DNA of 64,000 bases from NCBI GenBank assembly GCA_963765585.1, contig CAVXXB010000005.1:182402-246401 (forward strand), written 5' to 3'. Positions 1 to 64,000 of the stretch are shown one piece after another (positions within the stretch are counted from its first letter, which is position 1; the number at the start of each line of letters is the position of its first letter). The DNA is from Calditrichia bacterium (GTDB lineage Bacteria; Calditrichota; Calditrichia; JAJRVZ01). The notes under the pieces are model-generated. The model did not search any database. It was given only the letters and a program-made list of their open reading frames with translations, and had not been told where the DNA came from. Position numbers and translations under genes: made by a program.

Positions 1-274
1 CCCGGACACTGGTTTTAATTTTGCTGTTATATCCTATATGGCTGGCTTTGACCTGGTACTCTCCGGCAAACAAGTTTTCAATTTGGAAATAACCCCGGTC
101 ATCGGTTGCGGCACCATATCCTGTGCCGACCACAGATATATTTACACCTGCGAGCGGAATACCATTCTCACTGAACACTTGTCCTTCAATTTTTGAGAGC
201 GATTGCGATCTGGCGGCAACCACAATTAAAAACAGGAAAAGCAAACCAATAGCAAATCGTAGTGGTTTTGACAT
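1..274 (-). CDS. TonB-dependent receptor, N-terminal part (signal peptide plus CarboxypepD_reg-like domain); BtuB-like candidate; continues beyond window start
   Basis: Minus-strand ORF starts at ATG 274 and runs off the window edge. The translation MSKPLRFAIGLLFLFLIVVAARSQ...GQVFSENGIPLAGVNISVVGTGYGAATDDRGYFQIENLFAGEYQVKASHIGY has the beta-sandwich motif that heads the TonB-dependent receptors of this lineage (compare the ORFs at 28692 and 51810). A cobalamin riboswitch lies in its 5' leader. It is not in the ORF track because it is partial. Confidence 0.6.
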   Translation of the reverse strand, partial: MSKPLRFAIGLLFLFLIVVAARSQSLSKIEGQVFSENGIPLAGVNISVVGTGYGAATDDRGYFQIENLFAGEYQVKASHIGYNSKIKTSVR

Positions 275-323
275 TTCGTAAAAAAGATTTTTAAGTGTTT
301 AACTCTTCGCAGGTAATTGAGGA

Positions 324-372
324 GGATTGGCAAAAAAATACCCGATCGTTTACATTTTGTAAATAACCGGGT
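324..372 (-). terminator. Intrinsic terminator hairpin forming the riboswitch expression platform
   Basis: On the minus strand, ACCCGGUU...GAUCGGGU forms an ~8-bp stem (two G-U pairs) followed by AUUUUUUU. It sits between the cobalamin aptamer and the receptor start codon at 274. Confidence 0.5.
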
Positions 373-437
373 GCAGTGTTCAAATTTGATAACATAATCC
401 TACCTTCCCGCGAAGGTGTAACGGGTTATGAATTTCA

Positions 438-590
438 GCCGGTCTCCTGACTTAAGCGTCACTCTACTCACCAGGCCTTCCCATTCTATATCTTAGAAAA
501 GTGGCCACCACAGGTTTTCGTCAGCTATTACAGTTGCGGGGCAGTGGCGGAATCTCACCGCGCTTCCCGAGCACTAAAACTCAGTCAATT
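438..590 (-). ncRNA. Cobalamin (AdoCbl/B12) riboswitch aptamer
   Basis: The reverse complement contains, in canonical order, GGGAAGCGCGGUGAGAUUCCGCCACUGCCCCGCAACUGUAA, the B12-box-like GGCCACU, GGGAAGGC, and the 3' element AAGUCAGGAGACCGGC. It lies in the 5' leader of a TonB-dependent receptor gene. Confidence 0.8.
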
Positions 591-666
591 AATTAACGCT
601 AAGTTACACGATTAAAAATAGTTTGGCAAAGGAAAATTTGATAAAAAGAAGATATCAAAGAGATTT

Positions 667-706
667 ACTCGGTACTCGGTACTGGGCTCTCGCCATCCGG
701 TACTTG
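667..706. repeat. Degenerate heptamer tandem array, family H2 (CTCGGTA-like)
   Basis: The array reads ctcggta ctcggta ctgggct ctcgcca tccggta with period 7. The same motif family occurs at 57129-57192. Confidence 0.6.
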
Positions 707-848
707 TTTATAAGGCATCTGAGTTTGACGATCAATCAAAATTAAATAATTGAGAAACCAGGATCAGCTTTTCGACAGGCAAAAATAAAATTACTAATTT
801 TATCCTGTTATCCTGTCAAAAAACAAAATTACCTGGTAGCATATCATA

Positions 849-2225
849 CTATTTTAGAAGTATAGCCCGGATTATTTTTTGATGCGTCTCATTCCTGAGC
901 ACGATAAAGTAATTGCCGGATGGTAATTCTGATGCATCCCAGGATATTTGATAATTTCCGGCTTGCTGTGTTTTGTTAACCAATATTGCAACTTGCTGAC
1001 CCAGCGAATTATATACGTTTAATTCTATGTAACTTGTAATTGGTAATTTGTAATTAACTATGGTTACAGGATTAAACGGATTTGGATAGTTTTGCAGCAA
1101 TTGAAAATCTGATATTACTGCCTCTTGAATATTGTTTTGATTTTCGATCAGTGCCGCCGGACTATCCGTGGGATAAAATGTATATGCCACGCCGCCTTTA
1201 TTGAACCATGATTGTGACAGGCTGCGTTTATCATGAACATATGCATAGCCGTTAGAACGCGCCGGATCGTGGGCAATTGGATCTCCATTACTGTTAAAAC
1301 CGGCCAGCATGATAAGGTGACCCTCATATAAGGGCAGGCCGACTGACATTACTACCCGTCCCCCATTGGCCAGGACTTCCCGAGCTTCACTCCATGATAC
1401 GATAACGCGTTACTGCGCCATCAAGTCGGGCATATTCCGAGGCAAATTGCACAACACGCGGCCAGATACCAAATATATGATAATAAGGATCGTAGGTATC
1501 TTTGGCAAATTGCAATGGATCCACATCGATGTCCAGTGATCTCAGAACCATGGAAACCGAAGTGGGGGAACATATACTACCTCCGATGTCATCATCCAGG
1601 GCATATTGATAGAAAAATTCGGTGTCGACAAAAATTTCTGCTGGTTTGTCGTTTATAATCGCATCCATATCCACACTAGTGGTTGTGCGCGAATCGCTGA
1701 CAAAAAAACTGAGTTTGTGCAATGTGGGAGAAGGTTGGTCAACTTTTTCGCGACCCATGTGAATCTTAAACTGCCAGCGATTCTGATATTCATTTAACTT
1801 AACATAGTCATAATCAATCAAACCTCCGGCATAACTGGTTGGGCCATACGAATTCCAGATATAGGCTTTCCAAAATCCAACCGTGAGCCAGGGTGACCAC
1901 CCGCCATTATATGGGAAACGCATTTGAATCAAAAAACCACCATTTTCATCCGGTGCGGTTCCGTTCCAGGAGGGTAGTCCGCGGTTGAATGGTTCAGCAG
2001 ATTCAGACGATTAAGAATCATGTAACCATAAGTCTGATCGTCTGCCAATTGAAAACAACTGCTATCAGCATTGTAAATGATACCTGCACTCGATTCAATT
2101 TGAGTTTGCATGCTATCGGTATACCAGGTAAAATGCTGATCAGGATAGTTGCGGGCTGATACCGGATTAATGTATAACAACAAAAAGAAGAAAACGGCGC
2201 ACGATATTTGTAAAATATATTTCAT
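849..2225 (-). CDS. Secreted peptidase C39-like (PF13529-like) protein with T9SS C-terminal sorting domain; reading frame interrupted twice (near 1385 and 1930)
   Basis: Three consecutive minus-strand ORFs (1929-2225, 1387-1932, 849-1349) form one protein. It has a signal peptide MKYILQISCAVFFFLLLYINPVSA, then a catalytic-Cys motif GGSICSPTSVSMVL, His in EGHLIMLAGF, Asp in AHDP. The C-terminus carries the TIGR04183-like CTD LLQNYPNPFNPVTIVNYKLP... Confidence 0.5.
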
Positions 2226-2390
2226 AAGTAATGGTACCTTTCAAGACTGCTATTTATTCCAAAATCTAAAATAATTTCTGTCATCTCGAAGAGATCCTCT
2301 CGTCATCTGAGCACATTATATCCCATAAAAAGATGATGACTAATGCCCACACTGCGGGAAGACCCTTACGGTATGACAGATGGGCACTCC

Positions 2391-2470
2391 AGTATCCTGG
2401 ATCCTGCATCTTGTAACTTGTATCTTGTATCTTGAATCCAGCATCCAGCATCGCTCAGCATCCTACGTAT
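2391..2470. repeat. Degenerate heptamer tandem array, family H1 (GYATCCT / GCATCCA)
   Basis: The array reads gtatcct ggatcct gcatctt gtaactt gtatctt gtatctt gaatcca gcatcca gcatcgc, with period 7 over ~70 nt. It lies between the response-regulator stop and the peptidase start, and is homologous to the arrays at 12366 and 57386. Confidence 0.6.
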
Positions 2471-3173
2471 CAAACTGGTACCCCACACTGCGGATACTTT
2501 TAATATATTTTGGATTTGCGGGATCTTTCTCAAAATATTTCCGCAGGCGTGCGATAAAATTGTCAACAGTCCGCGTCTCGATGTCAGACGAGATCCCCCA
2601 GACATTTTCAAGCAGCACTTTGCGGGACACAATCTTACCTTTATGATCCACCAGATACTTTAAAACCATGGCTTCCCGGGGGGTCAGACGAAGTTCTTCA
2701 TGTTCGCCTTTGCATTGCAGATTCTCAAAATTGATCTCATTCTTTCCGAATATATACAGTGGGAGATCAACTGTTGCTTCCCGGTACCAGGCCTTTCGCT
2801 TCAACATCCCTTTAAGCCGTAATAACAATTCCTCAAGGTTGAATGGTTTTGTTATATAGTCATCTGCACCCGATTCCAATCCCTTTATTTTATCTTCGAC
2901 CCGGGTTCTGGCGGTTAGCATTAATATAGGCATTTGAGGATTGTTGATTCGCACCTGTCTGGCTACCTCAAATCCATCAAAATGAGGCAACATCACATCG
3001 AGGATGATCAGGTCAAATACTTCATTCTGGACGGCTTCAATGGCCTGTTTACCGTCTTGCACCCAGTGAACAGTGTACCCTTCTTCTCTCAGATTGTATT
3101 CAAGGCCGACTGCCAAAGATTCTTCATCTTCAACCAGCAGAATTTTGTGTTGCTCAATATTTTTACTGCTCAT
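2463..3173 (-). CDS. Two-component response regulator, OmpR family (receiver plus winged-helix)
   Basis: The receiver domain reads LLVEDEESLAVGL...DLIILDVMLP. The C-terminal trans_reg_C domain reads RLTPREAMVLKYL...IRSVGYQFDT. It overlaps the upstream kinase gene by 11 nt. Confidence 0.9.
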   Translation of the reverse strand: MSSKNIEQHKILLVEDEESLAVGLEYNLREEGYTVHWVQDGKQAIEAVQNEVFDLIILDVMLPHFDGFEVARQVRINNPQMPILMLTARTRVEDKIKGLESGADDYITKPFNLEELLLRLKGMLKRKAWYREATVDLPLYIFGKNEINFENLQCKGEHEELRLTPREAMVLKYLVDHKGKIVSRKVLLENVWGISSDIETRTVDNFIARLRKYFEKDPANPKYIKSIRSVGYQFDT

Positions 3174-4188
3174 CGGATTCGGTCAGCTCCTTATTTCTAC
3201 GATTGGTCAGTTTTAGTAGCCTGTTTGTCAATCGTCTTTTGGACGTTTGATAAATTGGAAGTTCAATTTTAAAGGTTGTACCGCGGTCGCGTCCAGCGCT
3301 GGACACCTCAATATTCCCCCCGTGTGATTTGATGATTTCTTTCACCCAATAAAGTCCCAGACCGGTTCCTTTTACAGTAGGACTATTCGGTTTATAAATG
3401 CGCTCAAACTTTTTGAAGATCAATTTTTGATCTTTAGTATTGAGGCCAATACCCTGGTCCTGAAACTCAAGGATATACTTTTTTGAATTTTGAGAAAGGA
3501 AGACTGAAATATAAGCCTTCTCCTGAGTATATTTAATTGCATTGTCAACCAGATTATTAATAACGATTTTAATCGCACGTTTATCAATCACGATTTCACC
3601 GCTGAGCTTTCCCTTTACTTCAATCGAATCCGATCCAAGTTTAAAGGCTTTTATAGTTTCACCGAGAAGGTTTTGGATGATTTCATTGGCAGAATATACA
3701 TCAAAGTCATAGGCCAGTTTCTTTTGTTCCAGTCCCGCAATATCAAGGATCGATGAAATAAGATTATTTAGTCGTTCGGTATCCTGAAGCATCATGGAAA
3801 TAAATTCATGTTGCGTTTTTTGCGGCACATCCCGTTTTCGCAATGTCTCCAAATATAATTGAATAGAGGATAATGGTGATTTTAATTCATGGGTGACATT
3901 TGAGATGAAATTATCATAAAACCGGTTCAAATTAACCTGACGTGTAAGATAAACGAAAATAAGAGACATACCCACCGAAATCGCAATCAATAGTATGAGA
4001 CCGCTGACCAGTGCGGCGATGTGTGTATTTTGTAGAATATCTTGTGTTGAAAAGTTCTCACCCAATTCGGAGAGAAGTATATAGTTGGAGACGTACCAGT
4101 AAATCCAGAGTGTTAACAGGCTGAACCAGGCAATCTGGGCCAGGATAAACACAAAAACGTGATATATTATTAAGTTTGGTTTTCTCAT
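3163..4188 (-). CDS. Sensor histidine kinase with membrane-embedded N-terminus
   Basis: There are two to three N-terminal TM helices with only a short external loop. The HisKA phospho-acceptor reads HELKSPLSSIQLYLETL. The HATPase_c G-boxes read DQGIGL and GTGLGLYWVKEI. Confidence 0.85.
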   Translation of the reverse strand: MRKPNLIIYHVFVFILAQIAWFSLLTLWIYWYVSNYILLSELGENFSTQDILQNTHIAALVSGLILLIAISVGMSLIFVYLTRQVNLNRFYDNFISNVTHELKSPLSSIQLYLETLRKRDVPQKTQHEFISMMLQDTERLNNLISSILDIAGLEQKKLAYDFDVYSANEIIQNLLGETIKAFKLGSDSIEVKGKLSGEIVIDKRAIKIVINNLVDNAIKYTQEKAYISVFLSQNSKKYILEFQDQGIGLNTKDQKLIFKKFERIYKPNSPTVKGTGLGLYWVKEIIKSHGGNIEVSSAGRDRGTTFKIELPIYQTSKRRLTNRLLKLTNRRNKELTESDEQ

Positions 4189-4444
4189 AAATTCAGATGG
4201 TGGTGTTTATAATAGTTCAATGTTTCCATATAAGAATAAATATTTGCTGTAAATCTAATAATATGTTGTATTTAAAGACAAAGAAATCTCAATTATTACA
4301 CTTCTTTTACAAAAACGCATCTTAAATTTTCATAATATTATAAAGAATACAGAGAATCATTCGTAGGGACCACCTGCACCTCGGTGTTAGCGGCGTTTGG
4401 GTCTCCTACAAACCAAATATAAGCTGAAATAAAGGTAAAGGGAT

Positions 4445-5923
4445 ATGAAAATATTATTGGTAAATCCAATAACACCGGATACGTTCTGGAGTTTTCGCCA
4501 TGCCTTACGGTTTATATCAAAAAAATCATCAGAGCCGCCACTGGGATTACTTACTGTCGCCGCGCTTTTGCCGAATGACTGGGATCTGCAACTAGTTGAT
4601 ATGAATATCGAACCGTTACTGGATGATCAAATCACATCTGCTGATTATATATTTCTTACCGGAATGCATGTTCAAAAACAGTCTTTTATGGATGTCGTAA
4701 ACCGCAGTTATCAGCTTGGGACACCGGTTGTTGCCGGGGGGCCTATGTGCACAATGGAACGTGAATTGTTTCCGATGTTGGATTGCATGATTTTGGATGA
4801 AGCCGAATTGACGTTACCGGCCTGGTTGAAAGATCTGGAAAAAGGTAATACCAAAAAAGTATATAGTTCGGATGAATTTCCGGATATTGCCGAGTCTCCT
4901 TTACCCCGCTGGGAACTACTGGATATGAATAAATACGCCTCCATGAGTATGCAGTATTCACGTGGATGTCCCTTTAATTGTGAGTTTTGCAGTATCACAC
5001 TGCTAAATGGACACAAGCCGCGAACCAAGACCACAGATCAGTTTCTCAGCGAATTGAATGCCTTGTATCAGTCAGGGTGGCGGGGCAGAATTTTTATCGT
5101 CGATGATAATTTTATTGGCAATAAGAAAAAGTTAAAAACAGAATTACTTCCGCAACTTATTAACTGGTCGCAACAACGATCATATCCATTCCGGTTTATG
5201 ACTGAAACATCAATAAATCTGGCTGATGATGAAGTGCTGTTAGATATGATGGTCAAAGCCGGTTTTAATTCGGCTTTTATAGGTATCGAAACGCCGAATT
5301 TAGAGAGCCTGGAAGAATGTGGTAAATCACAGAATAAAGACAGAGATATGATCGGTGCAGTAAAAAAAATGCAGAAGCATGGCCTGGTGGTTTCAGGTGG
5401 ATTTATTGTTGGCTTTGATAGTGATCCGAAAAATATATTTGAACAACAAATTGGTTTTATCCAGAAGAGCGGAATTGTAACCGCAATGGTTGGATTATTA
5501 AATGCGCAGCCGGGGACCCGGTTATTCGATCGCCTGAATTCTGAAAATCGGATCATTCGCGGCTTTGATGGTGACAATATGGATGGCAAACTCAATTTTA
5601 TCCCGAGGATGACTTACGCACAGTTGAGAACAGGTTATCGCAGTATATTAGAGACTATTTATTCGCATAAAAATTATTATAAACGAGTTATAACTTTCTT
5701 ACGGGAATACCGAATACCCGTAAAGGGTTCACTGGATTTATCCAGAGACCAGATTATGGCTCTGCTGAGATCATTTTGGGTATTAGGGGTTATTGAGAAG
5801 GGAAGAAGATACTTTTGGAAATTTGTTATTTTTAGTCTGATCCGATTCCCAAATAAATTTGATCTGGCAATTACTATGGCTATTTATGGCTTGCATTTTC
5901 GACGAATTGTACACGCGGTATGA
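4445..5923 (+). CDS. B12-binding radical SAM protein (class B, DUF4070-type C-terminus)
   Basis: The N-terminus is a cobalamin-binding Rossmann-like region (MKILLVNP...LGLLTVAA...FLTGMH). The radical-SAM motif is CPFNCEFC. The total length is 492 aa. A TGA stop at 5921-5923 confirms the standard genetic code. Confidence 0.85.
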   Translation: MKILLVNPITPDTFWSFRHALRFISKKSSEPPLGLLTVAALLPNDWDLQLVDMNIEPLLDDQITSADYIFLTGMHVQKQSFMDVVNRSYQLGTPVVAGGPMCTMERELFPMLDCMILDEAELTLPAWLKDLEKGNTKKVYSSDEFPDIAESPLPRWELLDMNKYASMSMQYSRGCPFNCEFCSITLLNGHKPRTKTTDQFLSELNALYQSGWRGRIFIVDDNFIGNKKKLKTELLPQLINWSQQRSYPFRFMTETSINLADDEVLLDMMVKAGFNSAFIGIETPNLESLEECGKSQNKDRDMIGAVKKMQKHGLVVSGGFIVGFDSDPKNIFEQQIGFIQKSGIVTAMVGLLNAQPGTRLFDRLNSENRIIRGFDGDNMDGKLNFIPRMTYAQLRTGYRSILETIYSHKNYYKRVITFLREYRIPVKGSLDLSRDQIMALLRSFWVLGVIEKGRRYFWKFVIFSLIRFPNKFDLAITMAIYGLHFRRIVHAV

Positions 5924-5952
5924 AAAATAATTGATAATTATAAGGAAGAATA

Positions 5953-6972
5953 TTGGATATGGTTCAGACAAATAAAATAAAAATATCAACCAGGGACTTA
6001 AAGGAATTTTCAAAATCAGATTGGCGTAAAAGTACATGGCAGATAGTAAATTCCGTCATTCCATTTTTAATCTTGATGACAGCCATGTATTTTAGTCTGG
6101 AATATTCGTACTGGCTAACTCTGCTTTTGGCAATTCCAACCGCCGGTTTTGCAATACGTATATTTATTATTTTTCATGATTGTGGTCATGGTTCGTTTTT
6201 TAAATCAACTACAATTAGTTCAATCGTTGGCTATATAACAGGACTCCTGTTATTTGTGCCATATCATGACTGGCGTCATAGTCATGCGCAACATCATGCT
6301 ACCTGCTCCGACCTGGATCGCAGAGGCATTGGTGATGTCTGGACCCTCACAGTGAAAGAATATAAAGCATCATCCGCCAGGGATCAGTTTTTATATCGCC
6401 TGTATCGAAATCCTATAGTCCTTTTCATTTTGGGACCATTTTATATGGCCTTGATAAATAATCGCTTTCCCACCAAGGGCGCAAAAACCAGAGAAAAAAC
6501 GAGCGTGCATATGACAAATATTGGTCTATTGCTTGTCATCGTTATTATGAGTCTAACCATTGGAATTAAATCATACCTACTGATACAAATACCTGTTATT
6601 TTAATAGCCTGGACCAGCGGAATCTGGCTTTTTTATGTGCAACATCAGTTTGAAGAAGTGTATTGGGAAAATCATGAAAATTGGGATTATAATGATGCGG
6701 CATTGCTGGGGAGTTCTTTTTATAAATTGCCACGGATTTTACAATGGTTTACGGGCAATATCGGATTCCATCATGTGCATCATCTAAGTGCCCGAATCCC
6801 AAACTATAATTTGCAGAAATGTCATGAGCAAATTGGGGGTTTCCAATCGATAAAACCGCTGACATTTTTCGCCAGTCTGAAATTGCTTAAGATGCGATTG
6901 TATGATGAAGAGAGTAGATGTATGATTGATTTTAGCGGCTTTCGTGATCAACATATGGCAATGAATTCTTAG
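5953..6972 (+). CDS. Membrane fatty-acid desaturase, DesA-like (acyl-lipid desaturase family)
   Basis: The three histidine boxes are HDCGHGSF, WRHSHAQHH and HHVHH. There are four or more TM segments. It lies 29 nt downstream of the radical SAM gene. Confidence 0.85.
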   Translation: MDMVQTNKIKISTRDLKEFSKSDWRKSTWQIVNSVIPFLILMTAMYFSLEYSYWLTLLLAIPTAGFAIRIFIIFHDCGHGSFFKSTTISSIVGYITGLLLFVPYHDWRHSHAQHHATCSDLDRRGIGDVWTLTVKEYKASSARDQFLYRLYRNPIVLFILGPFYMALINNRFPTKGAKTREKTSVHMTNIGLLLVIVIMSLTIGIKSYLLIQIPVILIAWTSGIWLFYVQHQFEEVYWENHENWDYNDAALLGSSFYKLPRILQWFTGNIGFHHVHHLSARIPNYNLQKCHEQIGGFQSIKPLTFFASLKLLKMRLYDEESRCMIDFSGFRDQHMAMNS

Positions 6973-7207
6973 TGATAAAAATTGCATTTAGATTTTCAAT
7001 AATGTACATTATACACGATTTAATTAATGTACGCTGTTTTACCTGTAATCCGCTTTTGATTATAGGGCTTTTTTAAAAGGTCTTATATTCGCAAAAAATC
7101 GAGAAGAAATGGTAAACATGCCAGTCAACTCGATTTTTCTTTTGCCCGGAAGTCAGGGTAAAATCTTAGCTGTACGCGGTATTTATATTTTTTTGAGGAA
7201 TGATTTA

Positions 7208-7408
7208 ATGGAAACAGGAACTGTGAAGTGGTTCAACGGATCAAAGGGTTATGGATTCATCACCAGAGAAAATGGTGAAGATGTATTTGTTCACTACCGT
7301 TCAATTAGTGGAGAAGGCTACAAAACCCTAGAAGAAGGTGATCAAGTTCAATTCGAAGTTGCTGAAAGCCCAAAAGGATTGCAGGCTACAGATGTATCTA
7401 AGGTGTAA
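7208..7408 (+). CDS. Cold-shock protein, CspA family
   Basis: The protein reads [33 protein letters not shown] (RNP1 motif KGYGFI and RNP2 motif VFVHY). An RBS GAGGAA lies upstream. The ORF-track upstream extension was rejected. Confidence 0.9.
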
Positions 7409-7428
7409 TTGTTAGTTTTTTTACTCAA

Positions 7429-7460
7429 GCCCCGGACAGGATGTGCGGGGCTTTTTTTTT
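7429..7460 (+). terminator. Rho-independent terminator after csp
   Basis: GCCCCG gacaggatgtg CGGGGC followed by T9. Confidence 0.65.
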
Positions 7461-7500
7461 GTCTTAAAAGTTGTTTTTCTACTGAAGTACATGCCCTGGC

Positions 7501-8751
7501 CTAAACTGCAATTTTATTTTGAAAATCTAAAGAGTTTATTGTCTCAACTGATTCGGCGTATTCCTGATTTAATTTATCAAATAACTCCCTGACAGAAATA
7601 ATTTCATTAACCCGGTAGGCATTTGCCCCTGCGAAGGTATATCCTTCATCCACATTACCTTTTTGCGCGTTGGTCAGTGCTTTGGCAATACAATATGGCG
7701 CCTCTCTAAAGTTACAGGTTTTTAAGCATTTCCATGGACATTGGAACGGTTTCCTGCCCCCGGCAGTGACTTCATCTATGAATTTATTACGAATTGCTCT
7801 GCCAGGCAGACCAACGGGGCTATCAATGATGGCCAGATCCTTTTCTTCGCAATCAATATATGCCTGTTTAAAATTGAGTGAAGCATCACATTCGTGGGTT
7901 GCCACAAACCGGGTGCCCATTTGTACGCCCTGTACACCTAATTCCATAATCCTATGAATATCAGCGCCTGTGTAAATTCCACCGGCAGCAATAACCGGTA
8001 TATTTTTCCCGTTTTGTATTTCAAATGGTTTTATTACCGAAAGTACATCCGGTAGTATCTGTTCAAGTGAAAAATCAGGATTAAATATTTGTTCTTTTTT
8101 AAAACCCAAATGTCCGCCGGCCTTTGGACCTTCTACCACAACAAGGTCAGGCACATGATTAAATTTCTTTTGCCAAGTCTGAAATATCAACTGGGCAGCT
8201 CTGCCGGAAGAAACAATAACCCCCACCTTTGTTACGCCACTTTTCAGACGATCCAACGTAACTGATTCGGGAAGTTTTAACGGTAAACCTGCGCCGAGGA
8301 AGATTATATCGATTTTTTCATCAAATGCAAGTGTTACCATTTCGTCGTAATCCGATATGGCAACCATGATATTTATGCCCAGCACTCCTTTTGTAAGAGA
8401 CCGTGCTTTTCGAATTTCTTCTCTAAGCAACCGCTGTGTGCTGTCCTTAAAACTTGTATTTGGATTTTCTGCCAAAAGGCCCAATGCCACCGATGATATC
8501 ACACCGATTCCACCCTCATTTGCAACAGCGGAAGCCAGGCCTGACATTGAGATTCCCACTCCCATGCCACCCTGAATAATAGGCATTTTTACAATTAGAT
8601 CATTTATTTTTAACTCGGGCATTATTTTTGTATTCATGGTCTTTATCTTTCTGATTACATGTTTTGTGAACAAATATTCAGGTACTGATGATGGCTCTTT
8701 TACTGAGGCTGAAAAAATTTTACTTTCGTATGCCTTATGCAGAGTATACAC
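7501..8751 (-). CDS. NAD(P)H-dependent flavin oxidoreductase of the nitronate monooxygenase / FabK-like (NMO) family with a Cys-rich C-terminal extension
   Basis: The FMN/TIM-barrel signature is GGMGVGISMSGLASAVANEGGIGVISS with ...GGHLG. The C-terminus carries an extra ~60 aa with FQCPWKCLKTCNF...YC. Confidence 0.75.
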   Translation of the reverse strand: MYTLHKAYESKIFSASVKEPSSVPEYLFTKHVIRKIKTMNTKIMPELKINDLIVKMPIIQGGMGVGISMSGLASAVANEGGIGVISSVALGLLAENPNTSFKDSTQRLLREEIRKARSLTKGVLGINIMVAISDYDEMVTLAFDEKIDIIFLGAGLPLKLPESVTLDRLKSGVTKVGVIVSSGRAAQLIFQTWQKKFNHVPDLVVVEGPKAGGHLGFKKEQIFNPDFSLEQILPDVLSVIKPFEIQNGKNIPVIAAGGIYTGADIHRIMELGVQGVQMGTRFVATHECDASLNFKQAYIDCEEKDLAIIDSPVGLPGRAIRNKFIDEVTAGGRKPFQCPWKCLKTCNFREAPYCIAKALTNAQKGNVDEGYTFAGANAYRVNEIISVRELFDKLNQEYAESVETINSLDFQNKIAV

Positions 8752-8906
8752 ATTCTTTAGAGCATCCGTACTAATAGAAATGTAAAAGTAATGTAATTAA
8801 AATATTTGGGTGGATTTATTTTTGGTTGGAATAAATGATGGTGATTTCTTTTAGGGGATGAGAAATTGTAATTTTATTCAGTTTCCTAACATGCACGTAT
8901 TTTGGG

Positions 8907-9380
8907 TTATGTTTCTTCCTCGCTTAGATAGACACGATAATATTTTCCATTATTATCCCGGCCAATACCATCACCTGATTTAAGCTCACCCTGGATATCA
9001 TAGAATATTATTTCTATCACAGTTCCTTTATCACCGATTATAATCCCGGTTCCGACCGGTTTGGCATCAGAGTTCTTGCCAAAGCCATATTCTTCCGCAA
9101 CCGATTTGGCTTCATTCATGAAAGTCTGATATCTGGGATCCGGTTGATATTTTTTCCCATGGATGTGATATTCCCCGTCAAATATTTCACTTTCCTGATC
9201 AACGGAGGCCTGAGGTGTGTAGATCGTTCCTTGGTTATATTTGGGTTTGGTCAGCACTAAATGGATGGTTAGACCACTGTCACGTTCATATAATCTTAAT
9301 GATTTAACGGTCGTTGGCAGACAGGATAAGTGTAGAATTAAGAAAGACAAATAAAGTAATATTGTGAGTCTATTAGTCAT
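8907..9380 (-). CDS. Hypothetical secreted protein
   Basis: The start was moved to ATG 9380 (MTNRLTILLYLSFLILHLSC, a signal peptide). The longer ORF-track start overlaps the SDR gene. No recognisable domain was found. Confidence 0.35.
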   Translation of the reverse strand: MTNRLTILLYLSFLILHLSCLPTTVKSLRLYERDSGLTIHLVLTKPKYNQGTIYTPQASVDQESEIFDGEYHIHGKKYQPDPRYQTFMNEAKSVAEEYGFGKNSDAKPVGTGIIIGDKGTVIEIIFYDIQGELKSGDGIGRDNNGKYYRVYLSEEET

Positions 9381-9468
9381 ATTTCCACGTCCTTCACGGC
9401 CATGTTCCTCGTGTTCGTCACCATGCTCTGCGTTCTCCCCACTAACTTCAGGATGGGCATTCCAGTGC

Positions 9469-10254
9469 TCAAATCCCACCTTTCCAACCCATGCGCAATA
9501 TTTTACCCGTAATTCCAGGTGCGATGGAGTTGAAGAAGAACAGGGGCCTGAGAATTTTTGGTTCAATAACAAGTTGCCTGTTTCTATTAATGGCCTTGAC
9601 GATTGCAGACGCGACTTTCTGGGGTGTTAGTGTGGGAAGATATGTATTAACTTTTGGCATCTGATCTTCGCTGCCCGGATTATGTTGCCAGTAGCTACTG
9701 GCAACCTTTCCGAATACGGCCAGAGTAACATTTATCCCTGATGGATGGGTTTCATGTTGCAAAGATTTGCTGAATGAAGCCATGGCAGCACGCGCAGCCG
9801 CGTACCCGGCTGCACCAGGCCAGACAAGAAATGATGCAGGAGAAGTCACATTTATGATATGACCGCTTCCACGATTTTGCATGTGAGGAAGCAATTCACG
9901 GGTGAGGTTAAATGCGGCAAAGTAGGGCATCATCATCATTTGTTCTAATTCAGATGCTTCTGTTTGTTCAATAGTTAGCCATCGTCCGGCACCGGCATTA
10001 TTTATCAAAATATCAGGAACTCCTAAATCAGCAATAATTTTCTGCGCGACATCAGTCACCGCAGCCGGCTGTGAGAGATCCACTGTATAATATTCTGCCT
10101 TTGCCTCCCGATTGACAGATCTCTTCTGAAATCGTTTTTAATCTTGATTCCGATCTGGCAAGCAGGATAACATGTCCTCCATTTCGACCAACTTCCCTGG
10201 CAGTTGCTTCACCCATTCCATAGGATGCACCGCTAATGAGTACTAATTTTCCAT
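9469..10254 (-). CDS. Short-chain dehydrogenase/reductase (SDR); frame interrupted near 10247 (A5 to A4 homopolymer) and near 10085
   Basis: The ORF track shows only the C-terminal 204 aa. The N-terminal Rossmann part M(E)KLVLISGASYGMGEATAREVGRNGGHVILLARSESRLKTISEE is readable upstream in shifted frames. The active-site region reads NVTSPA...YAAARAAM. Confidence 0.6.
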
Positions 10255-12108
10255 ATTATTTTCATTATTGTATTATCTTTTTCCAATTTTTTTAACGCCG
10301 CAACTGCGTTACTATTGTTTGGATTTAATTTTAGTGATTTATTGTAATTTACTATCGCCGCTTCTTTATTGCCATTCTTCATAAATGCCTCACCAAGGCT
10401 ATCGTAACAATTTGCCGATTCGGGATAAAACTCGACATTCAATTTGAAGATGACCAACGCTTTTTCAAGTTCATTTTTCTGAAGATAGTCATATCCCAAC
10501 CGGTTAAACCGGTCCTCCGATACCGTGAAATCGGTTGGATTTTCTAATTTTAATTTCCGGTACATATTTACAGCTTCAGATATTTTACCTTCATTTAATA
10601 ATTCCACAGGGAGTTTTACATCCGGTGCTATCCTGGAGCATGTAAGTGGTTCACGTAAAAAGCGACCGAGTTCATCGGAGAAGTAATATATCACAGATGT
10701 ACTCTTTTCGTTCGGATCTTTTATAAACTGGAGATATCCTTTTCTAAATTTTGTGACAAATTTTCCATCGCCCACATGATATAACTGGGCATTGTCAAAT
10801 CGGTTTATATGCAGTTGATTGTTCTGAACTTTTATTTCAAAAGAATTGTCTGTGCCGAGAAAATAACGACCGGAATACTGTAACAACTGTTTATTATCCA
10901 ACATGACGGTATTAATTTCTGCGGGCAGATATTTTTTCCATTCATACACATTGGCAATGCCATTAAATATTTCGCGAATCAAAGGTGCGCCATTCTGAGA
11001 ATTTGTAAAAACCACTGCACCGTACCCATCTGTTAAATGGGAAATAAAACCGGCAAAGAACCCTCGGTTGTCACCCATATGACCAAAATAATTTATTTCT
11101 CCTTCATTCTCGCGCATGAATACACCGAGACCGTATTGCTTTGAAACGTGTGGTGATAACATCTGTTGCGCAAGTTCCCGGGAGATGATCTTATCTGATT
11201 GTCCATTGTATGCCTTTTGAAGTTCAATGATGTATTTTGCATAGTCGGAACTTGTTGTCCACAGCCCGCCCGCTGACATATGAGGATATACAAATCTTTT
11301 AACCGCCAGCGCTCGCCCGTCCGATGAATGGCCGGCACATGCAACCGGTAGCCATTCTGATGGTAGAGGTTGTGCAAATGTACTGGAAAACATCTCGAGC
11401 GGTTGGAATACTATTTTATTGGTGAGATCAGGGTAGGTTACACCGGTAACATCGATCGATAATTGCTGTAAAATTGAATAACCTGCATTTGAATATTGAT
11501 AAACTGTTCCAGGAATTTTGTCAGCCACAGCAGGTCTTGACCGTGCCGGGTTTTCACCATTTAAAACCTGAAGCAGGGTTGGTAAATTTTCCGGTAAATA
11601 AGAATATGGTGGGCTATACATGATCCCCCCGCTATGGTTCATTAACAGCAGTGGTGTTACTTTGGCTTCTTTTGTAAAATCATTCTCAGGCAATTTCCAT
11701 GATACCAATTGTTCATTAATGTCTGCATTTAAATCTATTTTTCCCTGGCGGACTAAATTTAAAACAGTCAAAGCAGCCACACCCTTGCTGAGGGAACCGA
11801 CATTAAAAATGGTGTTATTTGTAACTGGATTCTGTTCTTCAGAATCCATCACACCATAATCTTTACACCACTCAAGTTTGATAATCTTTGATTACTGATA
11901 CACTGATTCCTGGTACTTTGTAATAGGCCATTCTGTCTTCTAAATTGAGCGCCGGTTCACCTGCAATCAGAACCGCAGGCAATAATCCATTCTCAACTTT
12001 GGAGATTTGTGGATTCTCTGGCTGCAAGTAATTGCATGAATGGATGAAAGACAGAATTAGGATGATACTGATAGCGAATGATAATTTCAGAAGTTTGTCC
12101 TTAAACAT
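10233..12108 (-). CDS. Serine hydrolase of the beta-lactamase (class C / PBP4-like) family with C-terminal TPR repeats; frame break near 11870
   Basis: The SxxK motif is FNVGSLSKGV. The C-terminus has TPR-like repeats (...GNKEAAIVNYNKSLKLNPNN...). The true N-terminus, MFKDKLLKLSFAISIILILSF...YKVPGISVSVIKDYQ, lies in the upstream ORF 11872-12258. It starts at ATG 12108 with an AAGGAG RBS. Confidence 0.7.
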
Positions 12109-12365
12109 ATGAATCTCCTTCGTTATAAAAAATGTGGAAGCATTAATGATTGAGAATAATTCGGAACTTGGAACTGGGTAATGGGCACATGGTTTTATTG
12201 CTTGGTCCAAAAAGTTCTCAGATAACAGGCCCAAGGCTCCAAATTTTTGACGAGTCATTCTGTCCCGGAACGGGATCCCATGGACAAAGACCTTTTTCCA
12301 AGAAGTACCTTTTAATCTCTATAGGGCCAAACCATGGTTCAGATAAAAGATACTGACAGAATGAC

Positions 12366-12475
12366 TTATCTCTATCCTGCATCCTGTATCCTGTAGCCTG
12401 CAACTTGTATCTGCATCCAGACTATCCAGTATCCAGCATCAAGTACCCAGCAACGAGTACCAACCTCACAGAGAG
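12366..12475. repeat. Degenerate heptamer tandem array, family H1
   Basis: The array reads tatcctg catcctg tatcctg tagcctg caacttg ... tatccag tatccag catcaag tacccag caacgag taccaac. Period 7 holds over ~110 nt in a divergent promoter region. Confidence 0.6.
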
Positions 12476-12620
12476 TGAATTTACCTATTTGAAAATTAAT
12501 TTAAAAAAATATTTCTAACAGTAAAAATCTGTGCTGCAATGCTCGAAATTGCCCAAGACTTGAGGATATGCTATATTTGAGATATATATATTTAGCTAAA
12601 AAAGTTGGAGGAATTTGAAT

Positions 12621-13706
12621 ATGAAACCGGGTATGGCGATGATCCATATTTACCGTTTCTTAAAAATTTTGTTGGGATTCATATTGGTTTTTTTGTTCAT
12701 TATGTTCATTCCATACTCTGTTCTCCCGGCGGCTGATAATGCGTTTAGTATAGAAGAGCGAAAACAGGTGCTAACAAAAGCAGGGGAATTATTAGCAAAT
12801 AACTACGTAGATCAATCTATTGGCGCGGCGTGTAAAATTATTCTTGAAGATGAAAGCGTTATGACACAATTGCTTGAAAATGCGCATCCGCGTTCCTTTA
12901 TAAAAGAATTGAACTCAAAATTACAAAGCGTTCACAATGATAAACATGTGCGTGTGACGTTTATTCCTCCGGAGGAACAAAGACTGGATGAAACCCAACC
13001 AGCAGTGTCACTCTTATTGCAGACAGCCGAAAAGCAAAGCAAAAATTTCGGATTTGAACGGGTAAAAGTTCAAACTGATAATGTAGGATATTTAAATCTA
13101 ACTTCTTTTCCACCGGCGGATCTTGCCCGTGGGACGCTCCGAAATACACTTGATTTTTTACAATTTTGCGATGCATTAATTATTGATTTGCGTGAAAATC
13201 GCGGCGGCAGTTTGGATATGGTGAAACTGCTGGCCGGATTTTTCTTTCCGGATTCCACTTTGTTCTCTTCCTACTATTGGCGCCGTGGTGATTATATTGA
13301 AAATTACTGGACTGCACCGGATTCATCAAGAACTAATTTTTGGCATGTTCCTGTCTTTATATTATTGAGTAATAAAACTTTTTCAGCAGCCGAGGATTTT
13401 GCATTTGGTATGCAAAGTAGAAAGCGGGCAACACTGATTGGTGAACAAACCGGCGGTGGTGCGAACCCGGGATACACATTTTCGCTAAACGAACAATTTA
13501 GTATTTTTATACCCACAGGGAGAGCGATTAGTCCGGTTACTGGTAATAACTGGGAAGCAAAAGGAATTGAGCCGGATATAAAAACGAGCGCCGGAAATGC
13601 CCTCTCCCTTGCTCTGGAACAGGCTGGACTAAAAGCCCGGACATACCGCCAAAAACGAAATATAGAATATATCGATAGACTATCAGAATATAGTCCACTA
13701 TCTTGA
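12621..13706 (+). CDS. S41-family peptidase (C-terminal processing / tail-specific protease-like), membrane-anchored
   Basis: The motifs are LIIDLRENRGGS and SNKTFSAAEDFAFGMQ, with an N-terminal TM helix. The start ATG is at 12621, with RBS GGAGGA at 12607-12612. Confidence 0.8.
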   Translation: MKPGMAMIHIYRFLKILLGFILVFLFIMFIPYSVLPAADNAFSIEERKQVLTKAGELLANNYVDQSIGAACKIILEDESVMTQLLENAHPRSFIKELNSKLQSVHNDKHVRVTFIPPEEQRLDETQPAVSLLLQTAEKQSKNFGFERVKVQTDNVGYLNLTSFPPADLARGTLRNTLDFLQFCDALIIDLRENRGGSLDMVKLLAGFFFPDSTLFSSYYWRRGDYIENYWTAPDSSRTNFWHVPVFILLSNKTFSAAEDFAFGMQSRKRATLIGEQTGGGANPGYTFSLNEQFSIFIPTGRAISPVTGNNWEAKGIEPDIKTSAGNALSLALEQAGLKARTYRQKRNIEYIDRLSEYSPLS

Positions 13707-13752
13707 GTTAGCTGATTCTACTTGCGGATCTGAGACGATAATTATAGAGGCG

Positions 13753-14049
13753 ATGTTAAATAAGATGCTTGTCGATAAAAAACTCGATGAATGGACGATT
13801 AACCGGTTGGCTTATCACTATCTTGCCAATAAAAAATTAAAATCAGCATATACATTATTTAAATTTAACCAGGGTCTTTTTTCAAGTTCAGCCAACGCGA
13901 ATGACAGCCTGGCAGAGTACTATTATAAACAAAATGCCCTTGATAGTGCAATGGTGTATTATAACAAAGTTCTGAAGATTGATTCAAAGAACCAGAATGC
14001 TAGGTATATGCTGGATAATATTTATAATCAGATTCACCCAAAGCGGTGA
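13753..14049 (+). CDS. Small TPR-repeat protein (hypothetical)
   Basis: TPR-like helices are present (AEYYYKQNALDSAMVYYNKVLKIDSKN). It overlaps the Dps remnant on the opposite strand. Confidence 0.35.
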   Translation: MLNKMLVDKKLDEWTINRLAYHYLANKKLKSAYTLFKFNQGLFSSSANANDSLAEYYYKQNALDSAMVYYNKVLKIDSKNQNARYMLDNIYNQIHPKR

Positions 14050-14287
14050 TGCGTTCTGCCGTCATATCAGCAAAATCGGATAATTCGGCAGCCAATTTGT
14101 CAAACAACTCATGCAGAGCGATAAAATTTGCTTCTTTTATGTTCCAGTGGGCCTGTTTGGTTTGACTCTGTAAATCGGCCAGATCGGCTAACTGCGCATT
14201 AAGCACCGGAATAACCTTTTCACGACTTTCTGCCGGGATATCGATTCAAGTGTCCATTAATGTTTCTATGTACATAATTCCATCCAT
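14000..14287 (-). pseudogene. dps: Dps (DNA-protection-during-starvation, ferritin-like) gene remnant: in-frame TGA plus C-terminal truncation
   Basis: The translation MDGIMYIETLMDT*IDIPAESREKVIPVLNAQLADLADLQSQTKQAHWNIKEANFIALHELFDKLAAELSDFADMTAERITALGE matches the Dps core (compare E. coli ...[20 protein letters not shown]...MAERAVQLGG). There is an in-frame TGA at 14246-14248. Similarity ends after ~95 codons in all frames. Confidence 0.6.
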
Positions 14288-14448
14288 TTTTTATAAATAT
14301 AGCACACGAAATTAGAAATTATTCGGATTATTCTAGTAGTGGTAAGTTTTTGGATATGAAGATTCTGGTAGGTTAATGAATTAAAATACCTGATATATAT
14401 GTCAATTCAGAAAATACATATTATATTGAAACCTTGGCAAAATAAAGG

Positions 14449-15360
14449 TCAGCGAATGGCTGATATCCATTCACGATAACGATGATATAACTGATGTGCG
14501 GCAGGATAAATTGAATTTGGGCTCATGAAGTGTGGAAACTCAAATGTTATTAGTTTTTCAATTTTACTCTCATTGGCCATCTCCATTTTATATCTGAGTT
14601 TGCGGAAATCGATAGGAGGAAATTTTATAGGCATGTCTCGGTCAAATGATTCCACATTACTCCAACTGATGATGTGATGTTTATTACACAATTTTTGATT
14701 TATTTCCAGGTAATCGCCCAGGACTTCGAGAGGAACATTGCCATCCTGAAAAGCTACGATATCGACGAAACCATCAATTCGTGAAAATACAGCCTGCCAT
14801 TCCTGCTCGTGCTGTTCAATTGAGATTGCTGATTCGCCAAATTGTTTAATCCCTTTTATATAGGGAGAAATAAGAATCGGCACTTTCTTTAAATTGTTCA
14901 AATGTCTGGCTAATGTTTCATATACTTTCATCATACCGTCATCATAGACACTTATTTCGTGACTGATATACCAGCCACAAAATGAGGTATGATGTCCGTA
15001 TTTCTCGATAAATTCATCACAGAGCAACTTGTTCAGGGATGCTTCGCGTTCGTACTTACCTTCGTGCCAATACTGTCCTGAATCATAGGTTCCGAAAAAA
15101 AATGACATACCACAGCGGTCTGCCTGACTCAAAAACAACTCTACCAGATCCAAATGTACCGGAAATATTTGCATGTGGTTGGCGAGTACCTGGGAAGCAA
15201 AAGTAGCAGTTTTTTTATATCCGGCACGAATCAGTATGACGGTATCGATACCCGCTGCTTTCATAGCGTCAAAATCACGCGACCACTCAGCCGGACCCCA
15301 ATTTTGCGAAGGAATGTCGTGTGTTATTTCGTCGAGAAATGTACCCGTGATACCTATCAT
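14449..15360 (-). CDS. TIM-barrel glycoside-hydrolase-like protein (DUF4434-like)
   Basis: The N-terminus reads MIGITGTFLDEI...WGPAEWSRDFDAMKAAGIDTVILI. This is an architecture assignment from memory and has not been verified. Confidence 0.45.
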   Translation of the reverse strand: MIGITGTFLDEITHDIPSQNWGPAEWSRDFDAMKAAGIDTVILIRAGYKKTATFASQVLANHMQIFPVHLDLVELFLSQADRCGMSFFFGTYDSGQYWHEGKYEREASLNKLLCDEFIEKYGHHTSFCGWYISHEISVYDDGMMKVYETLARHLNNLKKVPILISPYIKGIKQFGESAISIEQHEQEWQAVFSRIDGFVDIVAFQDGNVPLEVLGDYLEINQKLCNKHHIISWSNVESFDRDMPIKFPPIDFRKLRYKMEMANESKIEKLITFEFPHFMSPNSIYPAAHQLYHRYREWISAIR

Positions 15361-15406
15361 ACCAACTCCAATAAATTTATTAATTTAGAATACCCATTGT
15401 TAATTA

Positions 15407-16579
15407 TTATTTTGCCACATTTGGTTCAAACTGGCGCATACATTGATATAGTGCGCGTGGCACGTGGAAACATCCTTTCCATTTTCCACCTTTTAACGGA
15501 AGCAAAATTTCGCCTCTGCGGTTCAGATAGCCATACCATTCGCCATATTTCTTATCCGGAAAATGTTGCCAGGTATACTCATGAACTTTATGATACCAAT
15601 TCCGGCAGTCTTTGCGCTCTGTCAATCGCCAGCTCATAGCCAGGGCAACAAGTGTCTCAAGATGAACCCACCACAATTTCTGATCCCACTCTAATTGTTG
15701 CGGCGGATTGTCTTTTATATCCATGAAATAATAGATCCCGCCATATTCTTCATCCCAGGCAAAATTGAGTGTGTTGATAATTATATCAACACATTGTTCA
15801 ATGCGCTCGTTATTGCCTTCTTGTTCGGCAATATCGATTATAAATGCCATGGCCTCAATACCATGTCCGGGATTGATCAGTCGTCCTTCAAAACAATCTA
15901 TAAATTTACCTTCGGGGGAAACATGCTCATGTAAAATTTGTTTTTCAGAATTAAGAAACAGATCAAACAATTCTGCGATGCTGTTGTCTATTGTATCACT
16001 CACCAAATCATCCTCCAGCATCCACGCCAGTTCTGTAGTCAGATTCGCCAGTATCATCGGCATTGCCAGTGATTTAACTGGTCGCGAATCGCTTACTGTT
16101 TTGTCATATTTTCCTTTGGGATTATCGCGGCGTCTGAGAATATTTTTAAATGTTTTCTCTGCAATGCGTCTCGCCTGATCATCATCAGCGGCCAATGCAT
16201 ATTGACTGAAAGCCATAGCTGCAAAGCAATCTGAGAATATATTATAGGGTTGTATTAACGGATTCCCATCTCTTGTGAGGGAAAAATACCAGTTACCATA
16301 CTGATCCCTACCATGCTGCTCAAGAAATTTGATGCCATGCTGCGCCAGGTCGAGCCATGATTTTTTCTTTTCCAAACGATTATACAACATCGAGAACAAC
16401 CATACCTGCCTCGCCTGCAACCAGACAAATTTATCAGTATCATACACCTTCCCGGTGCGATTGAGACAAGTAAAATATCCGCCGGACTTTTTATCGGGAG
16501 ATAATTTTTCCCAGAAAGGAATCACATTGTTTAATAATTCCTGGCGATATTTTGCAGCTAAATTTAGATTATTCCGCAT
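15407..16579 (-). CDS. N-acylglucosamine 2-epimerase (AGE) family protein (GlcNAc / cellobiose / mannose 2-epimerase-like)
   Basis: It has an (alpha/alpha)6 fold signature, 390 aa, with [33 protein letters not shown]...[15 protein letters not shown]. Confidence 0.8.
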
Positions 16580-16744
16580 ATATTTTATTCTCTATATTAT
16601 TAAATTACCCTGTTATTTATTTTAATGGAACATAGAAACAACAATAATTTTGAGATAAAAATTATCCTATGATACCTGGATATTCAGAACAATTATACCC
16701 TGAAAAGACCAGATCTTATATCAAGAGGATCAGCATCTCTGATC

Positions 16745-16875
16745 TATAAATGGCCCGCTGATTTCGCGGATTTAGCAGATTCACGCCGATTTAATTTTAA
16801 TGATTACTAGTTCCGCGTAAATCCGTACTGTCCCGTCTCACGGGCGTAATCAGTGTAATCAGTTTGCTATTTTTC
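16745..16875 (+). repeat. Dispersed intergenic repeat element, copy A (core plus 9-mer array)
   Basis: The core aaatggcccgctgatttcgcggatttagcagattcacgccgatttaa is followed by a ccgcgtaaatccgt...gtaatcagtgtaatcag array ending tttgctattt. It is homologous to copies at 40413, 43684 and 63330. Confidence 0.7.
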
Positions 16876-16895
16876 CTTAAACGTTGTAATTGATA

Positions 16896-18788
16896 CTATC
16901 TGACTAAAATCATCTTCTTTACAGCCTGTCCGTAGGCGGTTTTTATGCAACAAATATATACACCACTGGCGTATCCGGCTGCATTCCATTCTAATATATA
17001 ATTTCCTGCAGTTTGAGCAGAACTTACGAGTGTGACCACTTTTTCGCCCAGCACATTGTATATACTCAGATCGACATCACTATATGCCGGGAGTTCATAA
17101 TCGATAGTCGTAACAGGATTAAACGGATTGGGATAATTCTGTTGCAGACTGAATTCGCCGGGTATAGTATGTGTCATAATTGTATTGTCCTGAATGTCGG
17201 AAATAATAACATCCGGAGATTTTTTACGGTTGATCATAATCATAGCGGCATCGGCCACCAGTTTTTCTCCGGCTAACAGGCCGGCATTTGACATTTTGAC
17301 GACAGTTTGCATACCCGGATCCAGATGAATACTGCCAACTGCCTGCCAGCCCGCTTTTGACCCGTCTTTTTGATTTAGATAATAAACAATGCTGTCAGAA
17401 CCAGAGTAGAGTTTTACCGGAACATTTGACCCCGCCAGCGCACCGGTAACATTATAAATAAACACATCAAACCAGGCAGAAAAAGGCACGTTAAATTGAT
17501 ATTGGATGCTGGCTGGATTTGAATCAGAATTAACCAGGATGCCGTTATCATAACCAGCAATATCCGATGCCGCCCATTCTCCGGTGATTAACGCTCCGGC
17601 GTCATTCTCATTAACAATATTTGCTTTTGGCCGCCAGATATTACCCTTGCGGTCCGGAATCAGGGCCGGCTCTGCATACCAGGTCGCCTTCAACGTATCA
17701 CCCAATAAATTACCATTTGCCCGAAGTCCTTCATAAAAGAAAAATGCCTCACCGTTTACCTGTTTACTCCGGTTGGTTTTAATAGATTCTAATAAAAATC
17801 CGGGATCTATAAGATATGAGCCGCTTTTTACCAACATTCCGGCATAGTAAATGTCATTAAATCCGGGGAAGTTATTTAATGATTTATTTAGTTCAAACGC
17901 GTAATCCTCATAGTTATACCGGTATAATTGCGGAATAATATTATCGGCAATACCATCCAATACCCAGGTCTTTGAATCTTGCAAGTACTCCTGATAGGAC
18001 CATGGGTAAAGACTGGGGCTTGCGGATATGATCATATTTTTATTCCGGCTTTTAATCGAATCACGTACCTCCCTAAAAAAGCCACTTAGTTTATCTGCCC
18101 TCCAGCGCATCCAATCTGAATTTTTATTTTCCAGAGGGGGTAGATTACCATCATGCTCCTGTTTATAAACAGATACCGTCACCGAATCGTAGCCACCTTC
18201 AACCGGCATGGCCGGGATACGGTCGGAGTATTCGATACCATCTACATCATATTGTTCAATTACTTCAATTGCCAGCGCATGCATAAATTCCTGTACTTCC
18301 GGATTAACGGCTGACATCCAGTCAAAACCATTCTTTACAACCAGATTTCCATTCACATCTTTTAGTGCCCAGTGCGGATATTTACTAAGAATGTGACCAC
18401 CGTTCTGTGAATAGGAAGTAGAAAATCCCATTTCGAACCATGGCAGAACCTCCATGCCGTTGCGGTGTGCTTCAATGATTATTCGTTGCAGGGGATCGCG
18501 ATTAGTAAATGAAGGATGGATTTTTTGACCAAAGTATTTTTCCATTACCTGGCTTGGGTAGAGCGTATAATCACCATCGGCTCCATTGCTGTTCCAAACT
18601 ACAACTAATATTGTATTGATACCGATATCAGACAGATAATCCATGGCTTCCGCTATCTTATGGTCAGAGAACATTACATCACTGTCCACATTGGTAATTT
18701 TTACGGCTCTGAATTCCTGCAGATTCTGACCATACAGGTTCAAAATAAAACAAATGACTAATGCAGGCCAAAATTTAGTGCGCATCAT
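16896..18788 (-). CDS. Glycosyl hydrolase-like 10 (GHL10, PF02638/DUF187) protein with T9SS C-terminal sorting domain
   Basis: The GHL10 core reads RAVKITNVDS...EAHRNGMEVLPWFEMGF...YDVDGIEYSDRIP. The CTD reads LQQNYPNPFNPVTTIDYELP.... Confidence 0.8.
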   Translation of the reverse strand: MMRTKFWPALVICFILNLYGQNLQEFRAVKITNVDSDVMFSDHKIAEAMDYLSDIGINTILVVVWNSNGADGDYTLYPSQVMEKYFGQKIHPSFTNRDPLQRIIIEAHRNGMEVLPWFEMGFSTSYSQNGGHILSKYPHWALKDVNGNLVVKNGFDWMSAVNPEVQEFMHALAIEVIEQYDVDGIEYSDRIPAMPVEGGYDSVTVSVYKQEHDGNLPPLENKNSDWMRWRADKLSGFFREVRDSIKSRNKNMIISASPSLYPWSYQEYLQDSKTWVLDGIADNIIPQLYRYNYEDYAFELNKSLNNFPGFNDIYYAGMLVKSGSYLIDPGFLLESIKTNRSKQVNGEAFFFYEGLRANGNLLGDTLKATWYAEPALIPDRKGNIWRPKANIVNENDAGALITGEWAASDIAGYDNGILVNSDSNPASIQYQFNVPFSAWFDVFIYNVTGALAGSNVPVKLYSGSDSIVYYLNQKDGSKAGWQAVGSIHLDPGMQTVVKMSNAGLLAGEKLVADAAMIMINRKKSPDVIISDIQDNTIMTHTIPGEFSLQQNYPNPFNPVTTIDYELPAYSDVDLSIYNVLGEKVVTLVSSAQTAGNYILEWNAAGYASGVYICCIKTAYGQAVKKMILVR

Positions 18789-20188
18789 GTTCTCCAGAAA
18801 ATCCGCTTACGCGTACAAAAACCGACACCCAGCGCAAGCAATACCGTGTAAAGTACACCACGCAAAAATCCCAGCCAGGGTGAAGGCGTAAGTGCGATAA
18901 AATTATCTTCTAATCCGGTGATAGCCAGAATAGGCCAGATAAAATTTGCAAAACCCACATAAGCCATCATCGGGTTTTGTCCATTTTCAATAAGAATCCT
19001 GAAGTATCTATGTTGTTTAAATACTTCTATCAAATTAAAGAAAATGATAAGGATATAGACCGAGAGGGCAGTGGTAATAAAATAGTAACTTAGTGTTGAC
19101 GGATCTTTTTTTATACCGCCTTCAAATGGCTCGAAACAATGTCCGATTATCAAAAATACCGTACCCCAGGAGATGAATTTCCTGAGTAATCTTTCTGTTT
19201 CATTAACCGGATTAATTACCAGTAAATTCAAGTAAACAGACAAAATCATTGCCATCATCCAGGTCAGCCATAGCCAGCGTGCCTGTAAGCCAAACAGATG
19301 ACCTGCGACGAGTAAAGCAGATAGCAATGTAATCAGACCCAGATTTGATGCTGGCCAGGAATTACGGGCACCTTTTCCTGTATTCTGCTGAATCCAGACA
19401 ACCATCATATCACCGATTATGCTTCCCGGAATGACAATAAATAAATATTGCAGGTAGTAAAGTTTATACAACCAGGGAATGGGTGAAAATTCCCAAAGCC
19501 AGTTTGTCCAGCCGATTTCTGAGTGCGAAAGACGCAAAGCCAGCAGAATAAAAAGAATAGCGATTCTGATTAACAGATTTTTACGAGTCAGCAGCCAGAT
19601 CAGTGATACGAAAAAATAAGAATTAGCCAGAACGATAATAATGATATCACTGCGATAAAGCGAAAAACCGGTATTATCTTTATATCTAATGAGTGCCATC
19701 ATGACAAGTGCTAAAATCCAGGCACATATTTTTATCGCGAAACGAATTTTTGTATTCCAGTTTTGTGGCAACCTGGCAAAAATTCCAAACATTAATATAA
19801 ATCCACAGATCGCTAAAAGCCACGTAAGTGTCGCAGGTTCACTTTGAATCTGATGCGGGCGAATATGATGCAAAAACAAGGCGAAAAAAGAGAGAAGAAA
19901 TGTGCGTTCAACTATATATTTTAATAATGAGAATTCCGAATCTCCTTTTTCTATTCGTCTGCCCAGCGCAAAAGGAACGGCGGCACCAAGTGCAAATAAA
20001 AAAAGGGGAAAGACGAGGTCGACCCAGGTTAAACCGGGTAAGCCAGCATTCAATTGATGGCCGGGTGGTGGTAATTGCGCATGATACATCCAGGCTGGTA
20101 GTACCTTGTAAGGAATAACTCCGGAAAGCACCATGGTAAGGATTGCAAATCCGCGTAACGCATCGAGACTCTTAGCCCGTTGATTCAT
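18785..20188 (-). CDS. Multi-pass membrane acyltransferase of the HGSNAT-like family (heparan-alpha-glucosaminide N-acetyltransferase homolog, DUF5009/COG4299-like)
   Basis: The N-terminal motif is SLDALRGFAILTMVLSGVIPYKVLPAWMYHAQ, followed by ~10 TM helices. It overlaps the GHL10 gene by 4 nt, so the two form an operon. Confidence 0.6.
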   Translation of the reverse strand: MNQRAKSLDALRGFAILTMVLSGVIPYKVLPAWMYHAQLPPPGHQLNAGLPGLTWVDLVFPLFLFALGAAVPFALGRRIEKGDSEFSLLKYIVERTFLLSFFALFLHHIRPHQIQSEPATLTWLLAICGFILMFGIFARLPQNWNTKIRFAIKICAWILALVMMALIRYKDNTGFSLYRSDIIIIVLANSYFFVSLIWLLTRKNLLIRIAILFILLALRLSHSEIGWTNWLWEFSPIPWLYKLYYLQYLFIVIPGSIIGDMMVVWIQQNTGKGARNSWPASNLGLITLLSALLVAGHLFGLQARWLWLTWMMAMILSVYLNLLVINPVNETERLLRKFISWGTVFLIIGHCFEPFEGGIKKDPSTLSYYFITTALSVYILIIFFNLIEVFKQHRYFRILIENGQNPMMAYVGFANFIWPILAITGLEDNFIALTPSPWLGFLRGVLYTVLLALGVGFCTRKRIFWRT

Positions 20189-20220
20189 TTACTATTTTCC
20201 GTATAAAAATCCATGCGGAT

Positions 20221-22383
20221 CTACTTTTTTTTCGCGGCAATGATCACCAAAGGATCATCGGGACCGGTTTTTTTTATTTCCACATCCAGCAAGGCCATAA
20301 TTTGCGAGGACTGAACCAATCCTGTCATGTCAATGATTCGGGCTGAAGAAAGTAAAAACAGATCTGGAATCAGTGCACCCGCGTCCCCATAAACGGTTAG
20401 CTCGTCTAACATGGTGTTGATCTGACTTCCCGCCAATGACGCTGTAGTTTGAGCAACAGAAGCGTCACGCAACTGAAGTCGGATCACACCCTCCCGGTCG
20501 ATTACTCTGATTGGCTGTTCTTCAATGCTGAATAAACCAAAGAACCGTTTTCGGACTTTTTTTGCACAAATCACGGATAAAAATGTGGTTTTTGCAGGTA
20601 TCGCGAGTTGATCTATTCCGACATTCATCGATTTGTCGGCAATTTGCATTATTTGCTTGTCAGTTAAAGTTTGGATTTGAACATCTCTGGCGCGCATCTC
20701 ACTGGATCCGGTAGCGACAGCAATTACACGCTTGTTGCGATTATCAACTTCCACGCTTACTTCGATGCTTTCAGGTGCCGCTCCCATCGCCTGAACAGAG
20801 TCTGACGCCTCCTGACGGATTTTTAACAGGTCATTTTCAGTGGGATCTATAATGGTGCGCTCAACTGAGTCGCGAATAATGCCCAGGGCGGCTCCAATTG
20901 CCGATACTACTTCGGTATTCTCAGCAATCATATATTTGTAATCCAGGTACTCGGCAGCAAACGGAACTAATGCAGGCGCACCACCGCCACCACCAATAAA
21001 TTGTATCAAACCCGGATCCAGCTTATACTCACGGATCAACTGACGAATTGTTGGTTTAATTTTTTCGGCCGCAATTTGCATAATGCGTCGGGCCAGCTGG
21101 TCCGCCGCACGATCCAGAAGTTTGGCAAAAGCAGCAAAAAAGGAATCCACTGCTGCCTTGTGCGCTGATCCGTGGCCGCTTGATATGTCGTATCCCAGAA
21201 ATGTGGCCGCACCCGATGGAGTGATTGTCAATTTACTTCCGGGCCTTTTACTATTTTCTATATATAAATAATCCTGCGGATCACCGGGTACCGGCTGAAA
21301 AGTATGCAGTTCAATATCAGTCAAATCTGATTCTTCAGAAAAGGCAATGTATTCCAGGTTAGCAATATGTGCGCTACGCGGGCCAACATCAATAAGTTGA
21401 TTACCGTTAAGACGTGGAATAGATCCTCCGGCAATGCCCAATGTTCTAACATCCAGCGTTCTTAAAAATAGCCGGTTACCACCGATTTGCGCCGTTTTAA
21501 CCTGAGGTTTTCCATTTTTGATAACCGATATATCGGTAGATGTACCTCCAACTTCAATAAATATGCCATCTGAAATTTTCACATACATTAACGCGGCCGC
21601 CAGACCGGCCGCCGGTCCGGAAAGCATTGTCAGAATCGGGCGTTTGCGCATTTCATCAATATGCATTATGCCGCCATCAGAACGCATAATCATTAACGGT
21701 GCAGTTATGCCGCTTTCGCGCACCGATTTTTCGGTCATATCGGCAGTCTGTAACATTTTAGGCAGCATACTGGCATTAATCACAGCTGTCCGGGTCCGGA
21801 TACGCAGGCCGTACAGTTTTGATATTTCACTGGCCGCCGTTGCCAGAAACCCTTTATCCCGTGCAATATTTTTTACCATTATTTCATTTGAAGGATTATC
21901 CACGCCAAAAGCTTCGGACGCAACAATTACCTCCGCACCTTGCCCTGCCAGTTGATCAATCGCCGATGCAATATTCTCTTCATTTAAGTGCGTTGCGGTG
22001 TCGAGAAAGATGTGATTACAGGGTAAATATTTTGCCAGTGCCAGCTGAATGTTTTGTGGATTGGTCTCACGTGCAGCAATGCGGCCTTCTAATCCGGTTC
22101 CCATACCAATAACGCCTACCCTGGCAATATCCCCCTCTAATAATGCGTTGGTGGCCTGAGTAGTGGAGTGGGCTATCAGCACAATCTCATTTTTATTTAT
22201 TTTGCCCTGATCAAGTATATCATTCAGAGATTGTACAACGCCCAGGGCAACACCTTCCCGGGCAGTGTGTGTGGTCGGCACACAGGCTTTGCACAAAATC
22301 GAGTAATCTGCAATATCCACGGCAACAGCGTGCGTAAATGTGCCGCCGACATCAATGCCGACTTTTATTTTTCGAGTTTCCAA
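20221..22383 (-). CDS. Hydantoinase/oxoprolinase-family protein (HyuA-like, ASKHA fold)
   Basis: The N-terminal Hydant_A_N signature is [17 protein letters not shown]. The second nucleotide-binding block is [14 protein letters not shown], with ...[12 protein letters not shown]. The length is 720 aa. Confidence 0.7.
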
Positions 22384-22442
22384 TTTTTCAGTTTTCTATA
22401 AAAAGATACATTTGGCGATATCAATCTTTTAAATCTTACACT

Positions 22443-23906
22443 TTAATAAAACATGGCAGCCGCAATCATTAACCCGAAAATTGCCGTTGCCCAGGTATAG
22501 GGAATTGTATTCCACAGTACCTTTTGTACATCTACTTGCATTTCATTGGCCAGCCACACATTATGTGTATTGGTCGGATCACTAATACCCTGAATCTGAC
22601 CAACTGCCATCAGGAGTCCCATAACGGCTCCCGGATTCATACCGCTGGCCAGAAATACGGCTGCCAAACCATAGCCCATTCCCCAAACGTTCAGCGGACC
22701 GCGGTACAGGGCCAAAGGTGCTAACAGACTAAATAATAGTACAAACATATATCCGTTAACCGGCATGATTTGCTTCATGATCGGCTGCAGTAAATTCAGC
22801 ACCGGCCAACCGCCTGGCCAGTCACCGGATGGTCCCATGATTGCATTAAGCAGCATGCCGATACCGAACATCAATACCACCGCCGGCATTACGACACCAC
22901 CACCCTCTAAAGCAGCTTGTATAAATGTATTTAATCCGCCTTTACGATAAGTCGCGAGGAACCCATAAAACAGGCCGCAGATGAAAGCGGCGATAAAATT
23001 CATATTGAAGAATAAGATTAATAGCAAGGGGATCACCGGAGAAAAATATGCGGTCCAGTAAATAGAATTTGTTCTGCTTTTTCGCCGCGCAAAGGCATGC
23101 CTGAGGCTAAGTAAAAATAGAAATAATATCGTTACTGCAGTAACCCATTTGATAGCCAGTATAGCGGCGTCAATCATCTCAGATATTTGCTTTAGCCACA
23201 GATCTGGTAAATTCATAATTGCGACAGTAATAATTGCAACCACAAAAATGAATCCTGAAAACAGATAAACAATGCGTTTAAAATTGATATCATGGCCATC
23301 GCGATAAATTTGAATCGTTACATATGACAGTGCGGTAATAAAGGTTAGTCCGAACATAGTGAGTGCAAAGGGACGAATCTGATCAACGGTTAATCCCATT
23401 ACATCAACATAGACTGCCCAGTTTCCGGCATTTAGAATTCCACCCATGCTCAGGCCAAATAAAAATATGCCTACGATCGTCAAAGACCCGATGCCGATGG
23501 AAGACATGATGGGCAGCACAATTGTGGCGACCATTATAATGGCACCCAGACCGCCAAGTGTGGTAAAGAGGACAGTTATCAAAGAGAGCATGATAATGGC
23601 AATCATGACCGGATTATCGCCAGCCAGCTCGGCACCCTTTTTTATAAAATTTTCTGCAACCCCTGTTTTTTGTAATAAGATGCTGAGCATGCTGCCGAAA
23701 ATGGCGACAGTATAAGCATTATGTAATTTGATTGCACCCTGTCCTATGACGTATTGAATGGTATCATTCAGTGGAACGCCGGCGCATAGCGGGATAAGAA
23801 ATGCCATAACAGGCAGGGCCAGCAGGGCCGGAATCAGCCGGAAGAACATGGCGGCCGCTGCAGCGAAGAATATGATCAGGAATAAGATGATCTGAAAATT
23901 TTCCAT
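22443..23906 (-). CDS. Permease of the ion-transporter (IT) superfamily, GntP-like
   Basis: It is 487 aa with 12 or more TM segments and a GntP-like hairpin organisation. The family call is approximate. Confidence 0.45.
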   Translation of the reverse strand: MENFQIILFLIIFFAAAAAMFFRLIPALLALPVMAFLIPLCAGVPLNDTIQYVIGQGAIKLHNAYTVAIFGSMLSILLQKTGVAENFIKKGAELAGDNPVMIAIIMLSLITVLFTTLGGLGAIIMVATIVLPIMSSIGIGSLTIVGIFLFGLSMGGILNAGNWAVYVDVMGLTVDQIRPFALTMFGLTFITALSYVTIQIYRDGHDINFKRIVYLFSGFIFVVAIITVAIMNLPDLWLKQISEMIDAAILAIKWVTAVTILFLFLLSLRHAFARRKSRTNSIYWTAYFSPVIPLLLILFFNMNFIAAFICGLFYGFLATYRKGGLNTFIQAALEGGGVVMPAVVLMFGIGMLLNAIMGPSGDWPGGWPVLNLLQPIMKQIMPVNGYMFVLLFSLLAPLALYRGPLNVWGMGYGLAAVFLASGMNPGAVMGLLMAVGQIQGISDPTNTHNVWLANEMQVDVQKVLWNTIPYTWATAIFGLMIAAAMFY

Positions 23907-24128
23907 AAATAAGCGGATCCCGGTCTCATAATTTTAATTTTATTTTATCAAATTTGGTTTTATATTTCAAATAAATTTGTTATTTAACTTAACTAACTTT
24001 CAAATAAAATGCAGGTTTTGCCTTCTTCCGGTAAATTATTATTACCCGTTGCCAACGGCTTTCTGCCCGCGGACGCATACAATTGACTAAAATTAAATTC
24101 TGCAACATTATGGGATACTCTGCTTAAA

Positions 24129-25325
24129 ATGATCCAAAAGGCCGACTCACAATTTATAAAACGTTTGAATGAAATACAGATATTGCGTTTGATTCGCAAT
24201 CTGGGACCGGTATCACGAATTGAACTGGCAAAAAAAACCAGAATGTCAAAAGTGGCGGTTTTTGAAATTGTCAACCGGCTGATTGACCAGCGCTATGTCA
24301 TAGATGTCGGAAAAGGAAAATCGACCAACCGCGGCGGTAAACGTCCCTCATTAGTCAAACTCGATGCCAGTCACCATTTTGTTATCGGAATTGAACTGCG
24401 GCGTAATAAAACCTTTATTGCCATTGCTGATCTTGAAGCAAATATTCTCAGGATAAAAAGTTTTAACTTTGATGTATCAAGCGATCCTTGTGCTAACATC
24501 CGTAAAATGTTTGCCCGCATTGAAGTTCTGTTGCAGGCAGAAAATGCTGAAATGGATCAATTGATCAGTATCGGCATCGGTTTACCCGGAGTCGTGGATT
24601 ATGAGAAGGGGACTTTGAGGTTTGCCGACACGTTGCCGGGGTGGGATAAAATCGAAATTCGCAAAATGTTTGCAGATAAATTCAATGTTCCGGTGACTAT
24701 TGAAAATGATGTCAATACGATTGCGCTGGGTGAAAGTATTCTAGGCGCTGGCAAGGATGTACGTGATATGCTCTGTCTCTGGATCGGTTCTGGGATTGGG
24801 GCCGGATTGATTATGGATAGAAAATTGATCAGTGGATATGGGGGGGCTACCGGAGAAATTGGATATTTGGAAGTGGGCCGGCATCCGGGCAGGGAAAAGA
24901 CGTTTAGATATTTTAAAAATCAATTTAAATATTTTGGTGACTTGCTGTCAGAATCAAATTTAGTCGAAATTATTACGCAAGAAATAAGCAAAAAAAGTGG
25001 TATCAATCCGGAAGTAAAATCCCTTTCCGCTTTGCTAAAGGCAAGAAAATTTAAAGAACTGATAAAGCCCATCCTTGATGAGTATGCATATTTTTTAGGT
25101 GTATTGTGTCTGGATATAATAAAAATAATCGATCCGGGTCTGATTGTTCTAAGTGGCACAGTGGTTGAAAACTCGGATTTTCTTGTTTCGCGGATCAGGG
25201 ATTTTATTAAGGAAAATACCCGCCGGATCCCACTGAAAACCGGTGAAATTACCGTGGGAACGCTAAAAGAGGAAGCGGGTCTTAGTGGAGCCATTGCCCT
25301 GGCACTACAGGTTGTCTTCGATTAG
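24129..25325 (+). CDS. ROK-family transcriptional regulator (NagC/XylR-like)
   Basis: The N-terminal wHTH reads ILRLIRNLGPVSRIELAKKTRMSKVAVFEIVNRL. The sugar-kinase-like domain reads GIELRRN...GIGLPGVVD...NDVNTIALGE. It is divergent from the permease/hydantoinase/HGSNAT/GHL10 operon. Confidence 0.85.
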   Translation: MIQKADSQFIKRLNEIQILRLIRNLGPVSRIELAKKTRMSKVAVFEIVNRLIDQRYVIDVGKGKSTNRGGKRPSLVKLDASHHFVIGIELRRNKTFIAIADLEANILRIKSFNFDVSSDPCANIRKMFARIEVLLQAENAEMDQLISIGIGLPGVVDYEKGTLRFADTLPGWDKIEIRKMFADKFNVPVTIENDVNTIALGESILGAGKDVRDMLCLWIGSGIGAGLIMDRKLISGYGGATGEIGYLEVGRHPGREKTFRYFKNQFKYFGDLLSESNLVEIITQEISKKSGINPEVKSLSALLKARKFKELIKPILDEYAYFLGVLCLDIIKIIDPGLIVLSGTVVENSDFLVSRIRDFIKENTRRIPLKTGEITVGTLKEEAGLSGAIALALQVVFD

Positions 25326-25351
25326 CAGTAACAAACTATCAGAAATAAATT

Positions 25352-25561
25352 ATGCACATCATTGACATAGTTATTGTTGCCGTCTATCTAATCTTAATGG
25401 CCGCGCCGTGGCAACTAACATTATTTTTAACTATGATGACAGTTATATTGCAAAACTGGCATACTCTTATCTATCTGCTGGTCATTTTACTGATTTTATC
25501 AGTCATTCTATATTATATGTGGTTCAGACATCTGGAGAAAGAAATTAAAGTTGCAAAGTAA
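25352..25561 (+). CDS. Small two-TM membrane protein (hypothetical)
   Basis: It is 69 aa and hydrophobic. It overlaps the start of the FAD oxidoreductase by 11 nt. Confidence 0.3.
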   Translation: MHIIDIVIVAVYLILMAAPWQLTLFLTMMTVILQNWHTLIYLLVILLILSVILYYMWFRHLEKEIKVAK

Positions 25562-27392
25562 AAAAAAATACAAGACAGAAGTATTGATCATCGGCGCAGG
25601 TGCTGCCGGTATATGCGCTGCGCTTCAGGCGGCCCGAATGGGTGTAAAAGTGATGCTGGTTGAAGAAACAGAATGGCTTGGCGGAATGCTCAGTGCCGCA
25701 GGGGTCAGCGCTATTGATGGCAATCATCAGCTGCCATCCGGATTGTGGGGTGAATTTCGTGATAAGCTCTATCAGCACTATGGCGGACCAAATGCGGTCG
25801 AGACCGGATGGGTAAGTAATACCTTGTTTGAGCCAAAAATTGCTAATCGTATTTTCCACGAAATGGTATTGGAAGTTGAAAATGTAGCCCTGATCAAAGG
25901 ATACTGGCCGGTTTCAGCACGAAAACAAAATGACGCCATAGTTGGTGCTGTGTTTACAAATGAAGCCGGTAATGAAATAAATATAAATGCAATCATAACC
26001 ATTGAGGCTACCGAATACGGTGATTTTTTACCTCTGGCTGGAGTAGAATATCGCATTGGAAGGGAAAGTCGCTCAGAAACCGATGAGGATTATGCTCCGG
26101 AAGAACCGGACCAGGCGGTACAGGATCTGACATATGTAGCGATTCTCAGAGATTATGGTTCAGATATACGCGGGCAATTCAATCAACCGAAGAATTATGA
26201 TCCTGAGGTTTTTAGAGGATGCTGCCAGGAGTGGGGCCTTGCCGGTCAGGAAAACATGTCTTCGGCGGCCAAAATGCTGGAATATGGAAGATTGCCCAGC
26301 GACCGGTTTATGATTAACTGGCCGATTAAAGGGAATGATTATGCGGGTGATTTGCTCAAATCGGACCGCACTCAGCGCCGGCAAATATTGCATCATGCGA
26401 AACAGAAAACATTAGCCTTTGTATATTTTATTCAAAATCAACTGGGATTCACTAACCTTGGATTGGATGAAAAACAATTCCCAACCGATGATCATTTGCC
26501 ATTAATCCCATATATTCGTGAGAGCCGCCGTATTAAGGGTAAATACACTTTGACAGTTTCAGATATTCTAAATCCATCAAAAAACTCAATTGACAGTGAT
26601 TATATAGCGGTTGGGAATTACCCGCTGGATCATCATCATTTGGATACAAATATCCTGACCAGTGAAAAGTATCCCGCTATCCCTGCTTTTGGTGTGCCAC
26701 TGGGCTGTTTAATTCCTGAAAATACAGATGGATTACTGGTGGCCGAAAAAAGTATTTCGGTGTCTCATATTGTCAATGGCTGCACGCGATTACAACCGGT
26801 GGTTATGCAAATCGGACAGGCAGCCGGAGCCGCTGCTGCCTTATGTATTCAATCCGGAAAGCAACCGGCAAATTTAGCAGTCCGCGATGTACAGAGACAA
26901 CTATTGGCTGACGGCATGTGGCTAATTCCATTTAGTGATATCACAGAAGATGATCCGGCGTTTGATGCCATGCAGCGCACAGTTGTTTGTGGATTGATTA
27001 AAGGAGAAGGCCGGCCCTCGGGCTGGGAAAATAAGTTCCTGATCCATCCCGGTCAGCATATGACCGAGCAGGATGTGTATGATGTGTTAAATTTGATCGG
27101 AGTAAAGAATTCCAACATAATAGCGTTAAAAGATAGTTTAGAAAAATGTCACTTGGATAAATTTCTGATCTTAATCTGGCAAGCGAAAGAAGGAGAGAGA
27201 TATACTGATAAAATTTCAAAGCCGGTTTTTGATAAGCATCTTCTATCTCAGGCGATTCATTATTTTTCTACCAATAATCTGATAGCGGACTGGATAAAAA
27301 CAGATGAGGCGTCCTTGCGGCAAGCGGTTAATCGCAAGACCGCGATGTATCTGGTAGATTCAGTATTTAATCCTTTTGAGAATCTGATGTAA
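25551..27392 (+). CDS. FAD-dependent oxidoreductase (PF12831-like)
   Basis: The GxGxxG dinucleotide fold is VLIIGAGAAGICAALQAARMGVKVMLVEE...GGM. The length is 613 aa. Confidence 0.75.
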   Translation: MQSKKKYKTEVLIIGAGAAGICAALQAARMGVKVMLVEETEWLGGMLSAAGVSAIDGNHQLPSGLWGEFRDKLYQHYGGPNAVETGWVSNTLFEPKIANRIFHEMVLEVENVALIKGYWPVSARKQNDAIVGAVFTNEAGNEININAIITIEATEYGDFLPLAGVEYRIGRESRSETDEDYAPEEPDQAVQDLTYVAILRDYGSDIRGQFNQPKNYDPEVFRGCCQEWGLAGQENMSSAAKMLEYGRLPSDRFMINWPIKGNDYAGDLLKSDRTQRRQILHHAKQKTLAFVYFIQNQLGFTNLGLDEKQFPTDDHLPLIPYIRESRRIKGKYTLTVSDILNPSKNSIDSDYIAVGNYPLDHHHLDTNILTSEKYPAIPAFGVPLGCLIPENTDGLLVAEKSISVSHIVNGCTRLQPVVMQIGQAAGAAAALCIQSGKQPANLAVRDVQRQLLADGMWLIPFSDITEDDPAFDAMQRTVVCGLIKGEGRPSGWENKFLIHPGQHMTEQDVYDVLNLIGVKNSNIIALKDSLEKCHLDKFLILIWQAKEGERYTDKISKPVFDKHLLSQAIHYFSTNNLIADWIKTDEASLRQAVNRKTAMYLVDSVFNPFENLM

Positions 27393-27417
27393 TGATGCTC
27401 TGTTAGAGACAAACAAC

Positions 27418-28572
27418 ATGAAACAGCTTATGTCCAAAATAGTTTTAATGTCGATGTTATTATTGATATCGTGTATCTACAGTCAAAACCGCGAGATTAG
27501 AGGTGTATGGTTAACAAATGTTGACAGTCGGGTATTGGAGAGTCGGGAGAGAATAAGTGAGGCTATGCAATTTTTAGCAGATCATAATTTTAATCTGGTT
27601 TGCCCTGTGGTCTGGAATAAAGGGTTGACTCAATACCGCAGCCAGGTGATGGATAGTTTATTCGCTATACCCATCGATCCGCTGTTTGATGAGCGGGATC
27701 CTCTCGCTGAGCTCATTGCTGAAGCACATAAACGAAATATAGCGGTGATAGCCTGGTTTGAATTTGGTTTTGCATCTTCATATGAAGATGGCGGTGGACA
27801 TCTGCTGGACAGGTTTCCGGAGTGGGCAGCCAGGGATATCGAGGGAAAATTACTGGAGAAAAATGGTTTTGAATGGATGAATGCCTATCATCCGGATGTA
27901 CAGAAATTTATTCTGAGTTTGATCAATGAAGTGGCAGAGAATTATGCGGTTGATGGGGTACAAGGCGATGATCGATTACCGGCACAACCGGTTCAGGGTG
28001 GATACTCGAAATATACTGTAAATTTGTATCAATCTCAGCACGGTGGAACTCATCCGCCAAAAGAATATACAGATCCGGACTGGATGCGCTGGCGTGGAGA
28101 CATTTTAAACCGATTTGCCGGTACCATTTACACGACAGTAAAAAATGTAAATCCCGACATTCTGGTCACCTGGGCGCCAAGTATTTTTCCCTGGTCCTTT
28201 GAAGAGTATCTTCAGGATTGGCCGGCCTGGCTGAATGAAGGTCATGCCGATCTGGTATTTCCGCAAAATTATCGTTATTCATTGAACGAATATAAAGCCG
28301 TCTGTGATGAGCAAAACCGGATTGCACACAGCCTTGATAAGGCTAGGGATAAGGTCTATTCAGGTGTATTGATCAATGTTGGAGACTACGTGATCTCAGA
28401 GGAATTATTAGTTTCCAGCATAATGCATAATCGGTATCAGGGAATTCATGGCGAAGTTTTCTTTTTTTACGAAGGTTTACGCAAGAATGATAATGCCCTG
28501 GCCCGGCTGCTTCTGGAAAATGTATACCAGGAAAGGGTTGAATTACCATTTATACCCCGATTCAGGAGATAA
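27418..28572 (+). CDS. GHL10-family (PF02638) lipoprotein, no CTD
   Basis: The lipoprotein signal peptide reads ...LLISC. The GHL10 core reads REIRGVWLTNVDS...EAHKRNIAVIAWFEFGF...YAVDGVQGDDRLP. Confidence 0.8.
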   Translation: MKQLMSKIVLMSMLLLISCIYSQNREIRGVWLTNVDSRVLESRERISEAMQFLADHNFNLVCPVVWNKGLTQYRSQVMDSLFAIPIDPLFDERDPLAELIAEAHKRNIAVIAWFEFGFASSYEDGGGHLLDRFPEWAARDIEGKLLEKNGFEWMNAYHPDVQKFILSLINEVAENYAVDGVQGDDRLPAQPVQGGYSKYTVNLYQSQHGGTHPPKEYTDPDWMRWRGDILNRFAGTIYTTVKNVNPDILVTWAPSIFPWSFEEYLQDWPAWLNEGHADLVFPQNYRYSLNEYKAVCDEQNRIAHSLDKARDKVYSGVLINVGDYVISEELLVSSIMHNRYQGIHGEVFFFYEGLRKNDNALARLLLENVYQERVELPFIPRFRR

Positions 28573-28691
28573 ATAATTAATATGAGACATCTGAAAAAGA
28601 GAATTAAATATTTAAAAAATGAATTGTTTTTTGCTGGTGTTTATATTTATATTAAGTTAGTTGACCTTAAGAACAAACAGGGATCAGCAGT

Positions 28692-31607
28692 TTGTATAAA
28701 TCTATCATTATCCTAATATTTTCAATAGTTTACTTCCATTTATCCTTAGGTGTAATCAATGCCCAGTCTACGGGCAAAATCGCCGGTTTTGTGAGCGATG
28801 ACCAGACCGGTGAACCACTGGTTGGAGTAAATGTGGTTGTCGTAGGTCAGTTTCTTGGTGCCGCGACTGATATTGACGGCCAGTATGTTATCCTGAATGT
28901 GCCGCCGGGCGAACATACCATTCAGTTTGAATATATTGGTTATCAAGGCAAAAATGTAACAGGTACACTGGTTAGGATTGACCGGACAACAGTGGTTGAT
29001 GCAGAGTTGTCAACCCAGACACTGGAACTGGATGATGTGGTGACCGTCACTGCGGAGCGACCGATTGTTGAGAATGATAAAACATTCTCATCGGTACATA
29101 TTGACGGTGCCGATGTAATGCCATTACCGGTGGAAGGTGTCAGAAATATTCTTGAATTATCCCCGGGAATCAATAAAAATGCAGATGGTACCATGAGTAT
29201 TCGTGGGGGCGGTCCGTATGAAATCAATTATAGTATTAATGGTATTACCAGTATGAATACCAACACCGGTGTGCCTGCATACGGCACTGGCAGCAAATCC
29301 GAAAACAGCTGGAAATATGACATCAATCCGCTGGCCATTTCTCAGATGGAAGTGATATCCGGTGGATTTAATGCCGAATACGGCAATGCCCAGTCCGGTG
29401 TTGTTAATGTGGTTACCAAAGATGGCGGACAGGATTTCAATGGTGCATTTTTCTTTGAATTCCGCCCGGCCGGGCAATATCACTGGGGAGACTACGTTTA
29501 CTCACAGAATCAGTTTGAATGGCAGAAGTGGGGAGATGTGGCCGCATGGTATCCATATTTTTTAAATGATTCTACGGGTATTGTCGATACCTCGGAAGCG
29601 AACCGCAATTATAATTTATGGAAGAAAAACCGAACGCCATCCGATGATAATATTTTTGGTGTGTATGATTACCGCAAACTAGCCTATACGCGATATTTGT
29701 TTAGTTTTGGTGGACCGCTTGGCCGTGATGGCCGGACATTAAATTTCTTCTTTAGTGGCGAGATAAAGAATACGCCTACGCGCCTACCTACCCGTGAAAA
29801 AATTCAGGAACTTACAAATTTATCTCTGGTACTTTCATTTAAACCCTCTGCCGAAAACAATTTTCGAATAACCGGATTGTATCAAAAGTACCTTTCCGGA
29901 ATGGGCTCCGGTTCAAATGATGTCCGTTGGGCAGGACTATGGGGGCAGGAAGGTGCCAAGCGAAAGTATACGCTTGTCTATGATTCGCCGCGTGAAGAAA
30001 CTGTTTTTGCCCAGAGTCTATCATATAAACATATTTTTTCTTCAATATCTTTTCTTGAGGCCACGCTTACACACCAAAGCGAAGTATTATTTGCCCTGCA
30101 AACACCGACACCGGCAACGGAAACCGATATTCAGGATCATCCGACCGATCTCGAAAATCGCCAGATTGAAAACAAAGGACCGTGGTTTGAAGACTACCGG
30201 CAATATTTTACCTGGTCCAGTTTGTATAATCAGGCGTCAGAGACAGAGTTCTACGAAGGGCGGGTCATCTTTACCGGACAATTATCAAAAACCAACCTGC
30301 TCAAGATTGGTGCCGAAGGTTATTTAATGGATCAAAATTATAATGCGTCATCTTCGTTATCCGTTTCGGCATTTATCTGGCGTACAGGATTTGCGACAAA
30401 TTATAAAGCCAAAACATGGTATGTCGGCTCATTTGTTCAGGATAAGCTTGAATTTGCCGGAATGGTGGGTAATTTTGGTTTACGTTTTGATGCCTATAAT
30501 TTTGGCGCGGATGCACCCGCTGATATATACAATGTCTTTTATCCGGCTGAAGGCAGTACAAGTTTTGGAATACCGGAATGGCAACCATCAGAAACATATA
30601 CCTCATTTTCACCACGTATTGGAATCTCATTTCCAATTGGTGACCGGACGGCATTCCGGTTGCAGTATGGACATTTCCGTTCCATGCCGATCATAAACCG
30701 GGCTCTGGATAATCAAACCAGTTTTGGTTGGGGAAGCTATGGTAATCCTAATCTCAAACCCAAACTAAGTATTAACTATGAAGTAGGGGTTCAGCAAAAT
30801 CTTTGGGGTACACATCAGCTGGATATTGTGACGTATTATAATGACCTGAAGGATCAGATATCCACCGTATATGTGCAGTCATCGACCGGTAAACGGCGCG
30901 GCGAGGGACTGGATTATACCTATATCAACTATAATAACCAGGGATACGGTACGTCCCGGGGAATTGAAGTCACTTTTGCCAATAAAACAGCTGATCGTCT
31001 GAAATACCGAATGAGTTATTCATACAGCCAAACCACTTTTGGCAATTATGGTACGTATGTTAATTTTCCGGAACTCAGTGAAACTCAGGAAGAACGATTT
31101 TCGTACTCTGCCAGTGATTTTCTGGCACCGGAAGATCGCAGTCACCGTTTCAATGCCACGTTTACTTATGCGATACCTGAGGGTGAAGGTCTAAGTATGA
31201 TGGGCTTGAGACCCTTCTCCAATTTCACAGCCAGCGTGATTTATCGTGTACAAAGCGGTGCTGCTTATTTCTTTTCACCCGAATATCAAACCAGTTTCCA
31301 GGTCGAGCCAAACCGACGTTACCCAATGGAATCGACAACCGATATACGTCTTGAAAAAGGATTCACAATTCTTGGCCTCAATTTTAAAGCCGGAATTCGG
31401 GTACTAAATTTATTTGATAATAAACATTTAACCCCGATTTATACCACTGAAGAACTGGAGCGCTGGGTATTACGCAGTGTCACATACGCCGATGCGGATT
31501 ATACCAGTACGGCAGATGCTAACCGCCCATTTAGATTATATAATTATTTTCAGACGTACCGGAATATTCCGCGCCAGGTATTCTTCTCATTAGGTTTTAC
31601 CTTTTAA
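28692..31607 (+). CDS. TonB-dependent outer-membrane receptor (CarboxypepD_reg-like N-domain, plug, beta-barrel); no adjacent SusD
   Basis: The N-domain reads GKIAGFVSDDQTGEPLVGVNVVVVG...GEHTIQFEYIGY. The plug reads ISGGFNAEYGNAQSGVVNVVTKDG. It ends with a C-terminal ...GFTF. Confidence 0.8.
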   Translation: MYKSIIILIFSIVYFHLSLGVINAQSTGKIAGFVSDDQTGEPLVGVNVVVVGQFLGAATDIDGQYVILNVPPGEHTIQFEYIGYQGKNVTGTLVRIDRTTVVDAELSTQTLELDDVVTVTAERPIVENDKTFSSVHIDGADVMPLPVEGVRNILELSPGINKNADGTMSIRGGGPYEINYSINGITSMNTNTGVPAYGTGSKSENSWKYDINPLAISQMEVISGGFNAEYGNAQSGVVNVVTKDGGQDFNGAFFFEFRPAGQYHWGDYVYSQNQFEWQKWGDVAAWYPYFLNDSTGIVDTSEANRNYNLWKKNRTPSDDNIFGVYDYRKLAYTRYLFSFGGPLGRDGRTLNFFFSGEIKNTPTRLPTREKIQELTNLSLVLSFKPSAENNFRITGLYQKYLSGMGSGSNDVRWAGLWGQEGAKRKYTLVYDSPREETVFAQSLSYKHIFSSISFLEATLTHQSEVLFALQTPTPATETDIQDHPTDLENRQIENKGPWFEDYRQYFTWSSLYNQASETEFYEGRVIFTGQLSKTNLLKIGAEGYLMDQNYNASSSLSVSAFIWRTGFATNYKAKTWYVGSFVQDKLEFAGMVGNFGLRFDAYNFGADAPADIYNVFYPAEGSTSFGIPEWQPSETYTSFSPRIGISFPIGDRTAFRLQYGHFRSMPIINRALDNQTSFGWGSYGNPNLKPKLSINYEVGVQQNLWGTHQLDIVTYYNDLKDQISTVYVQSSTGKRRGEGLDYTYINYNNQGYGTSRGIEVTFANKTADRLKYRMSYSYSQTTFGNYGTYVNFPELSETQEERFSYSASDFLAPEDRSHRFNATFTYAIPEGEGLSMMGLRPFSNFTASVIYRVQSGAAYFFSPEYQTSFQVEPNRRYPMESTTDIRLEKGFTILGLNFKAGIRVLNLFDNKHLTPIYTTEELERWVLRSVTYADADYTSTADANRPFRLYNYFQTYRNIPRQVFFSLGFTF

Positions 31608-31673
31608 ATGTGGCAATAATCTAACAGCGAAGGGCGTGAAGAAAATTAATTTCGGAATTTTGATTTTAGATTA

Positions 31674-33698
31674 ATGCTCAATTCGATGAAAAATGTGCTT
31701 GTTATGAATACTATTTTACAAAAAATTATTTTTATGCTGCTTATTACGACATTAGTATTTGGGCAGGAAAAGAATTATACCGTTTCGTTAACCCGTGGTA
31801 AATTGTGGCATTCCTTTTACCTTACACAGGATTGCGGCCCGATGGGCGACTGGGGTCGCCTTACCTATGGTTTAGATTGGCCCGGTTATGATCCGGACTC
31901 TTTGGCACAAAGCATCGGTGGTGCGAATAGTTATATAGTGTCAGGAGGATTCTATATTGCGGCCTTAAATGATACAGGAAAAGTATTGGGTTGGGCGGAT
32001 TTTTCAACCAAGAATATTGATACTAAGGTAGACTGGGCTGGCGCATCAAATAAATATCTTGTTTCACTGCACGAAAGGCGCTGGAAAAATGGTGAAAACT
32101 ACTGGCTTCAAAAAGACAATAGCGAAGCGGAAGAAATTATTGAAACTAAATGGGCCATAAACGGAGAGTGGTTTGAGCCCACCGACAATCCACCATTGCC
32201 CATCGCAGTAAAACGAACCGTGCGTCAATGGTCAGGATCTCAAGCAGATGAAGACTATATTATAATAGAGTATGTTATCGAAAATACGCAGCGTCGCAAC
32301 GACCTTTATGATGTGTACTTGCTGTTTACGCATGCCATTTCACCAAACTATCGTGGCTGGAATCTGCTGTTTCCTAACCTGAATCAGGGTGCCCGGAATA
32401 CGCAAAGTCGTTATTACCCCGATGAAAAAATGGCAGTGTCTTGGGCCGGTGACTATAAAGCCACACCGGGATTGGATGAAAGTTATGATTTTTTTAACTA
32501 TTTATCGTTTGATCCAATTCTGAATGAAAATATAAGCATTCCTGAGTTTATTGCGCCCGGAGCAGTTGGTATAAAAATCTTATATGCTCCTGCCGATAAA
32601 GATGGCATTGAAAATAAAATTAACGGATTCGCCTGGTCCGCCGGCGCACCGTCTCAGGATTCAGGCCCATTTCAGGAGGTACAAGGTATAAATGCCAAAT
32701 ATGAGGCCACTGCAAATCCGCTATTGCTTACTCGCGCCTTTGACGATGCAAATAATTCTGCGATGGGGGAGAGTCGGCTTTATACGAACTTTTCGCTGGG
32801 TCCGTTTGATATACCAGCCCGTGATTCAATCCGGCTAGTCATAGCTGAATTTGTCGGAGGTATGTCCTATACGCAAGCCAGAGATCCCAATACAACCAGA
32901 GAACTGGTAAAAATAAAAATAGATTCGGCCGTAAATTATCTCAGTCAACGCATACAATATAATTATGACAATGGTTTTCGTGTTCCAATGCCGCCCCATG
33001 CACCTGTATTTAGTATTAGCGCAGATACAGATCCCGGTGCACTGGGAAACGTAATCCGCTTTACAAATGAAATCGAATCTATACCTGATCCGCATCAGGG
33101 AATTGTCGATATTGCCGGATATAGAATCTATCGTTCACGCGAATTACCATTTGGGCGTTGGGAAAAGATTGCTGAATTTGCGGTCGGGGATGAAACATAT
33201 TTCAATTCGGTTGATGCAGTATATACCTTTACTGATGACAAAGTAGCGTTAGGCTATAGCTATTATTATTCTATTACCAGTTTTGATACCGGCCATGATA
33301 GTTGGGTAGTGAATGGTGATCCTGTGGTATCGCTTGAATCAAGTTTGTTCAGCAATCGCAAAGGTCCGTTCAGCACTACATTGCGTCCCACTGATGGCAG
33401 TGTTGACCAGGTAACGGTCGTACCTAATCCGTTTTATCGAAGTTCGGTTGCAACCGGTGTCACAGGTACAGAAAGAGATATCCTGTTTTTAAATTTACCG
33501 GCAAAGTGTACATTGCGGATTTTTACTGTTCGTGGTGATTTGGTAAAAACCATTCATCATAATAATCCATTATCGGGCAAAATTGTCTGGAATCAAATCA
33601 GTGATTTTGGTCAGTTTGTTAAGAGCGGAATGTATTTCTTTCATGTGGAAAGTGAAAATGGAGATGTAAACCGAGGAAAGTTTGCAATTATTAAGTAA
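31674..33698 (+). CDS. Hypothetical secreted protein with T9SS-type C-terminal domain
   Basis: It has a signal peptide and no recognisable catalytic domain. The C-terminus reads VTVVPNPFYRSS...CTLRIFTVRGDLVKTI...GMYFFHVESENGDVNRGKFAIIK. Confidence 0.5.
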   Translation: MLNSMKNVLVMNTILQKIIFMLLITTLVFGQEKNYTVSLTRGKLWHSFYLTQDCGPMGDWGRLTYGLDWPGYDPDSLAQSIGGANSYIVSGGFYIAALNDTGKVLGWADFSTKNIDTKVDWAGASNKYLVSLHERRWKNGENYWLQKDNSEAEEIIETKWAINGEWFEPTDNPPLPIAVKRTVRQWSGSQADEDYIIIEYVIENTQRRNDLYDVYLLFTHAISPNYRGWNLLFPNLNQGARNTQSRYYPDEKMAVSWAGDYKATPGLDESYDFFNYLSFDPILNENISIPEFIAPGAVGIKILYAPADKDGIENKINGFAWSAGAPSQDSGPFQEVQGINAKYEATANPLLLTRAFDDANNSAMGESRLYTNFSLGPFDIPARDSIRLVIAEFVGGMSYTQARDPNTTRELVKIKIDSAVNYLSQRIQYNYDNGFRVPMPPHAPVFSISADTDPGALGNVIRFTNEIESIPDPHQGIVDIAGYRIYRSRELPFGRWEKIAEFAVGDETYFNSVDAVYTFTDDKVALGYSYYYSITSFDTGHDSWVVNGDPVVSLESSLFSNRKGPFSTTLRPTDGSVDQVTVVPNPFYRSSVATGVTGTERDILFLNLPAKCTLRIFTVRGDLVKTIHHNNPLSGKIVWNQISDFGQFVKSGMYFFHVESENGDVNRGKFAIIK

Positions 33699-33728
33699 TC
33701 TTACTAATACCCGGATTGGTCAGAAAAA

Positions 33729-34734
33729 GTGAATTTAAAGCCAACTATGTGCTGCATAATTAAAAATAAATTCAAATTACTGAGTACTTTGTTCCTGACC
33801 GGAATGATACTACTCGGTTCACAAGCCCGGGGTCAGGAATTTCGTAAAGCCGGTACGGCTGGGTTTGTCTTTCTGGAGATTCCGGTTTCAGCTCGATCCC
33901 AGGCGATGGCCGAAACTGGCATCACTATGTCTGATATGTATTCGGAAGGCTTATATGTGAATCCAGACTTTGATCGCGCTCTCGCAGAATCCCCTATCGG
34001 TAAATGCCACCTATTCAAACTGGTATGTAGATACAAAACATATGGCCGCTGGTGTTACATATAAGATTCCCGTCATCGGCATGATTGGATTTTCGATTGT
34101 CAGTTTTGATTTTGGGACGATGAAAAAAACACGTGTCATTTTACAGGATCGCGGTGAAGAAGGAAAATATTTTGATCTGGGCAGTTTTTCAGCTCAGGCT
34201 TATGCCGTCGGACTGACCTATGCGCGTTCACTAACTGAAAGATTCTCCATGGGTATTTCGGTCAGGTATGTACGCGAGACTATCGACCAATTCTATGCCG
34301 ATAATTTTGTCTTTGATTTGGGTTTTATTTATCTAACGGGTTTTGAATCTCTAAGAATCGGTGCATTTTTGCAAAGTTTTGGTCTTGAAACCGCTTATGC
34401 AAATGAGAAATTTCGTATGCCGCAGATTCTCAAAATGGGTCTTTCTTACGATTTCCTTGGAACCATCGGCGATCGCGAGCGATTAACCTTGCTGGCGGAG
34501 GCGATTCATCCCAGTGATGCCAGTGAACGTGTACATCTGGGTATGGAGGGCGTGCTTCTGGGATCAGTTATATTAAGAGCCGGCTACAAATTTGCGTATG
34601 ACAATGAAGATCTTACTATTGGCCTCGGATTAAAGTTTGATTACCACATGCATTCTTTCCGGGCTGATTTTTCATACCAGCGTCACAACTATCTCGAAGA
34701 TACGTTTCGATATTCGCTGGTTGTAGATTTATAG
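33729..34734 (+). CDS. PorV-like / FadL-like outer-membrane beta-barrel protein; frame break near 33990
   Basis: Two overlapping ORFs are involved. The N-terminus reads AGTAGFVFLEIPVSARSQAMAETGI, which resembles the PorV N-terminal motif. The rest is a beta-barrel with alternating amphipathic strands. The family call is tentative. Confidence 0.45.
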
Positions 34735-34743
34735 GAATGTAGA

Positions 34744-35565
34744 ATGAAACAGACAGCTGTATTAATTATTATAATTTGTTCTCTTGCATTGCCAGTGTCT
34801 GGCCAGCAATTATTACCATTAGAGATCAAAATATCCGGCGGGTATCAACAGCCAACAGGTCTAAAGCAGGTTGAAAGCGCAAATGGATTTACCCTGGCTG
34901 GTCAATTGGCCTATACAGCAACAGAAAATCTGAATTTTCATTTTGATATCGGTTTTGACCAAACATCATTATCACAGCAGAATGTGCTGGATGAATGGAA
35001 TTGGGGTTATTGGGAAGAGACATATGTACCATTTCTGCCCGCTGTAGATGTCGAAGAAGTAAATAGGACATTACGCTATGATGATGGCGAGCGGTCGGCT
35101 GTTTTTGAACCGGAACAAAGTTTAAAAGAATTGCGTCTGGCGATTGGATCTGCCTATCAATTAAAATTATCCCAAAATATAACGGGCTTTATTCAATTTG
35201 ATTTTGGTGCATCCAGCTATAGTCGGGAACTGCGTATGACTGAACATTGGACACGACGATTTGAGTTAACAGAATCCAACCCAGATGGTGGTATTGATAC
35301 AACAAACTATAATTATAATTATGATTTACTGCATTTTGCACCGGCAAAGACCGGTTGGCGATTATTTATTGCGCCGGCGATTGGTGCATCTTATAATATC
35401 TCTGAGAGTATTGATTTGGTTGCAGAGACTAAATATCTATATTATTTGAAACGCAGTCAGGTGGAATGGCTGGAAGAATTGCTTTCTATACCGGCTGAGA
35501 GTGAACAATTTTTTCCGTTTGAGGCAAAATGGCTGATTGCGCTTGGTGTCAGATTTAACTATTAA
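34744..35565 (+). CDS. Outer-membrane beta-barrel protein (hypothetical)
   Basis: It has a signal peptide and the C-terminus ...GVRFNY. Confidence 0.45.
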   Translation: MKQTAVLIIIICSLALPVSGQQLLPLEIKISGGYQQPTGLKQVESANGFTLAGQLAYTATENLNFHFDIGFDQTSLSQQNVLDEWNWGYWEETYVPFLPAVDVEEVNRTLRYDDGERSAVFEPEQSLKELRLAIGSAYQLKLSQNITGFIQFDFGASSYSRELRMTEHWTRRFELTESNPDGGIDTTNYNYNYDLLHFAPAKTGWRLFIAPAIGASYNISESIDLVAETKYLYYLKRSQVEWLEELLSIPAESEQFFPFEAKWLIALGVRFNY

Positions 35566-35572
35566 AAATATT

Positions 35573-36217
35573 ATGAGACAATTTCAAAAAATACTTATTA
35601 TTATAATTATTATGGTCAGTGCCAGACTAACTTTTGGCCAGGAGGCCGGGCAGATTGGTGTGGCGGTTTACGGTAATTATTCACAGCCGGTAGCTGGTTT
35701 GGCAGACTGGTTTAAGCCAGCTACTAATATATCAGCAGCTGTTGGTCGTCAAAATGATCCGGATTGGTATTATGCCGGCGAACTGGAATACACGGAGTTT
35801 TCCAAAGAAAATCTGAGTGGATACCCGGCTGGCCGGCTCGCACTAAAATTGGAACATATTGGGATTCTATTCAACGCACGATACCGGTTTGTCAATCAGG
35901 GTGCCTTTAAGCCTTATCTTTCTTTTGCGGTAGGTCCTTTTTATTGGAAAGGAATCAGGGGGGCTATTGCTAAGGATTCAACCCGCAATATTCCTTTTAT
36001 CGATGAAAAATCCCTGGAAGAATGGAACTGGGGTTTCAAAACCGGTGTAGGATTTGAATTGCAGCTTTTACAGGGTTTGCATCTTGACTTCTTGATTTCA
36101 TTTCGTTTTATTGTCGGTGATTTGTGGCCAACTTTACAGCAGTATATTGAACTGGATGGCGTTTCGGGGTTCCAGACTATAAATTACGCAATGGGTGTAA
36201 AATATTATTTTGAGTGA
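35573..36217 (+). CDS. Outer-membrane beta-barrel protein (OMP_b-brl-like, hypothetical)
   Basis: The ATG is at 35573 (MRQFQKILIIIIIMVSARLTFGQE). The C-terminus is ...GVKYYFE. Confidence 0.45.
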   Translation: MRQFQKILIIIIIMVSARLTFGQEAGQIGVAVYGNYSQPVAGLADWFKPATNISAAVGRQNDPDWYYAGELEYTEFSKENLSGYPAGRLALKLEHIGILFNARYRFVNQGAFKPYLSFAVGPFYWKGIRGAIAKDSTRNIPFIDEKSLEEWNWGFKTGVGFELQLLQGLHLDFLISFRFIVGDLWPTLQQYIELDGVSGFQTINYAMGVKYYFE

Positions 36218-36379
36218 ATTATGGCTGGTTGCTACATTTACCAGGATAATTATTAACCACAGAGAACACTGAGATTTATGAATTTTAGAGCCACATTGAG
36301 AATGAGTAATTAGTAATTACATATAACTAACTTTTCCATCCCCGGCTCATTAAAATGTAATATATATACAGGAGGAAAT

Positions 36380-38342
36380 ATGTTTAAATTATTGTTACTG
36401 TTAGTAATAGTGATCACACTTTTAAATCCGGTTAGTGCGCAATATTCGCTGAACTGGAAAAATGATCAGGTTGTCACACCGGGCAATGATGTTACACGTA
36501 GTGCAGTATATAACCGGGCGACGGACCATGTTTTAGTCAGCTACCCGCAAATATGGTACTGATGTAATTATTCTCAACGCAGCTAGTGGTGATTCGGTTG
36601 GCAGGATGGATACAGCTAATTTAAGTGGTGGTACATATCCAATTAATATGATTGCCATAGCCGATGATGGTACCATATATGTCAGTAATTTGTCTGCACC
36701 ACAATTTACCACGGGTTCAACATTTAAGGTGTATCGATATGCAGATGAACAGGCAGCTCCGGAACTGGTTTTTGATGATGCCCTGGGTGATAATCGTTAT
36801 GGTGATGCACTGGCAGCAATTGGCAGCGGTAATAATAAATACATTTATTCATCAGGACAGGGCAACGAAAAAATGGTCGCGCTGCGCGATGATGGATCGT
36901 CCAGCCTGATTAAGGTCGCCGAAGTAACGTTGCCACAGGCGGGTAATGCCCGGCATGGTATTGGTCCGGTCACTCCGGGCGGAAATGTCTGGGTGAACGG
37001 AGCAGATACCGGCGCACCACCGCCCAGCCTGTTGACCAAGGATGGTGTTTTGATAAGTGTAATTCCGGATTCCCTGGCTTCAGCGGGAGGCACATCTTTT
37101 ATCGGAAATTTAAAACTTGGTACTTATAATATTCTAACACTTGTGAATGGTTTTTCAGGTACCATTCGGTCCGTGGAGTATTCTGAAGATGAAATCGGCA
37201 ATATAGCATATGGATATTTTGGTGAAAACTCAGATTCGACGCTGCTGTTTCATCCCACAGGACAGATAGGAAATGCAAATGCCAGCGGAACAATTAGTTA
37301 TGATTCCAAGCGTAATGCCTTAGTCACCGTGATTGGACAAAATAGCGTTAGTTCGGTTAGCTTTGAGGGTATGTTAAAAACCAGCACACCACGCGATAGT
37401 AATCTGGTAATTAATATCGATGGTGTAAATGATTTTTTCCCTACTGATCATGTTGGTACCAGTAATGGTCGCGACATGTTTCTGACCTGGTCAGCAGGTA
37501 AATTCTTCGTAGGTATTACCGGCCAGACCCTGGTTGATCCGTCGGAAACTAATTTTATGTATGTTGCATTTGATCTGGATCCTGCGGGGGGGCAAGGCTC
37601 ATCCACACCACCGGAAGTATCCGGCGGGGTAATTGCACTACCTTTTCTGGCTGATGTGGTCTTTGCTATCGAACCCTGGAAAGAACCGGAATTTATGTTA
37701 GGCACCATTTATAAGTGGAGCGGATCGGCATGGACTTCAACTCTGTTTGATGGGAACCTGGCCAGCGAAGGTGCCCTGGCTTTTGCAGATACAGGGAACG
37801 GCAAACTGGCTGAATTTTCGGCCATAATGAACGAACCCGGTATTGGTACCGATTATACCGATCTGGCGGTGATGGCCTATGTGGCTGAAAAAGAAGCCTC
37901 CGGTGCCGTGCTCTCTGCATTTCCAACAGATAATCCGACTCAGACCGGCGCTGCATTTACTCATTATTTTTATATGGAAAGTCTGGCCGACGGCTTGTTT
38001 CCGACCAATACGGATCATGTACAAATTAAATCTGATCCCTCGGCGATTGACCGGAATTTTACCGGAGTGATCGAGTCATTTGAATTAGAACAAAATTATC
38101 CCAATCCGTTTAATCCTGTTACAACCATCACATACCGGGTTCCGGTTGCATCTCAAATTGATTTGCAAGTTTATGATATTACGGGGCGGCTGGTTAAGAC
38201 ACTGGTAAACAGGCCACAAAAAGCAGCAGGTAAGCATAATGTTTCTTTCGATGCTTCAACGCTTAGCTCCGGGATCTATTTTTATCAGTTGCAGGCTGAT
38301 GGCAAGCAAATACAAACACGAAAAATGATTTTGATTAAATAA
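36380..38342 (+). CDS. Secreted beta-propeller-like protein with T9SS CTD; frame break near 36540
   Basis: ORFs 36380-36562 (signal peptide) and 36606-38342 join in-frame-shifted as ...NRATDHVLVS/ATRKYGTDVIILNAASGD.... The CTD reads FELEQNYPNPFNPVTTITYRVP.... An AGGAGG RBS lies at 36371. Confidence 0.5.
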
Positions 38343-38542
38343 CGGTATCTATTTAGATATTTCAAATTGTATTAGTCTGTGAGGATTTGAATAAATAAAT
38401 TAAAAATGTCCAAATCCAAATGACACAATTTCAATACACTTTATATTACTTAGCAGTATTACGATTGAAAATTGGGATTTGGGAGTTGATTTGTAATTTG
38501 TGCCTGGACATTAATCATTAAGCAGTTTCTGGTAGATAAAAT

Positions 38543-40396
38543 ATGAATAAATTGTTGTCTTTAATCATACTGATTTTCACAATTGCAACACTTACTTCAG
38601 CCCAGCAAAAGGAACTGCGCGGCACCTGGGTGGCCTGGGCCGGAAGCAATTATCCGCAAAAAGAACAGATCGCCGATTGGATGGACCAGCTGGCGGCGGG
38701 TAATATCAATGTGGTTTACGTTGATGTATGGCGATTTGGCTATCCATATTTTCGCAGTGAAGTATTCCACGATCTGACCGGCAAATGGACCGATCCGGGA
38801 TTAGTCGAAGGCCGTGATATCCTGCAGGAAATGATTGCCGAAGGGCACCGGGTGGGTATTGAAGTGGATGCATGGTTCGAAGCCGGGTTTGCAGCTTCTC
38901 AACTGGAAAACCGCGATTTATACTTTAGTAAACCACAGTGGTTTGCTAAAAAACAAAATGGCTCAGTCGATTTCTTTTCAAATGGGGGTCTGCGCTATAA
39001 CTGGCTAAGTCACTGTAATGAAGAAGCACAACAATTCCTGATTGATCTGGCACAGGAAGTGGCGGAAAAGTATGATGTGGATGGGATAGAGTTTGACCGC
39101 ATACGTTATCCCGAATTGGATTGCGGTTATGATTCTGCAACAGTTGAATTATATAAATCCGAGCATGATGGCCAGAGTCCGCCAACCAGTGTTGCAAATG
39201 CCGGTTGGATTCGCTGGCGCGCTGATAAATTGAATGACTTTGTCAACAGGCTTGCAGACTCGATTAAATCTGTCAATCCCGGTCTGACAGTGAGTAATGC
39301 CCCATTGTGGTACGGTTATGAACAATTTTGTCAGGACTGGCCACCCTGGATAAATAATAATTATTTAGATTTGGCAAGTACACAAATGTATTTTGCCAGC
39401 AATTCCCAATTTGAGTACCGCCTGGATATCGAATTACAAAAAGTAACAAATGATGGTGATTTATATCCAGGAATATCAACGGTGGCCAATGGTGAGGTGA
39501 CACCAGAAGCAGAGTTGATAGCCATGATAGAGACGACGCGGTCACGCGGATTACAGGGCAATGTGATCTGGTATCATTTAAACCTGTTAAATTATCTTGA
39601 TGGATTAAAAAATTCGGTATATGCAGAATCGGTGGAATTACCATATCGTGAAGCCGGATGGCGTAAACCGGCGATTATCATCAATGAATCAGATAGTGTT
39701 GTAAAAAAATCTACCGGTTGGGTCGATTATAATGGTATCCCTGGTTATGATAATGGTTGTCTTTATGCCAGCAACGTGGATAGCCAATGGATTGAGTATT
39801 ACGCTTCAATCCCGGATGAGGGGTGGTATGAAGTTTATGCGTATATCATACAATTTTTTAATGCTACCGGATCGGCGACCTATTACATTGCCGACTTGAA
39901 AGGCACACAACGAGTGCAGATTGATCAGACCAAACCAGCGAATGCGCGCTGGACAAAACTGGGCGATGTGTACCTGAACAAGGGGGATTCCCAGCGAATT
40001 GTATGGTTAAACAATGAAAATGTTGGCGATAAGTTTGTTTTTGCTGATGCAATTATGATTTTGAATACCAATCGTGTTCTTGGTCCGACCAGTCATGTAA
40101 ATAATCCGGATAATTATCTTGAGAATATTCCCGATGAATATATTTTAGGTCAAAATTATCCCAATCCGTTCAACAATAGAACAGTTATACCATTTACTTT
40201 AAATGATTCACAGTGGGTGGAAATCCAACTATACAATGTCAACGGTGAACAAGTCCAGACCCTTTATAGCGGCCAGACCAGACCGGGAGAAAATAAAATC
40301 CGGGTTGATCTAAGCCATATGGCCAGCGGGATTTATCTATATGGCATTCACAGTCGGAATTATAACCAATACCGCAAATTGATCTTATTAAAATAA
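38543..40396 (+). CDS. GHL10-family (PF02638) protein with T9SS C-terminal sorting domain
   Basis: The GHL10 core reads ELRGTWVAWAGS...EGHRVGIEVDAWFEAGF...YDVDGIEFDRIRYP. The CTD reads YILGQNYPNPFNNRTVIPF.... Confidence 0.8.
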   Translation: MNKLLSLIILIFTIATLTSAQQKELRGTWVAWAGSNYPQKEQIADWMDQLAAGNINVVYVDVWRFGYPYFRSEVFHDLTGKWTDPGLVEGRDILQEMIAEGHRVGIEVDAWFEAGFAASQLENRDLYFSKPQWFAKKQNGSVDFFSNGGLRYNWLSHCNEEAQQFLIDLAQEVAEKYDVDGIEFDRIRYPELDCGYDSATVELYKSEHDGQSPPTSVANAGWIRWRADKLNDFVNRLADSIKSVNPGLTVSNAPLWYGYEQFCQDWPPWINNNYLDLASTQMYFASNSQFEYRLDIELQKVTNDGDLYPGISTVANGEVTPEAELIAMIETTRSRGLQGNVIWYHLNLLNYLDGLKNSVYAESVELPYREAGWRKPAIIINESDSVVKKSTGWVDYNGIPGYDNGCLYASNVDSQWIEYYASIPDEGWYEVYAYIIQFFNATGSATYYIADLKGTQRVQIDQTKPANARWTKLGDVYLNKGDSQRIVWLNNENVGDKFVFADAIMILNTNRVLGPTSHVNNPDNYLENIPDEYILGQNYPNPFNNRTVIPFTLNDSQWVEIQLYNVNGEQVQTLYSGQTRPGENKIRVDLSHMASGIYLYGIHSRNYNQYRKLILLK

Positions 40397-40412
40397 GACA
40401 ATCAATTATAAG

Positions 40413-40500
40413 TAAATCAGTGTAAAACCGCACCTATCCGCGTAATCCGTGTGCAATGGGCGAGTAATGAATGGCCCAGCGGGTCTCGCTGAATTAAAGA
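40413..40500 (+). repeat. Dispersed intergenic repeat element, copy C (9-mer array plus core); the core supplies the start codon of the next gene
   Basis: It reads taaatcagtgtaaaaccgcacctatccgcgtaatccgtgtgcaatgggcgagtaATGAATGGCCCagcgggtctcgctga. Compare copy B at 43684. Confidence 0.65.
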
Positions 40501-41822
40501 CAATATTATCAAAACATAGTGCCGTTGAAAAAAAGGATAAAGATATTAATAAATTCCTTTTAAGATTTCTGTTATTATTCATTTCATTTTTGAATATTAC
40601 CTGTCAAAACAATACAGATTTAATAAGTGAATCGGATCTTTTTTCTGAGCGCACCAGGTTAAGCAAACGATCCGAATTCAAAAGCCGGCTGATACATCAC
40701 ACGATTGAGTTCGCGCTGTCAAAGAACCTATCCGATAGCACCGAGTCGGATTGGCAGGGGGCATTTTGGGCCATGGGACTTGCCCGTTATCGTTCGCAAA
40801 AAACCGATGTGGCTATGAATCAGGCGCTGGCTGACTTTGATAATCGATCGGATAGTTTTAAAAGGTCGTTGCTGGAAATATTATATACTTTATATGAAGA
40901 TGAATACATCACAGATATCATCAATATTTCTATGCGTACAACAAGTAATAAATTATTTGCTATGTGTGCCATTTATTTAAAGGGATATGACAATGATTTG
41001 ATTGCAAGGATGGTCGCAAAATTTCCAGATTGGCAAAGCGATCCTATCCTTTATTCCTTATACCAGGATTTATCTGGCAATGTATATGAGCGGCCGCCCT
41101 TAGCAGATTTATTGCGACACGATTTTTCGACCAAATCGCCGGTGGTCTTTAGCATTCAGCGACCGGATCGCCGATATCCAGGACTTTTGTTAATCAGGTT
41201 GGCAAATGGTCAGTTTCTCAAGACTGAGAATGATAGTATGTTTTACATCCGGCAATTGGCACTGTCCAGTTCAAATCTTCCTGGCTATCTGGCCAATGGT
41301 AATACACCACAGGGTGTTTTTTCGATGCAGGGAGAATTAATTTCTCAAAATGTTTTTATTGGACCAACACCGACACTGCAGACGGTAATGCCATTCGAAG
41401 TATCTGTGTCCGAATTTTTTCACTCAACCGATACTAAAGGCCAGGAATGGGAAATCAGCAGATATAGCGATTTGCTCCCGGATTCCTGGAAGGAGTATAC
41501 ACCCATCTACGAGGCGTATTATGCCGGTCAGGCCGGGAGAACAGAAATAATTGCGCATGGCAGCACTATCGATCCCGAATTTTATAGGAACGAACCGTTT
41601 TATCCCCTAACACCATCTTTAGGCTGCATGACAGCATATGAAAGATGGAACGATCAAACTGGTGTATGTGAACAAAGTAGACAACTGCAATTGGTTAATC
41701 GACTAAAGAAATCTGGGGATTTGAACGGGTTCTTAATCGTGGTTGAGATAAATGATATAAAAAAGCCGGTCAGCATGGCGGATCTTAGTATCATCGCCGC
41801 AAACAAAAAAATGCAAAAATAA
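40467..41822 (+). CDS. Hypothetical (lipo)protein
   Basis: The ATG at 40467 (MNGPAGLAELK...) lies inside the repeat core. A hydrophobic stretch FLLRFLLLFISFLNITC follows. There is no recognisable domain and the start is uncertain. Confidence 0.4.
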   Translation: MNGPAGLAELKTILSKHSAVEKKDKDINKFLLRFLLLFISFLNITCQNNTDLISESDLFSERTRLSKRSEFKSRLIHHTIEFALSKNLSDSTESDWQGAFWAMGLARYRSQKTDVAMNQALADFDNRSDSFKRSLLEILYTLYEDEYITDIINISMRTTSNKLFAMCAIYLKGYDNDLIARMVAKFPDWQSDPILYSLYQDLSGNVYERPPLADLLRHDFSTKSPVVFSIQRPDRRYPGLLLIRLANGQFLKTENDSMFYIRQLALSSSNLPGYLANGNTPQGVFSMQGELISQNVFIGPTPTLQTVMPFEVSVSEFFHSTDTKGQEWEISRYSDLLPDSWKEYTPIYEAYYAGQAGRTEIIAHGSTIDPEFYRNEPFYPLTPSLGCMTAYERWNDQTGVCEQSRQLQLVNRLKKSGDLNGFLIVVEINDIKKPVSMADLSIIAANKKMQK

Positions 41823-41991
41823 ATGAGATCATGTTCCCAGTATACCACCTCGGACACGGTGACGTTTAAACAATTAAATGTCATTGCGAGAAGCGAAGCG
41901 ACGAAGCAATCTATGGCAAAAGTTCTGAATGGCATATACTTATAACCGATTGAAGAATGTTATAAACATTTATAATAAAGGTGAAATTGAG

Positions 41992-43647
41992 ATGCAAAAG
42001 AAGATATGTAGTATATTGTTTGTTCTGATTTTTATTTTTTCCGGATATGCTGAAGATATTATCTGGACTGAAGACACGACGGTTTCATTGCCTGATAGTA
42101 TTAAACTTTATAAAGGAACCCGCACATCGCCCAAGTTGCAGGCTTTTTATCTGGATGTAAATTTGAAAAATGCAGAAATCGCTGTACGTCCATATTTTGG
42201 AGTTCAGACTGCCACCCTGCCAGTATTCACCTCGGCAGCCGGCGCATATGTTGCAATAAATGCCGGTTTTTTTGGTGGTAGTACATCGTATTCCACAATT
42301 ATTAGTCCCGGCGAATTAAAAGCCGCAAACGTGCAATCCTTAGCACGCAATAACCTCACATTTCCTGTCATCCGAAGCATGTTTAGTATAGATACTGACG
42401 GCACAATGGCAGTAGACTGGATGTACCATTTTGATAATACTTTGGAAGGTGTATATTCATTTTCGCAACCATTGTCATATATCAACAACGACCCGGTGCC
42501 GAAAAGTACACCAAAAAAGGAAGACGGAACACCTTTGACAGATTTGCTGGTGGCTGTCGGTGGGGCACCAGTGCTGATAAAAAATGGCGTTATCAATATT
42601 ACTTACGATGAAGAAATTATGTGGGGATCGGGTGTCGGTTTGGACAATAGGGATCCAAGAACCGCTGTTGGTTATACACTGGATAATCACGTGATATTAT
42701 TTGTCGCGGATGGCCGGCAGACGATTAGTGAGGGCGTCAGCTTGCCGGAACTGGCACAAATATTATCGGACCTGGGGTGTAACGAAGCAATCAACCTGGA
42801 TGGCGGTGGTTCCACGCAGATGGCTTTGCCCGGACAATATATAAATTCGCCATCGGAACAGCGGCCGGTGCCAACCATTTTTGCAGTAGTACATAAAGAT
42901 TCTCTGGGCGTACCGGATGAGCCCCAGATTGAAAAGATTATTGATAGCGGAGATTCTGAATGCGAGTTAATTGGGCCAGGATGGTTTCCTACAGCGAATT
43001 CGGGTTTTTGGGGCGAAACACCTTCCATGCTGCATTCGAAGGGAGATGGATCGAGTTATGCACAATATCAGGTGAATGTGGCCGCCGATGCTATTTATGA
43101 TGTTTATGCCTGGTGGGTCGCTTCAACAAACAGATGCACGGATACACCTTTTATTATTCACCATAAGCATGGCATCGATACAGTTTATAAAGATCAGGCT
43201 ACGAATGGCTCCAGCTGGGTACCAATTGGTACGTATACATTTCGTGGAGATTCGAGTGAAAAAATTATTGTTTCTGATAAGGCGACCAATGGCACATATG
43301 TGGTCGTGGATGCGATCCGTCTGGTCACTTATGATACTACCGTTACAGCATTAACGAATTCAGAGGTACGGCATGTACCTGAAAATTTTGTTTTGCATCA
43401 AAATTATCCCAATCCGTTTAATCCTGTCACCACGATTCAATATCAGCTGGCGAAACCAGGCCATGTGGATATAAGTATCTATAATTTACTTGGCGAAAAA
43501 ATGACTACTTTAGTTAATACAATTCAGGCTGAGGGATATTATTCTACTGAATGGCATGCGGACGGGTTTGGAAGTGGTGTATATTTTTATCGCATGTTGA
43601 CCGCGGACGGTCAAATGCAAACAAGAAAACTAATCCTGCTAAAATAA
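41992..43647 (+). CDS. Phosphodiester glycosidase family protein (PF09992/DUF2233, NAGPA 'uncovering enzyme'-like) with T9SS CTD
   Basis: The motifs are YVAINAGFFGG and AVGYTLDNHVILFVADGRQ...NLDGGGSTQMAL. The CTD reads VLHQNYPNPFNPVTTIQYQL.... The ATG is at 41992. Confidence 0.75.
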   Translation: MQKKICSILFVLIFIFSGYAEDIIWTEDTTVSLPDSIKLYKGTRTSPKLQAFYLDVNLKNAEIAVRPYFGVQTATLPVFTSAAGAYVAINAGFFGGSTSYSTIISPGELKAANVQSLARNNLTFPVIRSMFSIDTDGTMAVDWMYHFDNTLEGVYSFSQPLSYINNDPVPKSTPKKEDGTPLTDLLVAVGGAPVLIKNGVINITYDEEIMWGSGVGLDNRDPRTAVGYTLDNHVILFVADGRQTISEGVSLPELAQILSDLGCNEAINLDGGGSTQMALPGQYINSPSEQRPVPTIFAVVHKDSLGVPDEPQIEKIIDSGDSECELIGPGWFPTANSGFWGETPSMLHSKGDGSSYAQYQVNVAADAIYDVYAWWVASTNRCTDTPFIIHHKHGIDTVYKDQATNGSSWVPIGTYTFRGDSSEKIIVSDKATNGTYVVVDAIRLVTYDTTVTALTNSEVRHVPENFVLHQNYPNPFNPVTTIQYQLAKPGHVDISIYNLLGEKMTTLVNTIQAEGYYSTEWHADGFGSGVYFYRMLTADGQMQTRKLILLK

Positions 43648-43683
43648 ATATATCCTTGAAGAAAATAATAATCAAATTAGCGC

Positions 43684-43836
43684 AAATCCTCAGCAATCCG
43701 CGTAATCCGCGTGCTATGGTAAAGTGATGAATGGCCCGCTGATCTCGCTGATTGAGCAGATTCTCGCCGATCTAAAAAATTAATTATACTTAAATCAGCG
43801 TAAATCCGTCTGATCTGTGTAATCTGCGTGCTAGTG
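43684..43836 (+). repeat. Dispersed intergenic repeat element, copy B (array, core with 18-codon mini-ORF, array)
   Basis: It reads ...caatccgcgtaatccgcgtgctatgg taaagtg ATGAATGGCCCGCTGATCTCGCTGATTGAGCAGATTCTCGCCGATCTAAAAAATTAA ... taaatcagcgtaaatccgtctgatctgtgtaatctgcgtgctagtgg. The mini-ORF 43727-43783 encodes MNGPLISLIEQILADLKN. Confidence 0.7.
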
Positions 43837-43840
43837 GAAT

Positions 43841-46011
43841 TTATGCTAAGGCGCTTTCTTTTCCTGAGTCTCGGATAAATAAGCAGGAGGACTTGGTCAA
43901 TTCCGGTGCTTCACGCATAAATTTGAACGGCAACTCATCTGCCAGGCCAAATACATTAATATCTGCTCCCGGTGCAGAGGCCATGGTGTCTGCAAATTTA
44001 CCTACCAGCACATGGAATTCGGTTTCTGCAGGCAGACGTGCGCGATCGGTCAGCCGATCCAGAAATGCGCTGAGACGTTTTTTGTCATCTTTGTCGGTGG
44101 TGGCCGTAATCAGATTTAATTGGCCTTCCCAGTTTAATTGCAGTTGCAGGGCAATGAGCATGCTAAGGTGCCAGTTGGGACTTTTATCGCGAATCCAGAA
44201 GTTGACATTTTTTTGCATACCAAATGCCAGCCTGGGGTGTTGACGCAAAATAATGGCCCCCATTTCATGACGAATGGCCTGATTAACGATTTCACTAATC
44301 GTTTTATCCATCTTCGAATCATTGCCCAATGTTAAAAATAATGTATTGGGACGAAATGCACCGCCTTTCAAAGTTTGGATAACCAATTTAGTGCCATGAA
44401 TAAAATTAGAATCTTCTATTACCGTCGAATTTACAATAATGCCTTGTTTATCCAGAGGGGTTAGAAGGCTGGATAATTGGTTTTCTGTTTCCTCAGAATC
44501 CTCCTCTTTAACTGTAAAGGCAAATATGCTTCCCGTCGGGTAGGTTATATTTCGGATAAATTGCAGTGAACCGGACCACACATTCGGATCGTCAATTGGT
44601 AAGAGCAGATCGGGCTTCCAGGTGACCTGGTGGCGCGGAAATTTTGCCGCCAGCCTGGAGGCACGTTCGGCAATTACAAGTATCATTCCACCGCGAATAT
44701 CACCGCCTTCAGTGGATAACCCGCGTCGTCCCAGCCAAAAGTATAATGCTATAATAATTAAAATCGCTAACACACTAAAAACCGGATTGATCAGCATCAT
44801 AATAAAACCACAGCCCAGAGCGCCGGTCAGTGAGACAAAACGTGGAATTTTGAATGACGGCCGAAAACTGATAATATGCATACTTTGTTGAATAAACACT
44901 ACCAGATTTAACATACCATAAGTGATCAGGAAAAACATGGTAATCAAAGAAGCCAGTGCATCCAGATTGCCAAAAACAAGCGCTAAAACGATGATTCCTG
45001 ATGTAAAGATGAGGGCATTGCGGGGTTCGTTACTTTCAGTTTTTGCAGCAAAAAATTTACTGTATGGAATTGTTTTTTGCGCCGCCAGAGCCTGCAGGAT
45101 TCTTGGCGCCCCTATAATACTTCCTAATGCCGAAGAGAATGTGGCCGCAAGGATTCCCATTAACACGATTGGACCCCACCAGGCATAGTCCACCATTACC
45201 ATTTGGTTCGTTCTTAATTCGGATTCAGGGATAAATTTTGCCAGAACATAAGCCATGGCGACATATATGATTAAGGTGACGCCAATAGCTGCAAGTGTTC
45301 CCAGGGGAATGGCCTTTCTGGGATCTTCAAGATCACCTGATAGATTTGCGCCAGCCATAATTCCTGTTACCGCGGGGAAAAATATGGCAAATACAACCCA
45401 GAAACCGGCGTCTTCAAATTGGCCAATCTGTACCATCTGCGTGCTCGCGGCTGCCGGGGTAAAAAAGAAGGAAAATAACGAAAGGCCGATGATACCCATG
45501 ATAAAATATTGAATTTTAATGGCAAAATGCGCACTGATATAAGATATGGAAATCAAAACAATCCACACGCTGAATGAAATGACTATTGGTGAATGATCAG
45601 GAAATATGCGAATCCAGCCTTCGGTAAAACCAACTATATAAAGTGCAGCGGAGAGCGTTTGTGATATATAAAATGGAATTCCCACACTGCCGCCCGCTTC
45701 CAGACCCAGGGATTTTGAGATAATTGAATATGCTCCGCCGGCACCAATCTTTATATTTGTAGTGATTGATGACATGGATAATGCGGTGCAGATTGTAATT
45801 AACTTGGCCAGCAGAATGATAGCAACGGCACCGATAAAACCGGCATTACCAACCACCCAGCCCAAACGCAGGTACATGATGACACCAAGGATGGTCAGCA
45901 CATCCGGTGTAAATACACCCCAAAGGTACCAAACTTCTTTTTTCCGGATTCAGAATTGCCCAGAGAAGTGAAAGTACTTTTTAAATTAGTTAACAGTGAT
46001 GAAACATTCAT
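43841..46011 (-). CDS. Cation-chloride cotransporter (SLC12/CCC) homolog of the APC superfamily with C-terminal cytoplasmic domain; frame break at G-run 45918-45921
   Basis: The core reads FTPDVLTILGVIMYLRLGWVVGNAG, typical of CCC transporters. The N-terminal piece MNVSS...SGKKKFGTFG lies in ORF 45895-46077. The two pieces join if G4 is read as G5. Confidence 0.7.
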
Positions 46012-46070
46012 AATCCGTGTGACCGTTTTATCTATAGTGAATAATACTATTTTGTTAGATAATACCTGGA

Positions 46071-46123
46071 TTCCCAAACTGAGTTTGGGAACCCAATTGT
46101 GTTCCCAAGTTCAACTTGGGAAC
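46071..46123. promoter_or_regulatory. Two perfect palindromes sharing TTCCCAA / TTGGGAA half-sites (candidate operator) upstream of the CCC transporter gene
   Basis: The first, ttcccaaactGagtttgggaa (46071-46091), is a perfect 21-bp palindrome. The second, tgttcccaagttCaacttgggaaca (46099-46123), is a perfect 25-bp palindrome. They lie 60 to 110 nt upstream of the start at 46011. Confidence 0.5.
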
Positions 46124-46244
46124 AAGAATCTGGACATGGCACAAAAAATATCTTTTACAAAAATCTAATCAGATATAATGAAAAAACAAAATATTAATAT
46201 TGTATTATCTTAAGTAGAATAGGACACACAATGGGGAGAGGGAT

Positions 46245-46278
46245 GTAAAAAAAAGCCCGGATCATATGATCCGGGCTA
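46245..46278 (-). terminator. Rho-independent terminator of the DUF4397 repeat-protein gene
   Basis: The perfect palindrome gcccggatcatatgatccgggc is flanked by an A8/T8 run, immediately 3' of the stop codon at 46288-46290. Confidence 0.7.
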
Positions 46279-46287
46279 TAAGGGTGA

Positions 46288-49200
46288 CTATTTAATGAGT
46301 GTCATTCGTTTGATCTGCGAGTAGCTTCCTGCTTGCAATACATACATATAGATTCCTGATGCCAGATCATTGGCATTAAAATCAACTTCATATTGACCGG
46401 CATTCTGCATACCGTCAACCAGATTAGCCACAAGACGTCCGGTTAAATCATATATCTTAAGTGATACATTTGCTGCTTCCGGAATCGAAAACTGAATCTT
46501 TGTGCTTGGATTAAATGGATTCGGGTAGTTCTGCTGCAACTGATATTCAGTTACTATCTGATTTTCGCCAAATTCGGCGATACTTGTTACCTGTTCAAAA
46601 CCATTGGAAATCATAATATCGTTCATGATATCTGTTTTATCATCAGAAAATAATTCAGGTAACTCAACCACATCACCATTCGCAAGTGCTGCAAAAAGCC
46701 CAAATCCTGCACCATTATTATTGGCGTCAGGATTAACAAATCCTGAGGCGAATACAAACGCAGCGCCGCCACCCAGACCGCTCAAATCAGCTTTATAAAT
46801 ACCAACCAGGCTGAACGAGGGTTTTGGTACATACACAACTATCCAATTCTTACGTGCTTTAAGCGATTTATATTCAGTAATATCGCCGTACTTTGCATTT
46901 TTTATGGCAAGACCATATGCAAGAATATTGACACCTGGTGCATCTGTTGCACCATGCATTACTTTTAGATCAACCTGATCATCTTCCATGGCGGCTTCAC
47001 GTGCGCCATCAGTGGCAAACAGGGTAAAGGCAATATCTTTGCCATCGGGATTTGGTGCAAAACCATCACCCAGCACACCATTGGCCACGACAACATAGGA
47101 ACCACCGTCGGCTAAGGTGACCGGAAACGTTGCGATGATATCACCGGCATCATTACTGCTGCCCGGTGCGACACCAATCTTAAGTTCTGTTTCTGCAGGC
47201 ACGTCAACAAATGGCGTTGCTTTGCGGAACATAAAATCATCAAGGAATTTTTCACCATTGACATACACATCAACTACTTTGGCAGCCGGATCGGCAGCAT
47301 TGTGAATTACCTGCAGACGGGCCATCGGTTTGGGCATTTCGATCATCGGCAGTTCAACCACATCACCTGTAGGAAGAGCGGCAAACAAACCAAAGGCAGC
47401 ACCACCATTATTATTATCAGGAGATAAGAAACCGGAAGCAAACACAGTGGCTGCGCCACCGCCTAAACCAGACAGATCGGCTTTAAAAGAAGCAACAATC
47501 GTTTCATTATCATTTCCTGGTGTTACATCAAGAATGTAATCACCGGCCGGTACGGATAAATAACCGGTAAACATGCCATACATGGCATCCTCAACCAACT
47601 TCGCTACATCACGTGCAATTACATCCACAGTCGGTGCGTCAGTTGAACCATGAAATACATTTAAATCAACTTTATCTGCTTCCATGGCGGCTTCACGTGC
47701 GCCATCAGTAGCAAACAGGGTAAAGGCAATATCTTTGCCATCGGGATTTGGTGCAAAACCATCACCCAGCACACCATTGGCCACGACAACATAGGAACCA
47801 CCGTCGGCTAAGGTGACCGGAAACGTTGCGATGATATCACCGGCATCATTACTGCTGCCCGGTGCGACACCAATCTTAAGTTCTGTTTCTGCAGGCACGT
47901 CAACAAATGGCGTTGCTTTGCGGAACATAAAATCATCAAGGAATTTTTCACCATTGACATATACATCAACTACTTTGGCAGCCGGATCGGCAGCATTGTG
48001 AATTACCTGCAGACGGGCCATCGGTTTGGGCATTTCGATCATCGGCAGTTCAACCACATCACCTGTAGGAAGAGCGGCAAACAAACCAAAGGCAGCACCA
48101 CCATTATTATCATCAGGAGATAAGAAACCGGAAGCAAACACAGTGGCTGCGCCACCGCCTAAACCAGACAGATCGGCTTTAAAAGAAGCAACGATGGTTT
48201 CATTATCATTTCCTGGTGTTACATCAAGAATGTAATCACCGGCCGGTACGGATAAATAACCGGTAAACATGCCATACATGGCATCCTCAACCAACTTCGC
48301 TACATCACGTGCAATTACATCCACAGTCGGTGCGTCAGTTGAACCATGAAATACATTTAAATCAACTTTATCTGCTTCCATGGCGGCTTCACGTGCGCCA
48401 TCAGTAGCAAACAGGGTAAAGGCAATATCTTTGCCATCGGGATTTGGTGCAAAACCATCACCCAGCACACCATTGGCCACGACAACATAGGAACCACCGT
48501 CGGCTAAGGTGACCGGAAACGTTGCGATGATATCACCGGCATCATTACTGCTGCCCGGTGCGACACCAATCTTAAGTTCTGTTTCTGCAGGCACGTCAAC
48601 AAATGGCGTTGCTTTGCGGAACATAAAATCATCAAGGAATTTTTCACCATTGACATAGACATCAACTACTTTGGCAGCCGGATCGGCAGCATTGTGAATT
48701 ACCTGCAGACGGGCCATCGGTTTGGGCATCTCGATCATCGGCAGTTCAACCACATCACCTGTAGGAAGAGCGGCAAACAAACCAAAGGCAGCACCACCAT
48801 TATTATTATCAGGAGATAAGAAACCGGAAGCAAACACAGTGGCTGCGCCACCGCCTAAACCAGACAGATCGGCTTTAAAAGAAGCAACATTGGTTAAATT
48901 ATCATTAGCGGGTGTTACATCAAGAATTACTTTCGTTGGAAGAATTCTTCTATAACCTTTATAATCACCATATGACAAATCATTTGCCAGTAACCATTTC
49001 CAGTTTCCCCAACCGGTATCGACCTTCGGCAAGTCCATATTGTTTGCAGCAAGTGAGGCATCGTTATTCTTATAGGATTTATCAAAACTTAAGAGAATAT
49101 CAACAGCAGGGGCATCAGTTGCACCATGGAGAATTAAAGCGTCTACTAAGAAAGGAAATAATCCTTTTTCTTTCACTTTATCGCGGGCAAACAGGGTAAA

Positions 49201-49563
49201 AGAAATATCTTTGCCATCGGGGTTCGGTGCAAAACCATCACCCAGCACACCATTGGCCACAACTACATAGGAACCACCATCGGCTAAGGTGACCGGAAAC
49301 GTTGCGATGATATCACCGGCATCATTACTACTTCCCGGTGCGACACCAATCTTAAGTTCTGTTTCTGCCGGCACGTCAACAAATGGCGTTGCTTTGCGGA
49401 ACATAAAATCATCAAGGAATTTTTCACCATTGACATACACATCAACCACTTTGGCAGCCGGATCAGCCGCATTGTGAATTACCTGCAATCGTGCGGATTT
49501 ATCTTGAGCCAATAAAACGCCGGATGCAAGAACCAGTAAAAATAATGAGTAAAGAAAACGCAT
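46288..49563 (-). CDS. Large secreted tandem-repeat protein: 4 x ~232-aa units each holding two DUF4397-like (PF14344-like) modules, plus T9SS CTD
   Basis: The signal peptide is MRFLYSLFLLVLASGVLLAQ. The unit RLQVIHNAADPAAKVVDVYVNGEKF...MIEMPKP occurs 4 times. The CTD reads LQQNYPNPFNPSTKIQFSIP.... Confidence 0.8.
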   Translation of the reverse strand: MRFLYSLFLLVLASGVLLAQDKSARLQVIHNAADPAAKVVDVYVNGEKFLDDFMFRKATPFVDVPAETELKIGVAPGSSNDAGDIIATFPVTLADGGSYVVVANGVLGDGFAPNPDGKDISFTLFARDKVKEKGLFPFLVDALILHGATDAPAVDILLSFDKSYKNNDASLAANNMDLPKVDTGWGNWKWLLANDLSYGDYKGYRRILPTKVILDVTPANDNLTNVASFKADLSGLGGGAATVFASGFLSPDNNNGGAAFGLFAALPTGDVVELPMIEMPKPMARLQVIHNAADPAAKVVDVYVNGEKFLDDFMFRKATPFVDVPAETELKIGVAPGSSNDAGDIIATFPVTLADGGSYVVVANGVLGDGFAPNPDGKDIAFTLFATDGAREAAMEADKVDLNVFHGSTDAPTVDVIARDVAKLVEDAMYGMFTGYLSVPAGDYILDVTPGNDNETIVASFKADLSGLGGGAATVFASGFLSPDDNNGGAAFGLFAALPTGDVVELPMIEMPKPMARLQVIHNAADPAAKVVDVYVNGEKFLDDFMFRKATPFVDVPAETELKIGVAPGSSNDAGDIIATFPVTLADGGSYVVVANGVLGDGFAPNPDGKDIAFTLFATDGAREAAMEADKVDLNVFHGSTDAPTVDVIARDVAKLVEDAMYGMFTGYLSVPAGDYILDVTPGNDNETIVASFKADLSGLGGGAATVFASGFLSPDNNNGGAAFGLFAALPTGDVVELPMIEMPKPMARLQVIHNAADPAAKVVDVYVNGEKFLDDFMFRKATPFVDVPAETELKIGVAPGSSNDAGDIIATFPVTLADGGSYVVVANGVLGDGFAPNPDGKDIAFTLFATDGAREAAMEDDQVDLKVMHGATDAPGVNILAYGLAIKNAKYGDITEYKSLKARKNWIVVYVPKPSFSLVGIYKADLSGLGGGAAFVFASGFVNPDANNNGAGFGLFAALANGDVVELPELFSDDKTDIMNDIMISNGFEQVTSIAEFGENQIVTEYQLQQNYPNPFNPSTKIQFSIPEAANVSLKIYDLTGRLVANLVDGMQNAGQYEVDFNANDLASGIYMYVLQAGSYSQIKRMTLIK
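46990..49480. repeat. Tandem 696-bp DNA repeats inside the DUF4397 gene (three near-identical copies plus diverged flanking copies)
   Basis: Identical antisense ORFs at 47117, 47813 and 49289, and at 47330, 48026 and 48722, are offset by exactly 696 nt. The string at 47101, accaccgtcggctaaggtgaccgg, recurs at 47797. Confidence 0.85.
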
Positions 49564-49859
49564 AATAACCTCCGAGATTAAATAAATAAATTAGTTAGAT
49601 GAAAATTGTAATTATTTGATTCAATCATAGGAACAAGCATAAATATAAAAATATTCCAATAAACTAAAAAAATTACGCTCAAAACGCTTATATCATATTA
49701 AGCGTTAAAATTGTGGTTGTTAACTGTATTATAAACATATAATTAGAATGCCTATCATTAAGAGTAAATAGTTTAAAAAATATAAGGAGTGATTATATGG
49801 GTATTATTTAATTGTACAAGGAATCTAATAATGAAAATACAAAATGATTATATTATTTT

Positions 49860-50339
49860 CTAATCAGACCTCTGCAGAGATAATCCGCCGCGAACGGTTC
49901 CACCTAATACTATACCTGCGCCAATCAGTACCAAATTCTTAAATATGTATTGACCTTCCAGTGTTAGTCCAAAGGGGAAGGTCTTCCAGACTACATCCGG
50001 TAAAATAAATACTGGCAATACCGTACCCGGCATTTGTAAAAAAAGCAATAGCAGAGTGAGCCTCATGAATTTCCCTGTAATCAAACCAAGTCCAATCAGT
50101 GTTTCCCATGCTGCGAGAATAGGTATAAATAAATCCGGATTCATGAAGTAAACTGTGTTTCGCACCAGGTTCTCAGCCGGACTAAGTCCTGGAAAAAACT
50201 TAAGCATGCCAAACCAGAAAAATATGATCCCGAGACCTATGCGTAATATTTGCAGACCTGAATTTGCCATCCAGCGAGTGAGAAATTGATCGAATTCATT
50301 AAAGTATTTTTTTATAAATTTTTCTTCAATTGTTTGCAT
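49860..50339 (-). CDS. DoxX-family membrane protein
   Basis: It is 159 aa with 4 TM helices and reads [17 protein letters not shown]. Confidence 0.65.
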
Positions 50340-50362
50340 TACAATCCTCGATTATCTTGGTC

Positions 50363-50593
50363 CTACCATTTCTTGTCATGACAACTGTGACAGGAAGGTG
50401 CTTTGTCAGTTCCCTGCAAATTTTCTCCATGGCAACTGGTGCAATTTTCATCAGGTTTATTTAGACCGGGCTTATGCATGATGCCATCTTCATTAATTGT
50501 ATGATCAGCAGGTGCGTTATTTTCTGATTCCATAGTCGTTTCACAGGCAACTATCAGCAGCAGTATAACAATTAAGGCAAATATAAATTTCAT
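50363..50593 (-). CDS. Small diheme c-type cytochrome-like lipoprotein
   Basis: The start was moved to ATG 50593 (MKFIFALIVILLLIVAC). It has two CxxCH motifs, CTSCH and CHSCH, in 76 aa. Confidence 0.45.
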   Translation of the reverse strand: MKFIFALIVILLLIVACETTMESENNAPADHTINEDGIMHKPGLNKPDENCTSCHGENLQGTDKAPSCHSCHDKKW

Positions 50594-50888
50594 ATTATGA
50601 TTCTCCGTAATTCCTTGTTTATTTAGGTTTATGAATTTCATGTTGCAGCTCCCGGCTGCAATCAAAAAATAAAAGATTATACAAATCACATGAATTATTT
50701 AACCGCAATGACGCGAAGGAAATGCAAAGCGCACAAAGTTTTTTATTAATTTGAAGAATTATGAATTTTATCTTTGCGAATCTTGTGTTTTCTTTGCGGC
50801 TTAGCGGTAAATTTTTAAAGTCTTGGCTATAAACTTTTAACTAGCCGATAGCCTATTGCCAACTGCCAATAGCCACAAACTTACATCT

Positions 50889-51800
50889 TCAGCACATTAA
50901 TAGTATCGTATCCGTTACCGCCGATCCAAACACGCCAATCCCATCTCCCTCGATATCAAATAGCGGTTCATGGAGATTACCGTCCGGTTCCTGTACATTG
51001 GCCTGGGTATTATAAAAATGATAAAAATTTTTGTCTCCGGCATAAAGTATCAACCGATAATTGCCATAAAACCAGAATTGAAACCATGTTAATTCAATAA
51101 CAGAATTTCCGTCAATTTCATTTTCGGGCCGCGTCCACCTGGCTGAATATTGAAAGTCCTCAACCTTGGCGCCCTCATCCAATGCTTCCTGTATTTCAAA
51201 GCCAAATGGATTTTCATAGATAAATGATTCCACACTGGCTTCCAGAGAAGCGATTGAAAGCAGGAAAAAAGCAGAGTTTGGCGACTGGCTGTAATTAACA
51301 CGTGGGGAGATCAGTTGTCCGTTGTCATCCGTCTGGCGATAAAAAAGATCACCATAGATTGAATTTACCAGGTCTATTTCCAATCCCGCATCCGGTACTG
51401 TGGTTACTGATGATGCCTGTAACTGATTGCCGTCGATAACTGCACTAATGTTTATACGGTAACTGACGCCATTTGCAATGATCAGATCAGTCCCGGGATA
51501 TTCAAAACTTCCTTTGCCAGGATTATAAGATAATGGATAGATGTCGCCGTTATCCAGCTCAGTAATAGTTACTTCCGCTGTCCTGAGCGCAATTTCATCT
51601 TTTTTAATTTCCTGACCGATAGCAAAATTTCTGGTTATACGGATGTCATTCACCGGCCGATTTGGATATATATAGCCCTCTATTACTATTTTAGGTTCGT
51701 AGGTGCGTTCATCAACCGATACCGATGTTTTTCCACAGGCAAACAAGTAAAAACCCAGGGCTGCAATTAGCAGGTATTTGCAATCAAAGTATTTATTCAT
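50889..51800 (-). CDS. Hypothetical lipoprotein encoded downstream of a TonB-dependent receptor (DUF4249-like by context)
   Basis: The lipoprotein signal reads MNKYFDCKYLLIAALGFYLFACGK. The DUF4249 call is from gene context only. Confidence 0.4.
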   Translation of the reverse strand: MNKYFDCKYLLIAALGFYLFACGKTSVSVDERTYEPKIVIEGYIYPNRPVNDIRITRNFAIGQEIKKDEIALRTAEVTITELDNGDIYPLSYNPGKGSFEYPGTDLIIANGVSYRINISAVIDGNQLQASSVTTVPDAGLEIDLVNSIYGDLFYRQTDDNGQLISPRVNYSQSPNSAFFLLSIASLEASVESFIYENPFGFEIQEALDEGAKVEDFQYSARWTRPENEIDGNSVIELTWFQFWFYGNYRLILYAGDKNFYHFYNTQANVQEPDGNLHEPLFDIEGDGIGVFGSAVTDTILLMC

Positions 51801-51809
51801 AATACACCT

Positions 51810-54146
51810 CTAAAAATCTGCTTTTACGCCAATGGTCGGTAAAATGGGAAACATATTCGTTGTTTCCACGGTCTGAATGACTCTGTCATCCAGTTCTTCA
51901 TTTTCGTATTCAATAAACCACACATTTTCACGATTACCGATATTAAAAATTTGGATATATGGTGACAATACCCAGGAATCATAGTGATGTTCATATGTCA
52001 GACTCAGATCGAGACGTATATAATCAGGCAATCGAAAATTATTGATTGCTGTAGGGAATAGGTAAAGCTGGTTGTAGTCTCTGTCTGGTATCCTTGATGA
52101 ATAATATGTCGAGCTGGTGAGAGTGATGGGCTGCCCGGACGAATAAACAAAGTTGGCGCCGAACCTCCAACGTGTTTTATCATTTTTATAGGGTTTATTC
52201 TTTAACGATCGCCACACATTTTTGATATCCATATTGAAAACAAAATTGACCACATGGGTTCGGTCATGTCGCGGTTCGTACGAATTTCCCTGATTTATGC
52301 CCTCAACCACATACTGGGTTTGCGCCAGGGAGTAAGCCAACCAGCCATTGATTGCGCCATATCTTTTTCTCAGTAAAATTTCTAAGCCGAGTGAATTACC
52401 GTCCCCGCGATTGAAAAGACCTTCAGTCTCGGTAAAGATGGGTCTGCCCCTTGAATCATACCCTGTGGGTGTAAAATCAATAAAATAATTTGTAAGCGAA
52501 TAAAGATTATCATATTCTTTGTAATAGGTTTCGATTTCCAGACTGACATTATCACCTACCTCTCTTTGAAATCCCAAAATATAATGAACAGCCTGTGACC
52601 GGTCATAATTTTCATCAGATGTGAGCCAGATGTCCGCCACAAATGGACGCGGTACTTTGTGCAGGTATTGATAATAGATTCCAATTGATCCATTTATATT
52701 TATGGTCTCGGTCAGACGGTGTTTTATTGCCAGTCGGGGTGCCAGGTCATGAAAATTCTTTTCAGCGGAAAAGAAATTATATCTGAGCCCTGGTTCTATA
52801 TACCAGTCAGGGGTTGGCGTGTAAGGAACTGAAACATAACCGGTAAGGGAAGTCCTTTTTCGTTCAATATCTATTATGCCATTTGGGGAGTTTTGCTGAT
52901 ATGAATTGTCGATATTCTTTTGTTCAAACCCGAATTTTGCACTTATTTCCTGAGAAAACAGATATTCAAACTGTCCTTTAAATCCAATATCGGAAATTTC
53001 ATTTTCCTCCCGAACATTGACCTGAGTAAAACTGAACTCAGATGAGAAATTGCTTGCAGTGAACCAGATATTTGAGAAAAAGTTTGGATTAAATACATGG
53101 GTCCAGCGAATACTGCCGGTGGTGTTACCCCAGTTATAGTCAAGTTCCGGTGCATCCGGCTCTTCTGAGTCGAAATTATAATTTAGAAAATCTGTTCCGC
53201 TGAAAAAACTGAATGTTAATTTGTTATCGGCGTCTATATCGAAAAATGCTTTGAGATGACCATCATAAAAGTAATAATCCGGTATATCATCAACAAACAG
53301 CTTTCCAGTTTCGCCAATATAGGTTCGACGAAATGATCCGGAAATGGACCCGATATCTCCCAATGGCATTTGCAGTGTTGTTTTTGCCGATAGCAGGCTG
53401 ATTTCTGCCGTTCCTTGAAAGAATTTTCGATTACCATCCAGGTTGGTCACATCCAGAACCGATGACAATCTTCCGCCATAATCTGCGGTAAACCCACCCT
53501 TGGATATGGACACATCTTTTATGGCATCGGTATTAAACGTTGAGAAAAGGCCAAAGGCGTGCTCCGGGTTATATACATCGGCACCATCAATTAAAAAGAG
53601 ATTTTGATCTGACGTACCACCACGTACATATATCTCAGAGGAATAATCTGAAATGGGCAAGATCCCAGGAAGACTTTGCAATGTTCTGAGCAGATCCGTT
53701 TCGGCAACGGCAGGTACATTTTTAATTTCGAGAGGATTAATTTCTATGGTGGACACTTTTTGCCGGAATAATTTGAGCGAAGTGCGAACCGAGTCGGCTG
53801 TGACTGATACAACATCGGTTTCTAAATATGCCGGCTGCAATACAATATTTAGTTTCAATGGTTGATCTTGATTTAAACTGATTTTTTTCTGAAAATCTAA
53901 AAAGCCAATATAACTGCAAATGACGGTATAGCTGCCGGATGGCAAGCCAGATATGACATAATACCCGGAATGATTACTTACTGCGCCATAACTATCATCT
54001 TCGAGGTATATATTTGCACCAATCAGAGACTCACCACTGGATTCATCAATAACAAATCCACTGATACTGGAAGTCTGGCTAAACACATTCGTGAATCTGA
54101 GTAGTAGAATGATCGATAAAAACAATATTTTTCGGTTCAAAAACAC
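51810..54146 (-). CDS. TonB-dependent outer-membrane receptor (CarboxypepD_reg-like N-domain)
   Basis: The N-domain reads SGFVIDESSGESLIGANIYLEDDSYGAVSNHSGYYVISGLPSGSYTVICSYIGF. It has plug and barrel domains and the C-terminus ...IGVKADF. Confidence 0.85.
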   Translation of the reverse strand: MFLNRKILFLSIILLLRFTNVFSQTSSISGFVIDESSGESLIGANIYLEDDSYGAVSNHSGYYVISGLPSGSYTVICSYIGFLDFQKKISLNQDQPLKLNIVLQPAYLETDVVSVTADSVRTSLKLFRQKVSTIEINPLEIKNVPAVAETDLLRTLQSLPGILPISDYSSEIYVRGGTSDQNLFLIDGADVYNPEHAFGLFSTFNTDAIKDVSISKGGFTADYGGRLSSVLDVTNLDGNRKFFQGTAEISLLSAKTTLQMPLGDIGSISGSFRRTYIGETGKLFVDDIPDYYFYDGHLKAFFDIDADNKLTFSFFSGTDFLNYNFDSEEPDAPELDYNWGNTTGSIRWTHVFNPNFFSNIWFTASNFSSEFSFTQVNVREENEISDIGFKGQFEYLFSQEISAKFGFEQKNIDNSYQQNSPNGIIDIERKRTSLTGYVSVPYTPTPDWYIEPGLRYNFFSAEKNFHDLAPRLAIKHRLTETININGSIGIYYQYLHKVPRPFVADIWLTSDENYDRSQAVHYILGFQREVGDNVSLEIETYYKEYDNLYSLTNYFIDFTPTGYDSRGRPIFTETEGLFNRGDGNSLGLEILLRKRYGAINGWLAYSLAQTQYVVEGINQGNSYEPRHDRTHVVNFVFNMDIKNVWRSLKNKPYKNDKTRWRFGANFVYSSGQPITLTSSTYYSSRIPDRDYNQLYLFPTAINNFRLPDYIRLDLSLTYEHHYDSWVLSPYIQIFNIGNRENVWFIEYENEELDDRVIQTVETTNMFPILPTIGVKADF

Positions 54147-54566
54147 TCCCGGCTGATCTCGTTTTCATAGTTGGATATTGGAAAAACTATCTAATACTCC
54201 AGACTACTAAATTATAGTCAGAACTATAATAACAACATTAGTCATGAACGATACATGAGTGAACAATAAGTATGACAACTCTATTCCATTAAAAGATCAT
54301 AATATAGCAATTCATAATTTACAGAACCACGGCTTTTATCAAAAGGTTATGCGAGTGTGAATTTTAAAAAAACCGCTAAATATTGGAATTTTGATGTGAT
54401 ACTCAACTAATATTATAAGTAACAATTGACAAAAAGTTTCTATTCGGGAATTTCTAACACAATTCTAACAAACATTCTTGGAAAGATTCTATATTTTTAG
54501 AAATATGTTTGTAATGTAATGCAGCTTTGTTAATTTATTCGCAATCTATATTTCGAGGATTTATCT

Positions 54567-55988
54567 ATGGTGAAAAATAATATATTACATCAGTCTAATT
54601 GGCTGTTAATTCTCATCGTATGTGTATTCATGCAAAAAAGTGGGTATGCACAATCTCCCGATCCGTCTGAGACTGTTTATCTGACAATGGAAGAAGCCAT
54701 CTCCATGGCATTGACGCAAAATAATCAGGTTAAGGCCAGTGAATACGGTGTGCTTCAGGCGAAATGGAATTACCGGGCGGCCTGGACCCGGATGTTACCG
54801 TCAGTAAATTTGACATCGCGTTATACCTGGATTGATGACAGCACATTTGCCCTGCGTGATTTTAGCAGATATTTTCAGGATCCTACTTCTCCATTTGGCT
54901 TCAATATTCCACAGACAGTCTTTCAGGAATCTTTTTATACCTCCATTGATGTAAATCTGCAGCTTTTTAATGCAAATTTATTTTATAACCTTTTTGTCTC
55001 AGAAGCCCAGGAAGAGGCAGCCGAATTCCAGGATGAAAGTACCCGCAGAAATATAATATTTCTGGCACTCAGTACTTATCTCAGTGTTTTGAAAAATGAG
55101 GAAATATTAAAATTACAAAGGGAATATCTGGATCTTTCTTTGCTCAATTATGAAAAAGCAGAGCGTATGCAGTCTGCCGGCCGGTACTCAAAATCAGAAG
55201 CGCTGCGCTGGAAAGTAGATTACCAACGGCAAAAGGGAATTGTGGTAGATAGCGAAAATCAGGTGCGCAGTGCCCATGCCCGGCTTTGTCGTGTAGTAAA
55301 TCTGGATATGAGAACGGCTTTAAAAATTGATCCGCAGATTCCTGAGCGTATTCTGGATGAAGGCAAACGTGTGGCCGCATTGTCTGATGAAGAAGTGATT
55401 AAAATGATTGATATTGATCAGGAAACACTTATTGCGGCAAATGCCGCATTATCGGCTGCCAGGAAGAATGAAGACATAAGCCGTTTGATGTATCAAAGCT
55501 CGCGGGCCAATTTTATGCCAAATCTGTCTCTGAATTATTCCTACGGATGGCGTGAAAATGAAACGGCAAATCTGGATGACTATTCACCGCAGTTATTAAT
55601 GGTTAATTTTAGTATCCCGTTATTTACCAGTTTTAATAACGTCTCAAAACTAAAATCCAGCTATTATGGGTATCAGCAGAGTCAGGAAAATTTCCAGGAT
55701 CAATTACAAAATGTGAGATTTATTTTGACCGAGACGGTTAATAAAATAATCAACCAGAAAACGCAATTGGAAATTTCAAAAGTAAATATTGAATACAATG
55801 ATCGGAATTACCGGATTGTTGAACAGCAAAAAGAACAGGGCCTGGTTTCCAATATTGATTTTATCGATGCCAAACTAAATCTACAGGATGCCAAACTTCA
55901 GGATATCAATACAAATTATGATTTTATCTCAGGAATCATTGAATTGTACTATTTGCTTGGTAAAATTAATGAAACGGTGCTCGAATAG
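54567..55988 (+). CDS. Outer-membrane efflux protein (TolC/OEP family)
   Basis: It has a signal peptide and two OEP repeats (LTMEEAISMALTQNNQVKASEYGVLQAKWNYRAAW...). Confidence 0.85.
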   Translation: MVKNNILHQSNWLLILIVCVFMQKSGYAQSPDPSETVYLTMEEAISMALTQNNQVKASEYGVLQAKWNYRAAWTRMLPSVNLTSRYTWIDDSTFALRDFSRYFQDPTSPFGFNIPQTVFQESFYTSIDVNLQLFNANLFYNLFVSEAQEEAAEFQDESTRRNIIFLALSTYLSVLKNEEILKLQREYLDLSLLNYEKAERMQSAGRYSKSEALRWKVDYQRQKGIVVDSENQVRSAHARLCRVVNLDMRTALKIDPQIPERILDEGKRVAALSDEEVIKMIDIDQETLIAANAALSAARKNEDISRLMYQSSRANFMPNLSLNYSYGWRENETANLDDYSPQLLMVNFSIPLFTSFNNVSKLKSSYYGYQQSQENFQDQLQNVRFILTETVNKIINQKTQLEISKVNIEYNDRNYRIVEQQKEQGLVSNIDFIDAKLNLQDAKLQDINTNYDFISGIIELYYLLGKINETVLE

Positions 55989-56006
55989 CATGAAAAATTT
56001 TTAGTT

Positions 56007-57128
56007 ATGAGGTTTTATAAAATGAAAAATATTATTCAACGCTTTCTATTTCCCGTATTGATGGTTGCCATATATTATTCGTGTGCACCTTCGGAATCAG
56101 AGTCCGACTCGACCGATTCGGCCCCAGCGATTAAAAATTCAATTTCGGTTGAAGCCAGGGTCGTGCGTGCAAAATTCGTGGAGCAAAATCTGTCTCTCAC
56201 TGGTGTATTAAAACCACTTAGAGCCGTCGATCTGGTCGCCGAAGTTTCAGGTAAAATTACACGGGTAAATAAACGGGTTGGCGATACGGTCTCAAAAACC
56301 GATATCATTGCCCGGATAGATGACAAGGTTCCCCTGAGCAATTATCAACATGCCCAGGCACAGGTATTGTCTGCTGAGGCAAATTTGCAAATTGCCAAAT
56401 TGAATTTAAAAAGTGATGAAGACTTATTTAATAACGGCGATATCTCAGAATTAGAACATCAGAATTCAATGTTGACGGTTAAAACGGCGGAAGCAAATCA
56501 TCAATCGGCTCTAGCCAGTCTCAGTCAATTTGAAAAGGCCTGGCAGGATACGCGAATTATTTCCCCAATTGCCGGTGTCATATCACGTAAACATATAAAT
56601 GCCGGAACGATGGTAATGATCAACATGCCCTTATTTCGCGTAGTAGATCTGAGTACCCTTAAACTGGAAGTGGGTGTTCCCCAGGAAATAATCAGCCGGG
56701 TAAGGAAAGGTAACCAGGCGCAGATCGAAATTTCAGGTCTTGCCGGTCGGAAATTTCCAGGTACAGTTGAAAGAATTTCACCGGAAGCCGATGAGAAGAC
56801 CGGCGCATTTAATGTTGAGATCCTGGTAAAAAATACCAGGGATAATCTCATCAAAGCCGGAATGACAGCAAAGTTGGACGTCACGATACGCACAGACAAT
56901 AACCAGATTGTAGTTCCCGATCATGCGATCGTTTTCAGGAAAAATGAAAAATTTGTGTATAAAATAAAAAATAAAATCGCGTTTCTGGAGCAAATCGATA
57001 CGGGTGAAACCATAGGTGGCCAGGTAGTGATTGCCGGAGGAGTGAGTGAAGGTGATACCATCGTCGTCGTCGGAATGAAAAATCTGGGCGTCGAAACCCC
57101 TGTGTGGATCGAGGAGTTGTATGAGTAG
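56007..57128 (+). CDS. RND efflux periplasmic adaptor (membrane-fusion protein, HlyD-like)
   Basis: It has a biotin-lipoyl-like hairpin and beta-barrel regions (SLTGVLKPLRAVDLVAEVSGKITRVNKRVGDTVSKTDIIARID). An alternative start lies at 56022. Confidence 0.85.
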   Translation: MRFYKMKNIIQRFLFPVLMVAIYYSCAPSESESDSTDSAPAIKNSISVEARVVRAKFVEQNLSLTGVLKPLRAVDLVAEVSGKITRVNKRVGDTVSKTDIIARIDDKVPLSNYQHAQAQVLSAEANLQIAKLNLKSDEDLFNNGDISELEHQNSMLTVKTAEANHQSALASLSQFEKAWQDTRIISPIAGVISRKHINAGTMVMINMPLFRVVDLSTLKLEVGVPQEIISRVRKGNQAQIEISGLAGRKFPGTVERISPEADEKTGAFNVEILVKNTRDNLIKAGMTAKLDVTIRTDNNQIVVPDHAIVFRKNEKFVYKIKNKIAFLEQIDTGETIGGQVVIAGGVSEGDTIVVVGMKNLGVETPVWIEELYE

Positions 57129-57260
57129 GGCTCGGCACTAGGCACTGGGTACTCGGTACTCGGTGCTCGTCGCTAGGCACTCGGCACTGGGATAAATAAT
57201 TTGAGATGAGAGATTAGAGATTAGAGATTAGAAATAGGCAATAGGCGATGGGTGATTGTC
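57129..57260. repeat. Degenerate heptamer arrays directly after the MFP stop: family H2 (CTCGGCA/CTAGGCA/CTGGGTA, x8) then a GAGATTA-type array
   Basis: The first array reads ctcggca ctaggca ctgggta ctcggta ctcggtg ctcgtcg ctaggca ctcggca ctgggat. The second reads gagatta gagatta gagatta gaaatag gcaatag gcgatgg gtgattg. Confidence 0.65.
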
Positions 57261-57385
57261 GCGTCGCAAATCATTTCAATATATAATCCCTAATTAATTC
57301 TGCGTCTTTGCCAGAAATAAACGATATTGGCTTCATGTCTCGGCTTAAAGGTCTATACAAGATGACTTTAAATTTATCAACTTAC

Positions 57386-57465
57386 ATCCTGTGTCCTGTA
57401 TCTTGCATCAAGCATCCAGGATCCAGAAACCAGCGCCGAGTGCCCGGTACCGAGAAACAAGAACT
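57386..57465. repeat. Heptamer array of family H1, followed by an inverted partial copy of the H2 motif
   Basis: The H1 part reads acatcct gtgtcct gtatctt gcatcaa gcatcca ggatcca gaaacca. The tail gcgccgagtgcccggtaccgag is the reverse complement of the ctcggtaccgggcactcggcgc-like H2 motif. Confidence 0.6.
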
Positions 57466-57502
57466 ATAATTTTTAGCACGATCAAACTTCAAGGACAACA
57501 CC

Positions 57503-60500
57503 ATGTCAATCGCTGAATTTTCGGTAAAAAAACCGGTTTTGGTAAACTTGTTAATGATTGGATTGTTTATTGCCGGTGGCATCTCTCTTTTTCAATTACC
57601 GACAGAGTTAAATCCCGAGATAAATTTCAACTGGGTATTCATCACGGTGATTTACCCGGGAGCCGCACCCCATGACACAGAAAGTCTGATTGTCGATCCC
57701 ATTGAAGCAGAAGTCAAGGATATTGATGATATAGAAGAAATTCAGTCCAATGCCGGTGAAGGTTTTGGCTTTATAATGGTAAAGTTCAAGGACATGTCGG
57801 ATGCTGAGTTTCGCGAGCATTTTCTTGATCTCAAGGCGGAAATTGATAAAGTAAAACTTCCCGATGAAGCCGAGGATCCGTTGATTGAAGCTTTTGACAG
57901 CGGTGATTTTCTTCCGGTTATCACCATCAACATGTCCTACTCCATCCCTGACAATAATGCACAAAAAATTGCGGATGAGTTGGAAGAGGACCTGACAGAT
58001 CTTACCGGAGTTGCTAAAGTGCAGGTTTCCGGTCTGGCTGAACGTGAGATCTGGATTGAAGTGGACCCGGTAAGAATGAATGCCCTTGGGGTCACATTTG
58101 ATGAAATTGTGATGGCGTTAAAAGTCCGGAATTTAAATGTTCCCGGGGGTAATATTACATTTGGCAAAACGGAGTATTTAATACGCTCATTGGGCGAATA
58201 TCAATCGCTTTCTGAGATCGGACAAACAATTGTCCGGACATCCGGAGGTAACGAATTTATAAAGATTAAAGATGTCGCCGAAGTAAAAGACCGGCGGAAG
58301 GAAATGGTGATTTTATCCCGTCTGAATGGCGAGCGATCCATAACATTTTCAATATCAAAACAAAGTGATGTTAATTCCATTGATGTGATTGACCGTATTA
58401 AAGCCCTGGTAGATGAATATCAACGTGAAAGTCCCGATGGCATTGAGATTAGTTATTCCAATGACAATTCTACCATGATTACCCGTAGCATTAATGTTTT
58501 GCGGAACAATGCCCTAACCGGTATGATACTTATTGTACTTGTCCTGTATTTTTTCCTTGGTAAAGCCAATGCCGGACTGGCATTGCTGGGAATACCTATA
58601 TCATTCTTCATCACATTTATACTGATGAATATGTTAGGGTACAGTCTAAACGGCACCACATTATTTGCCCTGGTTATGGTGCTGGGTATCATTGTGGATG
58701 ATGCGATTATTGTGATTGAAAATTGTCACAGATATCGCATGATGGGTTTTAATTCTTTTGAATCAGCCATTCAAGGCACCCGGGAAGTAGTGGCACCAAT
58801 TCTATCCTCGATCGGAACGAATATTGCCGCATTTCTGCCATTGATTCTGCTTCCGGGAATCATGGGTAAGTTTATGCGCATTATCCCGATTGTCTTTTCG
58901 CTGGCATTAGTCGCCTCATTGTTTGAGGCATTTTTTCTCTTGCCTTCACATTATGCCGACTGGACGATCAAATCAAAAATATACAAAAAGGGTGAAAAGC
59001 CGTTCTATAAAAACTTACGCAGACACTATAGTCATCTATTAATTAGAATATTACGATTTCGCTATGTGGTATTAGGTGCTATGATTATTATATTTCTCGG
59101 ATCGTTTATGATTATTCCACTGGTTGGGGTTGAGCTGTTTGGCGAGGAAGATTTTGATCAGTTTAGAGTGCTGATCCGGCTTCCTGAAGGCAGCAGCCTG
59201 GATGAGACGGATCGTGTTATTAAAAAATTTGAAGCCGTTGCCAGGGAATTACCTCAATCTCAGATCCGGGCGATTATCACAAATGTGGGTTTATTACAAG
59301 GCAATGAGGAATGGCTTACACGAAAAAGTGTTGGCCAGCTGAATATTTGAGCTGGAACCGGTTGAAAAGCGGGATGTGAGCACCGACGAGATAATTACGC
59401 TTATGCGTGAATATACAAAGAATATCAGCGGACCAATTGCCATCGAGTTTGAAAAAATATCAGGTGGCCCTCCTGTGGGGAAGCCCATAGCCGTAAAGGT
59501 GCAGGGTAAATATCTTACGGATATCAAACAGGCATCTCTGGCGTTACAGGATTCATTGCGATCCATGTTGGGAACGTTTGATATTAGCGATGATTTTCCA
59601 CCCGGTAAACAGGAAATCAGAATAAAAGTCGATGAAGATAAAGCAGCCATGTATGGTTTCAATACTCAATATGTTGCATTGAATGTTCGCTACGCGTTTG
59701 ACGGGGTCGAAGCGACTGAATTCCGCGAAGGGGATGATGAAATAGATGTGATCGTGAAGTATAACAAGGAGTATCGTTCATCGGTGGATGATGTGTTAAA
59801 TCTGAGATTAACAAATCAGACCGGACAAACCGTGGCATTACGGGATATGGTGACTTTCTCAATCGAAGCCGGTCCCGATGAAATAAGACGTTTTGACCAG
59901 AAACGAACCATCATTGTATCGGGTCAGATAGATGACCAGAAGACAACTCTTGATGCCATTAACGATAGATTAACAGATATCTTTCCCGAAATGGAGAATA
60001 AATTTCCTGGTATTAAGTTTAAGATTGGCGGACAATATGAAGAATTTGTAAATATCTTTTCCAACATCGGCCCGTTGTTTCTTTTAAGTTTAATTTTAAT
60101 ATTTTTGATTTTGGGTACACAATTCAATTCATACTCACAGCCATTGGTTATCTTAACCACGGTGCCATTTGCTCTGATTGGCGCGCTGTTTGGATTATTG
60201 ATATCCAACAATCCGTTCAGTGTGATTGCCCTGTACGGGTTTGTAGCTCTGGCGGGAATTGTGGTAAATGATGCCATTGTGATGATGACTTTTATAAATA
60301 ATAGACGCAAGGACAGTCCACTGAGTGTATTTAAAATATGGCGCAGTATTGTCAATAGCGGGCGTTTGCGACTGAGACCGATCATACTGACCTCTTTAAC
60401 CACCATATCCGGTCTGATCCCCATGGCATTTGGTATTGGCGGGTCATCAGCCATGTGGTCGCCTCTGGCCAATGTGATCCTGTTTGGATTGCTGTTTGCC

Positions 60501-60602
60501 ACGGTGCTAACATTGCTGGTGATACCCAGTTTCATGGCCATTCTGGATGATATTAAGGGAAGCCGGAAGAAGATACGCCGTAGTTTAATGGCGGAAATGT
60601 AG
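57503..60602 (+). CDS. RND-family efflux permease (AcrB/HAE1-like); frame break at T-run 59346-59348
   Basis: ORFs 57503-59350 and 59376-60602 are contiguous AcrB-like halves. The second frame is open from 59343 as IFELEPVEKRDVSTDEIITL.... Removing one T at 59346-59348 joins the two into ~1030 aa. Confidence 0.8.
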
Positions 60603-60741
60603 GGACATGGCATGTTGAATACTACGTTAACTGGGCTGTGTACTCTGTTAAGCACCTGATTCCCTTAGTCCCTGAGAGATGCAAAAAAGTGATAAATATA
60701 AAGAATCTTTTATCCGTATTGTAAATGATCAATAATAATAA

Positions 60742-62459
60742 TTACTTCTGTGTTACCATAAAATCCCGCAGTCGGTTTAAAGTAAAGGCAAACTCGTGAG
60801 ATCTGAATCCGGCAAAATTTGGTGAAATTTTTTGGTCAATTATATCAATTCCAAATTCATCAATATCATTTGATATGTGCTCAGATATTTCCCTCAACGT
60901 GTTTTTTCCGTTCATATACTTTTTTGCATAATTAATGGCAAAGCCCAGGGCCTCTTGTTTGAGAAAGTTCAATTAACTGCTCCAGATCTGTCAGATCAAT
61001 TTCATGCTGCCCAAAATGTATTCTGTTTGTTTCTTTGGCATAAATCCCGATCTTACCATACTGATTCTCTGGATTTATTGATTCGGCCAGTGGAATTCGT
61101 GCTGTTATGTTTACAGATTCTCCGGTATTTTCTGTTTCGCGGTTTAGTGGAGAATTTTGCACAATTATTTTTACTTGTTCAGTCACATCAATGGCCTGAT
61201 AATTTTTCAGTTGAATCACATGATCTGCTACATCAAAATAATCGCCAATGCCCCCCAATACCAAGACAGTGCTGACACCCTGATTTTCATAGAGTTGACG
61301 GACATTATCTATGTAGCTTGAAATCGGTTCATCACACTTCCGGACGAGTTGTTGCATCTTTTGATCTCTGATCATAAAGTTTGTTGCACAGGTATCTTCA
61401 TCCATTAATAAGACCTTTGCCCCGCTTTCCAGCGCTTCAATAATTCCGGCAGCCTGGGAGGTACTGCCACTGGCATTTTCTGTTGAAAAATTAACTGTGT
61501 TTTTTAAGAACGGAAGATTATTTATAAATGATGATATGTTTGTATTCGTGATGTATCTTCCACTGTAATGCTCTGATCTTGACTGTATCAGGATCTGAAA
61601 CACAATATTCCCTGCCATCTCCGGGAATATGGTTATATATACCCATAGAGATCGAGTCGAGTAAAGTAGATTTGCCATGATATCCACCGCCAGTTATTAA
61701 TGTAACACCGGCCGGTATGCCCATACCGGTTATCCTTCCTGCGTGCGGCAGTGAAAGTTCAACCTGATATTTTTCAGGTGAGATAAAAGGTACTGCAGAT
61801 GCAGAATCGAGAGGCTGATGGTTGGCCCCACTTTTGCGGGGTAATATGGCCTGGTTTTTTATAAATGCCACTAATCCATGATCATGAAGTTGATGTCTAA
61901 GATCTTCAGTATCCTCAGCTACATCCAGGTGCAAGTCCAGTTCCTTCTGACTAATGTTTTTTGCAAGTAAAGTGTGATTCACAATTAGTGGTAATTCCTT
62001 AAAAAGCATATCCTTTGCAATTTCAGCATTGATTGATCTGCCTGAAGCCGGCAAGCCGATAAAACAACGTAGTTCAATCATGTTTTTACTTAATATCACA
62101 CTACTGCGCTCTAAAACCGCCTGACCCGGTTGGTTGATTGTGATGACTCCGCTAAAACCAGTGCCTCTGAGGCCCTTACCATGTTTTTGACAAGCGGTAT
62201 AAAATCTCCTGGTGAGATAATCCCTAAATGCGATTTTCCTTATTTTTGAATTTATGTCTGCCGATAAAATATCTTTTTCATTGCGGTTGACATGTATCCG
62301 GTAAATTCCGGTATGGGGAGGGGCATAGGGATCCTTGGGGATTTGTTCAAAAACGAGGCCATAATACTCGAGTTTGTAAGTTCCTTTTAGGTCCTGATAG
62401 GAACCATAGTCTTTACCATTAATCGAATCTAGTTTTTTTAAAATGATATCGCTATCCAT
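60742..62459 (-). CDS. P-loop ATPase of the 'ABC-ATPase' (PF09818-like) family; two frame breaks (near 61600 and 60950)
   Basis: Three overlapping minus-strand ORFs carry the Walker A motif ITGGGYHGKSTLLDSI. The combined length is ~560 aa, which matches that family. The family call is from memory. Confidence 0.45.
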
Positions 62460-62766
62460 TATAAGTTCTCTAATATGTAAGTAATATTATATTTTCTATT
62501 TATTTCGTTAACTAATATGAAAAATATTAAACGCGTTTACCTACAGTTTCTGAAGGTAATATTCAGAGAATGATTTTCTTAAATAGCAGGATCTTTGTGT
62601 AATAAATTTAGCGAATCACTTTGAAAGATCAAGAAATAATTATAATAATCAAAGGTGGAATAGAATTATACTTTTATAAAAAAATTATTGCTTTTAGTAA
62701 TTTAATGGTATACATTTGTACACCATTAAGTATTTATCTAATTAATATTATTCAGAGGGAGGATGT

Positions 62767-63154
62767 ATGGATGAGAAGTTAATGAAGCATGGTGCTTTTA
62801 GTCTGGTTTGAACTGATGACTAGTGATGTGGGTGCCGCCAAGAAGTTTTATTCGGAGTTGATGAAATGGGACATCAAAGACATGCCTATGGAAAATATGA
62901 ACTATTCTGTCGCCAGTGTTGATGGTGAAGATGTTGGCGGTCTTATGTCCATGCCTCCGGACTCAGAAGAAATGCCTCCGGCCTGGGGTCTATATATTAC
63001 AGTAGATGATGTGGATGCGACCGCAGCAAAGGCAAAAGAATTAGGCGGAAAAGTATTGGTTGAACCACAGGATATTCCCCAGGTTGGACGATTTTGCGTT
63101 ATTCAGGATCCGCAAGGTGCCTGGTTTTCCGCAATTACTTACGTCCAGTCATAA
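62767..63154 (+). CDS. VOC-family (glyoxalase/bleomycin-resistance/PhnB-like) protein; frame break near 62806
   Basis: There is an AGGGAGG RBS and an ATG at 62767 (MDEKLMKHGAFS). The frame then shifts to ...VWFELMTSDVGAAKKFY...GLYITVDDVDATAAKAKELGGKVLVEPQDIP. Confidence 0.65.
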
Positions 63155-63223
63155 CCCCGCCGGCAAATGCAGCGCCGGGATCTGATCCCGTAAATTCTGC
63201 ATTTCCTTCCCAAGCCCCGGAAA

Positions 63224-63261
63224 GCCTGAGGTGATTATCTTAATCCCTCAGGTTTTTTTTT
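63224..63261 (+). terminator. Rho-independent terminator after the VOC gene
   Basis: CCTGAGG tgattatcttaatc CCTCAGG followed by T9. Confidence 0.7.
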
Positions 63262-63278
63262 GATGGCATGCTTTTATT

Positions 63279-63600
63279 TTTAAAGATTAACCACAGAGAG
63301 CACTGAGAAGACACAGAGTTCGCTAAGAAAGAATAAAATAATATAAAATCCGCGTAAATCCGTGTTATCCGTGTAATCCGCGTTCTATTGACAAACTAGC
63401 ATAACCCAGTTGAATTTTTAAAGATTAATCACAGAGAGCACTGAGAAGGCACAGAGTCCGCAGAGAATACATATTTAATTCTTTATAAAACTGCAATGCG
63501 CGGAATGGTCTCAGACCGTTCCCTGCATTAGGTGATTATAAAAATTACTTAAATTATACCGCGAGAATCCGTGTAATCCGTGTAATCCGCGTTCTATTGG
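63279..63600. repeat. Tandemly duplicated composite repeat: CACAGAGAGCACTGAGAAG module plus 9-mer (AATCCGCGT) array ending TTCTATTGG
   Basis: Unit 1 spans 63279-63390 and unit 2 spans 63413-63600, with a ~100-nt insertion. The CACAGAGARCACTGAGA module also occurs at 36252-36274. Confidence 0.7.
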
Positions 63601-63604
63601 AAAG

Positions 63605-64000
63605 TTAAATAAACCGCTTTTTCAGATCACCGGTAGGAATGAGACAACTATCTTTTTTCCCAAACCAGTTATATCTGTTCCTGGCTACAAAATCATAGAT
63701 CGAATCTCTGACAAATCGGGGAAGAATTACTCCTGTCTTTAATAAACACCACGGAAATTTGAGATATTTCGAGATTTTTATAACAGCTTCTGACTTTATA
63801 TAACTTTGGTCATCCTCAATAAATATGATTGTATCCATCTTATCTACCGGCAAATTATGTAATTTAAGTAAATCCTTTGCTTCTTCAGATTGAATCCAGC
63901 CAAAACGCAACACCGGATTTTTTTCGTATAAGTACACAAAACTAAAAAAAGCGGAACACAGATTACACACTCCGTCAAACAAGATTATCTTTTGATCGTT
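63605..64000 (-). CDS. Thiol-disulfide oxidoreductase DCC family (DUF393), partial; N-terminus beyond window end
   Basis: The active-site motif reads ...IILFDGVCNLCSAFFSF. The ORF stays open to the window edge. Confidence 0.7.
   Translation of the reverse strand, partial: NDQKIILFDGVCNLCSAFFSFVYLYEKNPVLRFGWIQSEEAKDLLKLHNLPVDKMDTIIFIEDDQSYIKSEAVIKISKYLKFPWCLLKTGVILPRFVRDSIYDFVARNRYNWFGKKDSCLIPTGDLKKRFI

Follow-up and report, generated by a model that had tools for sequence, protein, structure and literature searches.

Why should the adaptor and transporter genes of an efflux operon be separated by several hundred nucleotides filled with short tandem repeats, and do these repeats act on the expression of the pump? 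The question is raised by a locus in a 64-kb stretch of DNA (here called the window) from an uncultivated member of the FCB group, a host in which type IX secretion sorting domains are found and whose nearest named homologues are Calditrichota MAGs, the window itself containing no marker genes. The efflux operon is opened on the + strand by the gene for a TolC-like outer-membrane factor (OEP; 54567–55988; Pfam PF02321, E 2e-54), which is followed by a membrane-fusion (periplasmic adaptor) gene, MFP (56007–57128; Pfam HlyD_D23/HlyD_3), with a TAG stop codon at 57126–57128, and by the gene for the RND inner-membrane pump (57503–60602; Pfam ACR_tran, positions 1–604 and 654–1020). The homologues of the MFP protein carry the name RND efflux adaptor subunit, and no close relatives were found when reference genomes were scanned with this protein. 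The RND gene is read as two ORFs (57503–59350 and 59376–60602) because of a frameshift near 59335–59345; a tblastn comparison with the intact 1043-aa orthologue from a related locus, L003, put the change of frame at 59316–59341, which reflects either indel errors in the assembly or a decaying pump. A frameshift is likewise apparent in an ABC-ATPase gene, in the region 60750–62400.

Arrays and predicted fold of the spacer

The MFP–RND spacer is 374 nt long (57129–57502), not 375 nt as stated in the first-pass annotation, whose description of three heptamer arrays was otherwise borne out. Array 1, the G-rich “H2” array with CTCGGYA/CTRGGYA units (57131–57188, + strand; TRF and period scan), begins 2 nt past the MFP stop and has a period of 7, 8.3 copies, 78% matches and the consensus CTCGGCA by TRF, in agreement with the eight units that had been noted there. 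Array 2, built from ATTAGAG/GAGATTA units (57199–57258, +), was delimited to 57199–57232 by TRF (4.9 copies, 88% matches) and to 57190–57267 by the period scan. It contains the GAGATTA triplet that had also been reported, its units running GAGATGA, GAGATTA (three times), GAAATAG, GCAATAG, GCGATGG and GTGATTG, with a drift to AATAGGC/GATGGGT units up to about 57258. The A+T-rich, non-repetitive core of the spacer (57259–57385) has no recognisable feature. It is followed by array 3, the C-rich “H1” array (57386–57434, +; period scan, where a period-7 run spans 57375–57451, and fold), with the units CATCCTG, TGTCCTG, TATCTTG, CATCAAG, CATCCAG, GATCCAG and AAACCAG, an order (CCTG, CTTG, CAAG, CCAG) that makes the array a local quasi-palindrome (hairpin at about 57389–57426). 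The tail of array 3 (CGCCGAG, TGCCCGG and TACCGAG; 57435–57455, +; inverted repeats I1–I4) consists, as had been claimed, of reverse complements of H2 units. At the junction, a G-rich array thus lies right after MFP, and a complementary C-rich array ends 47 nt before the RND start. These last 47 nt form the RND leader (57456–57502, +), which aligns partially with orthologues, with the motif A-CAA-GAACT, and holds a Shine-Dalgarno-like AAGGA at 57491–57495, 7 nt before the RND ATG; equivalent motifs are present in orthologues.

The inverted arrangement is visible as a 26-nt repeat (57145–57170 versus 57429–57454) with 77% complementarity, and the long-range stem that the first-pass annotation had envisaged around some 240 nt is recovered by folding, where a duplex of about 20 bp (57167–57190 with 57430–57453, spanning 57167–57453 on the + strand) is predicted to enclose 239 nt. 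In the thermodynamic ensemble its 20 pairs have probabilities of 0.5–1.0, ten of them being consecutive (57176–57185/57435–57444), and the spacer fold loses 19 kcal/mol when pairing over distances greater than 120 nt is disallowed. The duplex of H2 with H1 was calculated at −56.5 kcal/mol, compared with −39.4 ± 4.6 for shuffles, 0 of 500 of which were as good (z = −3.7). The folding z-score of the whole spacer is −3.46, with a fold nearly as good on the antisense strand (z = −2.3); array 1 folded alone gives −26.2 kcal/mol in the sense and −14.8 in the antisense direction. In the prediction, array 1 is divided between two structures, its 5′ half forming a local hairpin (about 57141–57167) and its 3′ half (57167–57190) serving as the 5′ arm of the long-range stem, of which the tail of array 3 forms the 3′ arm.

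Several known kinds of element were sought in the spacer and rejected. It matches no known Rfam family, the sole hit in the window being a cobalamin riboswitch (420–593, minus strand), and a permissive Rfam scan of 56900–57700 gave sub-threshold matches only, all downstream of the arrays, one wholly within the RND ORF and the other (57470–57594) starting in the RND leader. A hidden small gene was discarded, the + strand ORFs of the spacer having at most 53 aa and running through the arrays, and the longest being unrelated to PF05635. For a mobile element or MITE, the core (57259–57385) would be the candidate, and it recurs neither elsewhere in the window nor in the spacers of the orthologues. 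REP/BIME elements were dismissed because only array-to-array matches were obtained and the units vary within and between arrays; no RAYT (IS200/IS605-like) transposase was hit among the Pfam-scanned ORFs of the 64-kb window.

Transcription signals in the spacer, in the form of a terminator after MFP combined with a promoter for RND, or of a phase-variable promoter whose spacing depends on the repeats, would provide another account, which we regard as quite improbable. A TATAAT hexamer lies just past the last array (57465–57470), and relatives that carry opposite-strand genes at this junction must re-initiate transcription for RND. On inspection, however, the hexamer has no −35 partner, and in 57129–57502 there was neither a + strand sigma-70-like promoter, by a consensus scan that may not represent the promoter type of the host, nor a + strand site resembling an intrinsic terminator. 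A phase-variable simple-sequence repeat was rejected as well, since the arrays are imperfect (78–88% self-identical), which makes them poor slippage switches, and no promoter-like site overlaps them.

Heptamer arrays beyond the spacer

The arrays are not specific to the efflux operon. When the 64 kb of the window were scanned at an identity of at least 0.64 over 28 nt, period 7 was the sole enriched tandem period, with 11 runs compared with 0–5 for each other period from 3 to 15, and first-order Markov shuffles gave a mean of 0.6 period-7 runs (maximum 3). Arrays of the same kind occur at no fewer than seven further intergenic sites. One, a G-rich-type array of TACTCGG units (664–702, +; TRF and period scan), adjoins the cobalamin riboswitch, where a second H2-type copy had already been noticed. 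An array of ATCCTG, ATCTTG and ATCCAG units (2384–2463, +) abuts the stop of a response-regulator gene (2463–3173, minus strand), and one of TAGCCAA-type units (50832–50882, +) lies 6 nt past the stop of a DUF4249 gene (50889–51800, minus strand), each being G-rich on the sense strand of its gene. Upstream of a peptidase S41 gene (12615–13706), a G-rich array (12157–12193) and C-rich arrays (12359–12461) face one another on the + strand (12157–12461), so that the window holds two convergent pairs (57131/57386 and 12157/12359); the arrays at 2384–2463 and 12359–12461 have the same build as array 3. Arrays that are G-rich in the sense direction begin 2, 0 and 6 nt past the stops at 57128, 2463 and 50889, respectively, and one exception in the window to this proximity is found at 38464–38501.

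Short tandemly repeated repetitive (STRR) heptamers of cyanobacteria are attributed to Mazel et al. (1990) and to Vioque (1997). An STRR heptamer hairpin occupies the hupS–hupL intercistronic spacer of Nostoc, Anabaena and Lyngbya, and its function is unexplained, transcript stability or translational coupling having been proposed (PMC2670836). The arrays of the window resemble STRR in their 7-nt tandem units, their dispersal between genes, the inverted hairpin layout and the position within an operon, but differ in the units (CTCGGYA, ATCCWGY and GAGATTA as opposed to CCCCAGT, TTGGTCA and CAACAGT), in the host, which belongs to the FCB group and not to the cyanobacteria, and in arms that are 239 nt apart. 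In Xanthomonas and Nostoc, Rehm et al. (2015) found strongly intergenic GGGAATC and GGGGA(C/T)T heptamers, the G-rich array lying near its 5′ neighbouring ORF, with 70–75 convergent pairs per Xanthomonas genome (PMC4692102). The site of these repeats is kept between relatives, length and sequence are very variable, and a function was not found (PMC4692102). The intergenic bias, the G-rich 5′ proximity, the convergent pairs and the conserved site with fast change are shared by the window, whereas the GGGAATC-type units can form G-quadruplexes and the window units have no regular G-tracts; the GGGATTY arrays of three homologous loci (L007, L133 and L005) resemble the GGGAATC type. TAACTGA repeats were described by MacGregor (2015) in Beggiatoaceae, Cyanobacteria and some Bacteroidetes (PMC4679880). 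Here the likeness lies in intergenic heptamers with a patchy spread across phyla, mixed with other heptamers, and in contigs that often break inside them; in ‘Maribeggiatoa’, however, the TAACTGA repeats are mostly single forward arrays a few nt before start codons, as against a convergent pair 47 nt away in the window.

None of the published units (CCCCAGT, TTGGTCA, CAACAGT, GGGAATC, GGGGATT and TAACTGA) is matched by the window arrays, and the spacer is therefore classed as a new member of the heptamer class and not as one of the named repeats. It shows what characterises that class, namely a 7-nt unit, dispersal, non-coding location with G-rich 5′ proximity, convergent pairs, and a kept site with rapid change.

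The distribution of the units is wide: at least 119 stretches, belonging to many phyla, contain ATCCTGYATCCTGYATCCTG, where about 4 would be expected by chance according to our own estimate, and ATCCTGY arrays occur in more than 10 phyla. They also have a polarity. A complementary stretch lies 5′ of the ATCCTG-type array in 35 instances and 3′ in 0, and for arrays of any unit there are 39 G-to-C pairs versus 3 C-to-G pairs, i.e., complementary arrays are almost always purine-rich first and pyrimidine-rich second, regardless of the direction of the neighbouring genes. Relative to co-directional neighbour genes, the ATCCTG-type arrays of the cross-phylum sample are oriented 18 sense and 18 antisense, which argues against a strand-specific RNA signal and, together with the antisense fold of the spacer, fits an origin at the DNA level without an RNA function.

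The same count bears on the idea that the arrays are a platform for a periodic single-strand RNA-binding protein (of the cold-shock, S1 or CsrA type), or else serve as anti-Shine-Dalgarno decoys, and would in this way set RND translation. By inspection, ATCCTG units could pair with ribosome-binding sites of the AGGA type, to which they are complementary. Their complement, CAGGAT, resembles CsrA sites. Proteins of this sort have been proposed for heptamers just upstream of start codons (MacGregor 2015, PMC4679880). Such a platform should have a strand preference, which the equal numbers of sense and antisense arrays do not display; the unit sequences are wholly different between orthologous spacers; and the window arrays stop short of the RND start codon by the length of the leader instead of abutting it. 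We consider this explanation very improbable.

Homologous junctions and four-helix-bundle genes

Comparison with homologous operons gave a divided answer to the claim that so large a spacer is atypical. In eleven homologous loci with MFP proteins 45–52% identical, the spacers measure only 19–67 nt and have no arrays, so the size stands out as had been supposed; what did not hold was the association with the efflux operon as such, and among relatives it is the distant ones that are short and array-free, the window's own clade having kept the arrays. This clade comprises, in the MFP tree, the window and the loci L003, L004, L002 and L005, and in it the arrays persist at the junction with MFP proteins down to about 55% identity. 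In L002–L007, all the period-7 arrays detected in a locus (one, or two in L004) fall in the MFP–RND spacer, and the other intergenic regions of these loci, which extend up to 21 kb, are free of arrays at the detection threshold. In the window, L002, L003 and L007, a distance of 40–71 nt separates the end of the C-rich array from the RND start, and the array of L005, which is G/T-rich, lies about 40 nt from that start.

The sequences themselves are not preserved. L003 and L004 have MFP genes with 97.8% identical DNA, yet of their spacers (272 and 391 nt) no more than the final 71 nt and one 58-nt piece are common to both, for which reason a conserved regulatory RNA is not supported. At the junction, array sequence and length thus change much more rapidly than the genes on either side. 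Among the orthologous spacers compared, the long-range stem is present only in the window and in L007; its absence from the closer L002, L003, L004 and L005 means that a function, if there is one, cannot depend on this one pairing, and a conserved stem was rejected on these grounds, the alignable sequences being too few for covariation. Elsewhere the junction is empty or contains an opposite-strand PIN toxin pair, a TetR-like gene or the gene for a TPR protein of 509 aa. Because it tolerates inserted genes, some of them on the opposite strand (as in L008), a separate promoter probably serves RND in some of the relatives at least.

A rival view is that slippage-prone repeats and other insertions have accumulated neutrally at a permissive junction, the stem being a by-product of the generation of convergent pairs with no selected effect on the pump. 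The hypervariability of the spacer between near-identical relatives, the lack of conservation of the stem, the variety of other junction contents, the independence of array orientation from gene direction and the featureless spacer core are all in its favour. It accounts less readily for the persistence of arrays at this junction throughout the clade and not in the other intergenic regions of the same loci, or for the similar distance at which the C-rich arrays end before RND, and we place it among the possible explanations, on the less likely side.

In two homologous operons the same junction has a further content. L007 and L133 carry a small four-helix-bundle gene of the PF05635 family (“23S rRNA IVS protein”) between inverted arrays at the MFP–RND junction, with GGGATTY units where the window has CTCGGYA and ATCCWGY. 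PF05635-family genes are bracketed by arrays in like manner at ten plasmid loci of Cyanobacteria and Gemmatimonadota. Four-helix-bundle genes lie exactly in the loops of array pairs, often in the middle of an operon. When arrays were called with a strict detector, the cross-phylum loci gave no significant proximity of these genes to arrays (p = 0.07), and the association is clear only by flank-complementarity tests on a sample selected by protein. Among the papers searched, none links PF05635 proteins to heptamer repeats. Since the same bracket encloses a four-helix-bundle gene in two homologous operons, the window spacer can be described as a bracket without cargo, having the inverted G-rich and C-rich arrays and no PF05635 ORF.

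The 23S rRNA IVS, an insert excised by RNase III, provides a parallel to such an arrangement. Its long inverted-flank stem with a small ORF (S23p/PF05635) in the loop is mirrored in L007 and L133 and in the ten plasmid loci; the window differs from it in that its bracket holds no ORF, its site is an mRNA spacer and its stems are heptamer arrays. The spacer could accordingly be a relic, in which a bracketed PF05635 gene was once inserted and then lost in the lineage of the window, leaving the bracket and a degenerate loop. The array–gene–array order at the same junction in L007 and L133, the occurrence of empty and filled brackets of one unit on a single Nostoc plasmid, and a window loop (239 nt) much longer than the median of 25 nt for empty pairs would agree with such a history. 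But no trace of the gene was detected in the window spacer or in L002–L005 (tblastn at E <= 10, and jackhmmer), the units of L007 and L133 are different ones, and these two loci fall outside the window's clade in an MFP tree whose deep nodes are unresolved, so that independent insertions are equally possible. Such a relic seems unlikely to us. The same doubt attaches to a more general proposal, in which convergent pairs would form the stems of an IVS-like cassette found across phyla, with a four-helix-bundle gene of the S23p/Avd family as its cargo. The protein would have a part in making, maintaining or moving the arrays, and empty brackets such as the window spacer would represent copies without cargo by which processing as double-stranded RNA is still imposed between the two cistrons; if it were true, the 35-year-old STRR puzzle would be tied to one protein family.

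Origin of the arrays and their possible effect on the mRNA

The explanation towards which we lean, with some reserve, is that heptamer arrays of the dispersed STRR/GGGAATC/TAACTGA class make up the spacer, set in the standard convergent pair, and that they arose by fold-back and slippage and form a duplex that may affect the mRNA. The arrays would arise and change by slipped-strand and fold-back errors of replication, with no selection on the sequence of the units as such. If transcription reads through, both local hairpins together with the duplex of about 20 bp would turn the MFP–RND junction into a site of double-stranded RNA, which could act as a barrier to 3′-exonucleases or as a processing site of the RNase III type. 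The TolC–MFP part of the mRNA may thereby be separated in its fate from the RND part, with RND being translated from its own Shine-Dalgarno sequence, presumably without coupling to MFP. Such an effect of the duplex on the mRNA is a plausible proposal.

In enterobacteria, REP hairpins between cistrons stabilise the upstream mRNA, e.g., in malE–malF. By analogy, this stabilisation could serve as a working model for the action of the spacer, the likeness being that REP/BIME elements are also dispersed extragenic hairpin repeats, often located just past stops and inside operons. They differ in that REP are conserved palindromes of about 35 nt tied to RAYT transposases and the arms in the window are variable tandem heptamers. 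A precedent is the corresponding role suggested for the STRR hairpin of the Nostoc hupS–hupL spacer (PMC2670836).

For the efflux operon itself the meaning is modest, its adaptor and transporter genes being split by fast-evolving repeats that would at most decouple their expression, with no sign that a regulator is dedicated to them. Of wider interest is what the comparison set shows of an old and unexplained class of repeats, namely the cross-phylum ATCCTGY arrays, their polarity and the four-helix-bundle genes in the loops. Should the same regularities be borne out across whole genomes, two handles on how the arrays originate and whether they have a role would be available, a mutational polarity and a candidate protein partner.

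Heptamer arrays of the efflux operon and the window

The efflux operon comprises the OEP/TolC gene (54567-55988), the MFP gene for the periplasmic adaptor (56007-57128) and the RND gene for the inner-membrane pump (57503-60602), all on the plus strand, with an MFP–RND spacer of 374 nt. Three heptamer arrays lie in this spacer: two were located with Tandem Repeats Finder at 57131-57188 (period 7, 8.3 copies, consensus CTCGGCA) and 57199-57232 (period 7, 4.9 copies, ATTAGAG), and a period scan added a third at 57375-57451, whose units read, in order, CATCCTG, TGTCCTG, TATCTTG, CATCAAG, CATCCAG, GATCCAG and AAACCAG, followed by CGCCGAG, TGCCCGG and TACCGAG. The closing three are reverse-complementary to first-array units. 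The arrays and the inverted motif pair described in the first-pass annotation are thus confirmed, the pair extending over 26-35 nt with 71-77% complementarity. The potential long-range stem was likewise recovered in the RNA fold, where pairing of 57167-57190 with 57430-57453 is predicted with probabilities near 1. Disallowing long-range pairs cost the fold 19 kcal/mol, the inter-array duplex was better than 500 of 500 shuffles, and a local hairpin was predicted within each array.

The RND gene itself is present as two ORFs (615 and 408 aa) with a single frameshift near 59335-59345 (region 59316-59376), whereas its orthologue in the homologous efflux-operon locus L003 is intact (1043 aa). The minus-strand ABC_ATPase gene (PF09818) at 60754-62396 occupies three frames, i.e., it has two frameshifts, by reference to an intact 554-aa orthologue in L003. 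Together these frameshifts suggest either that the genes are decaying or that the window assembly has indel errors; any such errors could also alter exact repeat counts.

Such arrays are not confined to the efflux operon: the same period-7 class occurs at other window sites (664-702, 1019-1064, 2384-2463, 12157-12193, 12359-12461, 38464-38501 and 50832-50882), nearly all intergenic. Of the tandem periods from 3 to 15, only 7 was enriched in the 64-kb window: it gave 11 runs, each of the others 0-5, and shuffled sequence 0.6. Read in the direction of the preceding gene, G-rich arrays start just past three stop codons, i.e., 2 nt past that of the MFP gene, 0 nt past that of a response regulator (2463-3173) and 6 nt past that of a DUF4249 gene (50889-51800), and C-rich arrays lie ahead of the gene that follows. 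In the 12157/12359 pair the G-rich array comes before the C-rich one, as in the spacer, and the three ATCCTG-type window arrays have a common build, [ATCCTG]n-[ATCTTG]m-[ATCCAG]k, which forms a local quasi-palindrome. This part of the genome holds many arrays of the kind, the spacer cluster being one.

Other elements of the window were also noted. The 9-mer AATCCG(C/T)GT occurs in 12 copies against 1.08 expected, in tandem three times at 63347-63383 and 63566-63592 and twice at 43695-43712; both threefold sites are part of a duplicated segment of ~100 nt (TTTTTAAAGATTAAYCACAGAGAGCACTGAGAAGRCACAGAGT..., ~63280-63395 and ~63420-63600). At 420-593 the minus strand carries a cobalamin riboswitch (Rfam RF00174, 96.8 bits), which by its strand controls the gene to its left, below 420, and not the ORFs at 849-1932 with which the first-pass annotation had paired it. 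Those adjacent minus-strand ORFs, at 1387-1932 (weak Peptidase_C39_2 match) and 849-1349 (type IX secretion sorting domain), could be a single gene split by a stop or frameshift.

Heptamer repeats are known as STRRs from heterocystous cyanobacteria, as GGGAATC/GGGGATT from Xanthomonas and Nostoc (PMC4692102) and as TAACTGA from Beggiatoaceae, Cyanobacteria and Bacteroidetes (PMC4679880). Rehm et al. found the GGGAATC/GGGGATT type biased to intergenic DNA, with G-rich arrays near the 5′ neighbouring ORF and 70-75 convergent pairs (a G-rich array followed by a complementary C-rich one) per Xanthomonas genome; the intergenic site is retained while length and sequence change rapidly, and a function was not identified (PMC4692102). 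MacGregor described arrays of mixed heptamers with contig breaks within them, and put forward protein partners speculatively (PMC4679880). STRR hairpins also occupy the hupS–hupL gap, where a role in transcript stability or translational coupling was proposed (PMC2670836). The spacer agrees with this class in every structural respect, the published unit sequences being the exception, and it is very probably an STRR-type heptamer-array cluster in convergent-pair form.

The MFP–RND junction in homologous operons

Homologous operons were drawn from metagenomes and MAGs. Within the window's clade (L003, L002, the window and L004) the spacer measures 272-391 nt and always holds arrays, as does the 112-nt spacer of L005, which groups with this clade. 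Among more distant homologues, 11 loci have array-free spacers of 19-67 nt, four have spacers of 117-171 nt with arrays solely in L152 (117 nt), and seven distinct loci have spacers of 582-1842 nt with inserted genes. Compared with these 11 short spacers, 374 nt is long for the operon family; within the window's clade, arrays at the junction are the rule. In L002-L007 (loci up to 21 kb) all detected period-7 arrays fall in the MFP–RND spacer, one in each and two in L004.

As arrays are found in all clade spacers, the junction has long carried them in this clade. Unit sequences vary among orthologous spacers (TTGGTCC, AACCTGG, TTGGGAT, ATCCCGA); the MFP genes of L003 and L004 are 97.8% identical, yet all that their spacers have in common is the last 71 nt and one 58-nt piece, and the long-range stem is confined to the window and L007 among the spacers compared, so neither sequence nor specific pairing is conserved. 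Arrays are retained at the junction within the clade, with quick turnover. The main rival to an effect on RNA is that no effect of the arrays is under selection.

The junction is also a hot spot for inserted genes in this operon family (L008, L129, L140, L131, L136, L154). Inserts, e.g., at L008:11147-11786, L129:4097-5626 and L140:928 onward, include an opposite-strand PIN toxin-antitoxin pair, a 509-aa TPR protein, a TetR-like gene and a PF05635 gene, and some measure 1.5-1.8 kb. A metagenome contig with a 72%-identical MFP gene (L001:2878-2969) stops 92 nt past the stop codon in a repeat-rich spacer, identical to L004 over that stretch, which is consistent with assemblies breaking in heptamer arrays. 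A 24-nt inverted repeat in the L004 spacer (1432-1500; TGTCATTCAGCAGGAATCTTCCCG / CGAGAAGATCCCTACTGGATGACA), with a related copy in that of L002 (2309-2370; 89% over 36 nt), may be a small hairpin element separate from the arrays.

Pair polarity and bracketed four-helix-bundle genes

An exact scan for ATCCTGYATCCTGYATCCTG, with one genome per species, returned at least 119 stretches versus ~4 expected by chance on our own estimate. The matches listed include Bacteroidota, Acidobacteriota, Chloroflexota, Planctomycetota, Verrucomicrobiota, Nitrospirota, Desulfobacterota, Gemmatimonadota, Gallionella, Paenibacillus, Acetobacter and others; among them, ATCCTG(C/T) tandem arrays (L010-L128) span more than 10 phyla, often at multiple loci per genome and together with many other heptamer units. 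Of 117 listed ATCCTG arrays for which both flanks were available, 35 had a complementary CAGGAT-type stretch no more than 200 nt away in the 5′ direction, and none had one in the 3′ direction. Adjacent complementary pairs of any unit were G-rich-then-C-rich in 39 listed cases versus 3 in reverse, and 19 versus 1 when ATCCTG arrays were left out. Gene calls at these loci are crude, stop-free arrays lengthening spurious ORFs so that 49 of 133 arrays appeared "inside" one; by such calls, listed arrays read as C-rich had the nearer gene on the 3′ side in 43 cases versus 19, and co-directional neighbours showed no strand preference (18 sense, 18 antisense). Therefore, polarity is a property of the DNA element and not of a transcript, which argues against a strand-specific RNA signal. 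Convergent pairs were already known for GGGAATC in Xanthomonas; the rule of G-rich (purine-rich) 5′ and C-rich 3′, which holds irrespective of how neighbouring genes are oriented, appears to be general.

At the L007 (11117-11627) and L133 (1190-1660) junctions the order is MFP stop, G-rich array, PF05635 gene, complementary C-rich array and RND start, the enclosed gene encoding a 119-aa four-helix-bundle "23S rRNA intervening sequence protein". Homologues appeared in loci picked solely for ATCCTG arrays (L012, L031 with two copies, L096; weaker in L029, L032, L093 and L104). A tblastn search of 72,556 plasmids with this protein gave 46 records, nearly all from cyanobacteria known for STRRs, plus Gemmatirosa. 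Ten plasmid loci (L162-L171), from cyanobacteria and Gemmatimonadota, were compared, picked by the protein alone: seven (L162, L166-L171) have a G-rich array 5′ of the gene and its complement immediately 3′ of the stop codon, L165 has direct arrays on both sides, and L163 and L164 have a single-sided array or weaker pair. In duplex energy between 90 nt upstream and 90 nt downstream, 7 of 16 PF05635-type genes surpassed the best of 104 control genes. Over a 49-kb stretch of one Nostoc plasmid the PF05635 gene ranked first among 50 annotated genes for flank complementarity, and an empty array pair with the same unit as the filled bracket lies 6 kb away. Several bracketed genes sit inside operons (cas6–cas4, HlyD–ABC, MFP–RND). 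A literature search found no paper tying PF05635 genes to heptamer-array brackets. The window spacer has the bracket, but a search there detected no PF05635 gene; it is the structural equivalent of brackets that enclose four-helix-bundle genes elsewhere.

Proposed origin and effect of the spacer arrays

The spacer arrays would arise through slippage and fold-back errors. In self-folding, G-rich strands beat C-rich ones by 5-11 kcal/mol via G-U pairs, which suggests that fold-back priming on the nascent G-rich strand could yield both the pairs and their polarity.

An RNA-duplex effect of the spacer, suggested by the predicted fold, is a tentative and rather doubtful proposal; the combined statement of heptamer-array class and RNA-duplex effect we hold to be slightly on the probable side. 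On read-through, the local hairpins and a duplex of ~20 bp would form a double-stranded RNA site, which could stop 3′ exonucleases or undergo RNase III-type cutting. Such a block or cleavage would split the TolC–MFP part of the message from the RND part, and translation of RND would then rely on an AAGGA site of its own at 57491-57495.
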